From Planctomycetota bacterium (GTDB taxonomy: Bacteria; Planctomycetota; UBA8108; SXIK01), in the NCBI GenBank assembly GCA_965223265.1, contig OZ244999.1, forward strand, positions 1,856,001 through 1,920,000: DNA of 64,000 nt. Reading direction: 5' to 3'. Under the pieces are notes generated by a model, which saw only the letters and a program-made list of their open reading frames with translations, made no database searches and was not told the DNA's origin. The position numbers and the translations under genes are program-made. Position 1 is the first letter of the stretch. Every line of letters starts with the position of its first letter. Positions 1 through 64,000 of this stretch are shown here, in pieces.

Positions 1-16
1 GCGCGCGCTCGGTTTC

Positions 17-45
17 TTGTCCTCGGGGGCGCATTGTCCTATCAT
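17..45 (+). promoter_or_regulatory. Putative sigma70 promoter
   Basis: TTGTCC (17-22) and TATCAT (40-45) with a 17-nt spacer; it points into a hairpin-rich region that ends in an intrinsic terminator. Confidence 0.55.
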
Positions 46-204
46 CGGGAGTCAACGATCCGGTTGGAGGCGCACGCACGCCTCCGGCGTCGCGTCGAAC
101 GTGAGATGTGGCGCGATCGGGCCCGCGCTGCAGCATACGGCGACTGCAGCGCGGCGGCGGTGATCTGGAACCGCTCTTGCACACGCCGCGAAAGGAGGTG
201 GTCC

Positions 205-249
205 TTGTCACAAGACTTGACGGTGATTCGCGAGGTGGTGACCTCCTGA
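205..249 (+). CDS. Putative 14-aa small peptide MSQDLTVIREVVTS
   Basis: Very strong SD AAAGGAGGTG (191-200), TTG start 6 nt after AGGAGG, TGA at 247-249. Confidence 0.35.
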   Translation: MSQDLTVIREVVTS

Positions 250-356
250 TTTGACACGAAATCTTTCGGTGTCATCCCCCTGAAGGTCGTTGGACCTCAG
301 ATAGCCCTCGGACGGGCTATCTGCTTTCTCTGCTCAGGAGGAACCAGGCACCACCG

Positions 357-410
357 AAGCCCCGATGGACCGTGCCATCACCGGCGGAGACCCATCGGGG
401 CTTTTTTTTT
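357..410 (+). terminator. Rho-independent terminator
   Basis: AAGCCCCGATGG (357-368) pairs with CCATCGGGGCTT (392-403); T9 run at 402-410. Confidence 0.75.
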
Positions 411-520
411 GCCCTGACGATAGCGACTCTCGCCGCAGGCCACGACTCTCAGGCGTGGGGAGGCAGTCGCTCCTGACTGACGCGCAGCGCGCACGACCGA
501 TCGCTGGGCTCGTCCTCGTC

Positions 521-757
521 TTAGAATAACGTATACATAAACGATCCGAGCGGCGTGCTGTGAAGAATGATGAGTAGTCCAAGGAGAAGCAGCACGATGA
601 CGATGGGGGCTAACCACCACCTCTTGTTGGTGATGAGAAAGTCGTAGAACTCCGCGACGATGCCTACCGACTCCGCCTCGGCCTGGCGGGCGAATTCGTC
701 CGCGCTGGACGAAGCGTTCGGCTGTTGGTTTTGGCGGGTTGAGTCGTCCGATTTCAT
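521..757 (-). CDS. DUF5989 (SxtK-like) small membrane protein
   Basis: NKRWWLAPIVIVLLLLG...FMYTLF signature; follows the carbamoyltransferase and SxtJ-like genes. Confidence 0.85.
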   Translation of the reverse strand: MKSDDSTRQNQQPNASSSADEFARQAEAESVGIVAEFYDFLITNKRWWLAPIVIVLLLLGLLIILHSTPLGSFMYTLF

Positions 758-776
758 TTAGGTGCCAGCGGGGGTA

Positions 777-1181
777 TCAGAATTGCTTGAAGTATCGCGA
801 CTTGCTTGCGGCGGCCGCGCGTGGCGTCCAATAGGAGTCTTCCCCAGTCATGCCTCTGTGCAGCGGATCTCGTCCACAGAGGCGCATCAAAAAGCCAACG
901 GGCACGACGACGAGGTAGAACACAGAGCCAAGCAGGACCTGTGTCAGCGTCCAGCCGATGGGGAACGTCAAGTAGGTCCAGCCAAGGTAGATCGGGCGCC
1001 GTAGGGGCGGGACAAATGCAAAGAGGGGCGCCACAACCGCAGCGCTGGTCCAAGCGACCTTGCCCGCTGTCGCGTTCACCTGCCAGTAGAGCACGGCGCC
1101 AAGTGCGGCAAAGAACACGACGAAGGCGATGCCGAATAGTCGCAGCTCCCTCGGTGACGGGTTCTTGTTGATCTCGATCAT
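777..1181 (-). CDS. SxtJ-family membrane protein
   Basis: RELRLFG, hydrophobic helices, G-x-D-P-L and C-terminal SYW...YFKQF pattern. Confidence 0.85.
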   Translation of the reverse strand: MIEINKNPSPRELRLFGIAFVVFFAALGAVLYWQVNATAGKVAWTSAAVVAPLFAFVPPLRRPIYLGWTYLTFPIGWTLTQVLLGSVFYLVVVPVGFLMRLCGRDPLHRGMTGEDSYWTPRAAAASKSRYFKQF

Positions 1182-1193
1182 AGCAGGATTTCT

Positions 1194-3032
1194 TCAATCA
1201 AGAGAGAACTGAGCTAGATAGGCGTCCGTGTCGATGGGGGGCGCGTTTTTCTGTTCCGTTTTGAGAACAAGGCAGCGCTCCAGCACGAGGGCGTCCATGT
1301 TTGTCGCCATGAAGCAATGATAGGCCTCTTCAGGGGTGCAGACAATCGGTTCGCCGCGGACGTTGAAGCTCGTGTTGATGAGAACAGGGCAGTTTGTCCT
1401 TTTTTCGAAGCTTTTGAGAAGGCGGTAGTAGCGTCCATGCCGGCGTTTATCCACGGTCTGAACGCGTGCGGAGTAGTCGACATGCGTTGTCGCTGGGATC
1501 TCGGATCTGCTGACGTGGAGACGGTCGAACCCACTTGGCTGTTGTGTCCCGTCGACGCACTCTGTTCGTTTGGCATTGCTCACCGCTGCGACAAGGAGCA
1601 TGTATGGACTCTCGCTCGCCTCGGGTAGGTCGAAGAATTCGCCGGCACGCTCGGCAAGCACCGACGGCGCGAACGGACGAAACGACTCGCGGAATTTGAT
1701 CTTCCGGTTCATCACAGACTGCATCTTCGCGCTGCGTGCGTCACCCAAGATGCTCCGTCCCCCGAGCGCTCGCGGGCCAAACTCCATGCGCCCTTGCATC
1801 CAGCCGACGACGCTCTCGTCGGCGAGCAGCTCTGCCACGCGGTCGCAGAGGGACTCGTCGTCGTCAAAGCAGTGGTACTCCGCGCCAGCCTTGTCTAGGA
1901 AGCGCTTCACCGTGGCATCATCGAATCCGGGACCGAGATAGGATCCCTGCTGCGCGTCGCCGACTTGGAGGACTCGCGGTTGGTCGAGTAGTTGATGCCA
2001 GATGAACAGCGCAACACCAAGTGCACCGCCTGCGTCACCCGCAGCAGGTTGAATCCAGATGTCGTCCAAGTCGAGCTCGTCCAGCAGACGGCCGTTGCCA
2101 ACGCAGTTGAGTGCCACGCCGCCAGCAAGACAGAGTCGCTTCATGCCTGTCTCTGCGAGTACGTGGCGCGCCGCTCGCAGCATGATTTCTTCGGTGACTT
2201 TTTGGATCGACGCCGCGATGTCCATATCGCGCTGCGTGATCGCGGACTCCGGCTTTCGCGGCGGGCCACCGAAGAGGCGATGGAATTTGCGGCTCGTCAT
2301 CGTCAACCCTTGACAGTAGTTGAAGTATGACATGTCCATGTGCAGCGATCCGTCCGGCTTCAAGTCGATCAGCTTTTCGAGGATAAGTTCGGCGTATCTG
2401 GGTTCTCCATAGGGCGCTAGGCCCATGAGCTTGTACTCCCCTGAGTTCACCTTGAAGCCGGTGTAGGCTGTGAACGCCGAGTAGAGGAGACCTACCGAGT
2501 GGGGAAACCTGAGTTCGTGCGTCAGGTGGATACTATGCCCGCGGCCGATGCCATAGCTCGCGGTGGCCCATTCGCCGACACCGTCGAGTGTCAAAATCGC
2601 AGCCTCCTCGAACGGTGATGGAAAGAAAGCGCTCGCCGCGTGAGATTCGTGGTGCTCGGCGAAGACGTAGCGTTTCTTGAACCCACCGCCGAGCCCCTTC
2701 CTCAGTTCTCGCGGCAGATGGAGCTTTTGTTTCAACCACAGCGGCATGGCGCGGCGAAACGAGCGCCAACCGACGGGAACGAATGACAGGTAGGTCTCGA
2801 GCAGGCGCTCGAACTTTAGAAACGGTTTGTCGTAAAAACCGACGTAGTCGAGATCCTGTGCTTCCAGACCGGCTTCGCCGAGACAGTAGGAGATGGCTTC
2901 GACGGGGAATCTGTGGTCGTGTTTGGTACGCGAAAAACGCTCTTCTTGCGCCGCAGCGACGATCTCACCGTCGACGATCAGCGCCGCGGCGGAGTCGTGA
3001 TAGAACGCAGAAATACCTAGAATTGCACTCAT
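1194..3032 (-). CDS. O-carbamoyltransferase (NodU/CmcH family)
   Basis: ILGISAFYHDSAA, EERF, HHESHAASAF, GEYKLMGLAPYG, EFGPRALG, KFRESFRPFAP and NTSFNVRGEP motifs; start placed at MSAILG. Confidence 0.95.
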   Translation of the reverse strand: MSAILGISAFYHDSAAALIVDGEIVAAAQEERFSRTKHDHRFPVEAISYCLGEAGLEAQDLDYVGFYDKPFLKFERLLETYLSFVPVGWRSFRRAMPLWLKQKLHLPRELRKGLGGGFKKRYVFAEHHESHAASAFFPSPFEEAAILTLDGVGEWATASYGIGRGHSIHLTHELRFPHSVGLLYSAFTAYTGFKVNSGEYKLMGLAPYGEPRYAELILEKLIDLKPDGSLHMDMSYFNYCQGLTMTSRKFHRLFGGPPRKPESAITQRDMDIAASIQKVTEEIMLRAARHVLAETGMKRLCLAGGVALNCVGNGRLLDELDLDDIWIQPAAGDAGGALGVALFIWHQLLDQPRVLQVGDAQQGSYLGPGFDDATVKRFLDKAGAEYHCFDDDESLCDRVAELLADESVVGWMQGRMEFGPRALGGRSILGDARSAKMQSVMNRKIKFRESFRPFAPSVLAERAGEFFDLPEASESPYMLLVAAVSNAKRTECVDGTQQPSGFDRLHVSRSEIPATTHVDYSARVQTVDKRRHGRYYRLLKSFEKRTNCPVLINTSFNVRGEPIVCTPEEAYHCFMATNMDALVLERCLVLKTEQKNAPPIDTDAYLAQFSLD

Positions 3033-3086
3033 GTGGGAGAGGCATCTCGCAGGGTGTGATCGGCGCGAGGTCGCGGACTCGTTCCA

Positions 3087-3248
3087 ACAGCCCGTTGAAA
3101 AAGTCATTCGGCCGAGGAAACTGGTCTCTTCACGCCCAGCTCGACCGCGTCAATACTCGAAAATCCCGAAGATTGCCTGCGTTTGCCGCGGCCGATCTGG
3201 ACGCGAAGAGACCAGTTTTCGGCTCGAAGCACTTTTTCAACGGGCTGT
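3087..3248. repeat. Family A palindromic MITE-like element, complete copy
   Basis: Terminal inverted repeats ACAGCCCGTTGAAAAAGT...ACTTTTTCAACGGGCTGT with internal self-complementarity; further copies occur in this window. Confidence 0.85.
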
Positions 3249-3402
3249 CAAGCTTACTGTCGCGGCGGCGCCGGTCGCAAGCGGGCAGCTTACATGGTTC
3301 GGCGACGAGGGCGTGTCGCTGGCTCGGAGCGGCGAAAGAGCCGCTTGTGACCAGCCTTCAGCTCGGCGATGATGGCGAACGGTCCATGGTGGGCCTTCGC
3401 TC

Positions 3403-4272
3403 TTGATCAAACGCCTGACGAAAGGGTTTCTCATGCCGCGACCGCTTCACGAATCGAGCGCCGATGGGTGCGAGGCCTGCGACGAACGTGGCGACAAGAG
3501 TTGTGTGACGCGGCGGGAATTCGCCCAGTCTGCGGCCCGGTCGATTCTCACTTTGACTCTGTTTGAGACGCTGTGCCAATACGACGCTTTCGGTGTCCGT
3601 CGAAGTGTCCTTGGCGCATCTGGGCAGACCCTCGGCATCGACTGCGTCAGGGAGCTGGACGCGATGAGCCGCGACGTGAAAGCAGATCGCATCAAGCAAA
3701 CCGAGTGGCAAAAGAAGGCGCAGGAAGTGCTGGCGCGGGTCGATTTGCGAGACCTCCTGCGTTGTGTCGACTTCGAGCAGCTACGTCGCCGTGTCAAGTT
3801 GAAGGAGCGCGGGGCGCGTAGCCTACGGTTTGAGCTTCGGGGGATCGACGAGCCGGAAAGAAAGCTCGCGTTCGGGCGACAGATTTTCGCACTCAAGAAG
3901 GGGCGGTCCGTCGTCCCACATGGCCACAACAACATGGCGACGGCGTTCTTGGTTCTCGAGGGTGAGCTGCATGGCCGGCACTATGATCGAGTCGTCGACG
4001 AAGACGCCTCTGTCTTGATTCGGCCCACCATAGACCGCAAGTTCGGCCCCGGGCAGTACTCCACGGTCTCTGACTACCGAGACAACGTCCACTGGTTCAA
4101 GGCGACGAGCGACCGAGCTTTCATCTTTAACATTCATGTCCTCGGCGTCGATCCGGACGACAACAAAGACACCAGGCGAGTCTATCTCGACCCAGCCGGG
4201 GAGAAGGTGCGCGACGGTCTCATTCGTGCGCGCCGCATCAACTATCGCGAGGCGCACGCTCTCTACGGCTGA
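3403..4272 (+). CDS. Cupin-fold (cysteine-dioxygenase-like) protein, possibly Tat-exported; start uncertain
   Basis: TRREF twin-arginine-like motif; PHGHNNM...LEGE and NVHWF cupin-type His motifs. Confidence 0.6.
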   Translation: MIKRLTKGFLMPRPLHESSADGCEACDERGDKSCVTRREFAQSAARSILTLTLFETLCQYDAFGVRRSVLGASGQTLGIDCVRELDAMSRDVKADRIKQTEWQKKAQEVLARVDLRDLLRCVDFEQLRRRVKLKERGARSLRFELRGIDEPERKLAFGRQIFALKKGRSVVPHGHNNMATAFLVLEGELHGRHYDRVVDEDASVLIRPTIDRKFGPGQYSTVSDYRDNVHWFKATSDRAFIFNIHVLGVDPDDNKDTRRVYLDPAGEKVRDGLIRARRINYREAHALYG

Positions 4273-4289
4273 GGGCCGCGAGTTCCGAT

Positions 4290-5342
4290 TCAGCAAGCGT
4301 TTTGCTGACGCCAGATCTCCAATTGTGGCGCCAGAGAGTCGGGGCTTGCCGTGCCGGTCGTGCCGATCTGCTGCACGGTCAACGAGGCGACGAGGTTGCC
4401 AACAACCGCTGCCTCCGGGAGCGTCGCGCCGCAGGAGAGCGCGAGCACCGTTCCGGCGGTAGCGCTGTCGCCCGCTCCCGTTGGGTCAATCTCGCCGTCG
4501 ACTCGGACACCCGGCACGCGTGTCCAATCGGGGTCGCTAACGATCATGCCGTCAGCGCCGAGGGTGACAACGATGGGGGCCTCGTTGCGTTCCCGTAGGG
4601 CGCGGGCCGCACCTTCGATGTCTGAACCTGAGACCGCCGATCCCGGCGTGGGATTCTCTTCCCCGACAACTTCGAACTCATTCGGCTTGACGATCACTCG
4701 GTGATATTCACCGATGCGTCTCCGGCTGTCGGCCCAAAAAATCACGCCCGGAGATCGTTTGGCATGGGCGATCACAGCGTCGCGGACAGCCGCTGTCATC
4801 GCGCCGCAGTCTCGCTCCTCGACTTGATCCATAACGACAAGAGCGTCGATGTTGCTGATCAGGTCTGTGAGGGAGGTGATGATCTTCTCAGCAATTTCCG
4901 GCGGAGTGGCGGTCCGATTCTTGGTGTCGTAGCGCGAATGCTCTGCCGCCAAGGTCGGGTCGCCCAGGTTACGGGGCTTGAGATAGGTCGGCGTGTGGCG
5001 CGCGGCGGCGACGTGAAGGTGGTCAGTCGAGCATCCGACGCGCGCCAGAGCCTGTCGCAGGTCGAACCCCTCGCCGTCGTCACCGCTGAAGCCGACCGCG
5101 TGCAGCGTGCCGGCACGGAGCGCTGACAGATTCGACACGACCGTTCCGGCAGCGCCCGGGCTCGTCCGAACGTTGACGACCTGGTGGCATGGCTTCCCTG
5201 TCTCGACGCTCACCTCCTCAAGCTGGGTGTCGATCTCAAGATACTTGTCGAGGAAGAAGTCCCCGACGACGGCGATGCGTCGCGTCGGGAACTGAGCCAC
5301 GAGCTGTTCGAGACGCTCGTGCGAGAGAGCCGCTGTCTTCAT
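4290..5342 (-). CDS. PfkB-family carbohydrate kinase (HldE/RfaE kinase-domain-like)
   Basis: VVGDFFLD, PGAAG, KPNEFE, VTLGADG and DPTGAGDS motifs. Confidence 0.9.
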   Translation of the reverse strand: MKTAALSHERLEQLVAQFPTRRIAVVGDFFLDKYLEIDTQLEEVSVETGKPCHQVVNVRTSPGAAGTVVSNLSALRAGTLHAVGFSGDDGEGFDLRQALARVGCSTDHLHVAAARHTPTYLKPRNLGDPTLAAEHSRYDTKNRTATPPEIAEKIITSLTDLISNIDALVVMDQVEERDCGAMTAAVRDAVIAHAKRSPGVIFWADSRRRIGEYHRVIVKPNEFEVVGEENPTPGSAVSGSDIEGAARALRERNEAPIVVTLGADGMIVSDPDWTRVPGVRVDGEIDPTGAGDSATAGTVLALSCGATLPEAAVVGNLVASLTVQQIGTTGTASPDSLAPQLEIWRQQNAC

Positions 5343-5490
5343 CAGTGCTAGAGTCCCAGATTGGCTTTCGGTTGTGGTTCGTCGAGGGGGTTTCTTGTCG
5401 CCGAGGACGCGGCCGATTTCAAGCACCTGCCCTCTCCGAAGATCGTCTTCGCACCATGGGCCTGAGGCCCTAAGTCATTACTAAAGAATT

Positions 5491-5534
5491 GGTTACAATC
5501 CAACCGCAGCTTCTTAACATATTCTTCACAAATT
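5491..5534 (+). promoter_or_regulatory. Putative Pho-box-like 11-bp-period direct repeats
   Basis: CTTAACATATT (5513-5523), CTTCACAAATT (5524-5534) and in-phase GGTTACAATCC (5491-5501) lie in an AT-rich patch upstream of a Na/Pi transporter. Confidence 0.45.
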
Positions 5535-5651
5535 ACCTTTGCCCAGCGGAGGGGTTTTTGTAAGCTCGCGTCGACTGCCGTCGACTCAGGGTAGCGCGTG
5601 TTCGACACCTGTACCGCGGCGGGATCGAATGACCCCCGGAGGTACGGGTTC

Positions 5652-7349
5652 ATGGATGTGCAAGTGGCGACGATGATCTTTACGGTCGTCGGCGGACTCG
5701 GGATCTTTCTCCTCGGCATGCGCAACATGTCCGACGGCCTGCAGAATATCGCCGGGCCATCGCTGCGCCGTATGATCAGCCTGGTGACGGACAATCGCCT
5801 CATGGCGGTCGGGGTTGGGACCATGGTGACGTGCTTGGTGCAGTCGAGCTCCATCACGACCGTCATGGCGGTGGGTTTCGTCAACAGCGAGATCATGGCT
5901 CTCCAGCAAGCGATGGGAGTCATCCTTGGGGCCAACATCGGCACCACGATCACTGGTTGGATTCTCGTCCTCAAAATCGGTAAGTACGGCCTGCCGATTT
6001 TGGGAGCCGCCGCGTTTTTCGTTCTCTTCAGCCGGCGCGAGAAGGTTCGTTACTTCGCCATGGCGTTCATGGGCATCGGCATGGTCTTCTTCGGCCTCGA
6101 GCTCATGAAGGATGGGTTCAAGCCGATCCGCGGCATGCCGGCATTCGAGGCATGGTTTCATCAGTTCTCCGCCGACAGCTATTTGGGTGTCTTGCAGTGC
6201 GCTCTCGTCGGGTGTGTTCTGACGGTTATCGTGCAGTCATCGTCGGCAACGCTTGGGATCACCATAGCGCTTGCTTTCAGCGGAGTGCTCACGTTCGAAA
6301 CCGCAGCGGCACTCGTTCTCGGGGAGAACATCGGCACAACGATCACCGCTTTTCTCGCCTCCATCGGCGCTACCGCCAATGCGCGCCGTTCTGCGTACTT
6401 CCACGTCATATTCAACTTAATCGGAGTGTTTTGGATCACTGCGGTGTTCTCGCTTTACCTCCCCATCATCCGTCTCATCGTTAGCGTCGTCAGTGGAATT
6501 GACGATATCGGTCAGATGGTCCTCAACGACCAAGGAGAAGAATCGTACCCGCACACGACGATGGGGATTGCCACGGTGCACACCGTCTTCAACGTCATCA
6601 ACGTCTGTCTATTTCTGCCGTTTCTCTCCTACTTCGCCACCTTCCTTGAACGACGTGTGCAAGACACGGTGAGGAAGGAGAAGAGACAACTCACGCATCT
6701 GGATTTCCAGATGTACGACACCCCGTTCGCAGCGATCGAGCAGAGCCGCGTTGAGCTGGTGAAAATGCGCGGCGCAGCCCGTGAAATGCTTGACGATCTG
6801 GCGATCTCGGTAAAGGATCCGTCTGACACCGCGGCATCGGCAAAGGTCTTTAACGCCGAAGAACGTCTCGACGTGGTGCAGAAGGAGGTCACCATGTTCC
6901 TGACTGAAGTCCTTGGGGAGCACATAGGCCATGAGCTCGCGGAGGACGCGAAGGAGCAGATTCGGCTTTCGGACGAGTACGAGTCGGTGAGCGACTATGT
7001 GACCCAGATCCTCAAGCTCCACCTGCGGCTCCGAGATGCGAATCTGGGATTCGACGATACGCAGCAGACCGAGATTGCCAAACTTCACGAGGACGTCGCC
7101 GCATTCTTCGATCAGGTGACCAGGAACGGCGCGAACGACGCATCGAGGGCGGCGCTCGAGGCTGCCATCGCTGCGGCCGAGAAGATCGATGACCACGTCC
7201 GCCGGCTTCGCTCGCTCCACTGGGACCGCTTGTCGCAGGCCGAGTCCGTACCGCTCATCAGCACAACTTACTCGGATGTGATTCATTCCTACCGGAAGGT
7301 CAAGGAGCACCTCGTCAATGTCGCCGAGGTTCGGGCAGGGCTCAAATAG
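5652..7349 (+). CDS. Na+/Pi cotransporter family protein with C-terminal PhoU-like domain
   Basis: Two QSSS...G(A/E)NIGTTIT repeats, many TM segments and a helical soluble C-terminus. Confidence 0.93.
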   Translation: MDVQVATMIFTVVGGLGIFLLGMRNMSDGLQNIAGPSLRRMISLVTDNRLMAVGVGTMVTCLVQSSSITTVMAVGFVNSEIMALQQAMGVILGANIGTTITGWILVLKIGKYGLPILGAAAFFVLFSRREKVRYFAMAFMGIGMVFFGLELMKDGFKPIRGMPAFEAWFHQFSADSYLGVLQCALVGCVLTVIVQSSSATLGITIALAFSGVLTFETAAALVLGENIGTTITAFLASIGATANARRSAYFHVIFNLIGVFWITAVFSLYLPIIRLIVSVVSGIDDIGQMVLNDQGEESYPHTTMGIATVHTVFNVINVCLFLPFLSYFATFLERRVQDTVRKEKRQLTHLDFQMYDTPFAAIEQSRVELVKMRGAAREMLDDLAISVKDPSDTAASAKVFNAEERLDVVQKEVTMFLTEVLGEHIGHELAEDAKEQIRLSDEYESVSDYVTQILKLHLRLRDANLGFDDTQQTEIAKLHEDVAAFFDQVTRNGANDASRAALEAAIAAAEKIDDHVRRLRSLHWDRLSQAESVPLISTTYSDVIHSYRKVKEHLVNVAEVRAGLK

Positions 7350-7580
7350 GCGTTTCACGCCGTCGCTCCAGGAGTCGTGGAGACACGCCGTCGGGTGACC
7401 AAGGTGCTGTTTTTTGCGGCAGATGCACGTCGTCGTTTGACGATTGAAGCCGTAGGCAGAAACCGCGACAATTGTCCCGGACGCCACGTTTCGGCCGCTT
7501 TTCGCTGGCGAGATCCGCACCGGGCATCCGCGTCAGCCTACGAGGCTGATTGATTCGCGTGCCTTGGCTCCGAGGAAACC

Positions 7581-8705
7581 ATGGACAAGATCACGTTCTC
7601 TCCTAGCCCGAAGCCAACGCTCGGAGTTGAGCTCGAGTTGGCACTCGTGGACGCCGAGTCCATGGCTCTGTCGAGCTCGATCGAGGATGTCCTCGGACGT
7701 TTGCCGCCTGGATATGAAGCGAGCATCAAGCCAGAGCTCATGCAGTGCTACCTCGAAATCAACACCGACGTGTGTGACTCAGTCGCCGAGGTTGAGGTCG
7801 ATCTCCGCAGTAAGATCGAGATCGTCGAGGCCGTGACAGACGACCTCGGCCTGCGCCTGTACTGGACTGGAACCCATCCGTTTTCACTCTGGGAGGACCA
7901 AGAGGTCAGCCCCAGCGACCGATACGCCCGACTCCTGACGATCCTTCAAGATATGGGGCGCCAGCTCGTCACGTTCGGTCTCCACGTTCACGTTGGCGTC
8001 GGCTCAGGCGACAAGGCGATCATGATCTGTGACCGCATCATGCGTCATCTGCCGACGCTCTTGGCGCTCAGCTGCAACAGTCCGTGGTGGAACAACCGAG
8101 TCACTGGACTGAAATCGCACCGTTCGAAGATCATGGAGGCCTTGCCGACTGCGGGTCTGCCGACTCTGATGCGCAACTGGAGTGAGTACGTGTGGTTGAT
8201 CAATCACCTGGTCGAGACGGGGTTCATCAACACGATCCGTGAAATCTGGTGGGACGTGAGGCCGCACCACAACTTCGGTACCGTGGAGGTGCGCGTTTGT
8301 GACATGCCGGGGAATCTCGAGGAGACGTTGGCGATCGTGTCGCTCGCTCATGCGCTCGTCCAGGCTCTCTCCGACGACATCGATCGCGGCGCGTACCAGC
8401 ACGACTGCCACCCGATGATGGTGCGCCAAAACAAATGGCGCGCGGCGCGCTACGGGATCGATGCGCGGCTTGTCGATTCCTTCACGTTCGAGCGTTCCCC
8501 GGCACGCAACGTCGTCGAAAAGCTCGTCGACGAACTGCAGCCGACCGCTGCTCGCCTCGGCTCCCTTGAGTATCTGGAGACCGTACGCAACATGATCAAG
8601 GCGCCATGCGGGGCCGACCGCCAGCTGGAGATCCTCCGCAAGACTGGCGATCCGCGTGAGGTCGTGCGCCAGTTGACCGAAGCGTCGCGTCTGTCCAAGC
8701 GCTAG
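7581..8705 (+). CDS. YbdK-family carboxylate-amine ligase (glutamate-cysteine ligase 2)
   Basis: TLGVELE, FGLHVHVG, WWDVRP..FGTVEVRVCD and NKWRAARYG motifs. Confidence 0.92.
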   Translation: MDKITFSPSPKPTLGVELELALVDAESMALSSSIEDVLGRLPPGYEASIKPELMQCYLEINTDVCDSVAEVEVDLRSKIEIVEAVTDDLGLRLYWTGTHPFSLWEDQEVSPSDRYARLLTILQDMGRQLVTFGLHVHVGVGSGDKAIMICDRIMRHLPTLLALSCNSPWWNNRVTGLKSHRSKIMEALPTAGLPTLMRNWSEYVWLINHLVETGFINTIREIWWDVRPHHNFGTVEVRVCDMPGNLEETLAIVSLAHALVQALSDDIDRGAYQHDCHPMMVRQNKWRAARYGIDARLVDSFTFERSPARNVVEKLVDELQPTAARLGSLEYLETVRNMIKAPCGADRQLEILRKTGDPREVVRQLTEASRLSKR

Positions 8706-8708
8706 CCG

Positions 8709-9611
8709 CTATCCTGCTTCGATGAATCCATCTCCAACCATCACACTCGACCCACCAACCCAGGTGGCGACAGTGACTCCGTCTCGCTTCTCGGCGCGCA
8801 CTTCAAGGACGCTCGGACGACCCATCTCGACGCCTTGAGCCATGCGCCAACGAAAAGCGCCGTGGGTAGATTCGTTGTAGTGACACAGGAGCCCACCAAG
8901 GGCGCAGCTCGCGCTGCCGGTCGCGGGGTCTTCCGGTATTCCGTGGAGCGGCGCAAACATGCGCCCGCGGACATCAAATTCATCGTCGCTACGAACATAT
9001 GCGAACACCGCAGGAGGCAGACCTTCGGCGGCCAGAGCTTCGAACTCACCCGCGTTAGGACGCGCGCGTTCGAGAGCGGCTCGATCTCGCAGTTCGGTGA
9101 ATAGAAAACCGAGGCCCACGGAGGCGATCTGCGGAGGATGCGTGTGTGCGACGATGTCGTCGGGTTCGAGTGACAGCACGGCGACGAGGGACTCCGTCGC
9201 AACCGGCTGCCCGATCGTCAGGCGGGCAGGGGCCGAAAGTTCGCACCAGAGGTCCTCACCCGCGCGTTTTCGAATCGACACCGCTACGAGTCCAGCCTTC
9301 TCTGCGAAAGTGACCGTTGCCGTCGAGGCGATCGGTCCAAGCTCACCGGTGGCAGCGAGAACGAAAGCAGTGCCGATACTCGGGTGCCCGGCGAACGGGA
9401 CCTCCGCAGTCGGAGTGAAGATGCGAACTGTTCGGTGTTGCTGCTTTTGCGTCGGCGGGAAGACGAACGTGGTCTCCGGCAGGTTGAACTCCCGGGCGAT
9501 TTGCTGCATTTGCCGATCGGCAAGGCCACGCGCCTCCGGAAGTACCGCCAGCTGGTTGCCGCCGAAGCGTGTGTCGGTGAAGACGTCGCACAGATGGTAT
9601 CGGTAGCGCAT
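8709..9611 (-). CDS. PhzF-family isomerase
   Basis: DVFT..FGGNQLAV, ETTF, EVPFAGHP, EDPATGSA and QGVEMGRPS motifs. Confidence 0.92.
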   Translation of the reverse strand: MRYRYHLCDVFTDTRFGGNQLAVLPEARGLADRQMQQIAREFNLPETTFVFPPTQKQQHRTVRIFTPTAEVPFAGHPSIGTAFVLAATGELGPIASTATVTFAEKAGLVAVSIRKRAGEDLWCELSAPARLTIGQPVATESLVAVLSLEPDDIVAHTHPPQIASVGLGFLFTELRDRAALERARPNAGEFEALAAEGLPPAVFAYVRSDDEFDVRGRMFAPLHGIPEDPATGSASCALGGLLCHYNESTHGAFRWRMAQGVEMGRPSVLEVRAEKRDGVTVATWVGGSSVMVGDGFIEAG

Positions 9612-9636
9612 GAGCTGGGGCGTGAGTTGAAAGCGT

Positions 9637-9969
9637 CTAGTGCTGCGCGCTCGCTGCTGAAAACACGTGGAGAACGACCACGCCTGCGATGATGAGCGCC
9701 ATCCCAAGGACGCCGGGCGCGTCGATTCGTTCGCCATAGAGCAGGAAGCCAAGCACGGTGATGAGGACGATGCCAATGCCGCTCCAGACAGCATAGACGA
9801 CGCCGACGTGCAGATGCTGAATGCAGCGCGACAGGAAGTAGAACGCGCACGCATAGCCAATGACGACGATGACGCTCGGCACTGGACGCGAGAACGACTG
9901 CGATGCTTTGAGCGCGGTGGTCGCGATCACTTCGGCAACGATAGCGAATGCGAGATAGAGATAGGGCAT
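9637..9969 (-). CDS. SMR-family (EmrE/QacE-like) efflux transporter
   Basis: 110 aa, 4 TM; AIVAEVIATTALK with the membrane Glu; YAVWSGIG. Confidence 0.92.
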   Translation of the reverse strand: MPYLYLAFAIVAEVIATTALKASQSFSRPVPSVIVVIGYACAFYFLSRCIQHLHVGVVYAVWSGIGIVLITVLGFLLYGERIDAPGVLGMALIIAGVVVLHVFSAASAQH

Positions 9970-10421
9970 GTTCTTTTCAGCTCTTTGAGCGGTGTGCGTC
10001 TCACAAAGTAGCAGGCACACTCCTGTGTGCCGTCCGATCTTGTGACCGTGACCGTAAGTTGCGACGGCCGTCTTAGGCCAAACTCAAGGTTTAAGATCGC
10101 GCCAGACTTGTGTGACAGCCGGAATAGCAGCCGGCGACACCAGGTGTCGAGTTCTTCAACGGTGGTGTACATACCGCCTGAAAACGAGTTCATCGGCATC
10201 GCCGTTCGCCTTCAAGCCGCTCGAAATTGTGAACGACTTGATCCTGGAAATCCACTCGCGATCGCTTCCCGTCGAGGGCGATGTTCACAAGCCGTGTCGT
10301 TCTTTCTAAAATTGGGTCGCTTCTGGGGACGACGTCGGTGTCCGACAGCGCCGCAGCCCCCGTTGGACGCCACCACCTGGCGCGAACAAAGTCAGCCACG
10401 ATGATGATGCAGAAGGGACAC

Positions 10422-11294
10422 ATGCCAGAGCAGAATCAGCACGATCGACCCATTGGAGTGATCGGGCTCGGCCTTCTCGGGACCGCGCTTGCGGAGCGGC
10501 TCTTGGGCGGCGGGTTTCGCGTGGCCGTCTACAACCGTACGCGGGAAAAGGCAGACCCGCTGGTAGCCCGCGGCGCGACATGGTCGGACAATCCACTCCA
10601 AGAGTGCGACCGCATCGTCGTGAGTCTTTACACATCCGAAGTTGTTGACGAAGTTTTGAACGCTCTTGGTTCGGCTCTACGTCCAGGGCAAATCATTGTC
10701 GACACGACGACCGGCAACCCCCGACAAACCGAGGCATTCGGCCGGCGTCTCGCAGAGCGCAGCGTGGACTATCTCGAGACGCCGATTGCGGCGTCCAGCG
10801 AGCAGACGCGTCGCGGTGAAGCCGTTGCAATTGTCGCGGGACGACGTGAGGCGTTCGATGCAGTGAGCGATATTTTCGACGCCACCGTCGCTAAGCGTTT
10901 CTTTGTCGGCACGTGGGGGAACGCGGCCCGCATGAAGCTCGTCAACAATTTGATCCTTGGACTCAACCGGGTAGCGCTTGGCGAAGGGTTGGCATTCGCG
11001 CAGGCTATTGGATTGTCCAAGGCCGACGCTCTCGAGGTCCTCAAGCAAGGAAACGCGTATTCCGTCGTCATGGACGTCAAGGGGCGCAAGATGGTGGAGG
11101 GTGATTTCTCGACGCAGGCCAAGCTATCTCAGCACCTCAAAGACGTCCGCTTGATCCTGGACGAGGCGGCCTCCGGGGAGGTGGATCTCCCCGTCTCGCG
11201 GCTGCACCGTCAACTCCTCGAGAGCCTTGAGGCGGCAGGGCTGGGTGAGGCGGACAACAGTGCGATCATCCGCGCCTTCGAAAAGAGCGTCTGA
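10422..11294 (+). CDS. Beta-hydroxyacid dehydrogenase (3-hydroxyisobutyrate dehydrogenase family)
   Basis: IGLGLLG, YNRT, MKLVNN and HLKD motifs. Confidence 0.88.
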   Translation: MPEQNQHDRPIGVIGLGLLGTALAERLLGGGFRVAVYNRTREKADPLVARGATWSDNPLQECDRIVVSLYTSEVVDEVLNALGSALRPGQIIVDTTTGNPRQTEAFGRRLAERSVDYLETPIAASSEQTRRGEAVAIVAGRREAFDAVSDIFDATVAKRFFVGTWGNAARMKLVNNLILGLNRVALGEGLAFAQAIGLSKADALEVLKQGNAYSVVMDVKGRKMVEGDFSTQAKLSQHLKDVRLILDEAASGEVDLPVSRLHRQLLESLEAAGLGEADNSAIIRAFEKSV

Positions 11295-11378
11295 CGTTGT
11301 TCAAGAAGGCGACGCGGTAAGTCGCAGCGACGATCGCGGTGGGCGAGTTTTCCTCAGCGATCGCGACAAGCCGCCATG

Positions 11379-11933
11379 TCACTGGGTGCGCGCCGCAAGT
11401 TCTGCCGTCAACGCTTTCAGCCACGCCGCGCACTCGCGCTTGAATCGGCAGCAAAAGAGGTTGCCGTCGATCACCAGAGGTTCGGCGACGTAGATCGCGC
11501 CGGCAAGTTCCGCGTCGAGCTGGCAGCGCGGAATGGTGGTGATGCGGCGACCGCGGATGACGTCTGCCGCAGCGAGGATTTCGATCCCGTGACAGATCGA
11601 AGCGACCAGCTTTTCGTGCTCGAAGAAGTGACGCGTGATCGCGATGAGGTCTTGGTCGTAGCGCAGGAACTCGGGCGCTCGGCCGCCGGGAAGGACCAAG
11701 GCGGCGTACTCTTTCGGGTCAACATCCGCGAAAGCGACATCGGAGTCGAGCTTGTAGCCTGGCGTTTCGACCGTAATATCCCAGTCCGGTTCATGGTGGT
11801 GCTGGACGAGATGGTACGTTCGCTTTTTGGGTGCCGCCTTCACCACCTCATGCTCCTCGCTCAAGCGGTAGAGCGGAACCATGGTGTCAATGACTTCAGC
11901 GCCATCGCCAATGACGAGGAGAACTTTGGCCAT
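11379..11933 (-). CDS. DJ-1/PfpI-family protein
   Basis: PGGRAPEFLR and SICHG nucleophile elbow. Confidence 0.92.
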   Translation of the reverse strand: MAKVLLVIGDGAEVIDTMVPLYRLSEEHEVVKAAPKKRTYHLVQHHHEPDWDITVETPGYKLDSDVAFADVDPKEYAALVLPGGRAPEFLRYDQDLIAITRHFFEHEKLVASICHGIEILAAADVIRGRRITTIPRCQLDAELAGAIYVAEPLVIDGNLFCCRFKRECAAWLKALTAELAARTQ

Positions 11934-11936
11934 CTA

Positions 11937-12094
11937 AGCAGCCTGCCTGAAAAAGTCATTCGGCCGAGAAGCCGGCCTCTTCGCACCCAGCTCGACCGCG
12001 TCAATACTCGTCGTATACCTTATTGAAGAGGGCTCGGAGATTACCTGCGTTTGCCGCGGCCGATCTGGACGCGAAATGGCCAAACTCGAGGCTA
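11937..12094. repeat. Chimeric repeat with family A left end and body and a family B right end
   Basis: Starts AGCAGCCTGCCTGAAAAAGTCATTCGG and ends CGCGAAATGGCCAAACTCGAGG. Confidence 0.75.
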
Positions 12095-12099
12095 GCCTA

Positions 12100-12260
12100 G
12101 CAGCCCGTTGAAAAAGTCATTCGGCCGAGAAACTGGCCTCTTCACGCCCAGATCGAGCGCGGCGAGCCTCGAAAATCTCGGAGATTACCTACGTTCGCCG
12201 CGGTCGATCTGGACGCGAAGCGACCAGTTTTCGACTCGAAGCACTTTTTCAACAGGCTGC
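12100..12260. repeat. Family A MITE-like element, complete copy flanked by CTAG
   Basis: GCAGCCCGTTGAAAAAGT...ACTTTTTCAACAGGCTGC; CTAG at 12097-12100 and 12260-12263. Confidence 0.85.
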
Positions 12261-13666
12261 TAGAGGAAGTAGTCGGGCTCGCCCAACTCACGGGCTTCGA
12301 TCGCGTCGAGTTTGGCCGGGTCTTCGATCAGCTGCTCTAACCACCAGTTCACGTGGTTGTAGAGACATGTAACCTCTCGGCACTCGTGGGTCGCGTTGAA
12401 TGACTTGATCAGACCCGCAGTTCGTCCGCGCGTGTTCGCGTAGCTCGAGTCGTCGGCGTACGCTTCTTTCGTACCGACGAAGCCGTGTGGCTGATTGCGA
12501 TACACCGGACAGTTGTACATTCCAAGTGGACTCAGGACCTGGCGAAAGAACTGCATGTGGCAGGTGTTCGGCTGCTCGGTGTAGTTCTTGTAGCTGCGGT
12601 TCTCGAGCACTTTCAGATTCGTCGCTTCGTAGACACTGAACTCATCGGTCGACAGGCTTTTCGCGTCGTCGACGGCGCGGCGGATGCGTGCGATGATCGA
12701 GTCGAAGTGGTGATTCTTTTCGCTGAGGTCGACGATTTCGGCGTTGTTGTCCGGCGCTCGCGTTAGGAACGGCTTGTACGAAATGTAGTCAAACTTGTAT
12801 TTGCGTGCGCGTTCGGCACCGAGGCGAATCTCATGGATGTTCTCGACGATCTTGGTGTCGTTAATGAACGCGCCTTTCCACGTGATGATGAACGAAAAGC
12901 CGATCTTGAAGGGGCGGGGGACAGATTTGACGGCTTGAACGCCTTCGCAAATCTCGTCGAGCGTGATTTCCCGCTTCGGCTTGTGCATCGCCTGAAAAAC
13001 TTCGTCACTCCCAGAATCGAGCGAGAGGCGCACCCAGTCCGTCTCTTCGAGGCAATCGGCCACGGCGGCGATCTTGTCCATTCCGGAGCCATTCGAGACG
13101 ACGGAGACCTGGAGGCCGAGGTCCTTCATGAAACGGATAGTTTCTTCGAACTTCGGGTAGATGGTCGGCTCGCCGCCGCCGATGACGATCACCGATTTGA
13201 GACCGCTCTTCGCCATCAGCTCGAGGCTGTCGAGGAGCTTTTGATGTGTGTACTTGATCGGCTGATTCAGGATGTCCATGTCGACGCAGTGGTCGCATGC
13301 GTAGTTGCAAGCCGTGGTAATGTCGAGGTTGATCGACACGGGCGCGAAGTTGGGCACCTTGTCGAGATCGGTGATCGTCGACTCGGCGAGCACGTCGCCG
13401 CGAGCTTTGGCACGAAGGGCGGACTGCCACCTGACGTAATCTTTGACCCTCGGGAGGATGTCGGGTTGGCAAAGCTTCGAGGCGAAGTCGTGGATACGCG
13501 ACAGCTCGACGTGTCGCTCTCCGCCCGTAGGTGATTGGGGAGCCTCGTCGTCCAAGTCGCTCGTCCGTGATTCGGCGATGCCGCTGAGTCGGCCGCCGCT
13601 GCCGCCGTTTCGACGCACTGAGACCGCACCTTCCTCGAGTACCTTGAGCGGAATGATCTTGTTCAT
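12260..13666 (-). CDS. Radical SAM protein with C-terminal Cys-rich (SPASM/twitch-like) region
   Basis: CNYACDHC, GGGEP, SNG and RLSLD motifs; later CHMQ...NCP...CREVTC. Confidence 0.9.
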   Translation of the reverse strand: MNKIIPLKVLEEGAVSVRRNGGSGGRLSGIAESRTSDLDDEAPQSPTGGERHVELSRIHDFASKLCQPDILPRVKDYVRWQSALRAKARGDVLAESTITDLDKVPNFAPVSINLDITTACNYACDHCVDMDILNQPIKYTHQKLLDSLELMAKSGLKSVIVIGGGEPTIYPKFEETIRFMKDLGLQVSVVSNGSGMDKIAAVADCLEETDWVRLSLDSGSDEVFQAMHKPKREITLDEICEGVQAVKSVPRPFKIGFSFIITWKGAFINDTKIVENIHEIRLGAERARKYKFDYISYKPFLTRAPDNNAEIVDLSEKNHHFDSIIARIRRAVDDAKSLSTDEFSVYEATNLKVLENRSYKNYTEQPNTCHMQFFRQVLSPLGMYNCPVYRNQPHGFVGTKEAYADDSSYANTRGRTAGLIKSFNATHECREVTCLYNHVNWWLEQLIEDPAKLDAIEARELGEPDYFL

Positions 13667-13858
13667 AACGTATCCTTTCGCGGCCGCTTGGCGACCGGCG
13701 CCCTCCTCTGTCACTTCTCTTCTTCTCTCGCTTATCGCGTGTAGACGAGACCTACGCGCTGTTTCGGATCAGCAGTAAAACGTTTGGCTCCTTCTGTGAG
13801 GGGTCGTGGTTTCGACTTGCGGCGTGAACTCCGTCCGTGGATCTCCCTGTGTTCTCCT

Positions 13859-14803
13859 CTAGGGAGACGGACGTACGGCCTCCAGTAGATGTTCAAGCGC
13901 CGTCATAGATTCTGACAGTGCCCTAACGTCTGTCCGGCGGCCGTGGTTGACCGCAGCGATGAATTCCTTCACGAGCGACTGTAAAGGGTCCTCGACTCGA
14001 ATGATTCGTGACTCTGCCTCAAAGTGGATCTCGTAGCGCGGCAACACGATGCGGCGATCGACTCGTTTGCCGTTGATCGCGTAGGACGCAGGTCGTGGCG
14101 GGCTCTCCGTGGTTGTCAGTCGCAGGTCGACGATCGTTGATCCCAGGTCATGCTGGTAGACGAAATGTAAACATAATCCGCGACCGTCTTCATGCAAATA
14201 TTTTGTTCGGGCGTCGACGACGTTCCCATAACCTAACAACGCCTGAAGCATGCTGACGGTGTGAGGGGCTGCGTCGAGGACCATCTCGCGCCCGGTCGAG
14301 ATCGGCCCCATGTGCATCTCGAACGTCCGTACTGATTTCGAACGCTCGCCTGGGTAGAGCTCGTGGAAGGCCGATAAAGTTTGAGGCCACTGCGTCAGCA
14401 GGCAAAGGTAGAGGTCAGCTCCGGCGAATTCCTCGACGAGCTGCGACGTCAAGTCGCGGTCGGGCGCCGCGGAATCCCACCAGAATGGTTTTTCGCACAA
14501 GCAGTGACAACCTGCTCGCGCGCATTCTTCGACGTGCGCGCGGTGAAGCGTGTACGGTGAACAAACGGCAACGACGTCAGGGTGGGTCGAACGGAGGGCG
14601 TGGCGCACATCCGCAAACGACTGACATTTGATTCCGCTCGAGTTGGCGAGCTCGGCTTGAGCGAAATCTGCCGTGCGTTGTGTGCTCCCCACAATGCCAA
14701 CAATCTCGGCTCCGGCGGCTGCAAAGGCCTGCGCCACGAAGGCACCAAGTCCCTGCCGCCGTCGTCGCGCACCGATGACCACTACTCGCATCGCGCTGGT
14801 CAT
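13859..14803 (-). CDS. Gfo/Idh/MocA-family oxidoreductase
   Basis: N-terminal Rossmann-like strand, DVVAVCSP...H, CEKP and D...H motifs. Confidence 0.85.
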   Translation of the reverse strand: MTSAMRVVVIGARRRRQGLGAFVAQAFAAAGAEIVGIVGSTQRTADFAQAELANSSGIKCQSFADVRHALRSTHPDVVAVCSPYTLHRAHVEECARAGCHCLCEKPFWWDSAAPDRDLTSQLVEEFAGADLYLCLLTQWPQTLSAFHELYPGERSKSVRTFEMHMGPISTGREMVLDAAPHTVSMLQALLGYGNVVDARTKYLHEDGRGLCLHFVYQHDLGSTIVDLRLTTTESPPRPASYAINGKRVDRRIVLPRYEIHFEAESRIIRVEDPLQSLVKEFIAAVNHGRRTDVRALSESMTALEHLLEAVRPSP

Positions 14804-14812
14804 CTTCGGTAA

Positions 14813-14870
14813 GCCTCCGATTTGGCCATTTCGCGTCGAGCCTGCTGGCAGCGGCAGGGAGCGCGAGGCA
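14813..14870. repeat. Family B repeat, partial copy
   Basis: TTTGGCCATTTCGCGTCGAGCCTG...GGAGCGCGAGGC matches the end of the 26269-26527 copy. Confidence 0.6.
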
Positions 14871-14948
14871 GGTGCGCGCGTAAAGAATTCGAACACTCCA
14901 GTGTCGCGCGTGGTGCATCCCCGCCGGGGGGCGCGGCAGTTGTTGCCG

Positions 14949-15695
14949 TCACGTGACGAGCGTATCCCGCACCATACGGTATCCGAGCAAGAAGATGCCA
15001 GCATCGACGATTGCGTGGCTTAGCCAAGGGGCATAGAGCGAGCGGCTGCGATGGTAGCTCCATGCCCAGAAAGCACCTCCAATACACACGGCGGCGGAGA
15101 AGACGTAGCTGAACGGCGACGACCACCCGAAGTACGTGGCAAGAACGATCACGTGGTGCGCGGTGAAGCCAACACTAGAGACCACGACGGCAGTGGGGAG
15201 TTTGGTGAGCGTTCTTAACCGTGCAAAGACAAACCAGCGCCAGTAGTACTCTTCGAGAAGCGAGTGGAAGAGAGAGTAAAAAACCCCGAGGGCGGCGAAT
15301 TTTGTCACGGAGTCGATCCCCAACTCCGCGATCTTGCGGGGAACTTCCGCTTCCGGGCGTGCAAAGAGTTCTGTGCCGCGGAGACAGAGTTGGTGGAGTG
15401 CCAGCATGACGAGAACAACGCCGACGCCGAAGATGAGACCGATGCCCATGCCGCGGCTGCTTGGCGCTGTCACGCGCAGTCGTTCGCGCGCGACGAAACC
15501 CACCCACAGGGCTGGAAAACCGAATTGTACGATCTTACCCACGGCGTAGGTCGACTGCTGCAGCGCCGCCGACTCTCCCGCCAGAGCCACGAAGTACGCG
15601 TACGTGAGGATCGAAGGAAAAACCAAGGCGAACAGGACGGCGGCCCACTCGCGACGGCTCGGGAAAGTCTGCTCCGCTGCTGGACGTGTGTTCAT
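14949..15695 (-). CDS. CPBP (Abi/CAAX) intramembrane metalloprotease
   Basis: EEYYWR, FTAHH and SH..VD motifs; multiple TM segments. Confidence 0.9.
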   Translation of the reverse strand: MNTRPAAEQTFPSRREWAAVLFALVFPSILTYAYFVALAGESAALQQSTYAVGKIVQFGFPALWVGFVARERLRVTAPSSRGMGIGLIFGVGVVLVMLALHQLCLRGTELFARPEAEVPRKIAELGIDSVTKFAALGVFYSLFHSLLEEYYWRWFVFARLRTLTKLPTAVVVSSVGFTAHHVIVLATYFGWSSPFSYVFSAAVCIGGAFWAWSYHRSRSLYAPWLSHAIVDAGIFLLGYRMVRDTLVT

Positions 15696-16122
15696 CCTTT
15701 GCGTTCTCTTTGCTCCGCTCCTCCACTCAGTCGAGACGCACCGTCAGCGCGTCCACGCACCCGTTCGCTCTCTTGCCGCACGACAAACATAGCCTGAACG
15801 GATAGCCGGCAACAACTCTAGCAGTTCTTGCGCGCGCAGCGGCGCCGCGAGCGATATGATGGGGTGAGAGCCTGACCCGAGTCGACGCGCCAGCCAATCG
15901 GTTCGCTGCGTACCGAGGGTTCCGCTCTGACGATGGCTCCAGCGTCCACAGTTTTGGCCGTTGTTTAGCGAACTCTTTGCCATGTGTATGGATTACGCAA
16001 GGTCCTTGATGGCAAAAGGTTAGGTTTTTGTTGATTTTATAGGCCCGATGCACTTTAATCGCTGGTTCAAGTTTACCGGGCGTTCACATTTCGCAAGCAA
16101 TTCTCCAGTTGAGGGGATTCCC

Positions 16123-16752
16123 ATGAAGAGTTTGACTGCTCTCGCTGTTTTCTCTTTGTCTCTCTTGTACACGGCAGGCGCGTGCGCCGAACCGATGAAG
16201 GTCACGCTCGATCTGACCGGCGTGCTCAACAACGACGCTGGTGTTGACACCGCGGGGATCGAGAAGTTCGGCACCATTACGTTCATGGACGACGGCAACG
16301 GTGGGGTCGATGTTTGGGTCGAGACCACGGTCGGTTCGAAGATCCAGGCGGTCTACTTGAATGCCAAGGATGGCGTCTCACCGGACCTGACGCTGTCCCC
16401 GGGCGGAAACGTTGACTTCGACGGCATTCCGAATGGCAATTCGCTCGGTCAGAAGTTCGATCTCGGCTGGGACAAGCTCAAAGCCGGCAACTCGTTCCAC
16501 GCCAACATCTCTGGCGACGACATCAGCGTCAGCGATTTCATCACCAAAGGCGGCGGAACGATCTATGCTGCCGTCAAAATCGCTGGCATCGACCCGGGCG
16601 ACAAGTCCATGTGGGTGGGCGCCGTTCCTGAGCCCGCCAGCTTGGTGCTTCTCGGCGGCGGTTTGCTCTCGCTGGCAGGGTTGTCCCGAGTCAGGCGGAG
16701 GCAGCGTTCACAGCCCACCGCGGAAGAAGAGAATCCAGCGGCGGCGAAGTAG
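16123..16752 (+). CDS. PEP-CTERM sorting-domain protein
   Basis: Signal peptide; C-terminal AVPEPASLVLLGGGLLSLAGL followed by RVRRRQR. Confidence 0.9.
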   Translation: MKSLTALAVFSLSLLYTAGACAEPMKVTLDLTGVLNNDAGVDTAGIEKFGTITFMDDGNGGVDVWVETTVGSKIQAVYLNAKDGVSPDLTLSPGGNVDFDGIPNGNSLGQKFDLGWDKLKAGNSFHANISGDDISVSDFITKGGGTIYAAVKIAGIDPGDKSMWVGAVPEPASLVLLGGGLLSLAGLSRVRRRQRSQPTAEEENPAAAK

Positions 16753-16777
16753 TTCGCCTGAGACCGCAATGAAACTG

Positions 16778-16815
16778 AGGCGCGACTTCCTCCGGAGGCC
16801 GCGCCCTTTTCTTTT
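16778..16815 (+). terminator. Probable intrinsic terminator
   Basis: GGCGCG...CGCGCC stem followed by TTTTCTTTT just after the PEP-CTERM gene. Confidence 0.55.
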
Positions 16816-17184
16816 GTGGGGAAACTTTGGCCGTGCGGCGGAATTCGTCACCGCGGCCTGATAGCCGCCGTTGTTGTTAGCGTCGTCAATGCGAACGCCA
16901 GAGAGAGCTTGAGACCGGAGGGCGTCAGGATCGTCCTTCGACGGCCAGCCGACGGCGCGGGTGGCGGTAGAATTCCCGTCAAAGTTGTGGACTAATGATC
17001 GCGGGCGACGGGCCTCGGGGGGGAAGGCTGTCGTCTGCCCCCGGGCGAGGCCGGATGGTCTGGCTGCCGCTCTTCGTTGTCCTGCTCCCGCCGTCTTTGC
17101 CACATGTGCGTCGCCTCAAGCGGTGGCGCGGCCTACCGATTCGGTCCCACGAAGTGAGATCGCCAGTTGTTGCGGAGAACTTTC

Positions 17185-19761
17185 ATGGTGTTTCCCCGTC
17201 GTCCGGATGTCGCGATTCTTGTAGGCATCGCAACGATTTGTTTGCTCACGGCCACCACCACTTTTGGGAACGATCGCGCTGCACAGCCGCCGCGCACCGC
17301 ACTGCGTCCGGACCTCCTGCACCAACCCGGACTCTTGAAGGCTGAGTACATCTTCCACCAACCCCCTTTTCCTCATTGCCACGCGTCGACGATCGCGGAG
17401 ACGCGGTTGGGCCTCGTTTGCGCTTGGTTTGGCGGCACGGATGAGGGGGAGCCAGACGTCGGGATTTGGTTCTCACGGCAGCTTGGCCCCGACTGGACTC
17501 CACCTGTGGAACTAGCCAACGGTATTGTCCGCGACGGGGAACGGCATCCGTGTTGGAACCCGGTTCTCTTCTTCACACCGGGTGGGAAGTTGTTGCTCTT
17601 CTACAAGATCGGACCGGACCCTGACTCGTGGTGGGGGATGTTGGTTGAGTCTGACGATCACGGCACGACTTGGAACGCGCCTCGTCGTCTACCCCACGAC
17701 GTCTTCGGGCCGATTCGAGCCAAGCCGGTATTGCTCCCGGACGGCCGACTTCTTTGCGGATCGAGCACGGAAGATCAGGGATGGCGGGTGCACGTCGAGT
17801 GGACCGCCGATTTCGGTCACGCCTGGGGGCGTTCAGGCGCGCTGAACGACGGCAAGGAGTTCGCCGCGATTCAGCCGACCATTCTCACGCACACCGATGC
17901 GCGCCTGCAGATCCTCTGCCGCAGCGACGACAATCTTCGCCAGGCTTGGTCGAGCGACGGTGGCCATACCTGGACGAGGCTTGAGAAATCGACGCTGCCG
18001 AACCCGAGTGCAGGGATCGATGCGGTCAATCTGAAGGACGGTCGAAAGCTTCTCGTCTATAACCACTCCACGCGGCGAAGTGGCGGACGATCCAAATTGA
18101 ATGTGGCGCTTTCGGAAGACGGCCAGACCTGGCTAGCGGCGCTGAAACTCGAGGACGTCACACTCGATGACGGAAGCGGCGCCCACGGCGGGTATCCCGC
18201 GGCGATTCAAGCGAGCGACGGTCTTGTGCACGTGACGTATACCGGCTGGCGAAGCCAGCGGATTCATCACGTCGTGATCGACCCGAAACAACTTCAGGCG
18301 CGGCCAATGAACGACGATGGATCGTGGCCGGAGCCGACCCCGGACTACCTCGGCATCGTGAAGACCTATGCGGAGGTGCTGCTCGAAAACGGCCGCGACA
18401 CGTACGGCGCTGTCCATTCGCCGCTGGTAGCCGTCACTCTTCAGCGGCAGACGCGAAAGCTCCACGACGAATCCGGGCGCAAGGCTCTGTGGAATATCCG
18501 CCTCGACGACTGGGAAAACTGGGGCATTCGAAACTCCGACCGCATCTATTCCGGCGCCAACCCGATGCGGGATCAGAACCTTTATCAAGTGCTCTATGCG
18601 CTCACGGCCATCACGGGTGACGAGCACTATGCGCGTGAGGCGAATCGCACGCTTCGATGGTTCTTCGAGAACTGTCAAAGCCCGACGACCGGGCTTTTGG
18701 CGTGGGGCGAACATCTCGGCTGGGATTTCTTCGACGAGGTTCCGGTCGCCAAGCGAAAGGGCGATGGGATTCACGAATTCGCTCGGCCCTGGGTGTTGTG
18801 GGAGCGTTCCTTCGAGCTGGCGCCGTCGGCGTGCAAGCGATATGCACGAGGTCTTTGGGAGCATCAGATCGCCGACCACAAGACGGGGGACTTTTCTCGT
18901 CATGCGATGTGGGGACGGCACGATGTGGCTGTTGGCGATGGATATCCTCGCCACGGCGGGTTTTACATCACTACGTGGTCGGAAGCCTACGCGCGGTCCA
19001 AAGAGCCGGTTTTTCTCCAGGCCATTGACAAGCTCGTCGATCACTACAACCGCACAAGCCATCCACGAACGGGAGCGATTTCGTGCTGCACGCGCCCCGA
19101 GCGCGTCAGCATCATCTGGCCGGAGAGCAACCTCTCGCTCGCCGTCGACCTGTGGGACGCCGCAGCAAGAGTGCCGGTCGATCTGGCAGAGAAGATGCGG
19201 GCGCGAGCGCGCAAGACTGACGAGATTTACCTGAGCCTGGCTCACGACTTTAGCCCCGAAGGAAAAGGCTTCGTCTGCGGTGCGAACGCGGCAACTCTCG
19301 AGCGTAAGATCGACGGCGGCTGGACGGATAGTGATCTTTGGGCTACGAGCTACGGCAAGCCTACGGATGCACAGATCGTCCTTCTCTGCCATCTCCGCTA
19401 TCAGCAAACGAAGGACGAGCGATACAAGAGGCTGATACTTGCCTGCGCGTCGCGATACCTCAGTGGACCACCGCGGCGCCAAAGTGGACTTCACCCAATG
19501 ACTCTCGGGCACGTGATCAAGCTGATGCTGGTGGCTGAAGATCTTACGGGGGATAAAGCATTTCTTCGGCAGGCTCATCGATACGCTCGCATGGCCGTGC
19601 GGCTCTTCTTGCGTGATCAGCCGCTGCCGAGAGCCACATCGAAGTATCCGCACTACGAGGCCGTCAGCGGTGGAGACACACTCATGATGGCGTTCCTGGA
19701 GTTGTGGCTTCGTCAACACGACCCCAGTCACACCCTCAACTTGGTCTTCAGCGATCGGTGA
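17185..19761 (+). CDS. Secreted BNR/sialidase-like domain fused to a PL2-pectate-lyase-like helical domain
   Basis: HASTI, WNPVL, Asp-boxes (SDDHGTTW, SSDGGHTW, SEDGQTW) and YP; C-terminal half has QNLYQVLYAL...TGD..Y and GLLAWGEH. Confidence 0.7.
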   Translation: MVFPRRPDVAILVGIATICLLTATTTFGNDRAAQPPRTALRPDLLHQPGLLKAEYIFHQPPFPHCHASTIAETRLGLVCAWFGGTDEGEPDVGIWFSRQLGPDWTPPVELANGIVRDGERHPCWNPVLFFTPGGKLLLFYKIGPDPDSWWGMLVESDDHGTTWNAPRRLPHDVFGPIRAKPVLLPDGRLLCGSSTEDQGWRVHVEWTADFGHAWGRSGALNDGKEFAAIQPTILTHTDARLQILCRSDDNLRQAWSSDGGHTWTRLEKSTLPNPSAGIDAVNLKDGRKLLVYNHSTRRSGGRSKLNVALSEDGQTWLAALKLEDVTLDDGSGAHGGYPAAIQASDGLVHVTYTGWRSQRIHHVVIDPKQLQARPMNDDGSWPEPTPDYLGIVKTYAEVLLENGRDTYGAVHSPLVAVTLQRQTRKLHDESGRKALWNIRLDDWENWGIRNSDRIYSGANPMRDQNLYQVLYALTAITGDEHYAREANRTLRWFFENCQSPTTGLLAWGEHLGWDFFDEVPVAKRKGDGIHEFARPWVLWERSFELAPSACKRYARGLWEHQIADHKTGDFSRHAMWGRHDVAVGDGYPRHGGFYITTWSEAYARSKEPVFLQAIDKLVDHYNRTSHPRTGAISCCTRPERVSIIWPESNLSLAVDLWDAAARVPVDLAEKMRARARKTDEIYLSLAHDFSPEGKGFVCGANAATLERKIDGGWTDSDLWATSYGKPTDAQIVLLCHLRYQQTKDERYKRLILACASRYLSGPPRRQSGLHPMTLGHVIKLMLVAEDLTGDKAFLRQAHRYARMAVRLFLRDQPLPRATSKYPHYEAVSGGDTLMMAFLELWLRQHDPSHTLNLVFSDR

Positions 19762-20127
19762 GGTGAGTCGGTCCCCGTGGCATGAGAACGTCTCACGAAG
19801 TGTGGTCGGGCCTTGAAAGCGAAGAGGCGGCGATCGTTGTTGCGACGGCGAAACCTTGCTGTCTGCTTGATTTCCGCGGCTCCGGACGGCTCCGGACGGC
19901 TCCGCTTCGCCGCCAAAACGCAGACAGGCGAGAGGATCGGCCTTCTCATGTCGCCGACAGCGACTTGAGAAGGCCAGCTGTAGCAGCGACACTGTTTGCG
20001 ACGGCTCGAAGGTCGTCGACGCCGTCGAGCCGTTCTCGCCGGCGAACGCGAGAGACTGCCTGGTAGCAAGCGGTTGTTCATCGGTCGTCGGCGCACGACG
20101 CGATGCGGCACATGGAAGGAGACGATC

Positions 20128-21162
20128 ATGCTCAACGACAGCCATCGGACCGCGTTGACTCTACTGCTGGCGCTGGTGCTGAACCTTCCGTTGTCCGCGG
20201 CGGAACACCAGTTTCTGTGGCAGACCAACTCCGCCGGCGATGACGTGCATGTCATCGACACGGCGGAGAACAAGGTCGTCCGTCGCATCGTTGTTGGCTC
20301 CCAGCCCCATGGCATCGCGGCGCCCGACGACGCGAGTGTCGTGTTCGTGTCCATCGAAGCCTTCGCGCAAAAGAGCGGTGAGCTGATTTGGATTGACCCG
20401 GTGACCTACGAGATCCCTCACCGCCTGCCGATCGGGCCGAAGCCGAATCACCTCGCATGCACTCCTGACGGTGAGTGGGTCTATGTGCCTTGTAATGACG
20501 AGAATTACTGGGTGATCAACGCGAACACTCGTCGTGTCGTCAAAAAAATCCATACGGGCGGTCGACCGCACAACACGACTGCTTCACGCGACGGTCGCTG
20601 GATGTATCTGTCGCCGATCGGTCGGCACCATGTCACGATAGTCGACGTCGAGGCGGGGCATGAAGTCGTCGGTAAACTGCCGTTTTCCGATTCCGTTAGG
20701 CCACCTGCACTCTCGGCGGACAACAAACGGTTTTTTCAGAACGTCGACGGGTTGATCGGGTTCGAGGTGGCGGACATTCCTGCACGCAAGCTCGTGGCAC
20801 GCGTCGAACACAAGATTCCCTCCGGCTACGAGGGGAAGAAGAGTCGCTGCCACGGACTGGCGATTCGACCCGATCAGAAAGAAATCTGGTCCTGCAATGT
20901 CGAGCATCGCACTGTGCATGTGCATGACATCACAAAGCCGAACTACCCTGAGGTGGCGGCCGTTCGGATGATTGGGCGTATCTATTGGCTCTGTTTTTCT
21001 CCAGACAGTCGCTACGCCTATGTGGCCGTGCGCAGCGAGAAAAAAGTTTGCGTCGTCGATACCGCAACGAAAGAGATCGTGACTCACGTTGGCGTCGGCG
21101 AAGTACCCAAGCGGAACCTGGTCATCACGCTTCGCCAGCCGGCGAAAGCGGCGTCCCGATGA
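20128..21162 (+). CDS. Secreted YVTN/YncE-type beta-propeller protein
   Basis: Signal peptide; repeated V.VID...V...I.VG..PH units; SD AGGAG. Confidence 0.85.
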   Translation: MLNDSHRTALTLLLALVLNLPLSAAEHQFLWQTNSAGDDVHVIDTAENKVVRRIVVGSQPHGIAAPDDASVVFVSIEAFAQKSGELIWIDPVTYEIPHRLPIGPKPNHLACTPDGEWVYVPCNDENYWVINANTRRVVKKIHTGGRPHNTTASRDGRWMYLSPIGRHHVTIVDVEAGHEVVGKLPFSDSVRPPALSADNKRFFQNVDGLIGFEVADIPARKLVARVEHKIPSGYEGKKSRCHGLAIRPDQKEIWSCNVEHRTVHVHDITKPNYPEVAAVRMIGRIYWLCFSPDSRYAYVAVRSEKKVCVVDTATKEIVTHVGVGEVPKRNLVITLRQPAKAASR

Positions 21163-21656
21163 ATTTACGCTCGTGTTTCGTTCGCGCCGTTAGTTGCGTT
21201 TCCGTTGCGCTGAGCTGCGTGAGCGGTTGTGACGGAAATGGCAGCTCAGCGAAACTCTACCTTGAGCTCGGACGGGCGCGGTATGAAACTAGCTGCGCGG
21301 CGTGTCATGCGGCGGACGGTGGTGGGCGACCAGGGGTGGCGTCGCCCCTGGCTGGCTCGGAGTGGGTCACCGCAGACGAGGGCATTCTCATCCGTATCGC
21401 GCTTCATGGCGTCCGCGGCGAAATTGTGGTGAAGGGCAAGACGTACAACCTTGAGATGCCTGGCTTTCATACCGTGTTTGGGGATCAGGATCTCGCCGCG
21501 ATTCTCTCCTACGTGCGGCAGGCTTGGGGGAACCGCGCCGAGCCCATTGAGCCGGCGACCGTGGCTCAACTCCGCAGCGCCTTCCAGGGGCGCGGGGATT
21601 CATGGACGGCGGCGGAGCTCATGCGGCTCGACCCGGCGGCGTTCAACGCGCCTTAG
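21159..21656 (+). CDS. Monoheme cytochrome c lipoprotein
   Basis: VSGC lipobox, CAACH, distal MPG and YVRQAWGN; ATGA overlap with the upstream gene. Confidence 0.85.
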   Translation: MNLRSCFVRAVSCVSVALSCVSGCDGNGSSAKLYLELGRARYETSCAACHAADGGGRPGVASPLAGSEWVTADEGILIRIALHGVRGEIVVKGKTYNLEMPGFHTVFGDQDLAAILSYVRQAWGNRAEPIEPATVAQLRSAFQGRGDSWTAAELMRLDPAAFNAP

Positions 21657-21739
21657 CTGCCGCCGGCCAGGGTCGCCGGCTGAGCTCGATTTCGACGGGT
21701 TGGCGGCCTTGTTGGATTTCGGCAACGCTCCCCGGTCGT

Positions 21740-23002
21740 CTATCCCTTCGTGCCGACCGCGTAGAGAAACGTGTCACTGCGAAGGTAAAGACGGTCGTGG
21801 GCTACAATTGGGCTGGCGTTGAACGTGCTCTTGTCGTTGAGTTGGTTGTGAGCGATCTGCTCGAACTGCGGTGACGCGCGAAGAACGAACGTGCCGCTTT
21901 TGCGCGTGACGATGAACACTTTGCCGTCAGCGAAAGTCGCCGACGCGTAGGGTTGGCCTTCGAAATCGCGCTCATGGACGATCTCGCCGTCGGCGAGACG
22001 CAAGCAATAGGCTCTCTTGTTGCGATCGCTGACCCAGTACATGTGGCCGTTGTGAATGACGGGGGAGGAAACGTTGGCCCCTGCCTTCGCTTCCCAGAGC
22101 CGGTGCGAGTCTGTAACATTGCCGCGGCCTCCTGTCCGCACCGCGATGGCGCGAGAAGCGCGCCCCCCGATCACATAAACAACACCGTCGTGGGACACGA
22201 CGCTGGGGCAAACGTAATCTTGGATTCCTTCGCAGTGCCAAAGTTCCTTTCCGGAGCGGGGGTCGAACGCTAGTAGCTTGCCTTGAATGCTGACAACGAG
22301 TTCCGCGCGGCCCTTCCCGTTTTTCACCACGTGTGGGGTGTTCCACGACTGTTTCATGCCGCTGGCGCGCCACGCCTCCTCGCCGGAGGATTTGTGGAAT
22401 GCAATCAGGGCGCCGCTTTCGACGCTGGCGTTGACGATGACTAAATCGTCGTAGAGCACGGGCGAGGTTCCGCACCCCCACGGGTGGGTGTTCTCCCCCG
22501 TCGCGGCACGCCAGACTTGGTTGCCTTCGAGATCGAATTTGAACAAGCCACTCTTGCCAAAGTAGACGTAGACGTGCTTGCCATCAGTGGCCGGCGTGGC
22601 AGCCGCGTAGCCGTGATCGCGCACGGTCTCGGCCTCCGGGAGCGATGGCTCAACGACGGTCTCCCACTCGATCGCTGCGTCCTTGCGATTGACGCAAACT
22701 ACGTGAAGTTTTAGATCTTCCATCTTGCCGAACTTTTTCGGATACGTGCCGTATCCGCTATAGCACGTCAAGTAGAGACGGTCGCCGAGCGCAATCGGGC
22801 TCGACGCGCCGCGACCGGGGAGCTTCAGTTTCCACACGAGATTCTGCGTGTCGCTCCAGTGACTCGGGATCCCCGTGGCTTCAGCGACACCCAGGCCGCC
22901 GGGACCTCGGAATTGGGGCCAGTCCTTGGCGACGAGCTTCGTCGGCTGCAGCGCCGGGGCGACAAACACTAGTAGACACAAGATGAGGATCCGATGGGGC
23001 AC
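21740..23002 (-). CDS. PQQ-binding-like beta-propeller protein (BamB-like, planctomycete type)
   Basis: DWPQFRGP, LPGRGASSPI and ASP...RLYLRS; GTG start after AGGAG. Confidence 0.88.
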   Translation of the reverse strand: MPHRILILCLLVFVAPALQPTKLVAKDWPQFRGPGGLGVAEATGIPSHWSDTQNLVWKLKLPGRGASSPIALGDRLYLTCYSGYGTYPKKFGKMEDLKLHVVCVNRKDAAIEWETVVEPSLPEAETVRDHGYAAATPATDGKHVYVYFGKSGLFKFDLEGNQVWRAATGENTHPWGCGTSPVLYDDLVIVNASVESGALIAFHKSSGEEAWRASGMKQSWNTPHVVKNGKGRAELVVSIQGKLLAFDPRSGKELWHCEGIQDYVCPSVVSHDGVVYVIGGRASRAIAVRTGGRGNVTDSHRLWEAKAGANVSSPVIHNGHMYWVSDRNKRAYCLRLADGEIVHERDFEGQPYASATFADGKVFIVTRKSGTFVLRASPQFEQIAHNQLNDKSTFNASPIVAHDRLYLRSDTFLYAVGTKG

Positions 23003-23417
23003 GACGCTGACTCTCCTGATAGCTTTGAAACGTTGAAGACCGACCGAGCCACATGATAACAGGGCCGGGGGGGGGCGGAAAAGTTCCCATAATGACCTCG
23101 CTCCGCGCGTGGTGAGGGCACGCGGTGCGGCTCGGCGGCAGCGACGCGACCGCCGGCGGCGCCGAAACGTGCCTGGATGTCGATCAGGCGCATCCCCCTG
23201 GCCAGGCGCGCCTACGGATTCGCCGATGGTGTGATAATGCTGCACAATTCGGGCGGAGAAAAAAAAACTCACGGGATTCTTGGCGCCAGATACTGGAGAA
23301 CTGAGCTCACACTCTCTACAATCACCGCTTCTTGCTCTCCAGCAGTGTCGGAGGGCGATTCTCATTGCTCTGGGCTTGACTCTCGGAGCACCACGATTCC
23401 ATGAGGAGCACCGAGAC

Positions 23418-23699
23418 TTGGTTCAGAAGCTTTACGTTGGAAATCTTCCCTTCAGCGCGACGGAGGGAGACGTGCGGGAGCTTTTTGCTCAGCACGGTGA
23501 AGTCATCTCTGTGAGTTTGATTTCTGATCGCGAGACAGGTCGTCCGCGCGGTTTTGGTTTTGTCGAGATGGAAAGCTCAGCAGCGAGCGCAGCAATCGAG
23601 GCGCTCAATGGGGCAGAACTCGATGGCCGAGCCCTCAAAGTGAACGAGGCGCGGGAACGAGGCGGCGGCGGCGGCGGCGGCGGTGGACGGAGATACTGA
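23418..23699 (+). CDS. RRM RNA-binding protein with Gly-rich tail
   Basis: RNP2 LYVGNL and RNP1 RGFGFVEM; TTG start after GAGGAG. Confidence 0.93.
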
Positions 23700-23726
23700 C
23701 GCCCCGAGAGCTTAGAATTCAAAGAG

Positions 23727-23778
23727 TCTCAGCGTATGGGCCCGCTTCTGAGAGGGAGCTGGCGCCATACGCTGAGTT
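23727..23778 (+). terminator. Stem-loop downstream of the RRM gene
   Basis: CTCAGCGTATGG pairs with CCATACGCTGAG; T tract is weak. Confidence 0.45.
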
Positions 23779-23926
23779 GATTAACGGAGCGTGCCTGGGA
23801 GGGCCACCAGCATGTGGCTGCGTCAGTGAGGGCTGACCGATTCACGGTTGGCTCAAGCTGTCGCCGAAAACATCCCAGCCGAACACTCTGTCGGCGCGCG
23901 CGTCTCGGCCTCGACTGTGCTGCGAT

Positions 23927-25153
23927 GTGAACGCCAGAGACCGAGAGACAACGAGTACGTCAAGCATGAGGCGGACAGCAACGGTGCGCGGAGAGACGAT
24001 ACGTCAACAGACTACGAGGCTTCCTTCGGACGCCGCGACGGCGGATGTGAAGGACGCTAAACAACGACTCGATTCGAGTTCTAAATCGAGCGCAGACCAT
24101 ATCGACGCGATGGTGGTCGGCGACGATGAACTTCGCGACGGCCGCCGCCTGGTGCGTGAAACGCGCCCGTTCGCCCGCGAGCGACGCTGGCAGAGTTGGT
24201 GGTGTACGCTTTCTTCCCTTGCCGCCTTCTGTGCTGCGATCGCGGTGGTTTGCCTCGACATTTCCTGGTGGATCCGAGTCCCTCTCAGCGTCGTGATCGG
24301 ACTTTTGCATGTCCGACTCTTTGTCATCCACCACGATTTTCTGCATGGCACGATTCTGGAGCACTCACCTTTGGCGACGACACTGTTTCGCCTGTATGGG
24401 CTCTTCGCGTTGTCGCCCGCAAGCGTCTGGAAAGCCACTCATGACCACCACCATTTGAACAATTCGCGCAAGTTTGGTGTCGACAGCGTTGGCTCGTTCC
24501 CCGTCATGTCGACCGACGAGTTTCGCGCTGCCACCCGACGGGAGCGTTTGGTCTACACGATCTCGCGTCATCCCCTGACGATCGCTTTCGGCTACCTGAC
24601 GGTGTTTCTCTGGAGCTTGTGCATCCGTCCGTTTTTGACGAATCCGCGTCGGCACCTTGACGGTGGAATTGCCGCCCTCTTTCACATCGGCCTGGTCGCG
24701 GTGCTGGGGTACTTCCGGCCGGACATCATGGTGCTTGTGTTCATCATTCCGTACACGATCGCGTGCGCCTTGGGAGCCTACCTGTTCTATGCCCAACACA
24801 CCTTTCCCGGCGCCAAATTGAGGGTCGAGGACGAATGGGATTACGTCTTCGCCGCCCTCCGCTCGTCCAGCCTCATCAAGATGAATCCGGTGATGCAGTG
24901 GTTCACTGCGAATATCGGATACCATCACATTCATCACCTGAATGCTCACATCCCCTTCTATCGGCTGCCAGAAGCCATGCACGCGTTTAAGGAGCTGCAG
25001 TCGCCAACGACTACGTCGCTCCGACCCGGCGACATTGCCCAGTGCTTACGGTTGAACCTCTGGGACCCTGAAAAGGACAGCTTCGTCAGTTTCGCTGAGG
25101 AACGGGAGGCTCGGACTCAGGCTCAAGCGGCCGGGCAGTCGACGGAGGACTGA
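23927..25153 (+). CDS. Membrane fatty acid desaturase; start uncertain
   Basis: Three His boxes HHDFLH, HDHHH and HHIHH; IPFYRL; TM segments. Confidence 0.92.
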   Translation: MNARDRETTSTSSMRRTATVRGETIRQQTTRLPSDAATADVKDAKQRLDSSSKSSADHIDAMVVGDDELRDGRRLVRETRPFARERRWQSWWCTLSSLAAFCAAIAVVCLDISWWIRVPLSVVIGLLHVRLFVIHHDFLHGTILEHSPLATTLFRLYGLFALSPASVWKATHDHHHLNNSRKFGVDSVGSFPVMSTDEFRAATRRERLVYTISRHPLTIAFGYLTVFLWSLCIRPFLTNPRRHLDGGIAALFHIGLVAVLGYFRPDIMVLVFIIPYTIACALGAYLFYAQHTFPGAKLRVEDEWDYVFAALRSSSLIKMNPVMQWFTANIGYHHIHHLNAHIPFYRLPEAMHAFKELQSPTTTSLRPGDIAQCLRLNLWDPEKDSFVSFAEEREARTQAQAAGQSTED

Positions 25154-25208
25154 GCCGCCGCCGTATCCGTATCCGCGTCGAGTGTTTCCGGCTTGTGCTC
25201 GATTGGAA

Positions 25209-25934
25209 CTACGTCGTAGGCTCCGCAGTCGCGCTTTCTGTGAGATGTGAGACAAGGAGCTCTACAGTCGGGTGTTCGCGAAGCCGTTCGTGTTCGCTGC
25301 GCACGAAGATCACTAGCTCTCTTTCCTCCTCGAGCGAGAGGTGAATTCCCGTCAGTTCTGCCGCTTGTTCCCCGCGGCACTTGAGCTTGATCCACGTGTC
25401 GCAGCAGCTGTCGAGCTCGACCAGGCTCCGATACTCGAACACGTCGTGCATCGACGGTGAAGCATCCGCGTACTTCGAAAGCTGGAGCAGTTCCGTGCCG
25501 TAGCGGTTCGAGTAGCGGATGTGTCCCGCTGAGTATTCGAACACACCCAATGACAGCGGCGCTGGGCGTGGCTGGGCGCCAAGCACCGAATCTACCGCTG
25601 ACACCGCCGTGTCTGAGGTCAGGGGTTTTTGCAGAACGGCTGAGACGCCGAGGCGATCAATCGCTGCGGTGGTCTTGGGGTCCGTGTTGGCGTCTGTGAC
25701 GACGGCTCGTGTGTCGGGTTGGATCGACCGCAACGCGCTGATTGCCTCGAGGGTCGTGATTCTGCCGTGCGTGCCAGCGTCCGCGAAGATTACGTTGGGC
25801 CTGAATGCAACTGCGATTCTGATGGCATGACTAGGGTCGCCCGTCAGCTGAATCGTGTGTCCCTGCGCCTGCAGGGCGAGTCCGAGCTGCATCGATCGCA
25901 GACTATCGGTGTGAATGCAGAGGATGCGAGCCAT
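25209..25934 (-). CDS. Atypical receiver-domain protein with PAS-like C-terminus
   Basis: ARILCI, PNVIFAD and LQKP give receiver spacing but the acidic pair is missing; GHIRYSN resembles a PAS start. Confidence 0.6.
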   Translation of the reverse strand: MARILCIHTDSLRSMQLGLALQAQGHTIQLTGDPSHAIRIAVAFRPNVIFADAGTHGRITTLEAISALRSIQPDTRAVVTDANTDPKTTAAIDRLGVSAVLQKPLTSDTAVSAVDSVLGAQPRPAPLSLGVFEYSAGHIRYSNRYGTELLQLSKYADASPSMHDVFEYRSLVELDSCCDTWIKLKCRGEQAAELTGIHLSLEEERELVIFVRSEHERLREHPTVELLVSHLTESATAEPTT

Positions 25935-26268
25935 TCGTTTTCCTTTGCGAAGATGGGCCTGCCCGGACGCTTCTCCCGCCGCGAAGCGAATCGATGGAAT
26001 CATGTTGGCCTTTGGCGGCCTGGCGACTAGATATATCGGTGCCCACTTCGGTCTTCGTTGAACGGATTCTGATGGTTTGTAACTGGTCCACGAGTAAGCG
26101 TTTGTGGATTGTTTGTTGTTTGTACAGTGCGGGTGAGTGTGTGCCTGCCCGGACTACTCGCGACGTGAGTCCGCTGCGGGCCACGCGTTGGTCTTGTCGT
26201 TGGTTGATCCAGCTCGAAGGTAGCGGCCGGTAACGAGGTGAAGGAGTAGACTTGAAGGAGGAGCGTTG

Positions 26269-26527
26269 ACCTCGAGATTGGCTATTTCGCGTCGAGCCTG
26301 GGAACCCCAGGAGCGTCGAGGCCAAGGAGTGACTCGGGCGCGATCCGCTCGGGATGGCGAGGGACCGGCGCAGGCATCGGCGCTTCTAACCTAACGCTAG
26401 GGTTCTCTCGAGGCCGGACAGAAGTTTTTGAACACGCACAAGTGCCCTCAGGGTAAAAAAGTCGAGAAGGCCTGTGAGCCCCGGCAAACTCGTCCGGCGA
26501 GGCCGACGCGAAATGGCAAAACTCGAG
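26269..26527. repeat. Family B MITE-like element, complete ~260-bp copy
   Basis: Ends CTCGAGATTGGCTATTTCGCG...CGCGAAATGGCAAAACTCGAG; the body matches 42727-42970 (inverted) and 45722-45850. Confidence 0.82.
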
Positions 26528-26555
26528 TAGTCGAGCTGTCGCGCGGAGTTTTGGC

Positions 26556-28826
26556 ATGCGATTCATTCGGAACGTCGTTCTTAGTCTTGTGTGTTTCGGC
26601 GCCGCACCGGCGGTGTTGGCGGATTTTGTTCGTGGTGACGCCAACCGCGATGGGGTGGTCAACGTGTCTGATGCGGTCACGCAACTGCTTGCACTCTTTC
26701 GCCGCGACGTGTCGCTGACCTGCGCCGACGCCGCCGACGCCAACGACGACGGAGTGTTCGATCTCGCTGACGCCCAGACGACACTCCTTTTTCTCTTCTC
26801 CGGCCGGGGCGAGATCCCGTACCCGGGTGCGGTGCGACCAGGTCCTGATTTGTCTTGCGATCAGCTCGATTGCAGCGATGCGCGAGTCACCACTCCGGCC
26901 ATCGTGATCAGTGAGATCAACTACGCTCCGCGGGGAAGTGATCGCCGGCGAGAGTTCGTCGAGCTCTACAACCGCACGGAGATCGATATTGACGTGGGAG
27001 GCTACTCGTTTTCGCGTGGCATCGACTTGAAGTTTCCCGCTGACACCGTCGTGCCAGCGCAGTCGTTTCTTGTCGTTTTGGCGTTCCCGGATGCCTTTCG
27101 GTGGCCGAGTCTTGATGCGATGAAGATCGGTCCCTACGCGGGGACACTCGCCGATGGCGGCGAACGATTGACTTTGATGGACGGTGACTGCTTGGTTGAA
27201 ACGGTACGCTACGACGATCGACCGCCATGGCCGATTGGTGCCGACGGCTACGGCCCGTCGCTCGAGCGCATCGACTACACTGCGCCGGCAGATGATTTTC
27301 ACTCATGGCGCACGTCATTTCGGCAGACCGGTCCCGCACTCGGGGGTACGCCCGGGCTGCCCAACACGACTCTGGGAACGCCCACCCATCCGACGATCGT
27401 GTCTGCTTCTCTCGAGCCGGATCAGCCACGCTCGAGCGATTCTGTCTTCGTCACAGTTGAGCTCGATGCGGCGCCGGAGACTCTGCGCATGGCCAGCCTG
27501 CGGTGGGAGGTTGCAACGGACGAGTTGAGTGCAGTGCAAAGTACCGTCATGCAACCGCTCGTGGGTGCGTCGACGAACTCGGAAACGACAACGCTCACAG
27601 CCACTCTCCCGCCTGTCCCTTCGCAGAGGATGGTACGTTTTCACCTCGTCGTCGAAATGACCAGCGGCGAAACGATTACCCTGCCGCACCCGGCGGATCA
27701 AGGACCGTTCATCAGCTATTTTGTCTACGACGATGAGGTCTCTTCGGAGTTGCCCATCCTCTGGCTTTTTCCGCGGCTTGAGACCGGACTGATCGACGAG
27801 ATAAGACTTGGGGTGAGTGGTGCAGCCGCGAAGGAGCTCGACGATGGATTCCCTCAAGTCTTCGATGGTGCCAATGTGCGCCGAAGAATGTCGACTCTAA
27901 ACCAGAACAACGGCCACAACGTCACCTTTCTCAAAAACTCGGAGTTTCGAGGCGATCGCACGATCAACCTGATTCCTTCGCAAGGGGGACTGTCCGGACC
28001 CGTTGAAGCACATGCCGAGGAGCTTGCTCTCGCGACGTTTCACGATCTCGGCGCGCTCGCGCCATGGTCCGAGTGGTTTCGGGTGATCGATTACACAGCG
28101 GCGGATGCGAGCGAGCGTCACGTGCAGCGCATCGTGATTGAACAAGTCAACAGGCGATTCTTGGCGCTGAATGGCCTTGACGATGGAGGAGATCTCTTCA
28201 AGCTCGATCGTACCGCGTTTCAGAAGCGTACAAATCCGCACACCGGCGACACAGCGCTCAACGACTTTATCCGCGAATTGACGGTGGACGATGCCGAGCA
28301 GGTGCGCGCCGCGGTTTTAAGGGGGATCGACGTCGAAAACGTGTGCCTCTATTCGACGGCAGTTGTCCTCCTGGGGCATTGGGACACATACACGAACAAC
28401 ATGTTTGTGTACAACGACCTCACCGATGGCGCGCGCTGGAAGGTCATTCCGTGGGACCTCGATCACACATTTCGTTGCGTCGAGCTGCCGGTTACATATC
28501 CCATCGAATTTACAGGCCCGTGCGTTGGGAGAGACTCGCCCACACCCCTCGTGCGCGCCCATCACCTACAACCAGACTTCGATCGAGCCTTTAGGGATCT
28601 TCTTCGGCACCACATTTCGCCAGGTGGGGAGTTTTCGATGGCGGTGATGGAGACGAAGATCGCAAGCCGCCAAACACTCCTCCTCCGCGACCTTGAGCTT
28701 TTGGAGGGCTTCAGAGGTCGTGAGCTTTCCGAACGGCGTGAGGCGATCGTGAGTTCTTCGGATTTTTTGCGAAACTTCGTGACGGCGCGGATCGCTTTTC
28801 TGCTGGCCGAGCTTGACGGCGAGTGA
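26556..28826 (+). CDS. Secreted dockerin-like + lamin-tail + CotH-kinase-like protein
   Basis: FVRGDANRDG...DANDDG, IVISEINY...EFVELYN, HWDTYTNN and IPWDLDHTF motifs. Confidence 0.82.
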   Translation: MRFIRNVVLSLVCFGAAPAVLADFVRGDANRDGVVNVSDAVTQLLALFRRDVSLTCADAADANDDGVFDLADAQTTLLFLFSGRGEIPYPGAVRPGPDLSCDQLDCSDARVTTPAIVISEINYAPRGSDRRREFVELYNRTEIDIDVGGYSFSRGIDLKFPADTVVPAQSFLVVLAFPDAFRWPSLDAMKIGPYAGTLADGGERLTLMDGDCLVETVRYDDRPPWPIGADGYGPSLERIDYTAPADDFHSWRTSFRQTGPALGGTPGLPNTTLGTPTHPTIVSASLEPDQPRSSDSVFVTVELDAAPETLRMASLRWEVATDELSAVQSTVMQPLVGASTNSETTTLTATLPPVPSQRMVRFHLVVEMTSGETITLPHPADQGPFISYFVYDDEVSSELPILWLFPRLETGLIDEIRLGVSGAAAKELDDGFPQVFDGANVRRRMSTLNQNNGHNVTFLKNSEFRGDRTINLIPSQGGLSGPVEAHAEELALATFHDLGALAPWSEWFRVIDYTAADASERHVQRIVIEQVNRRFLALNGLDDGGDLFKLDRTAFQKRTNPHTGDTALNDFIRELTVDDAEQVRAAVLRGIDVENVCLYSTAVVLLGHWDTYTNNMFVYNDLTDGARWKVIPWDLDHTFRCVELPVTYPIEFTGPCVGRDSPTPLVRAHHLQPDFDRAFRDLLRHHISPGGEFSMAVMETKIASRQTLLLRDLELLEGFRGRELSERREAIVSSSDFLRNFVTARIAFLLAELDGE

Positions 28827-28855
28827 TTCGGCGGTAGCCGAGGCAGGAGTGAGAT

Positions 28856-30166
28856 CTATCCATCGATGGCGAATTCCGCCAAATAGATGGCTGTCATCAC
28901 GCGACCGTCTGCACCGCGCTCGTGGCTTGAGTAGTACGAGATCAACGCTTGGCCCGGACTAGTCCGAACGAAACCGGGATATGAGTTGTCGCCGCCGCTC
29001 GGGAGCTCCGCGAACTCGACCAAGCGATCGTTCTGCAGCCAATAGAATGAGGTCACCGGGTCGCCGGACACGATCTTTCGTCCGCCGACGACATAATGTT
29101 CACCCCACTTCACGAGCAGTGGGCCGCCGATGTAGCGGTCAAGATCGGTTCGCTCAAACACCGTGTACGGCGGCCGTGCACGCACGACTTGAGCGTTACG
29201 CCGGCCACCGCTGCGTGAAACCGCGAGGAGGGCGTCGTTGGATTCGAAGACGAATGCTGTCTCATCGCCGAACGCTGTCTGAAACAGCCCGACCTTGCGC
29301 CAGACGATGCCGTCGTCGCTTTCGAGGAGTGCAGACTCGACGAGCGGATCCCGCTCCGCTCGCGTCGACGTCGCAGCGAAGTGTCGTTTTCTTCGGCCAC
29401 ATAGGTAAGCTTTGCCACCATGCGCGGCCGCACGCCAAATGTAGTGGCCGTACGTTCCCTCGAGGAGGACTGGGCTCTCCCAGCGTTCACCATCCGAGGT
29501 TCGTGCCGCGTACCCGAGGTGCTGATTCATGTCGTATCGCGCGGGCGACTCCGAGCCGCAGTACCATGTTCCCGTGTAGACAAAAAGCTCGGCGCGAAAG
29601 ATCAGAAAATGCGGATCGCGTGTGTCACGCCGGGGCACTCGAAAACGATGTACCTGCCGCCAGTTTCTGGTGTCGCCGCTTGTCAAAACGATGATCGACG
29701 ACGTCGGGTGGACGCCATGGCCGTCGGGGCAGCTGCGGAACGTCAAGTAATAGCGATTTCGAAATCGGCAGAGGTCGGTGAATGCGTTGTGTTCACCATT
29801 GTGAAACGCTTGTCGGAGGTTCCGTACCTTGACGGCGGGCAGATTCGCGGCCTGCGTCGGGCTCCCGAGTGCGGGACATGAAAGGAGCAAGGCCACAACG
29901 CCTACATTGAGTGACGGCAAGAAACGTCGTCGGATCAGCAGGTCGCACGCCGTCTGTGACGCTTGAATCGCGTCGGCAATGCTCGCCTGTGGTCGTGAAG
30001 CACGCTCCGCCTGCAGATGGGTTCGCAAAACGCCGCTATTGGCGCCTTCTTGCCGGGTCTCGCTCGTCAGCTGTTGTCGGCGCTGGGGCGGAAGAACGTC
30101 CGACAGGCTTCTACTTGTCGATCGTCCGCGGGACTGTCGGCTCTCGGCTTGCATGGTGTCGCGCAT
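28856..30166 (-). CDS. Secreted BNR/sialidase-like beta-propeller protein; true start probably near 29900
   Basis: HNAFTDL, RDP, Asp-boxes (SDGERW, SDDGIVW) and GDNSYPG...ISYYSSH. Confidence 0.7.
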   Translation of the reverse strand: MRDTMQAESRQSRGRSTSRSLSDVLPPQRRQQLTSETRQEGANSGVLRTHLQAERASRPQASIADAIQASQTACDLLIRRRFLPSLNVGVVALLLSCPALGSPTQAANLPAVKVRNLRQAFHNGEHNAFTDLCRFRNRYYLTFRSCPDGHGVHPTSSIIVLTSGDTRNWRQVHRFRVPRRDTRDPHFLIFRAELFVYTGTWYCGSESPARYDMNQHLGYAARTSDGERWESPVLLEGTYGHYIWRAAAHGGKAYLCGRRKRHFAATSTRAERDPLVESALLESDDGIVWRKVGLFQTAFGDETAFVFESNDALLAVSRSGGRRNAQVVRARPPYTVFERTDLDRYIGGPLLVKWGEHYVVGGRKIVSGDPVTSFYWLQNDRLVEFAELPSGGDNSYPGFVRTSPGQALISYYSSHERGADGRVMTAIYLAEFAIDG

Positions 30167-30174
30167 CGTTCACC

Positions 30175-30268
30175 TCCGATCCGAGCCCTCTTCCATTCGG
30201 CAAGGCTCGCCGCGGCTGAGCTGGACGTGAGGTGCCCGGATTCTCAGCCGAACAACTTTTTCAACCGA
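30175..30268. repeat. Degenerate family A half copy
   Basis: CCGAGCCCTCTTC...CGCCGCGG..AGCTGGACGTGA...CCGAACAACTTTTTCAACC resembles the reverse complement of family A. Confidence 0.55.
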
Positions 30269-30374
30269 ACCGAAAAAGCGGTGTGTGTCGTTGATTCGCC
30301 AGACAGTATAGCATGTGTCTACAGTGCTGTGTGTCATGCCGCGTCAACCAATCGAGCGAATCGGAGAAATCGCT

Positions 30375-32945
30375 ATGTTCGCCTTGAGTCGAGTGCATCG
30401 TCACATCATCAGCATCTCGTTAGTCGCGGCCTGTATGGTGTGGAATGTCACGAGTGTAGCTGCGCAGGAGAAACTTGCTGATCCTCTCACGCCGCTTTTT
30501 GAACCGGCGATTCGTCCAGCGATCAACGTTCTTCTCGAAGACTCTTACACCCGTCGCACGTATCCAAGAACCAAGTTTCCGCTTCGTGCGTCGCAGTTCG
30601 CGCAGTTTAGACGCCAGGTCATTGGTCGTTTAGAAGAATCTCTAGATCTCGGAGATTGGACCGTGCGCCATCCGGACGGTAAGAAGAACGCGCTCGCTGG
30701 AAAATTTCGCGATCAGGTTCTAGCTGCGATCACGCACGACGGAATTCGCATGGAGGTTCACGCGGTCGAGCTCGTGGATACTGGTCTTGTCGTGCCGATG
30801 GTGATTTGCCTCCCTGACGGCGAAGGCGTGCACCCCGGAGTTTGTGTCTTCTCCGGGCATACACGCCACGGCCTTCGCGAACTCGTTCTCGACCTGAACA
30901 GCTATCAACGAGGGCTCGCTACACGCTTGGCGAAAGCGGGATTCGTCGCCATCGCTGTCGAAAAGATCGACAGCGGGTATCTTTCTCGAGACGGAGTCGC
31001 GGGGTCGGATGAGGAAGCTCTCGCTTCCCTGCTTCTCGGCACGGCGAGACCAACGCGAGCGCATCAGCTCATGGCTTGTGTCGCCGCGAGCGAGATTCTC
31101 GCTATGCATCCACGCGTGCGAGAAGATCGGATTGGTGCGGCGGGCGTCTCTTTGGGTGGCTGGCTCAGCATCCAGACCGCGCTCTTGACGCAGCGCATTC
31201 GCGCCGTTGCAGACTTCGGTGTGAAGACTCGGCTCCTACCTGATCCTTCGACAGAGGATTTCAAAGGTGTCGGTGATATCTGCCACGTGCTGCCTGGCTT
31301 GTTCGCTCTTGGTGACCGCGATCTCCTACCTCTAGCTTATGCACCGCGTCCGCTGCTAGCCGGGCATGGTCGCCTTGACGTCGGGTCGGAACGGGATGGA
31401 CCGCGATACTTTCGTGAGGTGTTGCGATCCCAGTATGAGGCTCTTGGGCGAGCCCATCTTTTCGAATACGCGGTACATGAACGCGGCGACGTGATGCCTG
31501 TAGAGCTCGTCGTCGATTATCTAAGGCGGCGTCTCGTGAACGATGTGGAGAGTGTCTCCGAGTCCGTCGGGCATCTTCAGGGAGAGATGTCCGGTGAGGT
31601 TTCTGCAACCAGTGTTATTTTGCAGTCGCGTTTGACGACTCAAGCAGTTTCAGCTACTGGCGACGCGCCCGGAGTTTCTGGTGCGGCGCGTTTCGAGTAT
31701 GCGACCAATCCCGACTTCAGCGCATCGTTCTTCACCGACTGGCTGCAGGCGACGGCCCAGGGTGATGGAGTCGTCAAAACCAAGGTGCACGGGCTCGAGC
31801 CGGGGAGCCGCTACTACTACCGTCTTCACTACGGCCTCGACAAGCAGCAGACAGAAGCCGGACCGACTCGATCATTTCGCACCCACTTTCCCGCGAAAAC
31901 TGTCGCAAGCCACAGCTTTGTCGTCGTCACGGGAATGAACTACCACTACTTTCACTTTGGTCTAGGGAAACGACGTCCGTACTCTGGGCCCGACCGAGAC
32001 ATCGGCTACCCAGCTCTGGCGAGCATTCTGCGCCTGAAGCCCGACTTTTTCGTCGGTACCGGCGACAATGTCTACTACGACGCCCCCCGAGTTCCGTCGG
32101 CCGTGGACGAAGCGTCGATGCGAAAGAAGTGGCACGAACAATTCATTCAACCGCTCTACGTCGAACTGTTCGGCGAGGTGCCTACGTACTGGGAGAAAGA
32201 CGATCACGATTACCGCTACGATGACTGCGACAACACATCGGACAAGGAACCATCCGTCGATCTCGGCTTGCGGATTTTTCGCGAACAGGTCCCTGTCACC
32301 GATCCCGAAGATCCGCACGCGGTGACCTATCGAACCTATCGCGCTGGAAGATTGCTGCAGATCTGGCTGCCGGAGAATCGTGACTACCGGAGCGCCAATT
32401 TGTCAGCCGACGGACCCGACAAGACAATCTGGGGTGCCGAGCAGCGTGCCTGGCTGAAACGGACCCTGCTTGAGTCCGACGCAGTTTTTAAGGTCATCGT
32501 TTCCCCCACGCCAATGATCGGTCCTGACGACCTAAGAAAGAAGGATAACCATTGCGACATCGGTGGCTTCCGGCACGAGGGCGACGAGTTCTTTCGCTGG
32601 GCTAAGGACAATGGATTCTTACAGAAGGGGCTCTTCTTTGCATGCGGAGATCGCCACTGGCAGTATCACTCCGTGCATCCATCCGGCTTCGAGGAGTTCT
32701 CATCGGGGGCGCTCGTCGATTCGAACTCGCGATTAGGAGTGCGACCGGGCGATGCGAACGGAACCGACCCGGAGGCGAGGATTGAGCAGCCCTACACTTC
32801 GAGGGAGCCCTCTGGAGGCTTTCTCCGCGTCGTCGTCGAACCGTCCTCCGATTCACAGGTGGCGACGGTCGCGTTTGAGTTTTACGATGAAAATGGCGTG
32901 CAGCTGCACCGCGTCGAGCGCCGGCGTGCGATCGCTGAAAGATGA
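30375..32945 (+). CDS. Alpha/beta-hydrolase + alkaline phosphatase D (PhoD) fusion
   Basis: RIGAAGVSLGG nucleophile elbow; PhoD motifs GDNVYYD, DDHD and GDRH; signal-like N-terminus. Confidence 0.82.
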   Translation: MFALSRVHRHIISISLVAACMVWNVTSVAAQEKLADPLTPLFEPAIRPAINVLLEDSYTRRTYPRTKFPLRASQFAQFRRQVIGRLEESLDLGDWTVRHPDGKKNALAGKFRDQVLAAITHDGIRMEVHAVELVDTGLVVPMVICLPDGEGVHPGVCVFSGHTRHGLRELVLDLNSYQRGLATRLAKAGFVAIAVEKIDSGYLSRDGVAGSDEEALASLLLGTARPTRAHQLMACVAASEILAMHPRVREDRIGAAGVSLGGWLSIQTALLTQRIRAVADFGVKTRLLPDPSTEDFKGVGDICHVLPGLFALGDRDLLPLAYAPRPLLAGHGRLDVGSERDGPRYFREVLRSQYEALGRAHLFEYAVHERGDVMPVELVVDYLRRRLVNDVESVSESVGHLQGEMSGEVSATSVILQSRLTTQAVSATGDAPGVSGAARFEYATNPDFSASFFTDWLQATAQGDGVVKTKVHGLEPGSRYYYRLHYGLDKQQTEAGPTRSFRTHFPAKTVASHSFVVVTGMNYHYFHFGLGKRRPYSGPDRDIGYPALASILRLKPDFFVGTGDNVYYDAPRVPSAVDEASMRKKWHEQFIQPLYVELFGEVPTYWEKDDHDYRYDDCDNTSDKEPSVDLGLRIFREQVPVTDPEDPHAVTYRTYRAGRLLQIWLPENRDYRSANLSADGPDKTIWGAEQRAWLKRTLLESDAVFKVIVSPTPMIGPDDLRKKDNHCDIGGFRHEGDEFFRWAKDNGFLQKGLFFACGDRHWQYHSVHPSGFEEFSSGALVDSNSRLGVRPGDANGTDPEARIEQPYTSREPSGGFLRVVVEPSSDSQVATVAFEFYDENGVQLHRVERRRAIAER

Positions 32946-32956
32946 GAACTTAGCTT

Positions 32957-33111
32957 AGCAGCCTGCCTGAGAAAGTGCTTCGAGTCGAAAACTGGTCGCT
33001 TCGCGTCCAGCTCGACCGCGTCGATTCTCACCTAAATCTCTTGTCGGAGAGGGCTCGGAGGTCTCCCGAGTTTGGCGTCGCCGATCTGAGCGCGAAGCGA
33101 GCCGTTTTCGG
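32957..33111. repeat. Family A repeat copy with degenerate right end
   Basis: AGCAGCCTGCCTGAGAAAGTGCTTCGAGTCGAAAACTGGTC...CAGCTCGACCGCGTC. Confidence 0.72.
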
Positions 33112-33237
33112 TCGCCGCGTCCTTTCCGGAATTCGTCGGACCGTCTCTAATCCGCAGGACGCTGCGCTACCGATAGCTGGTGTGGAGCGCCTTTCCCGCC
33201 ACGCCAACGGAGAACAGCGAAACAGCAGGATCGATAC

Positions 33238-33744
33238 ATGAAGCTTGCTTGGTCAGCGTTGTGTGCCCTGGTGGCACTCGGGATCGCCCAGATCGTTTAC
33301 TACTACCCTCGCTTGCCGGCGCACGTGGCATCAAATTTTGCGGGCAACGGAGAGGCTCAGGCGTGGATGTCGAAACAGGCGTTCGTCGCTTTAGATCTGG
33401 CTCTTCTCGCCGTTCTCGCAGGATCGTTCGCTGTCATTCCGCTGTTAGGGCGTCTAAGTCCGAAGTGGTGGAATCTCCCGAACAAGAACTATTGGCTCGC
33501 GCCGGAGCGGCGCGCGGCGACGATCGCATATGTGAGCCGGCAAGGAATCTGGATGGGCGTCTACACGATGCTCTTCGTCATTTTCGTTATGCAGATGGTA
33601 CTCGACGCGAACCTGCGTGCAGGCCCGCCGCGACTCAGCAGCGTGTTTCTGATCGCGCTCGTCGTCTATCTCGCCTACACCGCCGTTTGGACTTTTCGCC
33701 TCCTGCGGCGTTTTAAACGGCCCGTAGAAGTCCCCGTGCGCTGA
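33238..33744 (+). CDS. DUF1648-domain membrane protein
   Basis: YPRLPAHVASNF...G....W.SK and NLPNKNYW; about 4 TM segments. Confidence 0.82.
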   Translation: MKLAWSALCALVALGIAQIVYYYPRLPAHVASNFAGNGEAQAWMSKQAFVALDLALLAVLAGSFAVIPLLGRLSPKWWNLPNKNYWLAPERRAATIAYVSRQGIWMGVYTMLFVIFVMQMVLDANLRAGPPRLSSVFLIALVVYLAYTAVWTFRLLRRFKRPVEVPVR

Positions 33745-33987
33745 CCCCAACGCGTGCGAAAAGAAGCCGACAAGACACGTCTTCAGCGCCGGGTCAGGCG
33801 GACGATCCGTATCTCCGTATCACGTGCCATTGTCGTTGCGCGTGCCTTTGGTTTATAGTGGAAGTCTGTTTGTTTCTCGTCTGAATCCTCGCACGGCCTA
33901 ACCGCGCACAGATGCGCGTGGCACGGCGTCGACGTGAGGCATCCGAGGAGGTTCTCGGTGTCACGAAGCGCTGTCCGTTGACTGCTC

Positions 33988-36900
33988 ATGGCTGGACTGC
34001 ATATAGCCGCTCGTGAAGTCCGTTTGTGGAGCAAACGATCGCGGCGCCGAGTGGAGACCTCGTTTCAAACGGTCAAACTGGTGAAAGAAGCGGTGAAAGA
34101 CGGTCGCGCAAACCCTGACTCTTCAACACGCCTTGTGGTGGCGCGTCGACAGACGATCGGTGTGCGCTTGCTGGTATGGTTCGCTGCAGCGATCCTGTTG
34201 GGCTCAGCTGCGCGACGATCGAGCCTCGCGGCTGCCGACCCGAACGACGTCCTTTACGGTCGCGACGTGCGTCCGATCCTGTCGAATCACTGCTTCAAGT
34301 GCCACGGCCCGGATGCTTCGGCACGACAGGCAAACTTGCGCCTTGACCGTGATGACGCTACAAGTCGCGCGGTTCTGGAGTCACCAAGCGAACTCGTGCG
34401 ACGCATAACGAGCGACGACCCCGAGGTGCGCATGCCTCCGCCTTCTTCGAAGATCCAACTGCAGCGAGCTGAGATCGAGGTGCTGCAGCGCTGGATCGCG
34501 TCCGGCGCATCGTATTCTCGGCACTGGGCCTTTGTGTCATTGCCGGAGCTAGACGATCTTACGGTACCACCAGCGCACGGTTCCGAGTGGCCGATCAATG
34601 AGATTGACCGCTTCGTGCTTGCGCGTCTGCGCCGAGCCGGAATCGAACCCGCCGGTCGCGCGTCAAAGGAAGCGCTCATCCGTCGACTCTCCTTCGATCT
34701 GACCGGGCTGCCGCCATCGTTGGAAGCCGTTGACGAATTCCTTGCCGACCACCGTCCGGACGCGTACACGGCGCTGATCGATCGACTTCTTTCACGGCAA
34801 GCCTACGGCGAACGCATGGCGGCTGATTGGCTCGATGTCGCGCGATACTCTGACACCTACGGATATCAGGTTGACCGAGATCGTTTCGTGTGGCCGTGGA
34901 GGGATTGGGTGATCAAGGCGTTCAACGATAACCTCCCCTACGATCAATTCATCGCCTGGCAACTAGCGGGAGATTTACTCCCGAACGCGACCGACGAGCA
35001 GGTGTTGGCGACTACGTTCAATCGACTTCATCCGCAAAAGGTTGAAGGAGGTAGCGTCCCGGAAGAGTTTCGCGTTGAGTACGTTGCCGACCGCAACCAC
35101 ACTTTTGCGACGGCTTTTCTTGGCTTGACTTTGGAGTGTGCGCGGTGCCATGACCACAAATATGATCCGATCTCGCAGCGTGAGTACTACCAGCTCTTCG
35201 CTTTCTTTAATTCCATAGACGAGGCTGGGCTCTACTCTTACTTCACGAAGTCCATCCCGACGCCGACACTTCTCCTCGCTTCCGAAGAAACCAAGCGCGA
35301 AGTCACAGCGTTGAAAGCGCGCGAGCGCGACGCTGAGGAGGCAGTTCGCCGAGTCGCAGCGGGGCGGCGTGAGGCGTTCCAGCGCTGGTGTGGAACCGTG
35401 GCGGAGGTCTCTCCCTTGGGGCGCATAGCGCACCGTGACTTCGACGATGCTTCGGCGGTTGCGCCGCATCGGACGGTTTCCGGCAAAGTCGGGAGCGCTG
35501 TCGAATTGACCGGCGATGACCAGATCACTCTCGAAAAGATCGGCAACTTTCGACGTTTCGAGCCATTCACGGTTGCACTTTGGCTTCAGACACCTGATCT
35601 GAAGCAGCGAGCCGTGGTTTTTCATCGTTCGCGAGCTTGGACGGACGCTGGCAGTCGCGGCTACGAGTTGCTCCTCGAGAACGGCCGCCTCAGTGCTGCC
35701 TTGATTCACTTTTGGCCCGGAAATGCACTCCGGGTGCGTAGCCGCGAGCCGATTCCTCTCGGCGAATGGCTTCACGTCGCCGTAACGTACGATGGCTCGA
35801 GCCGCGCAGACGGGCTCAAGATTCTCATCAACGGCGAGGAGGCCGATGTCGACGTCGTTCAAGATCGCCTCGCCAAGAACATCACTGGTGGTGGTGGCGA
35901 CGATCTCGCGATTGGCGCACGCTCCCGAGATCGTGGTTTTTCGCGCGGTAGGGTCGACGAGTTTCAGGTGTTCTCGCGCGAGCTGACGCCGCTCGAGGTC
36001 AGACACCTTTACGATGGCAGCAGCCTCCATGAAGCTTTGGCCAGCGCTCGAAGTGATGCGACTGCAGACGGTAACGATGCGCTTTTTCGTTACTACCTCG
36101 CTACCGCGGACGACAAGTATGAGGACGCGCTCGCTCAGCTAAGACAGGCTCGGGAGGCGGTGGCGACTGTCGTCGATCCGATCCAGGAGATCATGGTCAT
36201 GCGGGAGAGTTCGACGCCGCGTCCTACGTTTGTCCTACGGCGCGGCGCCTACAATGCTCCCACCGAACGAGTGCGTCCGGGGACACCTTCGATCTTCCCG
36301 CCGTTTCCTGAATCCGCACCACGCAATCGCCTTGGACTGGCGCGTTGGCTCACCGATCCCGGTCAGCCTCTCACCGCACGTGTCACCGTCAATCGTGTGT
36401 GGCGACTTCTCTTCGGACATGGGCTTGTTCGTACTCCTGAGGATTTCGGCAGTCAGGGCGAGTCGCCGACGCATCCTGATCTTCTCGACTGGTTGGCTCG
36501 AGACTTTGTCAGTCATGGATGGGACCTGAAGCGGCTCGTGAAAATGATCGCTTCGTCGTCGACCTATCGGCAAAGCTCAAGCGCCGACGTGGAAGTGGTG
36601 GATCGTGATCCAGAAAATCGACTTCTGGCGCGTGCGCCGAGCTATCGGCTGTCGGCGGAGATGCTGAGGGACAACGTCCTCGCTGTCAGTGGCCTCCTTG
36701 TTCGCGACGTGGGTGGAGCTCCGGCAAAGCCGTATGACCTCGAAGTCTCGTTCAAGCCGATCAAGCCAGATCAAGGCGGTGGTCTCTATCGTCGTAGCCT
36801 CTACACGTTTTGGAAACGGACAGCTCCGGCGCCGGTGATGATGGCTTTTGATGCTGCGAAACGTGACGTCTGCACCGTCAAGCGTGAGACGACGTCATCG

Positions 36901-37245
36901 CCGCTGCAGACACTTGTCCTTCTCAATGGACCGCAGTTCGTCGAAGCGGCTCGAGTCCTGGGGGAGCTACTCCTTGTCAAACACGGTGGTGATGCCGAAC
37001 CGATGGTTGTCGAAGCGTTTCGCCTTCTGACGAGCCGTCGCCCTGAAGCGAATGAGCGACGTGTGCTGCTGCAACTCCTCGACGAACAGTTGGTTTACTT
37101 TGAATCCGACGCCGCCGGCACGGAGAAGTACCTTGCGGTCGGCGCCGTGCGTCCAGACTCGAGCCTCAGCGCGCCGCGTCTTGCGGCGATCAGTGTCGTC
37201 GTCGGCGCTTTGATGAGTTATGATGGGTGCGTGATGAAGCGCTAG
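33988..37245 (+). CDS. Planctomycete cytochrome C + DUF1549 + LamG + DUF1553 protein; start uncertain
   Basis: CFKCHGPD, HWAF, DLTGLPP, YGERMA..WLDVARY, CARCHDHK, LamG insert, PLTARV.VNR, PTHPDLLDWLA and RRSLY. Confidence 0.92.
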   Translation: MAGLHIAAREVRLWSKRSRRRVETSFQTVKLVKEAVKDGRANPDSSTRLVVARRQTIGVRLLVWFAAAILLGSAARRSSLAAADPNDVLYGRDVRPILSNHCFKCHGPDASARQANLRLDRDDATSRAVLESPSELVRRITSDDPEVRMPPPSSKIQLQRAEIEVLQRWIASGASYSRHWAFVSLPELDDLTVPPAHGSEWPINEIDRFVLARLRRAGIEPAGRASKEALIRRLSFDLTGLPPSLEAVDEFLADHRPDAYTALIDRLLSRQAYGERMAADWLDVARYSDTYGYQVDRDRFVWPWRDWVIKAFNDNLPYDQFIAWQLAGDLLPNATDEQVLATTFNRLHPQKVEGGSVPEEFRVEYVADRNHTFATAFLGLTLECARCHDHKYDPISQREYYQLFAFFNSIDEAGLYSYFTKSIPTPTLLLASEETKREVTALKARERDAEEAVRRVAAGRREAFQRWCGTVAEVSPLGRIAHRDFDDASAVAPHRTVSGKVGSAVELTGDDQITLEKIGNFRRFEPFTVALWLQTPDLKQRAVVFHRSRAWTDAGSRGYELLLENGRLSAALIHFWPGNALRVRSREPIPLGEWLHVAVTYDGSSRADGLKILINGEEADVDVVQDRLAKNITGGGGDDLAIGARSRDRGFSRGRVDEFQVFSRELTPLEVRHLYDGSSLHEALASARSDATADGNDALFRYYLATADDKYEDALAQLRQAREAVATVVDPIQEIMVMRESSTPRPTFVLRRGAYNAPTERVRPGTPSIFPPFPESAPRNRLGLARWLTDPGQPLTARVTVNRVWRLLFGHGLVRTPEDFGSQGESPTHPDLLDWLARDFVSHGWDLKRLVKMIASSSTYRQSSSADVEVVDRDPENRLLARAPSYRLSAEMLRDNVLAVSGLLVRDVGGAPAKPYDLEVSFKPIKPDQGGGLYRRSLYTFWKRTAPAPVMMAFDAAKRDVCTVKRETTSSPLQTLVLLNGPQFVEAARVLGELLLVKHGGDAEPMVVEAFRLLTSRRPEANERRVLLQLLDEQLVYFESDAAGTEKYLAVGAVRPDSSLSAPRLAAISVVVGALMSYDGCVMKR

Positions 37246-37281
37246 TCGTGCGCACCGAGCAGACAACGAGCGATACTTTCG

Positions 37282-38751
37282 ATGCCTTCGACACCTTCCA
37301 AATGCAGCGGGTACGAATCGTCACTTGGGTGGGGGCGCCGGCGTTTTCTCAGCAGCTTCGGGATGGGGCTTGGAACGCTCGCTTTACTTGATTTGGAGCG
37401 CTCGGCGTGCAGTGCTGCGGTGCGGCCTGGAGTTTCAGCGAATGACGATCGTCTGCAGCCGCACTTTGCGCCGAAGGCGAAGCGCATCATCTATCTCTTC
37501 CAGAGTGGGGCGCCCTCGCAACTCGATCTGTTTGACAACAAGCCGCTACTCAATGCGAGACACGGCACCGAATTGCCCGATGAGGTCCGTCGTGGGCAGC
37601 GACTGACTGCGATGTCCGGAAACCAAGCTTCTCTGCCGCTTGCGGGATCACCATTTCAGTTTCGGCAACACGGCGAAAGCGGCGCGTGGCTCAGCGAAAC
37701 TCTGCCGCATACCGCAGCCGTCGCCGATGATATTTGCTTTGTCAAGTCGATGCACACTGAGGCCATCAACCACGGTCCCGGCGTGACGTTCTTACAAACA
37801 GGATCCCCGTTTCCGGGGCGGCCAAGTATGGGCGCGTGGATTCATTACGGGCTCGGGTCACTGAACGAGAACTTGCCGACTTTCGTCGTTTTGGTGACCA
37901 AGAACAAGGGCGGACAACCGCTTGTCTCGCGCCTCTGGGGCAGCGCATTCCTTGCGTCGAAGTATCAGGGGGTGCGGTTTCGCTCAGGAAAAGACCCCGT
38001 TCTTTACCTCAATAACCCTGACGGTATTGACCACAAGAGTCGACGGCTGACGCTGAATCGACTGCGTGATCTGCACGAGATCCTTTTGGACCGCACGGCG
38101 GATCGTGAGATCGAGGGGCGCATTGAACAGTATGAGCTGGCGTTTCGAATGCAAAGCGCGATTCCTCACGTCGCGGATTTACAATCTGAGCCAGAATCTG
38201 TGATCAAGGAGTACGGTGAGGATGCGCGCACGCCGGGGAGCTTCGCGGCCAATTGTCTTTTAGCTCGCCGGCTCGCCGAACGTGGTGTGCGATTCATACA
38301 GCTCTACCATCCAGGCTGGGATCAGCATGGCGGTTTGAAGCGTGGCGTGGAACGTCAGTGCAGGGAAACAGATCAGGCGTCAGCCGCGCTCATCCGCGAC
38401 CTGAAGCGAAGGGGACTCCTCGATGACACGCTGGTCGTGTGGGGGGGTGAATTCGGACGGACGAACTACTGTCAAGGGAAGTTGACGAAGACTCAATTCG
38501 GTCGCGATCACCACCCTCGCTCGTTCACGATTTGGCTCGCTGGGGGGGGAGTTAACGCGGGGACGACGTACGGTGCAACAGACTCGTATGGCTACAACGC
38601 GGTCGATGACCCCGTTAACGTGCACGATTTGCATGCGACGCTGCTCCATCTGCTAGGCCTCGATCACGAGCGATTGACCTACAAGCACCAGGGGCGGTGG
38701 TACCGTCTCACGGATGTCCACGGTCGTGTTGTCCGCGGGATCCTGAGCTAA
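37282..38751 (+). CDS. DUF1501-domain protein (Tat signal)
   Basis: RRRFL, AKRIIYLFQSGAPSQLDLFD, WDQH, GEFGRT and GRDHHP motifs. Confidence 0.93.
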   Translation: MPSTPSKCSGYESSLGWGRRRFLSSFGMGLGTLALLDLERSACSAAVRPGVSANDDRLQPHFAPKAKRIIYLFQSGAPSQLDLFDNKPLLNARHGTELPDEVRRGQRLTAMSGNQASLPLAGSPFQFRQHGESGAWLSETLPHTAAVADDICFVKSMHTEAINHGPGVTFLQTGSPFPGRPSMGAWIHYGLGSLNENLPTFVVLVTKNKGGQPLVSRLWGSAFLASKYQGVRFRSGKDPVLYLNNPDGIDHKSRRLTLNRLRDLHEILLDRTADREIEGRIEQYELAFRMQSAIPHVADLQSEPESVIKEYGEDARTPGSFAANCLLARRLAERGVRFIQLYHPGWDQHGGLKRGVERQCRETDQASAALIRDLKRRGLLDDTLVVWGGEFGRTNYCQGKLTKTQFGRDHHPRSFTIWLAGGGVNAGTTYGATDSYGYNAVDDPVNVHDLHATLLHLLGLDHERLTYKHQGRWYRLTDVHGRVVRGILS

Positions 38752-38764
38752 CCTCGAGTTTGGC
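38751..38764. repeat. Left 14 bp of a family B element split by the group II intron
   Basis: ACCTCGAGTTTGGC joins CATTTCGCG (42727) to rebuild the family B terminal repeat. Confidence 0.8.
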
Positions 38765-39268
38765 GTACGCCGTGAAAAGGCACGAATCCTCAGTGGGTGA
38801 GAATCCCACCCGGCAACTGGTCGCTCCAGCCGGTAGCACCCGGAGCGACGGAGGGAGGTAACGACCTACGTCGAAGTACTTCAGGAAAAGGGTCGCTGGG
38901 CGACCCAGCGAGCACGCAGGCCGTAACGTGAGTGAACGCCGAGCAGGCCTCGAAAGAGTCAATGCAGGAGCCGACCCTCCGCTAAACAGGGGAAGGCTGC
39001 CAACCAATGGACGAGAAGAGCGACAGCATCCAATGGTTCCTGCCGGGGTAGTGGCGATGGCATGCGTGCCAACGGAGATTCGATGCAACACGGGAAACCC
39101 CGACGGTGGCGCGGCGTGAGCGCCAAACCGGAGCTCCGCGAGGAGCCGGCCGGGCCGTCCGGGGCGGCGGATAGGCCCGTAGTACCGCAGACGCCGGGTA
39201 ATGCCGGTTGAGGGAAGGGGCCTTAGTTCAAGGTTAACGTCAGAAGCCATGAGAGCCGGGAGATTGGC

Positions 39269-40576
39269 ATGAGCCTACCAACCCCACCAAAGGTTCGGAC
39301 GCTGCAGGCGGCGTTACATACCAAAGCGAAGGAATCGCCCAACTTTCGTTTCTATGCCCTCTACGACAAGGTGTATCGACCGGACGTTCTCGAACACGCC
39401 TACCGCTGCTGCCGTGCCAACGGTGGAGCCACAGGAGTGGACGGCGAGCGTTTCGAAGACATCGAGAGAGAAGGTCTCGAACGGTGGTTGGACGAACTGA
39501 CGAAGGAGCTCAAAGAGAAGAGGTATCGTCCGCAAGCGGTTCGCCGGGTGTATATTCCGAAGGCGAATGGTAAGCAGCGGCCGTTGGGTATCCCAACGAT
39601 CCGCGACCGTGTCGTGCAGACGGCAGCCGTGCTGATCCTCGAAGCGATATTCGAGGCAGACCTGCAGCCGGAGCAGTACGCCTACCGTCCCAACCGTAGC
39701 GCTTTGGAGGCCATAGGCAAGATCCACTCGCTACTGAATACTGGCCACACAGAGGTCATCGACGCAGACTTAAGCGGCTACTTCGACACGATCCCACACA
39801 CCGAGCTCATGAAATCGGTGGCACGTCGCATCAGTGATAAACAGGTACTGCATCTGATCAAGATGTGGCTTGTCGCGCCGGTAGAAGAGACGGACGAGCG
39901 GGGTCGAAAACATCGAACGACGCGCAATAAGGACGAGGGCCGGGGCTGTCCGCAAGGCGCTCCGATCTCACCGCTGCTTAGTAACCTCTACATGCGACGA
40001 TTCATCGTGGGTTGGAAGGTGCTCGGGTACCAAAGGCGCTTGCGCGCCCGAATTGTCAACTACGCCGACGACTTCGTGATCTGCTGTCGCGACAGTGCCG
40101 ACGAGGCCATGCGCGTGATGAGGAACATGATGCAACGGCTGAAGCTGACGGTGAACGAGTCAAAGACACGTCAATGCAGCGTCCCGGACGAAACGTTCGA
40201 CTTTCTGGGCTACACGCTGGGAAGGTGCTGGTCGCCTAAGACGGGTCGAGCCTACATCGGCACACGCCCGTCCAAGAAGAAGGTCGTGGGGCTTTGCCGC
40301 ACGATTAGTGAAAAGACCAGCCGTCGCTGGAGTGCCCGCGACGCCAAGGAGCTCGTAGCTGAACTCAACCGAACCATGATCGGATGGGCCAACTACTTCC
40401 GCCTTGGGCCTGTTAGCAAGGCCTATGCCACCGTGGATTTCCACGCCGGCAACCGGCTGCGTCAGTGGTTGTGCCGTAAACACAAAGTGCCGAGTCGAGG
40501 AACGTCACGATTTCCCGACACATACCTGCACCGCGTACTCGGTCTAGTCCGAACTTCCAAAGAAAGGCACTCGTAA
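39269..40576 (+). CDS. ltrA: Group II intron reverse transcriptase/maturase without endonuclease domain; C-terminus displaced by the IS
   Basis: [41 protein letters not shown] and GWANYF motifs; the native tail LTERTRNFPWAKV* continues at 42523-42568. Confidence 0.93.
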
Positions 40577-42516
40577 ATTCAGCGCAGGTCCGGCTTTGCG
40601 ATGCACCGCAATCGTCAATTCTGACTACATGCGCTCGGTCAGCGACACGCGCAGTAAACGAAGCGCTTGTCGCTGTTCGGGCGACGGCTCGGTGATCACC
40701 TCGAACTCAGCCTTGGAGCTCAGCGGGGAAGCGACGCGATTGCGAGCGATCGTGGCCAAGTCCTGCAGCAGGGTTCGAAAACTATGGGCACACTTGCCGT
40801 CGAGAGTGCGCTTGGTCCAGTCCTTCCACTTCGCCATCTCGGAGCGAACGGCTGGTGTCACCGGCGACTTTCTCCGGTTCACTTCGTCGGCGAACTCATC
40901 GTGAAAGAGCATCGGCTTTAGCGCTTGTTGCATGTGCCACTGGACGTAGTAGGCGAGCATGCAGAGAAATACGTGAGCTCTCACACGTTTCTCTGCATAG
41001 TGAAAAATTGGACGCACTTCGAGATCGACCGTCTTCATACTGCGAAAAGCCCGCTCCACCTTGCTGAGGCTTTTGTATGCCCTCACGGCTTGCCGGGCAC
41101 TTAGCTTTCGTTTCGGCACAGTCGTTCGCAGGACGTAGAATCCGTCCAAGGCGGCTTCACGTTCGATTCGTGGTGCATTGCGCCGGAAACGAAACGTGCT
41201 CTCTGCGATCGTCAGGTCAAACAGCTTACCCACCTTGAATCGACCTATGACTTTACCGACTCGAATGCCAATCTTCGCCCGGCTCCGAAGTCTTCCTGCT
41301 TTGACTGCGGCAGCGACTTTCCAGAGGTGCTTTTCGGTAGCCTGCAGCAGCTCCTCGCGCTTTCTCCTGCGCTCTTCGGCCAGGAGAGGGTTACGGCAAA
41401 CGATGAGGCGTTCGTTGGGAAACGAAGGATCATCTATTTCGGCGAGATTCTGCTGGTCAAAGAACTCAAGCTGAATGCTTCCCGACTCTTTCAGCTTTTG
41501 GATCTGGGGCGCTCGCAGCGCTGTGATCCAGTCCACACCGTCAATGTCTTTGAGCTCTTCGCGAATTCGCGCCGTGGTGATCATGCCGCGATCTCCCACG
41601 AGAGTCATTCGCGACAGTTCGAAATCTTCTCGAAGTCGCTTCACCTGGGCTCCGAGAGTCTTGGGGTCTGCAGTGTTCCCCTCAAACACTTCGACAGAAA
41701 CTGGGCAGCCGTCTTTGTTCGTCAAAACGCCAAATACGATCTGCGCTTTATGCTTTTTCTCGTCGCGGCTGTGACCCCGTCTTGCCAGCGAACAGCAGCG
41801 GCCTTCAAAGTACGTCGAAGTTAAATCGTAGAGCGTTAGCTCACCGTCTTTGAGGTGACGCTTGGCCAACTTGACTTGGATCTTTCTCTGACGCTCAACG
41901 AGCCAATCCATCGCCTTGTAGAGATCGTTTTCATCTACGTTCTCCAGCCCCAGTAGCTGCGGAATCGTCGTCGCCTTCCAGGCCCTTGTTGTAGCTAGCT
42001 TCGACTGTGGAGAAATAATCCTCGCGGCGATCATCGCCAAGGCGCACTGGCGCTCACTACTCGCCCGCCCATCAAGGATCGTGTCGAGACCAAGATTGCG
42101 CATGGTGCCCAGCACCGCGGCGACGTGACCGTGGCTGCGAGTGGAGAGAATCTTGAAAGCGTCACTCGCAGAGACGAACTGCTCTCCCTTCAAGGCGCGG
42201 CGAACGAGGTCGATCACTTCCAGCGGCAAATGAGAGAGATTGGCCAGCGTGACGTTACGAACCTTCTTGCCGTCGCGATATGTGCGTCGAAGGAGGTGGC
42301 TCTGATAGGTCTTACCCTTGTATTTTCTCTTCGTTGTGACCACATGGGCCGATCCACCTCTCTTCGCCATGAGCAGCATTATGCGCATCTTGACGTGAAA
42401 GGCAAGGAGGAATCCTCCATTTTAGTGACTACATCTCGGGGCGCAAAAAACTCTGCAACCTCCTACGTTGTCAATCCTTGCGGCCGAAACCCGCTCAGGC
42501 AAGCGTGGAAGTTCGG
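40549..42516 (-). mobile_element. IS1634-family insertion sequence, 1968 bp
   Basis: Perfect 11-bp TIR CCGAACTTCCA/TGGAAGTTCGG; 6-bp TSD TCTAGT (40543-40548 and 42517-42522). Confidence 0.92.
40625..42388 (-). CDS. IS1634-family DDE transposase
   Basis: LLRRTYR.GKKV...TLANLS, YDLTSTYFEG, VGDRGM, VERAFRSMK and RPIFH...RVRAHVFLCMLAYY. Confidence 0.93.
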   Translation of the reverse strand: MRIMLLMAKRGGSAHVVTTKRKYKGKTYQSHLLRRTYRDGKKVRNVTLANLSHLPLEVIDLVRRALKGEQFVSASDAFKILSTRSHGHVAAVLGTMRNLGLDTILDGRASSERQCALAMIAARIISPQSKLATTRAWKATTIPQLLGLENVDENDLYKAMDWLVERQRKIQVKLAKRHLKDGELTLYDLTSTYFEGRCCSLARRGHSRDEKKHKAQIVFGVLTNKDGCPVSVEVFEGNTADPKTLGAQVKRLREDFELSRMTLVGDRGMITTARIREELKDIDGVDWITALRAPQIQKLKESGSIQLEFFDQQNLAEIDDPSFPNERLIVCRNPLLAEERRRKREELLQATEKHLWKVAAAVKAGRLRSRAKIGIRVGKVIGRFKVGKLFDLTIAESTFRFRRNAPRIEREAALDGFYVLRTTVPKRKLSARQAVRAYKSLSKVERAFRSMKTVDLEVRPIFHYAEKRVRAHVFLCMLAYYVQWHMQQALKPMLFHDEFADEVNRRKSPVTPAVRSEMAKWKDWTKRTLDGKCAHSFRTLLQDLATIARNRVASPLSSKAEFEVITEPSPEQRQALRLLRVSLTERM

Positions 42517-42726
42517 TCTAGTCCGACTCACTGAACGGACGCGCAACTTTCCGTGGGCGAAAGTATGAACCTTGTCCGAAAGCCGGATGCGGGAAAACCG
42601 CACGTCCGGTTTGATGAGCGGGAGGTGGAAACAGGGCACGGTCTGAGGCTATTTGGCACCGGCAGACGAAAGAGCCGGAAACGGAAAGTCCTTGGCCTAA
42701 ACCACTGCGCCACCTCTCGACTCTAC

Positions 42727-42970
42727 CATTTCGCGCCGGCCTGGCCGGACGAGTTTCGCGGGAATTCAAAGGCCCTTTCGACTTTTTAGTACCCTGAGAA
42801 CCCTTGTGCATGTTCAAAAACAACTCCTGTCCGGCCCTTCGGGGAATGCCAGGAGCGCCGATGCCTGCGCCCGTCCTCCGCCACGACCCGAGCGGGATCG
42901 CGCCCGAGTCGCTCCTTGGCCTCGACGCTCCTGGCGCTGGCAGGCTCGACGCGAAATGGCCAAATTCGAG
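42727..42970. repeat. Remainder of the family B element hosting the intron
   Basis: Reverse-complement match to 26269-26527; ends CGCGAAATGGCCAAATTCGAG and is followed directly by a family A end (42971-42990). Confidence 0.82.
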
Positions 42971-43454
42971 AGCAGCCCGTTGAAAAAGTGCGCAAAGGGA
43001 TTTCGGACGTCGACGACGATTCGCTGAATTTCGTTCGACATCTCGAGGCGTAGAATACGCAAGAACTTGTTCGATGGAACCATCGTCGCCCACACGGCGG
43101 GATTCTTTGTTGCCTCTGTTGCCGTTCGGAAACTCTTCTATTCTTGAACAGAAGGCAACAGAGGTGACGAAGGGGGGCGTCTCGGCGCTCTTTGCGTCAA
43201 CTCCCTTTCCAAATCGGACGGATGGGTTTTCAACCGCCCTGCTAACGCTGGACAGTAGCCTCGCGGTGGGCGCTGGCGATGCGGCTCGTGGCACACCTCG
43301 CGAAGACGGCGGTCGGCATCGTGAGTGTGAGACGGGTTCTCCCTGCAGTGTGGGGTTCGCTGAGTTGGTGCGGTGTGGCGACTTGTTCTGGTCTCAAGGG
43401 ATTGCGAGAATGATCACTTCTGCCACTGGTTCCCTGAAAGATTGAGGAAAGCGC

Positions 43455-45095
43455 ATGAAGTCGAATCTCTTCCGCCTCGCGTCCATTGTCGTTGCATTGA
43501 TGGTCACCGCGCCGCCGGCGAGTGCCGCCGAGATCTTCGACGGTGAGTCGCTGGCCGGTTGGGAAGGGCCGCTCAAGTTCTTCCGAGTCGAGGATGGGGC
43601 CATCGTTGGAGGGCGACTCGACGGTGCCATACCGAAGAATCAGTTTCTCGCTACTACACGCTCCTACACGAATTTCGACTTGCGACTCCGGTTCAAACTG
43701 CTCGGCGATGACACCAACGCGGGCATCCAGGTGCGAAGCGTACGAGTGCCGAACCACCACGAAATGGTTGGCTACCAAGCCGATCTTGGACAGAACTACT
43801 GGGGATCGCTCTACGACGAGTCAAGGCGAAGAAAAGTTCTGGCGCAGGCGAATCTGAATGAACTCTACGCGGTACTCGACAAGAAAGGTTGGAACGATTA
43901 CCGCATTCGCTGCGAGGGACCTCGAGTAAAGCTTTGGATCAACGGCTACCAGACCGTTGACTACACCGAGCCGGATGCCTCGATCCCGCGTCACGGGTTC
44001 GTCGCATTGCAGATCCATAGCGGCCCTCCGGGAGAGGCTTGGTACAAGGACATAACCATCGAGGAGCTGCCTGAACCGTCGGAGCCGCCGACGCTTGCGG
44101 AGGGGGTTCGCGGTGTTGCGACCCGCGCTCCAGGCGAGGTAACGATCGATGGCGACTTGACCGAATTCAACCGTGCATTTGGCACGCCGATTGAGTACTT
44201 CCACGTAACGGACAAACTCTACGATCGTGCAGCGCAGTTCTTCTACATGTGGGACGACGAAGCATTCTATGCAGCACTGCGCACACTGGATACGAAACCT
44301 GCCAACTTGGCGCCAAACAACCGGCTGTGGGAAGGAGACGGTGTCGAGTGGTATTTCGATACACGCCGTGGCGAGAACTTCCGTAGTCGCAAGTGGGGCG
44401 AAGGTGCGGTGCATTGCTACTGGGTTGGCTTGACGGGGGAGAAAGTCGCGTCGCGTTTCTGCCTTCGCCCCGGATACCTTGACGCGATTCCCCAGACTGG
44501 GGTCGAAGTTGCAGCGAAGCGCACCGAGGTCGGGATGGACGTAGAGTTCAAGCTGCCTTGGGTGAATTTTCCTGGCTTCGCACCGAACGCTGGGAGTGTC
44601 ATCGGGGTCGACGCCGAGCTTTGCTATAGTGACGGCGGACCTCGTGTCGATCGGTCATTCGTTTATGGCAGCCCGCTTTCCGTCCAGCAGCCCGCAAGCT
44701 TGGCTCGCGTTCAGCTCGTCGACGCATTCAAGCGGGAGTACTGGAAGATGTGCGGTCCGGTCTTGATGCCGGCGCGCTGCGACACTGCGTGGAAGCAAGA
44801 GACTGTGCCTCACGTCACGGGGTACATGGCTCTGCCACCCAATTACGCGGAAGATATCGGAAGGATTCTCTTTCGCCTCACCGACTTGCGAGGCTCGACG
44901 CTAGCGGAGTTCTCCGGAAAGATCGAGACGTTCGCGGAATACGGACAGTTTCGCCGTGCGGTCGCTCGCTGGCCCAGCGATCTGACTCCTGCTGGCGGAT
45001 ATCACCTCGTCGGTATCGTCTATGACACCGAACAGCGGGAATTGACGCGCGTGGCTCCGCGCATGGTGAGCGTTGGCATGACACCGGGCTATTAA
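43455..45095 (+). CDS. DUF1080 (3-keto-disaccharide hydrolase) + CBM9-like domain protein
   Basis: FDGESLAGW, NAGIQVRS, WNDYRI and ALQIH; then TIDGDLTE, MWDDEAFY and DGVEWYFD. Confidence 0.82.
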   Translation: MKSNLFRLASIVVALMVTAPPASAAEIFDGESLAGWEGPLKFFRVEDGAIVGGRLDGAIPKNQFLATTRSYTNFDLRLRFKLLGDDTNAGIQVRSVRVPNHHEMVGYQADLGQNYWGSLYDESRRRKVLAQANLNELYAVLDKKGWNDYRIRCEGPRVKLWINGYQTVDYTEPDASIPRHGFVALQIHSGPPGEAWYKDITIEELPEPSEPPTLAEGVRGVATRAPGEVTIDGDLTEFNRAFGTPIEYFHVTDKLYDRAAQFFYMWDDEAFYAALRTLDTKPANLAPNNRLWEGDGVEWYFDTRRGENFRSRKWGEGAVHCYWVGLTGEKVASRFCLRPGYLDAIPQTGVEVAAKRTEVGMDVEFKLPWVNFPGFAPNAGSVIGVDAELCYSDGGPRVDRSFVYGSPLSVQQPASLARVQLVDAFKREYWKMCGPVLMPARCDTAWKQETVPHVTGYMALPPNYAEDIGRILFRLTDLRGSTLAEFSGKIETFAEYGQFRRAVARWPSDLTPAGGYHLVGIVYDTEQRELTRVAPRMVSVGMTPGY

Positions 45096-45178
45096 CAGCC
45101 CCCTTGAAAAAGTCATTCAGCCGAGGAAACTGGCCTCTTCACTCCCTTTCGGCTCGAAGCACCTTTCAACGGGCTGCT
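45095..45178. repeat. Internally deleted family A copy
   Basis: ACAGCCCCCTTGAAAAAGTCATTC...GGCTCGAAGCACCTTTCAACGGGCTG; both ends are kept and the centre is missing. Confidence 0.75.
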
Positions 45179-45432
45179 AAACCGGCGTTCGGCGTCACCG
45201 CGCCGCGTTTTGCTTCTGGTCCGGGTTCGCGGCGTTTCAGCATGCTACTGATTCAGATTTCGGGTCGACGCGAAGTCCTGGTGGCGGCAAGTTGTTATGG
45301 GACAGTCATCAGCAGGTTCTTACGCAAAATAATGCCTGTTCATAGAACCGAAGCAATGTCGATAGCATCACTATCTCGTTCAGTCGCGCAGCGACCGTGG
45401 AGCCGAATTCTTGCGCCGGGATAGTGCCACCA

Positions 45433-45711
45433 ATGGACCCCAAGACACGCTTCCGACTTGCTCATCAGCTCGTACTGCATCTCAATGACCTTCATCAGGA
45501 CATCCGCATGTGGGGAGAGCCGTGCGCGAGTCATAGGACAAGACTGAATCACTTCCTGAATCAGTGGGGAAGGGAGCCACGCGCAGAGGAGATTCCGGAT
45601 GAGGCATTCGAACGGGAGGTCTACGACTTTCTGATCGAAGTGGCGGGAGTCGTCGCGCGGAGCACTGCGCGTCCGAAGTCGAAGGCATCGGTCGAAAGTG
45701 CCAACGCTTAG
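45433..45711 (+). CDS. Hypothetical 92-aa protein
   Basis: Plausible helical composition; fills the gap between two repeats; no recognised motif. Confidence 0.5.
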   Translation: MDPKTRFRLAHQLVLHLNDLHQDIRMWGEPCASHRTRLNHFLNQWGREPRAEEIPDEAFEREVYDFLIEVAGVVARSTARPKSKASVESANA

Positions 45712-45721
45712 CCGTGCTCGT

Positions 45722-45906
45722 GGCGTTCCCCCAAGGGCCGGACAGGAGTTTTTGAACACGCACCAGGGCTCTCAGGGTACAAAAAAGTCGAAAGGGCCTT
45801 TGAATCCCCGCGAACCTCGTCCGGCCAGGCCGGCGCGAAATGGCCAAACTGGATGAGGATTTGGACGAGCGAAGCCGAGTCCAAATCCTGAGTTCAACTC
45901 GAGGTT
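45722..45906. repeat. Family B half copy with a hairpin inserted in its terminal repeat
   Basis: GGCCGGACAGGAGTTTTTGAAC...CGCGAAATGGCCAAACT [45 bp] AACTCGAGGTT. Confidence 0.72.
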
Positions 45907-48697
45907 AGGGCGTGACGAACGTCGAGGCGCCACCTTCGACCGCCGAATCGGCGTTCAGCCATGAGTCGAGCACGATCCCTGTATTGGGATCGGTCAGACG
46001 ATTGATCAGCGTGCTGCCGAGCGGGCCGGAGAAGTTCGGGTCGAGCGAACCGTCACGCAGGTTGGGGCCGACGCCAGGCTGCAGGAGTGCGTGATTGTTC
46101 GACCCGTTTGACACACCGGACTGCTCAACGATGCGGTCGAGATTGTAAACGACGTTCCCGAGATTGAAGATCGTCGCCGGTGCATCGTTACAGCCGATGC
46201 GGTTGTTGTCGTTGTCGAGCGGATTGACCGGGCAACCGTTCTGGTCGAAGAGGTAGAGTCCCGATCCCAAGCCAGCAACCATGTGTACCCAGTATGGGGA
46301 ATTCAACTGGTTGCCGGGATTCTGCCCGATGTGGGTGCGTAAGAGATCGAAGTCCAGAGCGGCGAAGTCGTTGGTGGCCATCGCCTGGCGGAAAGCATCG
46401 TACAGCGCGCCTTGGCCACCACTGAGCGACTGCGTCGTCAAATGACACGCAACACAGTAGCGCGGTCCTTCAGCTCCGCCCCCAACCTTGCCTCGGATCG
46501 AATGCGGCATCATGACGTTGTGGCTGAGTGCTCCGAACACGTTGCGGCCGTTGACGCCGGGGTTGTTTCCGTTGCCGTTGCGATCAGAAAACGCGAACAC
46601 CTGGGAGTCGACGTCGTTGAGGTCACGGTATTGAAAGAACGTCGTCGTGTTTGCGGTGATGGGGCTGATTTTGTTGTGCACATTCACACCGAGCTGGAAG
46701 TGAACCGGGTTCTGGTAAACAAAATCGGCGTTGGCCTGTCGAAACACGATTTGCTCGCCGGTGATGTTGCTGAAGTTGTTGCCACGATTGTATTCACCGC
46801 CGAGGTGACACCCGATGCAGTTGTTGGTCCACGAAGCATGACATGAAACGCAGCTCATGTTGTCCATGTGACTGAAACCAGCACCGACCGCTCCAGGAGT
46901 CACCTGTTGTGGGCCGATTCCAGTCGACGGATCTCCGTCGGCACGCCCCATGGAGTACGACGCGCGTTCGCTGTAGACGGCTTCGCCGTTGAACGGATCG
47001 ACGCGTCCGGTGTCGACCACGGTATCACGCGTCTGCGGGATGAAATGTCGATTCCCAGTCAAGCGACTCGTGAGGTAGTAGTTTCCGTCCGACTCAAGCG
47101 TCACATGACGCATGCTGTTTCCCTCGGAATCGACTCCGACTTCAGCCGGCTGACCAGAGTAGGTGATTCCGGTAGTCGTCTGTGCATAGGCGTCGACGGT
47201 CCCGTGACAGTCTTCGCAAGCAATAGATACTGCCTGCTCCTGTCGGCTGACAATCTCACCGTCGGTGCCGATCGTGCCGCCGTGAAGGTCGTGGCTGCCG
47301 TGGCAGTCGATGCAGCCCATGCCCGCATCGTAGTGAACGTCAGCGGGAGTGTCGTCGAGACCGTCACCGTCGTAATCTTCGATCAAGATGTACTGATTGG
47401 CATTGCGGCCGTTGAACGTTCGGTTGTTGACGACTGGATCGAAGAGACGAGTGTCACCAAAGGTATTCCTGAAGAAAGATGGGTTTGCGGGGTACTGCAC
47501 TCGATTACGCAAGTCGGCATTCTGGTCGAGTCTTATACCCCAGAACTGCATCACGGTTCGATTCGATCCCTGATGACAGCCGGCGCAGGTGTAGTCGTCG
47601 ATGCCTTGAACTTGCTCTCCGGTGGCCAGTGTCTGGGCGACGCTGGTGATCATGTGGCGCCGAACGTGCGGTCGCTCGGGGGGATCAATGTCGTCCGGGT
47701 CGAGAGGCTCGTTCTTACGAATGTTTGGATCCGTACTATAGCTCCGGCCATCGAGACTGTAGCGCATGTGACACGCTGTGCAGCCAGACGACCGATAGTC
47801 CCCGTAGCGATTATTCGCTCCGGCGCTGCCGAGGTGGCAATCGCCGCACGTGAACGCGACTTGCTCGTGAAAAACATTCGCCAGAGGCGAGTTCGGAACG
47901 ACGGAGTTGTCCGCCTGCAGGTAGTTGGCGAGCTGCGTCGAGTCATACAGCGGGTTTTCATCCATGTCGAGCGGCCCGGTACCACCGCGGCGACTGTACA
48001 CCGGGAACTCGAGCAAACGCCCAACGGCGCCGAAGCTTGCGGTGTTAAAATCGAAGTTCGCATCCTGAACGGCTCGAAATGCAAAGTCAGACGCCGTGTC
48101 GAAGTAAAGTCCCTGGTTCTCTGGAACCTGATTCGGAAGGCCGAGCGTGAACATGGAGCTCGAGAGGATCCCGACTTCGGTCGCGAGGGCGCTCTTGGCA
48201 ACGCACTCGGCGTGTGACGCATGGCAGGAGCCGCAGCCGCGCTGTTGAGTGACGACGCGCAGGTCTCCGGGATTGATGAATTGCAGGTAGTCGGTCGCGG
48301 TATAGGTGACACCGTTCACCTGGTAGTCGGCGAACTTGTCGATGCCAGTGAGGGTCAGGCGATTGAAGTATGCGAGTCGATTGTTGGTCAGGTTGACTTC
48401 GTCGCCGATTTCCGGAGGTGGCGGAATGTGACTGTCGGAGACGCCAGATCCCTGGCCGTTGCCGCCGTGACACGTTGTGCAGCGAAGCGTCGCGGCGCCA
48501 GGAAACGGGTGCGGATTCTCCAGCCCTGTGCCAGCGTAGTCGTCATGGAGAGCACCGTTGTGGCAGCCCATACATGATTCAGCGGCAGCGGCAACAATCG
48601 TTGGGTTGCCATTGGAATCTGAGTCGAAACACCCTGTTAGCACTGACAGTATCGATACCAGTGCCAGGGTCCCTAGTCCTTGCGTCAGCCGCGACAT
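45905..48697 (-). CDS. Large multiheme cytochrome c lipoprotein (11 CxxCH)
   Basis: Signal ending LTGC; CMGCH, CTTCH, CGSCH, CGDCH, CTACH, CAGCH, CIDCH, CEDCH, CVSCH, CIGCH, CVACH. Confidence 0.9.
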   Translation of the reverse strand: MSRLTQGLGTLALVSILSVLTGCFDSDSNGNPTIVAAAAESCMGCHNGALHDDYAGTGLENPHPFPGAATLRCTTCHGGNGQGSGVSDSHIPPPPEIGDEVNLTNNRLAYFNRLTLTGIDKFADYQVNGVTYTATDYLQFINPGDLRVVTQQRGCGSCHASHAECVAKSALATEVGILSSSMFTLGLPNQVPENQGLYFDTASDFAFRAVQDANFDFNTASFGAVGRLLEFPVYSRRGGTGPLDMDENPLYDSTQLANYLQADNSVVPNSPLANVFHEQVAFTCGDCHLGSAGANNRYGDYRSSGCTACHMRYSLDGRSYSTDPNIRKNEPLDPDDIDPPERPHVRRHMITSVAQTLATGEQVQGIDDYTCAGCHQGSNRTVMQFWGIRLDQNADLRNRVQYPANPSFFRNTFGDTRLFDPVVNNRTFNGRNANQYILIEDYDGDGLDDTPADVHYDAGMGCIDCHGSHDLHGGTIGTDGEIVSRQEQAVSIACEDCHGTVDAYAQTTTGITYSGQPAEVGVDSEGNSMRHVTLESDGNYYLTSRLTGNRHFIPQTRDTVVDTGRVDPFNGEAVYSERASYSMGRADGDPSTGIGPQQVTPGAVGAGFSHMDNMSCVSCHASWTNNCIGCHLGGEYNRGNNFSNITGEQIVFRQANADFVYQNPVHFQLGVNVHNKISPITANTTTFFQYRDLNDVDSQVFAFSDRNGNGNNPGVNGRNVFGALSHNVMMPHSIRGKVGGGAEGPRYCVACHLTTQSLSGGQGALYDAFRQAMATNDFAALDFDLLRTHIGQNPGNQLNSPYWVHMVAGLGSGLYLFDQNGCPVNPLDNDNNRIGCNDAPATIFNLGNVVYNLDRIVEQSGVSNGSNNHALLQPGVGPNLRDGSLDPNFSGPLGSTLINRLTDPNTGIVLDSWLNADSAVEGGASTFVTP

Positions 48698-49017
48698 TCG
48701 CTTGGCCTTTCGTTTTTCCTCTCGCACAAGCCTTGATGGACTGCCTGAGTCCAGTCGGGGCAAGTGCTACGCGCCTGGAACATCGTCTCGGTGCACGACA
48801 CACGGCGAGACGTGGTCTCCGGTCCCTGCGCAACTCTTCGGCCAAAGCGATCACGAACAGTTCAAGTCGTTGATTAAGCGTCTGTTACGCTCGAGTGCAA
48901 GGCGCTGAGAGTTGCCCCGCTTCCTTCCTAGTGTGGAGAATTCGGACCCATGATGAACGGTGAGATCGAGGGGCGCTTCGATGTGCTTTTTCGGACCATG
49001 TGCGAGACCGGTCACGG

Positions 49018-50301
49018 TCACACTTGTTCCCGAAAGAGGCGGCGGATCAACGCGATCTCATCTGGTTTCAGTCCGCTCTCGGATCGTAACGACTTCAGTT
49101 TCTGAATCGGGAAGTGCTGCAGCTTCCTGACGAGAGAAGTTGTGAGTTCGTCGACGAGCGTGTGACATTGTGGAGGAAAGCGATGCGTGAACGCTTGCAT
49201 CTCGCCAAGTCGAATTTCTTCGAAGCGTTCGAGAAGATGGCGGATGACTGGCTCAACCTGGAGATACGAGCTGTGCGACTCGAACGATTCAATGGCCTGT
49301 GTGACGATATCTTCTGCGTCCGGGACCTCGCCGCGTCGTGCCAAAGCGTTCTCGCGGACTACTGCGTTGAGATCATCGATGTTCAAGAGATGGACACCGG
49401 GAACTGCACGGCACTCGGGATCGACATCGCGCGGCACTGCGAGGTCTACGAGGACGAACGGCCGTTGACCACGCTCCATTTGAATTCGTTCGATTTGACT
49501 CCGCTTCAGCAATAGATGGTCGGAACTGGTGGAGGCGAGGACGACATCGGCGGAGGCCAGTCCCGTCTCGATAGAGGACCATCCGATCGCACGTTCGGCG
49601 CCAAGTTCCCTGACGAGGTCTTGAGCTCGAGAGAGAGTCCGATTGACAACAACGCATTCTTGTACTTCGCCCATAAACGCTCTGGCTGCAGCCCTAGCGA
49701 CGGCGCCAGAGCCGACCACGAGCAGCGATAGATGCTGGCGCTTTCCAAGAGCTTTGCGACAAAGCTGTAGAGCCGCCTGACCCAGCGTCATAGATCCACG
49801 AGAGATCTTTGTCTCAGTGCGAACTCGCTTTCCGACGCGAAGAGCTGCTGGAACCAGGCGGGTGAACTGTTCGCGCGCGCAGTCCGACTCTACAGCTATT
49901 TTCAACGCGGCGCGCAGTTGGCGAAGGATTTCAGATTCACCGATGAGCGCACTGTCGAGACCTGCCGCCAAACGAAAGAGGTGACGGACTGCATCGCGGT
50001 CGCGATGAATGTAGTAATGCTGCAGCGGAATCGGAGCGCTGAGGTCCGGATTCATCAGGTGTCGAACTTGCGCGGCAAACGCCAACGATTGCTGGCGTGC
50101 GTTGTCGGAAAGTGCGTGTTTGTACGGCTCGCAGCGATAGAATTCCGTTCGATTGCACGTCGACACGATCAGATGTTCGGCATTCGAGCTCGATCGAAAC
50201 TCTCCGAGTAATTCCCGCGAGCGCTGAGAGGAGAGTCCCCACTGCTCTCGGATTTCGACAGGGGCTGAGTGATGACTGAGCCCGAACAGGGTGAGTTGCA
50301 T
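49018..50301 (-). CDS. hemA: Glutamyl-tRNA reductase
   Basis: GLSHHSAPVEIRE, STCNRTE, HLFRLAAGLDS..IGE, NRT and DLAVPRD motifs. Confidence 0.92.
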   Translation of the reverse strand: MQLTLFGLSHHSAPVEIREQWGLSSQRSRELLGEFRSSSNAEHLIVSTCNRTEFYRCEPYKHALSDNARQQSLAFAAQVRHLMNPDLSAPIPLQHYYIHRDRDAVRHLFRLAAGLDSALIGESEILRQLRAALKIAVESDCAREQFTRLVPAALRVGKRVRTETKISRGSMTLGQAALQLCRKALGKRQHLSLLVVGSGAVARAAARAFMGEVQECVVVNRTLSRAQDLVRELGAERAIGWSSIETGLASADVVLASTSSDHLLLKRSQIERIQMERGQRPFVLVDLAVPRDVDPECRAVPGVHLLNIDDLNAVVRENALARRGEVPDAEDIVTQAIESFESHSSYLQVEPVIRHLLERFEEIRLGEMQAFTHRFPPQCHTLVDELTTSLVRKLQHFPIQKLKSLRSESGLKPDEIALIRRLFREQV

Positions 50302-50578
50302 TCGACGACGCTCCGCGATGTCAGCTGTAGATTCCTCGCTTCTACCGGCAAGAAACGAGCCGGCCAATCGTTGGGGATTTGGACACTCGAGTGAAGTTGT
50401 GAAGCAGTGTGGGCGATGAAAAGCAAGGCGTTGCAAACGAACGGGTTGGAGAGACGTCGCGGCTCACACCTCGCTGACGGTTCGACGTGCCCGAAAGCCA
50501 GATGGGGAGGAAATCCTTGGGTGTGTGCGCCGAAATCTTCCTGCCGCGCCGCCAGTTTCTTTGTAGGCCGCTGCGCGA

Positions 50579-52294
50579 TTACCAGCGGAACGTCAACGCG
50601 AAGTCGACGAGTGCGCGCTCGGCTTCGTCTGTGAAGGCGTACGAGACTCCGGCCGAGAGCGTCCAAGAGGAAGAAAGAACCCAATGGGTACGGACCGTGG
50701 TGTCGACGACCTCAAATTCGTTTCCGAATCCGTCCATCTCGATCAATCGAAACGAGACCGAGGGGTCGATGAGAAGGCGGTGCTTGAGGAAGGGGAGGTG
50801 GGCGGACAGGCGCCCGCCAAAGCCGTCGAGTGTCGGACTTTCGAAGTTAAAAACAGTGATCGTGGCGCTCGCGTCGCTCATAAACGGTAGGCCAAATCGT
50901 GTCAGGCTTACGTTCCAGCGGGGTGAGTAGTCGTCCACTTCCGAATCCGTCACCGAGATCTCTTCGCTCAAGCGGAGATTGAGCGGGAGATCATGAGACG
51001 CGCCCACAAAGTATCTCCAATAGCCTCGGTCCAGGAACTCTAGTTCGTCGAAGAAACTCAGCGGTAAGATTGACCTTTGAGCTGCCGTGTCAGGCAGCTC
51101 GAATCGATCGACACCTGCGCGCAGAGTAAACCACGAAGCGAACGGATAGGACCCGACGATGTCGAGTCGAGTCAATCGTGGTCCGTCTCGAGCTTCAGCA
51201 CCACCAACGTCGATGTCGACCTCGGCACTCGAGAGGATCGACAGCCGGCCGAGCTGTAGTAGCTGTTCGCTAAGCACCGCAAGGCGGTCAGCCTCGCCGT
51301 CGAAAAGAGAAAACAGGACGCCGGCGGTTCCGGAGTAGTAGACAGAGCCGTCGCCACCAGCCTCGACCGTGGTGTACGTTGCCGCTGTTGGCTCCTTGAC
51401 CGAGAGGTCGAGGTTCGACCTGGTCGGTTTCAAGCCGACCATGGCACCGAGATGCCATTTGTCGGTGAGTCGTTTCTCGACTTGAGCGCCATCGAGGAAT
51501 CCAACCGAAGGCAACTCTCGTGGAATGAATCGTCCGATGCGGACGAAGCTATGATCGTCGAATCGACGTGACATGACTAGACGATAGAGTTCGAGTCTCG
51601 GTTCTTGGAAGTCTCGAGTGTCTTCGAAGGCAACCCCATCTCGGTAGATGACGTTGCCAGACCATTCAAGTGACCAAGGCGTACCACGAATTCTGTCGAT
51701 ACTTCCCGACGAACCCACGTGCGTGGCAAACGCGTTGACGTCGTCGTCCGAAGTCAGTTGAAACAGTTGTCGGACGCTGAGTCGACCATGAAAAACGTTC
51801 TCCGTTTCGGTCTCCGCTACTTCTCCCATATCGGGCGGCGCTAGAAGGGGAACGAATTCGCCGTCGCGGTTCTCCCCCTTCAGTGTAGGGGAACGATCGC
51901 GGTCCGTCTCTTCTTTGCGAGTGATGTCACTCACCGTGAGGCTGAGTCGGTCTCCGGATCGCGGGAACACTTGCGGCTTGTCTGATAGGAGGCGGAGAAA
52001 CGTCGAGCGCGACGCGACGTTGACGATTTCGATTCGCGCGAGTTGTCGCCCGTCCATCTCAAGCCACCCTTGAGAGTTCTTCTTGAGTCCAGATTCCGTT
52101 CCTACATCGACGTAGATTCCGTCCGCGGTCTCGTACAGCATTTGGCAGTCGATCTTGATCCGCTCCTCGGCCGCTCCGACAGACCGATGCGAATGCGTCG
52201 CCACAGCGAACGCCAGCAGCGCGAGGGCTGCGGCGAAGCGACTTGGAGTCTGTGAGCGGAGTGGATCTTTTGCCATAGTAGCAAGCACGTTCAT
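50579..52294 (-). CDS. Putative outer-membrane beta-barrel protein with small N-terminal domain
   Basis: Signal peptide, alternating amphipathic strands rich in aromatics and Gly, C-terminal FALTFRW. Confidence 0.7.
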   Translation of the reverse strand: MNVLATMAKDPLRSQTPSRFAAALALLAFAVATHSHRSVGAAEERIKIDCQMLYETADGIYVDVGTESGLKKNSQGWLEMDGRQLARIEIVNVASRSTFLRLLSDKPQVFPRSGDRLSLTVSDITRKEETDRDRSPTLKGENRDGEFVPLLAPPDMGEVAETETENVFHGRLSVRQLFQLTSDDDVNAFATHVGSSGSIDRIRGTPWSLEWSGNVIYRDGVAFEDTRDFQEPRLELYRLVMSRRFDDHSFVRIGRFIPRELPSVGFLDGAQVEKRLTDKWHLGAMVGLKPTRSNLDLSVKEPTAATYTTVEAGGDGSVYYSGTAGVLFSLFDGEADRLAVLSEQLLQLGRLSILSSAEVDIDVGGAEARDGPRLTRLDIVGSYPFASWFTLRAGVDRFELPDTAAQRSILPLSFFDELEFLDRGYWRYFVGASHDLPLNLRLSEEISVTDSEVDDYSPRWNVSLTRFGLPFMSDASATITVFNFESPTLDGFGGRLSAHLPFLKHRLLIDPSVSFRLIEMDGFGNEFEVVDTTVRTHWVLSSSWTLSAGVSYAFTDEAERALVDFALTFRW

Positions 52295-52324
52295 GTCAGT
52301 CAGGCGATGACGTCGAGTCGAGGT

Positions 52325-53179
52325 TCACCGCCATGCGAAGATGTTGTGGCATTGAGCGCAGTCGGTTGAGAAGTTCTGTGCGACGTGGTTCGGCGCCGCG
52401 ATGTAGTCGTTTTGGTGGCACGCGAAACAATCTGGATTGAGACCGGCGAAGAGACCGTTGACATGGCACTGCGTGCAGTCGAGCCCTGCATGGCCTCCCA
52501 CCAGTGGGAAAAAGTCATGGTTGATCTCGTCCGCGTCCCAGTTGGAGGCGGTGTGGCAGCGTTCGCAGTCGACAACCCAGCCGTTGATCACGTGGTTGGG
52601 GAATGCCCTCGCGGCATCCAGCTGGTGGCACCCGTGACAATCAACGGGGGCACCGCGAAAGTCGCCGGATGTGGCTCGATCGTGGCAAGACTCACACGGA
52701 GCGAGGGCGTGAAGCCCGACGAGCGAGAATCGAGTCCGTGCGTGTTCGCCGATGATTCCTGTGGGATGCCATGTGCTTTGGTTGTGACATCGGGTGCATT
52801 CGCTACCGAGAGATCCCTTGTGCGAGTCGACGTGACAGCCGCCGCAGCCGCGGCTTAGGTAGACTTCGACGGGGCCGCGGTCGTTGTGGCACCTCAGGCA
52901 GGCGGCAGTGGTGTGCGCCCCTTCAAGTCGGTATCCCGTTTCTTTCTCGTGGTCAAAGTGGAAGTCTTCCCGGAGAACATCCCAGCGCTCCGGAATGTGG
53001 CAGATGCCGCAATCGCCAGGAAACTGGGTGTGGGGAACCATTGGACCCCACTTTCGACTCCAGCTCTGCTGCGGAACCACTGTCTCACATGTCAAAGAGA
53101 CAATGGCCCAACCAGCCCAGAGGACGACGGGAAAGAGCTTGCCGAAGCGACTAGCGCTGAGCGTCTTCGGGAATCTCAT
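52325..53179 (-). CDS. Decaheme cytochrome c (c7/c3-like repeats)
   Basis: 10 CxxCH in about 284 aa; repeated H...(F/Y).L.G.H; N-terminal hydrophobic segment with possible lipobox. Confidence 0.9.
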   Translation of the reverse strand: MRFPKTLSASRFGKLFPVVLWAGWAIVSLTCETVVPQQSWSRKWGPMVPHTQFPGDCGICHIPERWDVLREDFHFDHEKETGYRLEGAHTTAACLRCHNDRGPVEVYLSRGCGGCHVDSHKGSLGSECTRCHNQSTWHPTGIIGEHARTRFSLVGLHALAPCESCHDRATSGDFRGAPVDCHGCHQLDAARAFPNHVINGWVVDCERCHTASNWDADEINHDFFPLVGGHAGLDCTQCHVNGLFAGLNPDCFACHQNDYIAAPNHVAQNFSTDCAQCHNIFAWR

Positions 53180-54893
53180 GACAATCTCCACACACTCTTC
53201 CGATCGGCTTGTACTGCACGACGGCGCCGCCGTTGGGAAGTGCGACCTCCATGTGACAACGAGAACACTCAACCTTCGCGTGCACGCCTTCTAGGGAAAA
53301 ACGGGCTTGCGTGTTGTGATCGAAGATTGTTTCTTTCCAACTCTCAGTCGATGCGTGACAACGGCTGCAATTCTCTTGCCCGGACTCTGTGAATTGACCG
53401 TAGTGGGCGTCTTTGTGGCAGGAAGAACACTCCGTTGGCGTCTTTTTGTAGCGCCTCACGAGTGCGGAAGTGTCATGTAGGGGTGTGAGAATCTCGACAT
53501 GGCAGTCGTTGCACTCGGCCTTTGCATGAGCTCCTTTGAGCGGATACGACGTGCGCCGATCGTGATCGAAGGGACGAATCGAGAAGGTGTCGGCAACGCT
53601 TCCATGGCATGCGTCACAGTCTCCTTCGACCAGAGTGTCATGGAACTGATCGCCATGTGGGTTCTTGTGACAGAGCTTGCACTCTCGAGTGGTACCAACG
53701 AACTGCCGCGTGTGTGTTTGGAGGTTCGACGTGTGGCACGCAACGCATGCAGTTGCGGCGTGAGACCCTGTTAGCTCGTACACCTTTGCGTGATCGTCGT
53801 GGCTGAACAGGGTTGGCAAGAAACTATGGCTGTCGTGACAGTCGAGACAACGACCATACCTGTCGCTGAATTGTCCGCGATGGACATCCTCGTGACAGCC
53901 GCGACACATATCGGGCCGTCGCTGGTACCCAGGCGACGTCGGGTCGGGATGACGTTCGCTGAACGGCAGATCTGACGGATGACATCGATCGCATGAGACG
54001 CGGTCGTGCGGATGCGTCAAAGGAAAACCGGTCGCCGCGTGCTTCTCCGTTGTCATCCTGGTGATCGCCTGCCTCCACTGCGGGTGCGTTCCGTCATGAC
54101 AGCTTGAACAGTCGTCCGTGAATGGAGCGTGGTGCGGTGAGTTGTGGCACTCTACGCATGTCGTTCCTTGCACCTTGTCGAAGGGAAATGGCATCGGTTT
54201 TTTCGGTGTGTCGGGATGTGGAAGTACATGGCAGTCGCTGCATGGAAGCTGTTCGTGGCCTCCTTTGAGGGGAAAGTGCGTATCGTGTTGGAACTCAGTC
54301 GTTGGTCGAAAGACTTCTTGGCCATGGCAAGAGCTGCACTCACTCGATAGGCCGTCTGAGTGGATGTCTTCGTGGCAGCTGATGCAGTCTTGGTTTAAGC
54401 CGAGGAATGAGCGCTTGCGCGGGAAGTTGGGAAAACTGGGAAGAGAAAACGTGTCATCGCGTTGGGCGACGTGACATTCCTGACACTCCAGCCGAGCGTG
54501 CTTTCCGGTCAGATCGAACTGAACGTGTGGATGTTTGAACGCTTGGGAGCTCTGGGCTCCCCATGACAGCTTACTAACGAGCGGGAAGTCGGTGCCGAAG
54601 TGCTCGCCGTGGCACCCAGCGCACGAGACCTCCTTGCCCCCGAGTAGGAAGTGGTGGTATCCCGACTTCTCGTTCAGCTGCGAGGCGATCTCGGTATGAC
54701 AGTTGAGACACGCTTTTCCAACTCCGGACTCATCGTGACAGTTGCTGCAGCTTGCGAGCGTCGACATCCCTTCGATGCTTCCGTGCGTAGCCGACAGCTG
54801 GTTTGGCATCGGGGCGTTCACGGTCACCAGGGCGCCGAGGAGAAAGATGAGGACGGTGCCAATGATGAGGGGGGTGCGGGGATTCAGAAGCAT
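53151..54893 (-). CDS. 20-heme cytochrome c (tandem triheme repeats)
   Basis: 20 CxxCH in 580 aa; N-terminal TM or signal; TGATG overlap with the upstream gene. Confidence 0.92.
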   Translation of the reverse strand: MLLNPRTPLIIGTVLIFLLGALVTVNAPMPNQLSATHGSIEGMSTLASCSNCHDESGVGKACLNCHTEIASQLNEKSGYHHFLLGGKEVSCAGCHGEHFGTDFPLVSKLSWGAQSSQAFKHPHVQFDLTGKHARLECQECHVAQRDDTFSLPSFPNFPRKRSFLGLNQDCISCHEDIHSDGLSSECSSCHGQEVFRPTTEFQHDTHFPLKGGHEQLPCSDCHVLPHPDTPKKPMPFPFDKVQGTTCVECHNSPHHAPFTDDCSSCHDGTHPQWRQAITRMTTEKHAATGFPLTHPHDRVSCDRCHPSDLPFSERHPDPTSPGYQRRPDMCRGCHEDVHRGQFSDRYGRCLDCHDSHSFLPTLFSHDDHAKVYELTGSHAATACVACHTSNLQTHTRQFVGTTRECKLCHKNPHGDQFHDTLVEGDCDACHGSVADTFSIRPFDHDRRTSYPLKGAHAKAECNDCHVEILTPLHDTSALVRRYKKTPTECSSCHKDAHYGQFTESGQENCSRCHASTESWKETIFDHNTQARFSLEGVHAKVECSRCHMEVALPNGGAVVQYKPIGRVCGDCHEIPEDAQR

Positions 54894-56014
54894 CAGTTCC
54901 CCCCTCCAAAGATCCACAGATTGCCAAACTTCACAGCAATGAGGACGTGGAAGATCACAGCTGCAAGGAGGACGATGGCAAGCCAGCGATGAAGAAATCT
55001 CCACGCACCCATGAGCTTGTGCAGTTCACGGTAGCGAATCATCCACTCGCGCTCGGAGCACAGCCTCCTGACGAGCAGTAGAATGCTCTCGCCTCGTTCG
55101 CCGAGTTCGGGGTTGCGGAGAATTGATCGCTTGACGCGTTCGTACTCGCGTCGGGTCTCGTGGTCGCCTCGCAAAACTCGTATGATCGCTTGGATTAACC
55201 ATGGAGAACGTCCGCCTTTCGGAGTCGGTGCGTCGATGCGGAGCAGCTTGGGACTGACCCCCAGCGACATCAGCTTTCTCCGATAGACGATCAAGCGACG
55301 TCTGACGTCCTCAAATTCGAGTTCGCGCCCTTCGATTGAGCGTGGTACATGAGCGAAGAGGTAGCGCCCGATCACGCCGCTGGCGACGACGATGGCCATG
55401 GCGACCAGGGCGAGAGTTCCCACGGCGCTTGTTGGAACGAATGCTGCGTGAAAGAGCACGATAGCTGGTCCCAAGACGCCAGCGAACACGTGGAAGCCCA
55501 TCCACGCCTGCAGACTGCCGATACGGGCCAGGCTGACGAAGCGCTTCCGCAGAAGATACGCCAGGCTGGCGATCATGATGAGAGTACCGCCGATTCCGAG
55601 CGTCAGACCCAGCGGGCCTGACGGTCGCAGCAAGTGGTGATAGTAGTGGAATGGACGGTTTGCAGCCGGCAGGACATAGTAGCCCCAGCCGACAACGAAA
55701 AGAGTGAGCAACAACCCTGCAGCGGTGATCGCTGCGAATCTAGCGAGCCGCACGGGAGCGAGAAGCGTCCCAGCTGCAGCTTCCTCGAGTGCAATCTCTT
55801 CGCCGATCTCAGCGTCGAGCTCTCTTTCGATCTGTGCTAGTTCACGTTCGCGTCTCTGGACTCGTTTGGCGAGGAACTCATCCATTCGTCGGACGGCGGC
55901 GATGTCGACGTCGTCTGGAACGATCACGACCGGGATGTCGCCTTGGACATTGGACGTGTCGAAGGACGTAGCTGGTCGTCGTCGTCGTCGTCGTCCGTGT
56001 CGCGGTTCGCTCAT
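54893..56014 (-). CDS. Cytochrome-b/ferric-reductase-like membrane protein
   Basis: About 6 TM segments with His pairs WMGFH...VLFH and WRFLH...IFH; ATGA overlap upstream. Confidence 0.72.
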   Translation of the reverse strand: MSEPRHGRRRRRRPATSFDTSNVQGDIPVVIVPDDVDIAAVRRMDEFLAKRVQRRERELAQIERELDAEIGEEIALEEAAAGTLLAPVRLARFAAITAAGLLLTLFVVGWGYYVLPAANRPFHYYHHLLRPSGPLGLTLGIGGTLIMIASLAYLLRKRFVSLARIGSLQAWMGFHVFAGVLGPAIVLFHAAFVPTSAVGTLALVAMAIVVASGVIGRYLFAHVPRSIEGRELEFEDVRRRLIVYRRKLMSLGVSPKLLRIDAPTPKGGRSPWLIQAIIRVLRGDHETRREYERVKRSILRNPELGERGESILLLVRRLCSEREWMIRYRELHKLMGAWRFLHRWLAIVLLAAVIFHVLIAVKFGNLWIFGGGN

Positions 56015-57390
56015 GATTCCGTCGTCGTCACAGTCGCTGGTGATTCCGTTTCGGTCGACCCGTCACTTTCGCCACCGAACTGTATGCCAAGGCTATGTAG
56101 GAGCGGATAGGGTGGTTCGCCACCTGCGAAGATCAACGTGTAGTCATTCGGCAACTGTTTGTTGCGGCGTACGTCGTCTTTGCTGATCGAAAGCGTGACG
56201 CTGTCGGGATCGATTCTTTCCACGACGGAATTGAAGACTATCTTGACGCGTCCGTCTCTTGCATATCGCTCGATGCGTTCTTGGTTGCGTGCCTTCAGAC
56301 GAAAGAAGTTGTGGCGCCGATAGGATAGAGTGACAGTGTTTCCGTTTTGCTCCGCTAGTGCTGTAGCCGCTTCGATTGCGCTGTCGCCACCACCCACGAC
56401 GAGAATCTTCTCGTTGGTGTAGGTGGCCGCATCGACGAGTTGGTAGAGAACTTTCTCTTGATCCTCGCCGGGCACGCCGAGGCGTCGTGGAGTGCCGCGT
56501 CTTCCGAGCGTGAGAACAATTCGTTTGGCTCGAACGACGCCTTTTGAAGTCTGCGCCTCGAAGCATCCCTTGTCATGTTTGGCGCCGAGGAGCTTCACTC
56601 CAGAGTGGATTGTCAAGTCGAACTTTCGCGCGACGCTTTCCCAAAACTCGATCAACTCCTCCTTGAGGAACTCTCGTTTCTTGACGGGGCCGTAGAGCGG
56701 TAGGGTGACCGGACCCGTCAGCGTCAGCTTGCGACGTGGGTACTTTCGTACGGTGCCGCCTATGTCGTCCATGTCGATGGTGACGTGACTTAGGCCGCAT
56801 TCCTTGGCCCTGAGCGACGCAGCGAACCCGGCTGGGCCCGCGCCAACGATGAGGACGTCGAAGACGCCCGGGCGACGCGTTGACCCTCGGCTTCCTAGTT
56901 CGAGAGCGATCGCGCTGACGGCCTTCGTACCTTGTTCGACCGCGATGCGGATGAGTGCGAAACCGCCGAGCTCTCCGGCGATGTAGACTCCAGGAACGGA
57001 GGTCTCGAGCGACTCGGAGAGAGACGGAATATCTGTCCGAGACGAGATGTCTCCAAGGCTTACTTTAACCGCGTTGACCGGGCACACCTCTTCGCACAGC
57101 GCATGCCCGATGCAGCGTGAACCGTGGATGACTCGAGCAATGCCATCGACCAGTCCGAGGACACCATCCTCAGGACATGCGGCAACACAGCTACCGCAGC
57201 CGATGCACGCTTGTTCATCAATCTGAGGATGCTGCGCGATCGGACGGTCAGTGCCGCGTTCCTTGGCGTCACGCAGGTCTGCGATGACGCGTTCTCTCTG
57301 CAGGTCCTCGATCTTCTGCTGCCAAACACTAAGAAAAACGAGAAGTGCTGTCAGCAGAATGAGGACGCCTAGGACGATCAGAAAGTTCAA
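56011..57390 (-). CDS. Membrane-anchored 4Fe-4S ferredoxin + FAD/NAD(P)H thioredoxin-reductase-like oxidoreductase
   Basis: N-terminal TM; CIGCGSCVAACP and CIGHALCEEVCP; VGAGPAG; VVGGGDSA...SYRR; TTG start after GAGGAG. Confidence 0.88.
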   Translation of the reverse strand: MNFLIVLGVLILLTALLVFLSVWQQKIEDLQRERVIADLRDAKERGTDRPIAQHPQIDEQACIGCGSCVAACPEDGVLGLVDGIARVIHGSRCIGHALCEEVCPVNAVKVSLGDISSRTDIPSLSESLETSVPGVYIAGELGGFALIRIAVEQGTKAVSAIALELGSRGSTRRPGVFDVLIVGAGPAGFAASLRAKECGLSHVTIDMDDIGGTVRKYPRRKLTLTGPVTLPLYGPVKKREFLKEELIEFWESVARKFDLTIHSGVKLLGAKHDKGCFEAQTSKGVVRAKRIVLTLGRRGTPRRLGVPGEDQEKVLYQLVDAATYTNEKILVVGGGDSAIEAATALAEQNGNTVTLSYRRHNFFRLKARNQERIERYARDGRVKIVFNSVVERIDPDSVTLSISKDDVRRNKQLPNDYTLIFAGGEPPYPLLHSLGIQFGGESDGSTETESPATVTTTES

Positions 57391-57844
57391 CCTTACACTC
57401 CTCGATGCCGTCTCCCCTAGAACTGAGATCGGCAGAACAGAAACCATTCTGCTGCCGCGAGTTGCTGCAAAGGCTATTCCGCATAAATGTCCGCTGACCA
57501 GCGACGAGCATCCGTCGTCGCGTACCGTTTTCAGCACGTAAAAAGCGGGTGCTGCGAGGCGAATTAGGCCTATCCAAGATCGCTATGGGTGGACGACCCT
57601 GGAATTCTGCCGTGAGAATTGTTGCGCCGATTCTCGGAACAGCTGCGGCGCGAGTAGCGGTAAAAACGCTGTAACCCACCTGCCGGATATCGTGAGACCC
57701 AAACGAAGCCGTTGCTGCTGAACTCCACGCTGTTTTCGCTCGCCTTTTCTTGTCGCCATGGGGTCTGATGTCGCGGTCGCTCGTTTTCCCAAGCTGCCGT
57801 TTCAGAGCCACGGCGGAAGTGTTGAACTCCTCTGAGGTGCTTCC

Positions 57845-58942
57845 ATGACTTCTACTTTTCACGTCAACCTGGTGAGAGTGGTCGTGACAGGGGCGGCGCT
57901 TTCGTGGTCTTCCTTGTCCGCCCGTGGGCCTGACTCACAAGCGTCGGACTCGACCTACGTTTGGGATCAGGTCACTTCGGACGCTCCTTTCGCTCCGCGC
58001 GACGGCGCAGGCGCACTCGTGTTTAAGGAGCGCATGTGGCTGCTCGGTGGCTGGAATCCTCGCGACAAGAAGCATTTTCCACGCATCTGCAACAATGAGG
58101 TGTGGAGCTCGGAGAATGGCTCGGATTGGACGCTCGTGAAGCCGAACACGTTTCTCGACGCGAGCTTCGACGCCAAGTCCGATTGGGAGGGGCGACACAC
58201 TGCTGGCTACGTCGTTTTCAAAGGCAAGATGTGGATCGTTGGAGGGGACGCTAACCAGGGGCACTACCAGAACGACATCTGGAACTCTGCCGACGGGCGA
58301 GTGTGGACCCGAATCGCCGACACGGTCGAGTGGGGGCCGCGCGTGCTTCACACAACCGTGGTGTTTGACGGGAAGATCTGGGTGATAGGTGGTCAGACCC
58401 TGCCGCAGTTTGCTGCGGCTGATCACCGTTTCTATGACGACGTCTGGAATTCAACGGACGGTGTTGATTGGCAGCAGGTCCGCGTCAGCGGCGCACCGCA
58501 GCCCGCACCGCATTGGGCGCCACGTGGCATGATCGGTGGGAATGTCGTGTTCAAGGGGCGTGTGTGGCTGCTCGGAGGGGGCGTCTATGACACTCCGAAG
58601 TTTCCGAAGCGGAAGTTTTTTCAAGACGTATGGAGCTCGCGTGATGGATTGCGGTGGACACGTCACGTCGAAAAGGCCCCATGGACGCCAAGGCAGTACC
58701 ACGAAGTCGCCGTTTTCGACGAGCGTATGTGGCTCCTCGAAGGCTGGAATCAGAGCAATCGACGCGATGTTTGGCATTCCGAAGATGGCGTTTCTTGGCG
58801 CGAGGTCCCGAACACACCGTGGGCACCACGACACGCCGCGAGCGTCTTCGTCTACAAGGACGCCCTGTGGGTCGTTGCTGGAAACAACATGCAGAGCGAT
58901 GTGTGGAAGCTCCAGCGGCGAGAGTCGACGGGGTCGCCTTGA
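57845..58942 (+). CDS. Secreted Kelch-like repeat protein
   Basis: Six units of W.PR.....VF..(K/R)MW..GG.....DVW.S.DG..W. Confidence 0.82.
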   Translation: MTSTFHVNLVRVVVTGAALSWSSLSARGPDSQASDSTYVWDQVTSDAPFAPRDGAGALVFKERMWLLGGWNPRDKKHFPRICNNEVWSSENGSDWTLVKPNTFLDASFDAKSDWEGRHTAGYVVFKGKMWIVGGDANQGHYQNDIWNSADGRVWTRIADTVEWGPRVLHTTVVFDGKIWVIGGQTLPQFAAADHRFYDDVWNSTDGVDWQQVRVSGAPQPAPHWAPRGMIGGNVVFKGRVWLLGGGVYDTPKFPKRKFFQDVWSSRDGLRWTRHVEKAPWTPRQYHEVAVFDERMWLLEGWNQSNRRDVWHSEDGVSWREVPNTPWAPRHAASVFVYKDALWVVAGNNMQSDVWKLQRRESTGSP

Positions 58943-59068
58943 GTCTGGCTATCTATCGCTCGATGAGCGGTATCGATTCACCGGGGTTCGCATCGCCTCC
59001 GGGTTCTCTCTCGTCTCCAATCCGTCTTTTGCCTGGACTAAGAGATCGGCGCTGAGAGGGGGTGTAGG

Positions 59069-61492
59069 CTACCGCTTTTGCCAAGGTGGCGCGAGGCGAT
59101 GCTCGAACGGATCCTCGTCGACGTAGTACAGTTCGAACTCCCACCAACTGTAGCTCGGCAACCTGTCGAAGAGGTAGATTTTCGCCGTATAGTCGTTGGC
59201 GGCGGTCGGTTGTTCCAGCACGAACGGGTCCGATTCGGGTGATGCCAAATCTTTCACAAAGACGGTCACCGGTCTTTCTGGCAGCGACTCAAAGAATTCG
59301 TGGCCAAGGTCGACGATCGGGTCGGCCTCGACATGTTCGATCGTCGCTTGATTTGCTCGGACGTGCACGATGTCGCGACCGTCGACTCGCGCGCGCCATC
59401 GAAAGAATCGTTTCGCTTTGCTTCTCTTTGTTTTCAATCTCTGTGCACTTCGCTCCGACCATTGGCGGATCGTTTCCTCTAGCGACTCCGTATCTGGCGC
59501 TTCGGCGAGGAGCGCTTCCGCCTTGGCTAGGTCCTCGAGAGCCTGGCGAGCGTTTTCGGCAAGCTGATTCACGCCGGCCAGATCGTAGCAGAACTCCGGT
59601 GCGGCACGAAAACGACTGCTCGCCGTCTCGAGCTGTTTGAGGGCGCCCGCCAGGGCGGTCTTCGTCGCGTTGTTTGGTTCGTTACGATAAGCGAAGTAGG
59701 CATAGCAGGTTTTCACGTAGGCGTTGTTCGTCTCGATCAGCCCGCGAGTCAGCTCCAGGCTGTTGCCGATGTGTTCAGCCAGTTCTCGATCCTCGATGAG
59801 CGATTCGACACGTTTGTAGCGGGAGTACATCTCATGGGCCGCGGCGAGTCCTCGGTCGAGATGCGCTATGGCTTCCTCGGTCTCGTCGATCGACGGCTCG
59901 AACATCGAGCGGCGCAGCCAATCGATGTGACCCCGCCCCCGGTCGACTTCCGGAATCCCTATTCTCTTGAATGATGTGAGGCGCAGGTGGGGAAGTGTAT
60001 TGCCGCGGATCTTTTCAGCAACCGGCTTGATGTAGATTCCATCTCTGTATGCCGTGTACGAAAGGAGTAGAATCTCGGCCAGCTCTGCCGCTGCTTTCCT
60101 TCCGACGTGGATCGCTGCAAAGTCCTGGGCGATCGTTCGAAGGTCTTCATCCGGGTTCCACATCAGGCGATAGATCGTGTAGCCCGTGACCGCTCGCGTA
60201 CTCCACTCCTCCGGGTTCGGCGCCCCCCAGTGTGCCCCGACGAGATTCGTCTCATTCGCCGCAAGAATCATCTGCAGTCCGCCCTGATGGTATTGGCCAG
60301 GAAAAGAGGGAAAGACATTCACTCCAGCGTGCGCGTGATAGTCGAGCGTGGAGAAGAGCGCGACCATCTTGTGCGGCGTCAGGTTGAATGTCGGATTGAA
60401 CGGCTGGTAGTACCAGCGGTCTGCGAGACTCATGTAAGGTGATAAGAAGAGGTTTTCGGTGGGGACCTGACTCGTGAAGATCGCCCTGTAGACGTCCGGA
60501 TCCGAGTGCTGCTCGTTCGCAGTGGTCACCCACGTCCGATGGAAATAGATCTTCGCAAACTCACCGACTACGACTTCATGCAGCTTCTTGAGAAACGTCC
60601 GGTAACGGCGCTCCAACGTCCAGTCGCTTTCCTTGGGTTCGTGCATCACGTCGAACGGTCGGTAGCGTCCGTGCACTCGTGTCAGTTCACCGGTTCGGAT
60701 CTGCACACCGTCCAGTTCAGGCATGGTACGAAAGAGGCGTCGGTACTTCTCTTGAAGCGCGTTCCAGATCCGAGGGTCGGCCGGATCGCGTCTCGCCTTC
60801 GTTCCCTCCAGCAGCGACGGGTGGTATGAAATCTCGTCGCCCGCGGCGAGGTATTTCAGATGGAACGCGTGGGCTCGGTCGATCAACTTCGCCAGCTGCC
60901 GGCGATTCTGTGCGTTGCGCGAAGCCTCGGGTTCGACGTCCCACGGGACGAGGTCTAGAGTGTTCCCTCCGGACACCCACGTGGCGCCAAACCGGAGCGC
61001 GTTGCGGATCTCCGCCTCGCTTCGCGCTCCAGTCAGACGAACCGATCCGACCGGTTCCCGAACAGTGTTGAGCTTGGGAATCCGTTTGTGAACGCGTAGT
61101 CGATCCCAGAGCCAGTAAAGCCCGTTGGTGTATGCGAGCACGGAGCGACCGGTCACCACTACGGTCGGCCCGCCGCGCTCGGTTGTCACGGTGTGGATTC
61201 GGTACCCTTGATCGCTATCCAGCGGATCGAGCTGAATGGTTCCACGTTGCACCAGCTCGGCAACAATCGGGTTCCCAATGGACGACCCCACGATCACCAC
61301 CGACTCGAGCCTTTCGGGTGGTTGGCCGACTTCGAGAAACTCGATACCCAGTTCTTTCCCTGCACGTTGCAAATCGTCCACCGCGGCGCGAATGGCAGGT
61401 TCGGCGGACAGCGTCGGGTCGACAAAGACTTGCCAGCTTTCGCCAGTGCGGTTGACGGGTGTCAAAGCGAGTAACAAGCATACGAGCAGCAT
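59069..61492 (-). CDS. Secreted glycoside-hydrolase-like protein (GH67/GH115-like architecture), substrate unknown
   Basis: Signal peptide, N-terminal QGYRI...VVVTG....Y.NG domain, PELDGVQIRTGE and L.WNP motifs. Confidence 0.55.
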   Translation of the reverse strand: MLLVCLLLALTPVNRTGESWQVFVDPTLSAEPAIRAAVDDLQRAGKELGIEFLEVGQPPERLESVVIVGSSIGNPIVAELVQRGTIQLDPLDSDQGYRIHTVTTERGGPTVVVTGRSVLAYTNGLYWLWDRLRVHKRIPKLNTVREPVGSVRLTGARSEAEIRNALRFGATWVSGGNTLDLVPWDVEPEASRNAQNRRQLAKLIDRAHAFHLKYLAAGDEISYHPSLLEGTKARRDPADPRIWNALQEKYRRLFRTMPELDGVQIRTGELTRVHGRYRPFDVMHEPKESDWTLERRYRTFLKKLHEVVVGEFAKIYFHRTWVTTANEQHSDPDVYRAIFTSQVPTENLFLSPYMSLADRWYYQPFNPTFNLTPHKMVALFSTLDYHAHAGVNVFPSFPGQYHQGGLQMILAANETNLVGAHWGAPNPEEWSTRAVTGYTIYRLMWNPDEDLRTIAQDFAAIHVGRKAAAELAEILLLSYTAYRDGIYIKPVAEKIRGNTLPHLRLTSFKRIGIPEVDRGRGHIDWLRRSMFEPSIDETEEAIAHLDRGLAAAHEMYSRYKRVESLIEDRELAEHIGNSLELTRGLIETNNAYVKTCYAYFAYRNEPNNATKTALAGALKQLETASSRFRAAPEFCYDLAGVNQLAENARQALEDLAKAEALLAEAPDTESLEETIRQWSERSAQRLKTKRSKAKRFFRWRARVDGRDIVHVRANQATIEHVEADPIVDLGHEFFESLPERPVTVFVKDLASPESDPFVLEQPTAANDYTAKIYLFDRLPSYSWWEFELYYVDEDPFEHRLAPPWQKR

Positions 61493-61913
61493 GGCAGCAG
61501 CCTCCTGAGTGGAGCTCCTAGCGCTAGCGCTAGCGGCGGCGATCTCCCTCGGCAAAAGCCTGTTCAGACGAACATTGTGAGAACGGGGCTGAGTACCTCG
61601 GTGACTCCGCTCTTGTGAACAACCCGGCGTGAGTCTCCTCGAACTCGGTGGCGTGGCGCGAGCACAGAGATCCAAGTAGTCGAGGAGACATGCCGTGACG
61701 TCACGAGCCGAACCTTCCCAGAGTATGTTTGCCGCCCTGTCGGCGCATGGCTATGACCTCGGTCACGGCCGATCTGACGCATTTGTCGTCGAATGAAGAT
61801 CTCTGAACTTCCGGCAACGATTGCTGCGACCCACACGGGGGGCGGACCGCACATCTGTCCTTTGGCGTCCCGACCGGGGCAGTTTTCTGAGCGGCTGTTG
61901 AGTTCGGTGGAAA

Positions 61914-64000
61914 CTAACGGCACGCCACATCGCCAATCGGTGCGTCCCCCGACGCAAACAGGTGCAGGAGGAGGAAAATCGGATCGGTGACGTTTGTCCG
62001 ACCATCCGCATTCACGTCGACAGCCTCGGCGCATGCGATCGTCCCACTGCGAAATAGATAGTTAAGGCTCGCGATCGCGTCGGCGAGATCGAGTTTGCCG
62101 CTCGCGTCCGCGTCGCCACGTGCCACTGTCTGCGGCACATTGGCTGCGAAAGGAGTCGGGGGTCGGAACGAGAACGAGCCACCGCATCCTGACCGTGCCC
62201 AGGCAACATCGTCGGTCTGCGGTCCATAGTTGACTGCGTCGACGACGAGGGGAGAACCCTCGTTCGTCGTCACACCCAGCATAAGTTGACCACGATCCTT
62301 GTCGAGACGAAACGGTGCATGAAGCGGGCCTTGGTCGGGGTTGTTATCGCAAAACACAACGGTCGCTTCACCCGGACTTAGCTCGATTCCGGCCGGAAAC
62401 CAAAACCAGTCGTCGCTGACGGGAAACCTCTCGCCGAGAAAGACTCCATCGAGTTTGAGAACTTGGTCGCCACAGTTACGTACCTCGACCCAGTCGGGGG
62501 TGCCTCCTGCTTCATCGACGAGACCGTCTGTGTTGGACGCCACCATTTCCGAGATCTCAAGCGGGAGGCCATCGCCCACTGCCATGCTGAAGAGGTCGCC
62601 GGTGTCTTCAGTGGCGACGAGGCCTGAATCTTCGTCTGGAAGAGTCTCGACGTTGTCACTTAGGTCGACTGCTTCCAAGAGGAATCGAATGCTTGCTCCA
62701 GCGGGCAGCCCCGGTTCCAGCAGTCCCGAAAAGACGCCATCCTGCGGCTCTTCGTCGGCATGCCGGCCATCGTCGAAGAGGATGATGCGCCGAGTCTCGC
62801 TGGGCACGTCGATTCGTCGGAATAGAACACTGACGCTGACGATTCCGATGTCGTCGTCAGCCTTGGCATAGAAACGGATCGGCTCTCCTGCCATCGCAGC
62901 CACGTACGATCCTCTGCGCCGTCCAGTAGCCTCACCACCGACTGCGCTGAGGCTGAGCGAGGGTGAGACTGAACCGTTGTCAGTGTTCTCCGCACCTGGG
63001 CTGGGGAATAGATTGAAAACGAACGAGTGGAGTCCATCGCGATATCGAGCGTAGGAGACGTTCGTCTCTTGCTCAGGATAGTCGACGAAGTCGGCAGTCG
63101 TTCCGTCGGGCGCCAGAAGCGACAGCTTGGCACCTTCCGCAGGCAACCTGAAACCGGTGTGGAATTCCGATCTTTCCTCAGCTCTCGAGAAGAAAACTAG
63201 CTGGTGGCTCCGACTTTCGAGCTGGGCGGGAGGGAAAGCGAACCCAAGTCTCTGAATCTCGCCGTCGTTCTTGCGCTCAAGGACTAGCGCCCAGCCCGCA
63301 AGGTTGACCGCTGTTTCTGAGGCGTTGAAGACTTCGACCCACTCGCTGCGGCGGCCTTCGTCAGGCGCGACGGGAAAGTCGTCGTTCGACGCGAGGATTT
63401 CGTTGATGGTCACTGCCCCGATCGGACTACGGTTGCCTTCGAGGATGCGCGGTGACGCCGCCTCTGCACGTCGACTGCTCAACGCCGTCCACAGTGCATC
63501 GCCCGAGCCTATGAGATCAACTTGGCCGTCACCATCAAGGTCGCCGGTGGCGATGTGCTGGCCAGACGGAACATCGACCGTGAGAGCGGGAACAAAGACT
63601 CCAGTCTCGTCAGATCGCGTCAACAGAGTCACGCACGAGAGAATCTGGCAGCCGATGGCGAAGTCGTTTTGGCCATCGCCATCGAAGTCTCCGAACGCGA
63701 CGCTCGAGGCGGGGAAAGCCGCACTGCCCGATACTGCTGTGTCCTCCGTCAAGGTGAATAGGAGGCTTGGGCCCCCCGAATAGACGAGCGCGCCGTCGCC
63801 ACTACCTAAGATGAGGTCGAGAACACCGTCTCCGTTGAGGTCCTCCGCCTCGATCTCGGTCGCGCCGAATTTATCCTCTGTCGGCGACGAGAAGATTCTT
63901 CGCGGCAGACTTTCGCCGGTCATGAGGTCGCCGCGGTTTTCAACCACCACCATGTCGCCGCTATATGACGCGCCCGCAAGGTCGATGTCGCCATCGAGAT
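61914..64000 (-). CDS. FG-GAP/VCBS repeat + two lamin-tail domains + C-terminal dockerin-like protein; 5' end outside the window
   Basis: DLNGDG..D, DFDGDG and DLDGDG; INEILASN...EWVEVFN; ISEMVASN...DWVEVRN; RGDADASG...DVNADG. Confidence 0.85.
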   Translation of the reverse strand, partial: LDGDIDLAGASYSGDMVVVENRGDLMTGESLPRRIFSSPTEDKFGATEIEAEDLNGDGVLDLILGSGDGALVYSGGPSLLFTLTEDTAVSGSAAFPASSVAFGDFDGDGQNDFAIGCQILSCVTLLTRSDETGVFVPALTVDVPSGQHIATGDLDGDGQVDLIGSGDALWTALSSRRAEAASPRILEGNRSPIGAVTINEILASNDDFPVAPDEGRRSEWVEVFNASETAVNLAGWALVLERKNDGEIQRLGFAFPPAQLESRSHQLVFFSRAEERSEFHTGFRLPAEGAKLSLLAPDGTTADFVDYPEQETNVSYARYRDGLHSFVFNLFPSPGAENTDNGSVSPSLSLSAVGGEATGRRRGSYVAAMAGEPIRFYAKADDDIGIVSVSVLFRRIDVPSETRRIILFDDGRHADEEPQDGVFSGLLEPGLPAGASIRFLLEAVDLSDNVETLPDEDSGLVATEDTGDLFSMAVGDGLPLEISEMVASNTDGLVDEAGGTPDWVEVRNCGDQVLKLDGVFLGERFPVSDDWFWFPAGIELSPGEATVVFCDNNPDQGPLHAPFRLDKDRGQLMLGVTTNEGSPLVVDAVNYGPQTDDVAWARSGCGGSFSFRPPTPFAANVPQTVARGDADASGKLDLADAIASLNYLFRSGTIACAEAVDVNADGRTNVTDPIFLLLHLFASGDAPIGDVACR

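Follow-up and report, generated by a model that had tools for sequence, protein, structure and literature searches.

At the left end of the window (the whole 64,000-nucleotide stretch of the Planctomycetota contig OZ244999.1 that was analysed, with position 1 as its first letter), a very short open reading frame (ORF) follows a long complement of the 16S rRNA 3' tail, and the question is what such an arrangement would do with the ribosome it engages. The original prediction saw here a small-peptide mRNA gated by two mutually exclusive pairings, with a logic like that of type I toxins, or else a decoy RNA that binds 30S subunits. Its starting point stands: all 14 nucleotides of AAAGGAGGTGGTCC (positions 191–204) can pair with the 16S 3' tail, with one G·U pair, and comparison with the genome's own 16S 3' end confirmed this. 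The sole 16S gene detected ends in ...GCGGCTGGATCACCTCCTTT, followed by CTAAGG (also given as ...GGATCACCTCCTTT plus CTAAGG), and G190 forms a 15th pair with the tail, provided that the mature 16S rRNA retains the next C.

The 14-mer occurs once in the genome (9.18 Mb, 60.8% G+C, single contig). Because counting pairs with unlimited G·U does not discriminate in this G-rich genome (33 sites have at least 15 of 16 pairs), sites were ranked by duplex energy instead, across 35,539 sites that each had at least 12 of 16 positions able to pair with the tail. The window site ranked second genome-wide at -27.6 kcal/mol, and the sole stronger predicted tail binder was the antisense of the 16S gene itself (-28.4 kcal/mol); for comparison, a bare GGAGG:CCUCC duplex has -7.0 kcal/mol. 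The next-strongest tail complements (at genome positions 8,566,756, 8,453,774 and 8,453,983) did not share the architecture described below (Table 1).

Table 1. Parts of the RNA locus, with positions counted from the first letter of the window
Feature	Position	Strand	Basis or remark
Promoter-like site TTGTCC - 17 nt - TATCAT, sigma-70-like	17–45	+	Consensus scan
5' hairpin, GGAGGCG stem, CACGCA loop, CGCCTCC stem	66–85	+	
Second 5' hairpin, lineage-variable	87–114	+	Minimum free energy (MFE) fold of 52–410; variable in alignment A1
10-bp hairpin CGCGCTGCAG / CTGCAGCGCG, loop CATACGGCGA	124–153	+	Sequence and MFE fold
Hairpin GCGGT / ACCGC, CUGG-containing loop	157–174	+	
Extended Shine-Dalgarno (SD) sequence GAAAGGAGGTGGTCC	190–204	+	15-nt complement of the 16S 3' tail, one G·U
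Small ORF, TTG start, 14 codons, TGA stop, MSQDLTVIREVVTS	205–249	+	Sequence and ORF conservation in homologues
Mid-ORF GGTGAT, complementary to 16S AUCACC (second such site) as well as to the 377–382 loop AUCACC	222–227	+	
ORF-end GAGGTGGTG, third SD-like site	232–240	+	GGTGGT 234–239 is the 5' strand of helix 1
CCTCCTGA, last two codons and stop codon	242–249	+	5' strand of the stop helix; alternatively masks the SD
Lineage-specific insert with three hairpins (251–274, about 284–295, 298–323)	251–323	+	73 nt
TCAGGAGG, 3' strand of the stop helix	334–341	+	Sequence, helix counts and MFE fold
Conserved 3' block CCAGGCACCACC	344–355	+	ACCACC 350–355 is the 3' strand of helix 1
Terminator domain, base stem 359–368 / 392–401, inner-hairpin loop AUCACC 377–382, T9 402–410	359–410	+	

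Conservation across other genomes likewise shows the tail complement to be more than chance. A BLAST search of window positions 1–450 against 60 relatives showed the blocks 156–254 and 337–388 to be conserved in other families of the order, and scanning one genome per species with an exact pattern yielded 48 loci in 48 species-representative records. The pattern forced GGTGAT..GAGGTG..CCTCCT, so the invariance of these bases among the loci is partly by construction. A covariance model (R1) was built from 44 of 46 distinct sequences, two with large inserts being left out. The extended complement was kept in every homologue found. It reads AGAAAGGAGGTGGTCC in most lineages, AGAGAGGAGGTG.. or AGAGAGGAGG.. 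in others, and AGAAAGGAGGTGATCC in three lineages found by the covariance model, where all 16 nt are Watson-Crick complementary to the tail. Two of the genomes with an A-to-G change in this site keep the standard 16S tail, so that the change yields a G·U pair. The 13-nt core of the site is AAAGGAGGTG, then A or G, then T; among the sequences not forced by the search pattern, all but two vary within its first 12 nt only by A/G exchanges opposite U, by which the pair is kept. The two exceptions have one mismatch each (homologue L075, GGTGACCC; homologue L077, an inserted G plus GGTGGCCC). Judged by these exchanges, the SD is evidently selected for pairing with the 16S tail.

The ORF that was proposed downstream of this site, (M)SQDLTVIREVVTS, also withstood comparison. 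An ATG, GTG or TTG lies in frame 6–12 nt past GGAGG in 38 of 39 distinct SD-to-stop segments from homologues (ATG 16, GTG 19, TTG 3), and one homologue, L074, has no canonical start codon. The ORFs comprise 13 codons in 26 segments, 14 in six and 15 in six, and end in TAG (23), TGA (10) or TAA (6) across the 39 segments. Their products share a tail V-I-[C/S/R]-E-V-[V/M/T]-[A/T/S]-S, typically ..V-I-C-E-V-V-A-S, in which the window peptide has Arg at the Cys position, while the N-terminal 4–6 residues are free to vary and are often Cys-rich (e.g., MCMCTPT.., MSCCFPM.., MCILT..).

Such a pattern raises the possibility of an ordinary small-protein gene, in which the 13–15-residue peptide is the functional product and the RNA folds and strong SD set its level and stability. 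This would account for the conservation of ORF, start codon and length with all three stop codons in use, for the third-position variation of the Ile (ATC/ATT/ATA) and Cys (TGT/TGC) codons, and for the recurrence of extra Cys in the variable N-terminus; moreover, C-E-V stands in the same frame in the consensus of an actinobacterial Rfam family discussed below, and the conserved tail ..VICEVVAS could itself be the functional product. Nonetheless, we consider this reading unlikely, since codons 2–5 are wholly unconserved and those codons that are conserved fall on paired or 16S-complementary RNA motifs. The third positions of GTG, GAG, GTG, nCC and TCC are fixed even in sequences found without the pattern, and because of this coincidence the constraints on peptide and RNA are inseparable here. 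The 15–16-nt complementarity also far exceeds what initiation needs, and no conserved maturase or partner gene lies nearby. Four weak matches to the covariance model, of uncertain homology, likewise speak against it: they keep the SD, a 12–15-codon ORF and GGUGA..GAGGUGG but have another reading frame for these bases or a different peptide.

A docking or decoy RNA, the second option of the original prediction, is somewhat less probable still. Here, a 16-nt duplex would hold or shield the 16S 3' tail and thereby sequester, park or protect 30S or 70S particles, or report free ribosomes, and the short ORF would serve only to load or release the ribosome. The complement extends right to the 3' terminus of the tail, and across phyla it is kept with pair-preserving changes only in most lineages; the 16S antisense apart, no site in the genome is predicted to bind the tail more strongly. 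Two further sites complementary to the tail lie inside the ORF, one of which, GGTGAT, is invariant in the 44 sequences of alignment A2 (partly forced by the search pattern; L075 has GGTGAA instead). Pairing of this site with the 377–382 loop is a candidate interaction, for which the invariance leaves no covariation signal. The RNA carries tail-like elements of its own as well, namely CCUCCU, the ACCACC or AUCACC block and a CACC or CGCC loop (AUCACC in the window), the last being present in the first hairpin of the terminator domain in 42 of 46 homologues on 19 different stems. Similarly, the consensus of another small RNA (sRNA), CC2171 (RF01867), begins with cGAAAGGAGGUGAUCCAGUG, in which this full-tail complement again precedes a start codon. 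Against such a role, titrating ribosomes from a single gene copy would demand a very abundant RNA, the conservation of the ORF and its start codon requires an extra assumption, and the gene is patchy within the phylum.

The strands of the proposed SD-sequestering switch lie where they had been placed, with ACCTCCT at 241–247 and CCTCCTGA and TCAGGAGG as in Table 1. Because RNAalifold on a plain MAFFT alignment gave a poor, fragmentary consensus, two helices were specified by hand and counted on alignment A2. In helix 1 (GGUGGU:ACCACC), 100% of alignment cells were paired and two of six pairs had changes on both sides; GGTGAT:ATCACC and GGTGAC:GTCACC are further covarying cases. The stop helix, formed by CCUCCU-stop-GC with GCCUGGGAGG, had 88.5% of cells paired (part of the unpaired cells reflect a one-base bulge in one genus, which the column count does not capture), and four of its pairs change on both sides. 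The covariation includes the stop codon itself: UGA stands opposite UCA or UCG, UAG opposite CUG, and UAA is accommodated via a bulged A. Taken together, 92.9% of cells were paired in the two helices, versus 36–66% when the partners were slid by 1–3 columns, and six pairs changed on both sides; 5–6 of 500 shuffles reached the observed values. Statistically the covariation is modest, and it comes from mutually related sequences. The 3' block tracks the end of the ORF rather than the SD (in lineages found by the model, GGTGAT goes with ATCACC and GGTGGT with ACCACC).

One half of the switch, the pairing of CCTCCTGA with TCAGGAGG, thus lies within the helix whose covariation extends to the stop codon. 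For the other half, masking of the SD by CCUCCU, the pairing is possible in 99.6% of cells, but six of its seven pairs are invariant and covariation therefore speaks neither for nor against it. Partition-function folding of 46 full-length homologues divided them between the two states: SD:CCUCC pairing reached P ≥ 0.7 in 19, pairing of CCUCC with the 3' block reached P ≥ 0.7 in 10 (the window included), and neither state was dominant in 17. In the full-length window RNA, CCUCC paired with the 3' sequence at P = 0.99, and in a transcript cut 10 nt past the stop codon the masked SD was favoured (P = 0.60). This split fits a switch without amounting to proof of one: the two states are predicted to be close in energy family-wide, and gated translation is plausible.

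A maskable SD invites comparison with the mRNAs of type I toxins and other SD-sequestering switches, in which an internal complement can close the SD and alternative folds are adopted. The gated SD and very short ORF fit such an mRNA; yet MSQDLTVIREVVTS and its homologues are charged peptides of 13–15 residues with no membrane-spanning hydrophobic stretch, an antisense partner is not evident in the sequence, and the overlapping ORFs belong to no Pfam family. Furthermore, the locus occurs only once per genome, and what is kept across phyla is a structured RNA gene. The toxin-like logic of the original prediction is accordingly unsupported, and we regard a type I toxin mRNA as scarcely credible.

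The helices and ORF are embedded in a larger gene, and the original prediction had overlooked both this whole ~360-nt RNA gene and its kinship to a known orphan sRNA family. Folding of positions 52–410 gave z = -6.68, with none of 100 shuffles folding as well. In 39 of the 54 distinct upstream regions taken from homologues, a promoter-like site comparable to that in the window precedes the 5' hairpin at a similar distance; control stretches lying another 315 nt upstream, whose number went unrecorded, contained no such site. The gene ends in a terminator whose base stem covaries strongly among 44 homologues (e.g., at columns 358/438, UA in 22, CG in 19, GC in two and AU in one). Family members share the same anatomy in order, comprising a promoter-like site, a multi-hairpin 5' domain, the extended SD, the ORF, a long hairpin that has the end of the ORF as its 5' strand, CCAGGC-ACCACC and a three-way terminator domain. 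By eye, the 5' domain presents conserved loops (ACACAG or ACGCAG, AUCGGCG and CUGG) on differing stems. Thus, the loop AC(A/G)CAG of the 5' hairpin is conserved while its stems differ (GGTC/GACC, GAGAC/GTCTC, GGGGT/ACCCC and others, by eye), homologues have a hairpin with an AUCGGCG-like loop at the position of 124–153, and CUGG is kept on lineage-specific stems (by eye, the MAFFT alignment being inconsistent at 157–174). Most homologues have a single hairpin where the window has its insert.

The genes downstream of the element (521–3107; DUF5989, SxtJ-family and carbamoyltransferase) lie on the minus strand, as does the upstream gene, indicating a stand-alone unit rather than a cis leader. 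For the long frames that overlap the element on either strand, a search for Pfam families found none. No gene neighbour common to the lineages was found either; neighbours elsewhere include a class-V aminotransferase, DNA polymerase III delta, a DEAD-box helicase, SDR and PFOR, and several of the family-less ORFs are probably spurious high-GC frames. Together with the ribosome-directed reading set out below, we hold, at somewhat better than even confidence, that about positions 52–410 form one independently transcribed, highly structured sRNA of ~360 nt, whose transcription start is placed by inference.

This gene organization also bears on a cis-acting leader-peptide attenuator, in which the position of the ribosome on the ORF would decide the fate of the terminator and of a downstream gene. 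The layout of a short ORF, alternative helices and an intrinsic terminator is that of an attenuator, but no same-strand gene follows the terminator in the window, and the nearest downstream ORFs are on the opposite strand in most other lineages (same-strand ORFs occur in L031, L037 and L041). The base stem of the terminator also does not overlap the switching strands. We therefore consider attenuation very improbable. A related comparison is rnTrpL/peTrpL of Sinorhizobium, reported to be a small terminated RNA with a leader ORF of ~14 codons on which the position of the ribosome alters the fold (PMC6614838). In these respects it resembles the element; however, rnTrpL originates in an attenuator that precedes trp genes, and it follows a Trp-codon logic, whereas the element has neither a downstream gene nor an amino-acid codon run.

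We compared the locus with known RNA families. At the Rfam gathering thresholds, window positions 1–800 gave no match, and the sole matches in the window were parts of a group II intron at 38.8–42.7 kb. At E ≤ 10, the 1–800 region gave weak matches to gabT (minus strand), asX2, sar and CC2171. The gabT match was rejected, as its 27.8 bits fall below the 45-bit threshold and it corresponds to the palindromic hairpin at 124–153. Two other RNAs were also discarded. Like tmRNA, the element is a structured RNA containing a short ORF for the ribosome to read, but it has no tRNA-like domain, its ORF comes with an SD and a start codon, and ARAGORN reported no tmRNA here, placing the one tmRNA of the genome at 1,023,522–1,023,874. 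For 6S RNA, no RF00013 match was obtained in the genome at E ≤ 1, and the architecture of the element is unlike 6S.

The homologues point to an orphan sRNA family, Ms_IGR-5 (RF02471). In Rfam scans at E ≤ 0.5, this model matched the element in seven of eight homologue loci on the same strand over model positions 1–184; L031 scored 47.1 bits, above the 45-bit gathering threshold, six others scored 24.7–35.7 bits, and L028 had no match. The window copy gave no RF02471 match at E ≤ 10, and so did not reach the 45-bit threshold, probably because of its 73-nt insert; its membership consequently rests on a chain that leads from the window to planctomycete homologues, from these to the L031 type, and on to Rfam. 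The likeness extends to the parts. The RF02471 consensus has AAGGAGGUGGUCC, a 12-codon ORF ending ..UGU GAG GUG ..UAG, a stop-codon helix, a CAGUCACC block (CAG.CACC) and a terminator with an inner hairpin; L031 aligns to the model over positions 1–184, and the same parts were found in the window. Both RNAs are also free-standing and have no assigned function. They differ in their carriers, which are Actinobacteria for Ms_IGR-5 and Planctomycetota, Binatota and Methylomirabilota here, and in the end of the ORF, which is ..GCCCGC-stop in Ms_IGR-5 versus ..CCUCCU-stop here, so that only the element described here could mask the SD core with its ORF end. In addition, the conserved ~140-nt 5' domain of the element falls outside the Rfam model. 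From these sequence comparisons, we lean, jointly with the explanation favoured below, toward the view that the element is by descent a divergent, non-actinobacterial branch of Ms_IGR-5. The features that the original prediction singled out are hallmarks of this family, and the tip of a conserved RNA gene.

Ms_IGR-5 was reportedly first found in Mycobacterium smegmatis, and Li et al. 2013 is said to be the original paper. According to later reports, the RNA was confirmed in Streptomyces lividans by RNA-seq (PMC8079986), constitutes its own sRNA transcription unit in Streptomyces avermitilis (PMC8780764) and yields significant ribosomal reads in Mycobacterium abscessus and M. smegmatis (PMC4974804). 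Our literature search on Ms_IGR-5 and CC2171, with the original 2013 Ms_IGR-5 paper outside its scope, found no mention of a 16S complement, an ORF or a function, and searches on the peptide motifs, on anti-SD sponges or small ORFs, and on RNA motifs of Planctomycetes and Rokubacteria found nothing relevant.

The distribution of the element is wide and patchy. By their titles, the 48 records of the pattern scan comprise Planctomycetota (11), Binatia/Binatota (11), Rokubacteria (7), Methylomirabilota/NC10 (7), Thermodesulfobacteriota (2), Polyangiaceae (1), a ‘delta proteobacterium’ (1) and eight unlabelled records. Near-identical elements occur under differing labels, however, and hence only three further phylum-level groups were counted as safe. 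Within the order of the window genome, R1 matched 14 of 21 genomes with one match each, most of these sequences having trained the model; by family, matches were obtained in one of three genomes of the window's own family (the window genome excluded), 12 of 14 of a second family and none of three of a third. Across 151 genomes drawn evenly from the phylum, strong matches (E ≤ 2e-18) were found in seven and weak ones in four more. The gene is missing from seven of the 21 genomes of the order, among them one from the same family that is 91% complete and comprises 4 contigs, so it is not indispensable and its occurrence is patchy. Wherever present it is single copy, and no paralogue was found elsewhere in the window genome.

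CC2171 may be a more distant relative. It is an orphan sRNA of Caulobacter and other Alphaproteobacteria, and it aligns with the element only at the SD end and one hairpin (22.2 bits for L031 and 15.6 for the window, versus a threshold of 75); kinship is thus a lead suggested by sequence rather than an established relationship. One study reports its confirmation by Northern blot in Methylorubrum, with no assigned function (bioRxiv 10.1101/2022.01.24.477521), and the accessible portion of Schrader et al. 2014 contained no mention of it. We tentatively raise the doubtful but far-reaching idea that the element, Ms_IGR-5 and perhaps CC2171 form one widespread ribosome-docking class, in which a duplex covering the entire 16S 3' tail, together with the two in-ORF sites and the tail mimics AUCACC and CCUCCU, would hold the ribosome through a 13–15-codon ‘test drive’. 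Such RNAs might keep idle subunits parked or protected, guard the 16S 3' end against 3' exonucleases, or report the supply of free ribosomes by refolding.

The reading that we find most likely, if with only slightly more confidence than doubt, is that of a translated, bistable sRNA whose business is with the ribosome. Its 15–16-nt duplex, complementary throughout and conserved, would cover the whole single-stranded 16S 3' tail and may dock the 30S subunit unusually tightly. The ribosome would then read the conserved 13–15-codon ORF, which holds two more 16S-complementary sites, GGUGAU and GAGGUGGU; for translation itself, the only support is that ribosome footprints have been reported for the actinobacterial relatives. 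As the covariation shows, the 5' strand of a long-range helix is made up of the final five codons plus the stop codon, its partner being the conserved 3' block that adjoins the terminator domain; CCUCCU may instead mask the SD. As these strands are shared, folding and translation would be coupled: a ribosome at the stop codon would have to melt the stop helix, freeing the 3' block, and an RNA with no ribosome could close its own SD. An interplay between RNA and ribosome, be it a translation-gated riboregulator or a ribosome-engaging RNA, is a likelier output of this gene than the peptide alone.

An orphan sRNA family known only from Actinobacteria would thus be represented by relatives in no fewer than three further phylum-level groups. 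As far as our searches reach, its full complement of the 16S tail, conserved mini-ORF and helix covarying with the stop codon are undescribed, and the combination points to a direct relationship between RNA and ribosome kept over great evolutionary distance. Streptomyces and M. smegmatis, which carry Ms_IGR-5, make this link testable. Were the RNA instead to do no more than encode a peptide of 13 residues, it would still rank with the shortest peptide genes to have been kept across phyla.

The gene for the structured small RNA is convergent with a downstream gene set on the minus strand. Elsewhere in the window, Rfam matches above threshold to group II intron D1-D4-4 (91.5 bits) and to group II intron domains V/VI (45.4 bits) suggest, on sequence grounds, the presence of a group II intron of ~4 kb.

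Annotated features of the window
Feature	Window position	Strand	Basis
DUF5989 protein, 78 aa	within 521-3107	-	Pfam
SxtJ-family protein, 134 aa	within 521-3107	-	Pfam
Carbamoyltransferase, 637 aa	within 521-3107	-	Pfam
Group II intron parts	38791-38931 and 42578-42726	+	Rfam, above threshold

The third-strongest complement to the 16S rRNA 3' tail in the genome (-26.7 kcal/mol) lies outside the window, at G000:C1:8566756-8566800 (+; CGGGAGGAGGTGGTCC), and has TTG and an 8-codon frame on its 3' side. This site appears to be antisense to a repeat-protein gene, and the architecture of the small RNA element is not present there.

Among the homologous loci, two Methylomirabilota-type copies (L043 and L055) carry inserts of ~70-100 nt within the hairpin 3' of the stop codon. 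The rokubacterial copy (L028) adjoins a DEAD-box helicase and also lies near a cspA thermoregulator match (L028 427-818, +), which is below threshold (53.3 bits vs threshold 78).

Weak matches to R1, the covariance model built from the homologues, were found at L080 and L081 (genomes G029 and G027), L082 (G195), and L083 (G151), with E values of 1e-4 to 7e-4. The stretch AGAAAGGAGGTGGTCC is kept in the first three, and L083 has the shorter GAAAGGAGGTGGTCC in its place. All four retain an ORF of 12-15 codons, with differing peptides (MIVRGSIRRWVR, MEESFSSQRGGTA, MTSSRPYGDRRWLSA). L080 and L081 also have a terminator-like hairpin with a T-run after it; no such hairpin was seen in the inspected flanks of L082 and L083. 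These loci may belong, as divergent members, to a broader class of small RNAs with an extended SD.

Follow-up and report, generated by a model that had tools for sequence, protein, structure and literature searches.

What does a group II intron use as its homing site when it lies inside the end of a small, dispersed repeat? The question is raised by a locus of a Planctomycetota bacterium (GCA_965223265.1 OZ244999.1:1856001-1920000; this whole stretch of 64,000 nucleotides is called the window here). A first-pass annotation had suggested that an endonuclease-less intron uses an abundant non-coding repeat end as a renewable and harmless homing site. This interpretation is supported, as every testable part of it held. 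Very probably, this is an endonuclease-less intron of IIB type whose retrohoming target comprises the outermost 13 nt of a terminal inverted repeat (TIR) that is common to an insertion sequence (IS) of the IS701 family and to MITEs of about 253 bp.

The intron begins with GTACG, ends with CTAC, and separates base 12 from base 13 in the TIR of its host MITE (Table 1). Removing it joins CTCGAGTTTGGC to CATTTCGCG and regenerates the 21-mer CTCGAGTTTGGCCATTTCGCG, whose inverted partner, with one mismatch, is found at the other end of the element. The proposed location within the TIR of a dispersed, MITE-like repeat is thus confirmed by the regenerated family member. The restored element is 256 bp long, from CTCGAG to CTCGAG; the 258 bp given earlier counted two flanking bases. 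Its target duplication is not intact (CTAAC versus AGCAG). The stop codon of the upstream host gene (TAA, 38749-38751) falls inside CTAAC, the left flank of the MITE. Read-through transcription could therefore supply the intron precursor.

Table 1. Features of the intron, its host MITE, and neighbouring sequences, numbered from the first letter of the window.
Feature	Position	Strand	Evidence or remark
Upstream host gene, 489-aa ORF	37282..38751	+	ORF list; co-oriented with intron
5' exon: outer 12 nt of left MITE TIR, CTCGAGTTTGGC	38753..38764	+	
Weak IBS2, CTC	38753-38755	+	
IBS1, GTTTGGC	38758-38764	+	
Intron copy c1	38765..42726	+	Rfam matches; 1988-nt intron broken by nested IS
Part of ribozyme domain I, group-II-D1D4-4 (RF02003)	38791-38931	+	Rfam 91.5 bits, cut-off 49
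Loop GAGUC, homologous to EBS2 of relatives	38956..38960	+	3-4 bp with exon -12 to -10 (or -13)
EBS1, GCUAAAC, domain I terminal loop	38981-38987	+	Covariation; hairpin loop in RNAalifold consensus
EBS3, G	39051	+	Two-base internal loop of consensus fold; partner C at +1 (42727, IBS3)
Reverse transcriptase/maturase gene, first 428 codons	39269..40552	+	Interrupted by IS
14-bp direct repeat, left copy, TCGGTCTAGTCCGA	40539..40552	+	Made by IS insertion
IS1634-family insertion sequence, 1960 bp	40553..42512	-	NF033559, 340 bits, cut-off 100
IS1634-family transposase gene, 587 aa	40625-42388	-	
14-bp direct repeat, right copy	42513..42526	+	
Reverse transcriptase gene, last 13 codons and stop	42527..42568	+	Displaced by IS; compared with intact 441-aa ORF of c2
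Ribozyme domains V and VI (RF00029)	42578-42726	+	Rfam 45.4 bits, cut-off 40
3' exon: remainder of host MITE	42727..42970	+	Right TIR at 42950-42970

Removal of the 3962-nt interval restores the MITE, as had been reported, but the interval is not intron throughout, a nested IS having been overlooked. The non-intron part amounts to 1974 nt, made up of an IS1634-family element and one copy of its 14-bp duplication. The duplicated sequence TCGGTCTAGTCCGA occurs once in intact intron copies, and a second, identical copy of the element is located at genome positions 6866109-6868068. Without the IS, the window copy (c1) shows 99.95% identity to c2 and c3, which are uninterrupted. The IS cuts the end of the reverse transcriptase (RT) gene: past 40552 the frame enters IS sequence and ends at 40576, and a full-length protein is no longer possible from this copy.

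Three intron copies carry the intact 441-aa ORF, which has a YADD motif. The protein, encoded in domain IV, combines RT and maturase (X) domains and matches TIGR04416 (350.7 bits, cut-off 300). A domain search returned RVT_1 (125.6 bits) and GIIM (57.4 bits) only and found no endonuclease (D/En) domain in the 441 residues, in agreement with the earlier description of the intron as endonuclease-less.

As RNA, the intron runs from GUACG to CUAC, which corresponds to a GUGYG-like 5' end and an AY 3' end. In the RF00029 alignment, domain V begins with AGC and domain VI bears a long insertion. GUGCG is found at the 5' end of all 68 homologues for which that end was mapped, and position 3, an A here, is a G in 59 of 59 homologues. 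The intron also has GAAGU at a place where the Rfam consensus has GAAGC. We take these two places to be the partners of the epsilon-epsilon' pair, for which an A at position 3 together with GAAGU would be the compensating change expected.

The host MITE belongs to a large family. In the 9.18-Mb genome, CTCGAGTTTGGCCATTTCGCG has 85 exact matches and 182 at up to four mismatches; at up to two mismatches there are 126, against 0 for a reversed control pattern. Elements with paired ends number 43 and are 228-269 bp long (mode 253 bp), and 29 of them have perfect 5-bp target duplications. Short, non-coding, bounded by TIRs, flanked by target duplications, and present in many copies, these repeats qualify as MITEs. 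Their autonomous parent was also found. It is a 1449-bp element with an IS701-family transposase (NF049999, 348 bits, cut-off 170) and occurs in four identical copies, all of them flanked by perfect 5-bp duplications. Its TIR agrees with that of the MITE over the first 16 bases.

Pairing between the intron and this TIR can be followed base by base. The first-pass annotation had matched GCTAAAC in the intron with the exon bases GTTTGGC, and the helix stands as described, with 7 bp including one G-U. Its reading as EBS1 is borne out by the homologous loop, which across homologues covaries with the 4-7 bases at the end of the exon. In a sample of about 60 homologues (60-61 for EBS1), the EBS1 columns pair with the exon at -1 in 53/60, at -2 in 52/53, at -3 in 59/60, and at -4 in 51/60. 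Anchored at -1, the EBS1 helix has a mean length of 4.98 bp, compared with 3.85 ± 0.14 bp when exons are shuffled, and none of 2000 shuffles attained the observed value. The sole natural variant among the sites, GTTTAGC at copy c5, replaces the G-U pair with A-U.

The EBS3 column pairs with exon position +1 throughout (49 of 49 sequences); 8 of these have a base other than C there, and the two positions covary in every one of the 8. Modelling of domain I, a check proposed at the outset, places EBS1 in a hairpin loop and G39051 in a 2-nt internal loop of the RNAalifold consensus. The reading of the 3' exon by a single EBS3-IBS3 pair is recognition of the IIB type. In the homologues, an EBS2 can be found as well: 35 of 60 have 4/4 pairs at a constant register, the matched types being GGUC/GACC, UGCC/GGCA, and GGAU/AUCC, and the observed mean was attained by 87 of 5000 shuffles. 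In the copies of this genome EBS2 pairing is poor (3 bp in four copies, 4 bp in c2), and its register is one base off that of the homologues.

The genome holds four full-length copies of the intron and one with an internal deletion that takes out EBS1. Flanks of the copies were tabulated, since copies in unrelated sequences would have spoken against a repeat end as the target. All five occupy the same TIR position, between CTCGAGTTT(G/A)GC on the left and C(A/G)(T/A)TTCGCGCC on the right. Identical junctions are also expected if, instead of homing repeatedly, the intron was carried along in a single MITE that the transposase multiplied as a 2.2-kb composite, and the parent IS is evidently active, as its four identical copies indicate. 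This is contradicted by the identities, which are 98.6-99.95% between introns and 65.5-90.6% between the host MITE remainders. Copies c4 and c5 even lie in hosts of different sub-families, with other internal sequence. Moreover, the intron parts the outer 12 nt from the rest of the TIR, which would be expected to ruin that end for the transposase. Because near-identical introns sit in diverged host MITEs, the copies go back to separate homing events, and their spread as a composite is scarcely credible.

Suitable sites are plentiful. The motif CTC..GTTT[GA]GCC has 128 empty occurrences in the genome, 105 of them in the TIR list. A further 14 carry the full CTCGAGTTT[GA]GCC, including the 8 ends of the parent IS, and just 9 are unrelated. 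With so few unrelated sites, RNA pairing alone can explain the specificity.

Introns occupy only some 4% of all sites. That 5 of some 130 suitable sites are filled, with one copy broken by an IS and another lacking EBS1 through its deletion, could mean that the introns are relics of an extinct burst and that nothing is mobile today, in which case the notion of a renewable site would not apply at present. This is unlikely. Copies c1, c2, and c3 differ by just 1-2 nt in 1988, three ORFs are intact, and the ribozyme carries a putatively compensated change at its 5' end. On sequence grounds, mobility of the intron is suggested by its five occurrences at a single type of target, where nearly identical introns sit in hosts that have diverged.

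Homing by base pairing would proceed as follows. The excised intron RNA would recognise the target DNA by pairing EBS1 (GCUAAAC) with TIR bases 6-12 and the G of EBS3 with base 13, aided by a weak EBS2 contact (GAG/CUC) with bases 1-3. It would then reverse-splice between bases 12 and 13, and the inserted intron RNA would be copied by its own reverse transcriptase. Since the intron protein has no nuclease, priming at the replication fork is presumed. More than 100 sites lie in non-coding DNA, and insertion would therefore be free of cost to the host. For the transposon, each insertion probably inactivates the end that it enters.

Instead of the TIR sequence, the intron might recognise a shape, as IIC introns do: the hairpin that the two TIRs of a MITE can form in single-stranded DNA. 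IIC introns recognise a hairpin with a very short EBS1 and no EBS2 (PMC4424553, PMC12584367). The solved RTs closest in sequence to the intron protein are both IIC enzymes (7uim, 172.5 bits; 6ar1, 150.6 bits), EBS2 pairing is weak, and all occupied sites are in MITEs, against 0/8 ends of the 1.45-kb IS, whose TIRs hardly snap back. The last difference is not significant (0/8 compared with 5/~125). The insertion site would lie in the stem itself, 12 nt above the base, and not directly after the hairpin. EBS1 spans 7 bp, EBS2 covaries in relatives, and one relative (L032) sits at the same TIR offset in a 2.1-kb IS. Domain V of IIC introns begins with CGC, in contrast to the AGC found here. Recognition of shape is thus very improbable.

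Group IIC introns at terminators or attC sites do resemble the planctomycete intron in being endonuclease-less and in occupying abundant non-coding repeats or structures. They differ from it in that the planctomycete intron has a 7-bp EBS1, an EBS2 in its lineage, and a fixed sequence within a repeat arm as its target. Membership of group IIC was considered and rejected, because the site is 12 nt inside a repeat arm rather than past a stem-loop and because EBS2 covaries in the lineage.

Insertion near TIR tips is also seen beyond this genome. The closest relatives (L024, L027, and L032) come from Pirellulales, Eisenbacteria, and betaproteobacterial MAGs and have proteins of 64-72% amino acid identity; that on plasmid pPL62-3 of Planctomyces sp. 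SH-PL62 has 67.6%. All four introns share the ribozyme architecture, the length (about 1.96-2.09 kb), and the EBS positions of the planctomycete intron. L024 and L027 each interrupt a MITE TIR 13 nt from its tip, the MITE being flanked by CTAG on both sides, and L032 lies 12 nt inside the TIR of its IS. Their TIR sequences differ from the planctomycete one, and EBS1 and EBS2 differ to match; the EBS1 of L024, for example, can pair over 9 bp with CATATTTCA if G-U is allowed. A remnant in another genome (G012) lies in CTAG followed by CCTCGAGTTTCGC, 13 nt from the CTAG, in a TIR almost the same as the planctomycete one. Three further introns (L033, L034, L038) show the same spacing from CTAG, TTAG, or CTAA. 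For the pPL62-3 copy and many Bradyrhizobium-type relatives, the sites could not be tied to any TIR.

It is conceivable, if somewhat doubtful, that a lineage of endonuclease-less, IIB-like introns across several phyla specialises on transposon TIRs, entering their outermost 12-13 nt and retargeting EBS1 and EBS2 to each new transposon family while keeping the offset constant. If so, its targets would be TIR tips, of all short sequences in a genome the best conserved and the most often repeated. Because each insertion splits a TIR, such introns would also be parasites of transposons that gradually disable MITE and IS ends.

Most bacterial introns are located inside other mobile elements or between genes and home via EBS/IBS pairing; endonuclease-less types are replication-dependent (PMC4424553, PMC12584367). 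The habit of entering TIRs has already been published for RmInt2 in ISRm17, and the planctomycete case is a further example. RmInt2, from Sinorhizobium meliloti GR4, is described as an endonuclease-less IIB intron of class D, whose copies all lie in the ISRm17 inverted repeats (Toro laboratory, RNA Biol 2014, PMC4615759). According to the same account, these repeats offer two sites on opposite strands of each element, which ensures one on the lagging-strand template, and recognition uses EBS1, EBS2, and EBS3, with EBS2 pairing relaxed and its register shifted by one base. The planctomycete intron is likewise endonuclease-less, has all copies (5/5) in inverted repeats that belong to a single transposon family, and has a putative, weak EBS2 with a one-base shift. 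Compared with RmInt2 as described there, its targets are the non-autonomous MITEs of an IS701-family element (5/5) and not the IS itself (0/8 ends), occupation is seen at just one of the two TIRs, and the EBS3/IBS3 pair is G-C rather than U-A. The mobility of RmInt2 is experimental, whereas that of the planctomycete intron is deduced. Other IS-borne introns, as they are described, including RmInt1 of S. meliloti (in ISRm2011-2) and those of E. coli, lie in the body or transposase gene of an IS, with one site per element; the planctomycete site, in contrast, is the TIR tip. The planctomycete protein is not close to those of rhizobial introns, going by identities in plasmid records. Among the best 5000 records, 50 of them from Sinorhizobium, all but 2 match it at less than 60% identity; in a Rhizobium plasmid that it matches at 22 places, identity is 31.9%.

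The choice among available sites can also be examined. Each repeat copy was thought to offer up to two sites, and both TIRs do carry the motif, with 41 and 44 empty sites at the two ends. The four insertions whose hosts start with the common-family sequence are all at the same (CCGG) end, although this is not significant (p = 0.125). Relative to replication, three of the five copies clearly run with the fork, one runs against it, and the remaining one is located at the GC-skew maximum. These orientations are compatible with targeting of the lagging-strand template but do not demonstrate it. Finally, G at position +2 is commoner in occupied sites (3/5) than in empty ones (6/105; p = 0.0036), an enrichment for which RNA pairing does not account.

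The intron in the window is very probably a genuine endonuclease-less IIB-type group II intron that homes into the tip of the terminal inverted repeat (TIR) of an IS701-derived MITE. The first-pass annotation had described an intron at 38765-42726 within the TIR of a dispersed MITE-like repeat. That observation is confirmed, and its interpretation is supported by the same position in 5 of 5 copies, by covariation of the exon-binding site EBS1 and by the absence of an endonuclease domain. The ends of the interval and its Rfam domains also agree with the annotation, which had however missed an IS1634-family element nested inside. Because of this element, the intron itself amounts to 1988 nt, and the copy in the window is a broken one.

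Coordinates of the intron, its genomic copies and the parent insertion sequence, with the junctions of related introns (^, insertion point; window positions unless marked as genome)
Feature	Coordinates	Details
Group II intron interval (c1, full-length window copy)	38765-42726	starts GTACG, ends CTAC; from sequence
Group II domain I segment	38791-38931	Rfam RF02003, 91.5 bits, cut-off 49
Open frame, 435 aa	39269-40576	between domain I and V/VI matches
14-bp direct repeat	40539-40552 and 42513-42526	brackets IS1634-family element
IS1634-family insertion sequence, 1960 bp	40553-42512	nested in intron
Open frame, 587 aa	40625-42388	opposite strand to 435-aa frame; IS1634-family transposase
Domains V/VI	42578-42726	Rfam RF00029, 45.4 bits, cut-off 40
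c2, full-length	genome 3515664-3517651	
c3, full-length	genome 5912928-5914915	
c4, full-length	genome 3423872-3425859	
c5, 372-nt internal-deletion remnant	genome 4285302-4285673	lacks EBS1
IS701-family element, 1449 bp, 4 copies	genome 912112-913560, 2360117-2361565, 2374717-2376165, 3476018-3477466	outside window
Relative L024, Pirellulales MAG		72% identity; CTAG, then CCCGCATATTTCA^CCCGTTTCTGC...; inverted partner 2 mismatches off, CTAG on far side
Relative L027, Eisenbacteria MAG		CTAG, then CCCGGACTATTCA^CGAGCCCGCC...; partner 141 nt downstream, two more copies within 6 kb
Relative L032, betaproteobacterial MAG		CTAG, then CCTGGATTTCCA^CG...; partner 2 kb away
Intron remnant in genome G012, same order		CTAG, then CCTCGAGTTTCGC^GTACG...; TIR almost as in window

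The 587-aa frame of the nested element matches the IS1634-family transposase model NF033559 (340 bits, cut-off 100). An identical, full element with an adjoining 553-bp partial copy lies at genome 6865552-6868068. The insertion inactivated the window copy of the intron, removing the last 13 codons of its gene and displacing domains V/VI by 2 kb. The locus is thus a three-level nest of 4 kb, IS in intron in MITE, adjoining a host gene. Public contigs from four runs over 38300-43300 are fragmented and broken at repeats. One well-supported contig joint connects 40538 to 42513, which is the IS-free form of the intron present elsewhere in the same genome; the remaining joints have short sides and may derive from other organisms. 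No allele with an empty site appeared among these contigs, an absence that carries no weight either way.

The window's intron carries A at position 3, against G in 59 of 59 aligned homologues, and GAAGU where the Rfam consensus has GAAGC. Together these are probably a compensated change in the epsilon-epsilon' pair, which would be a sign of selection on the ribozyme. Compared with the Rfam domain V/VI model, domain VI is longer here and in all homologues by an inserted segment of about 70 nt. The total length of the intron is steady at about 1985 nt across relatives.

Copies of the intron were sought by BLAST of its parts against the genome, a single 9.18-Mb contig. Four are full-length, and c5 is a remnant. 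All five have the 5' flank CTCGAGTTT(G/A)GC and the 3' flank C(A/G)(T/A)TTCGCGCC. This tabulation was the decisive test that the first-pass annotation had named for homing to the TIR, and it places every copy at the same TIR position. Intact frames of 441 aa with a YADD motif are found in c2, c3 and c4. The protein matches TIGR04416 (350.7 bits, cut-off 300) and its domains are RVT_1 and GIIM only, in keeping with the proposed lack of an endonuclease. The intron is probably still mobile, and the predicted ligated-exon junction of c2, c3 and c4 is CTCGAGTTTGGC joined to C(A/G)TTTCGCG. The literature gave no placement of the intron in a class, and the PDB relatives of the protein are equidistant. 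Around c3 and c4 the high G+C content yields so many open frames that the real flanking genes cannot be told from the rest.

The host repeat can be recognized by its reconstituted 21-mer, CTCGAGTTTGGCCATTTCGCG, which has 85 exact copies in the genome and 182 at up to 4 mismatches, where about 2 are expected by chance (own arithmetic). At up to 2 mismatches there are 126 matches, versus 0 for a reversed control pattern. Pairing of inverted TIRs yields 43 elements, 228-269 bp long and most commonly 253 bp. Of the 43, 29 are flanked by perfect target duplications of 5 bp, among them GCTAG, CTAGC and TTAGC; with the left flank shifted one base either way, none of the 43 shows one. Many other TIR ends lack a partner, or are parts of sub-families that differ in their interior. 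In the window, further members or solo ends lie at 12070-12090, 14815-14835, 26271-26527 (a complete 257-bp element) and 45834-45854, none with an intron.

A scan for the 13-nt target motif of the intron revealed four 1449-bp elements with the ends CTCGAGTTTGGCCATGGA... They are 100% identical to one another, each with a perfect 5-bp duplication, and their 443-aa product is an IS701-family transposase (NF049999, 348 bits, cut-off 170). The first 16 TIR bases are common to this IS and the MITE. It follows that the repeat family consists of IS701-derived MITEs whose autonomous parent, the 1449-bp element, is still live. The intron occupies 0 of its 8 ends, though all 8 carry the 13-nt target. 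Other candidates for the parent were discarded. The unpaired TIR sites have only host genes beside them, and TIR pairs 2371 bp and 1039 bp long enclose host ORFs and no transposase. The single IS1380-family gene of the genome has unrelated ends.

A second and far commoner repeat end, TTTTTCAACGGGCTG (window 42971-42990; locus L001, 249-400), has 417 genomic copies at up to 2 mismatches. It is part of a long hairpin repeat, hence a spurious sub-threshold Rfam miRNA match at L001 249-361. CTCGAG follows within the next 14 nt in 38 of the 417 copies, and the IS701/MITE family inserts preferentially at this repeat end.

Exon recognition was studied in 80 loci that code for proteins related to this one (56-72% identity, many phyla). 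The 5' ends were mapped at 68 of them, and 3' ends were mapped too; 59 relatives were aligned over domain I with the window's intron, giving 60 sequences. The loop homologous to GCTAAAC varies together with the end of the 5' exon, as in the loop/exon pairs GCTTCTG/CAGAAGC, TTTTGTG/CACAAAA, GGGT/ACCC, CCC/GGG and CCTCC/GGAGG. Its columns pair with exon position -1 in 53/60 sequences, -2 in 52/53, -3 in 59/60 and -4 in 51/60. With -1 as its anchor, the helix has a mean length of 4.98 bp, versus 3.85 +/- 0.14 with exons shuffled among introns, and 0 of 2000 shuffles match the observed mean. The loop GCTAAAC is therefore EBS1, as had been proposed. In the window's intron it forms 7 bp with the exon, including one G-U pair, which the site variant GTTTAGC at c5 turns into A-U.

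EBS3 is intron nucleotide 287 (window 39051), a base in a 2-nt internal loop of the RNAalifold consensus. Its partner is +1, where the 3' exon begins; the two pair in 49 of 49 sequences, and pairing is kept in all 8 that have a base other than C there. Such a reading of the 3' exon is the IIB way. For the lineage, EBS2 is best placed in the loop GAAAA[GGAC]GAUG, where 35 of 60 sequences have a stretch of 4 nt that pairs with the exon at -13 to -10. The matched variants are GGUC/GACC, UGCC/GGCA, GGAU/AUCC and GGGC/GCCC, and the observed mean is reached in 87 of 5000 shuffles. The corresponding loop of the window's intron, GAGUC (38956-38960), could form just 3 bp, GAG with CUC at -12 to -10, and that of c2 could form 4 bp in a register shifted by one base. 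Two other stretches were rejected as EBS2: CGAGG (intron 375-379) forms a GCGA-tetraloop hairpin conserved in all homologues without covariation, and CGGGGU beside EBS3 has an intramolecular partner in the consensus fold, the conserved GCCUCG.

Taken from these pairings, the target read by the RNA would be CTC..GTTTGGC^C, which coincides exactly with the outermost 13 nt of the TIR. The 8-nt motif of IBS1 and IBS3, the exon partners of EBS1 and EBS3, occurs 500 times in the genome, 116 times in TIRs. When CTC is added, 128 empty sites remain. The TIR list includes 105 of these; beyond it, 14 hold the full CTCGAGTTT[GA]GCC, 8 of them IS ends, and 9 are unrelated. RNA pairing thus suffices to explain why all copies are in TIRs. 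It leaves unexplained an enrichment of G at +2 (window 42728 in c1): occupied sites have it in 3 of 5 cases and empty ones in 6 of 105 (Fisher p = 0.0036). The cause may be contact with the protein, or how old the host copies are. A CCGG-type sequence follows the site in 4 of 4 full-length insertions (p = 0.125), the host of c4 differing further in, and empty sites number 41 at the CCGG end versus 44 at the TCGA end.

Fork direction was read from cumulative GC skew, which bottoms out near 7.95 Mb and peaks near 3.52 Mb. Copies c1, c3 and c5 are co-directional with the replication fork, c2 lies at the peak, and c4, about 95 kb from that peak, is oriented the other way. These orientations fit, without proving, the lagging-strand-template rule of endonuclease-less introns. 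Among the empty sites, 49 of 105 are co-directional with the fork, an even split.

The copies could have arisen by co-transposition or by separate insertions. The four full-length introns are mutually 98.6-99.95% identical, identity among the remainders of their host MITEs is 65.5-90.6%, and c4 and c5 belong to different MITE sub-families. Near-identical introns in diverged hosts show several entries into pre-existing, already diverged MITE copies. By this comparison of sequences, the copies are products of independent homing, not of co-transposition.

Group II introns are described in PMC4424553 and PMC12584367 as targeting homing sites, terminators and attC sites, most bacterial ones lying in intergenic DNA or other mobile elements. 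The exact strategy of homing into transposon inverted repeats is already published: PMC4615759 reports that all copies of RmInt2 in Sinorhizobium meliloti GR4 lie within the inverted repeats of ISRm17, that EBS2 pairing is relaxed and shifted in register, and that, in its authors' view, targeting repeats gives twice as many targets and ensures that one of them lies on the lagging strand. The present hosts are MITE derivatives rather than an IS, in Planctomycetota rather than rhizobia. A literature search for homing into a MITE TIR found none, the nearest item being PMC4615759. The novelty accordingly lies in the host (a MITE), the IS701 family and the phylum, while the principle is known; the RmInt2/ISRm17 strategy is extended, and the current understanding of group II introns is unchanged. 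Five occupied and about 120 empty, near-identical sites in one closed genome provide a clean natural data set on target choice by an endonuclease-less intron. Because the parent IS, its MITEs and the intron have all survived intact, the rules of targeting and strand bias are directly testable. For annotation, the 4-kb nest is explained, and positions of EBS1, EBS2 and EBS3 are supplied for a widespread intron lineage.

More than 500 relatives are encoded in the genome collection. The closest, L024, L027, L032 and the G012 remnant, show the same TIR-tip habit. The host of L024 is a MITE of roughly 190 bp, and the G012-type TIR variant has 6 copies in another genome (G028). Between the L032 TIRs lies a gene for a 579-aa DDE protein, weakly similar to IS1380 transposases (42.6 bits, cut-off 180); as a lead to the parent IS it failed, having no relative in this genome. 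Other relatives do not conform: the copy on a plasmid of Planctomyces sp. SH-PL62 (67.6% identity) is in a different sequence, and Bradyrhizobium-type relatives, at sites like ATGTCCGCTTCGGGT^CCAAT.GCG, have no inverted partner within 2.5 kb. A lineage specialised on transposon TIR tips across phyla is a tentative reading, somewhat less probable than its opposite, that rests on five to eight junctions.

Dozens of relatives in Bradyrhizobium and many soil MAGs (L036-L103) occupy the target ATGTCCGCTTCGGGT^CCAAT.GCGG, where short inverted bases (TCCG...CGGA) flank the insertion point; this target may be another dispersed repeat. In some relatives a second intron copy lies right after or near the first (L086, 3349 onward; L098, 4651-4861; L032, 1361-1862). 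The 3' exon of L086 starts with GTGCGCCGTG, the beginning of another copy, so the two stand head to tail in tandem. Upstream in L032 is a partial intron copy in inverted orientation.
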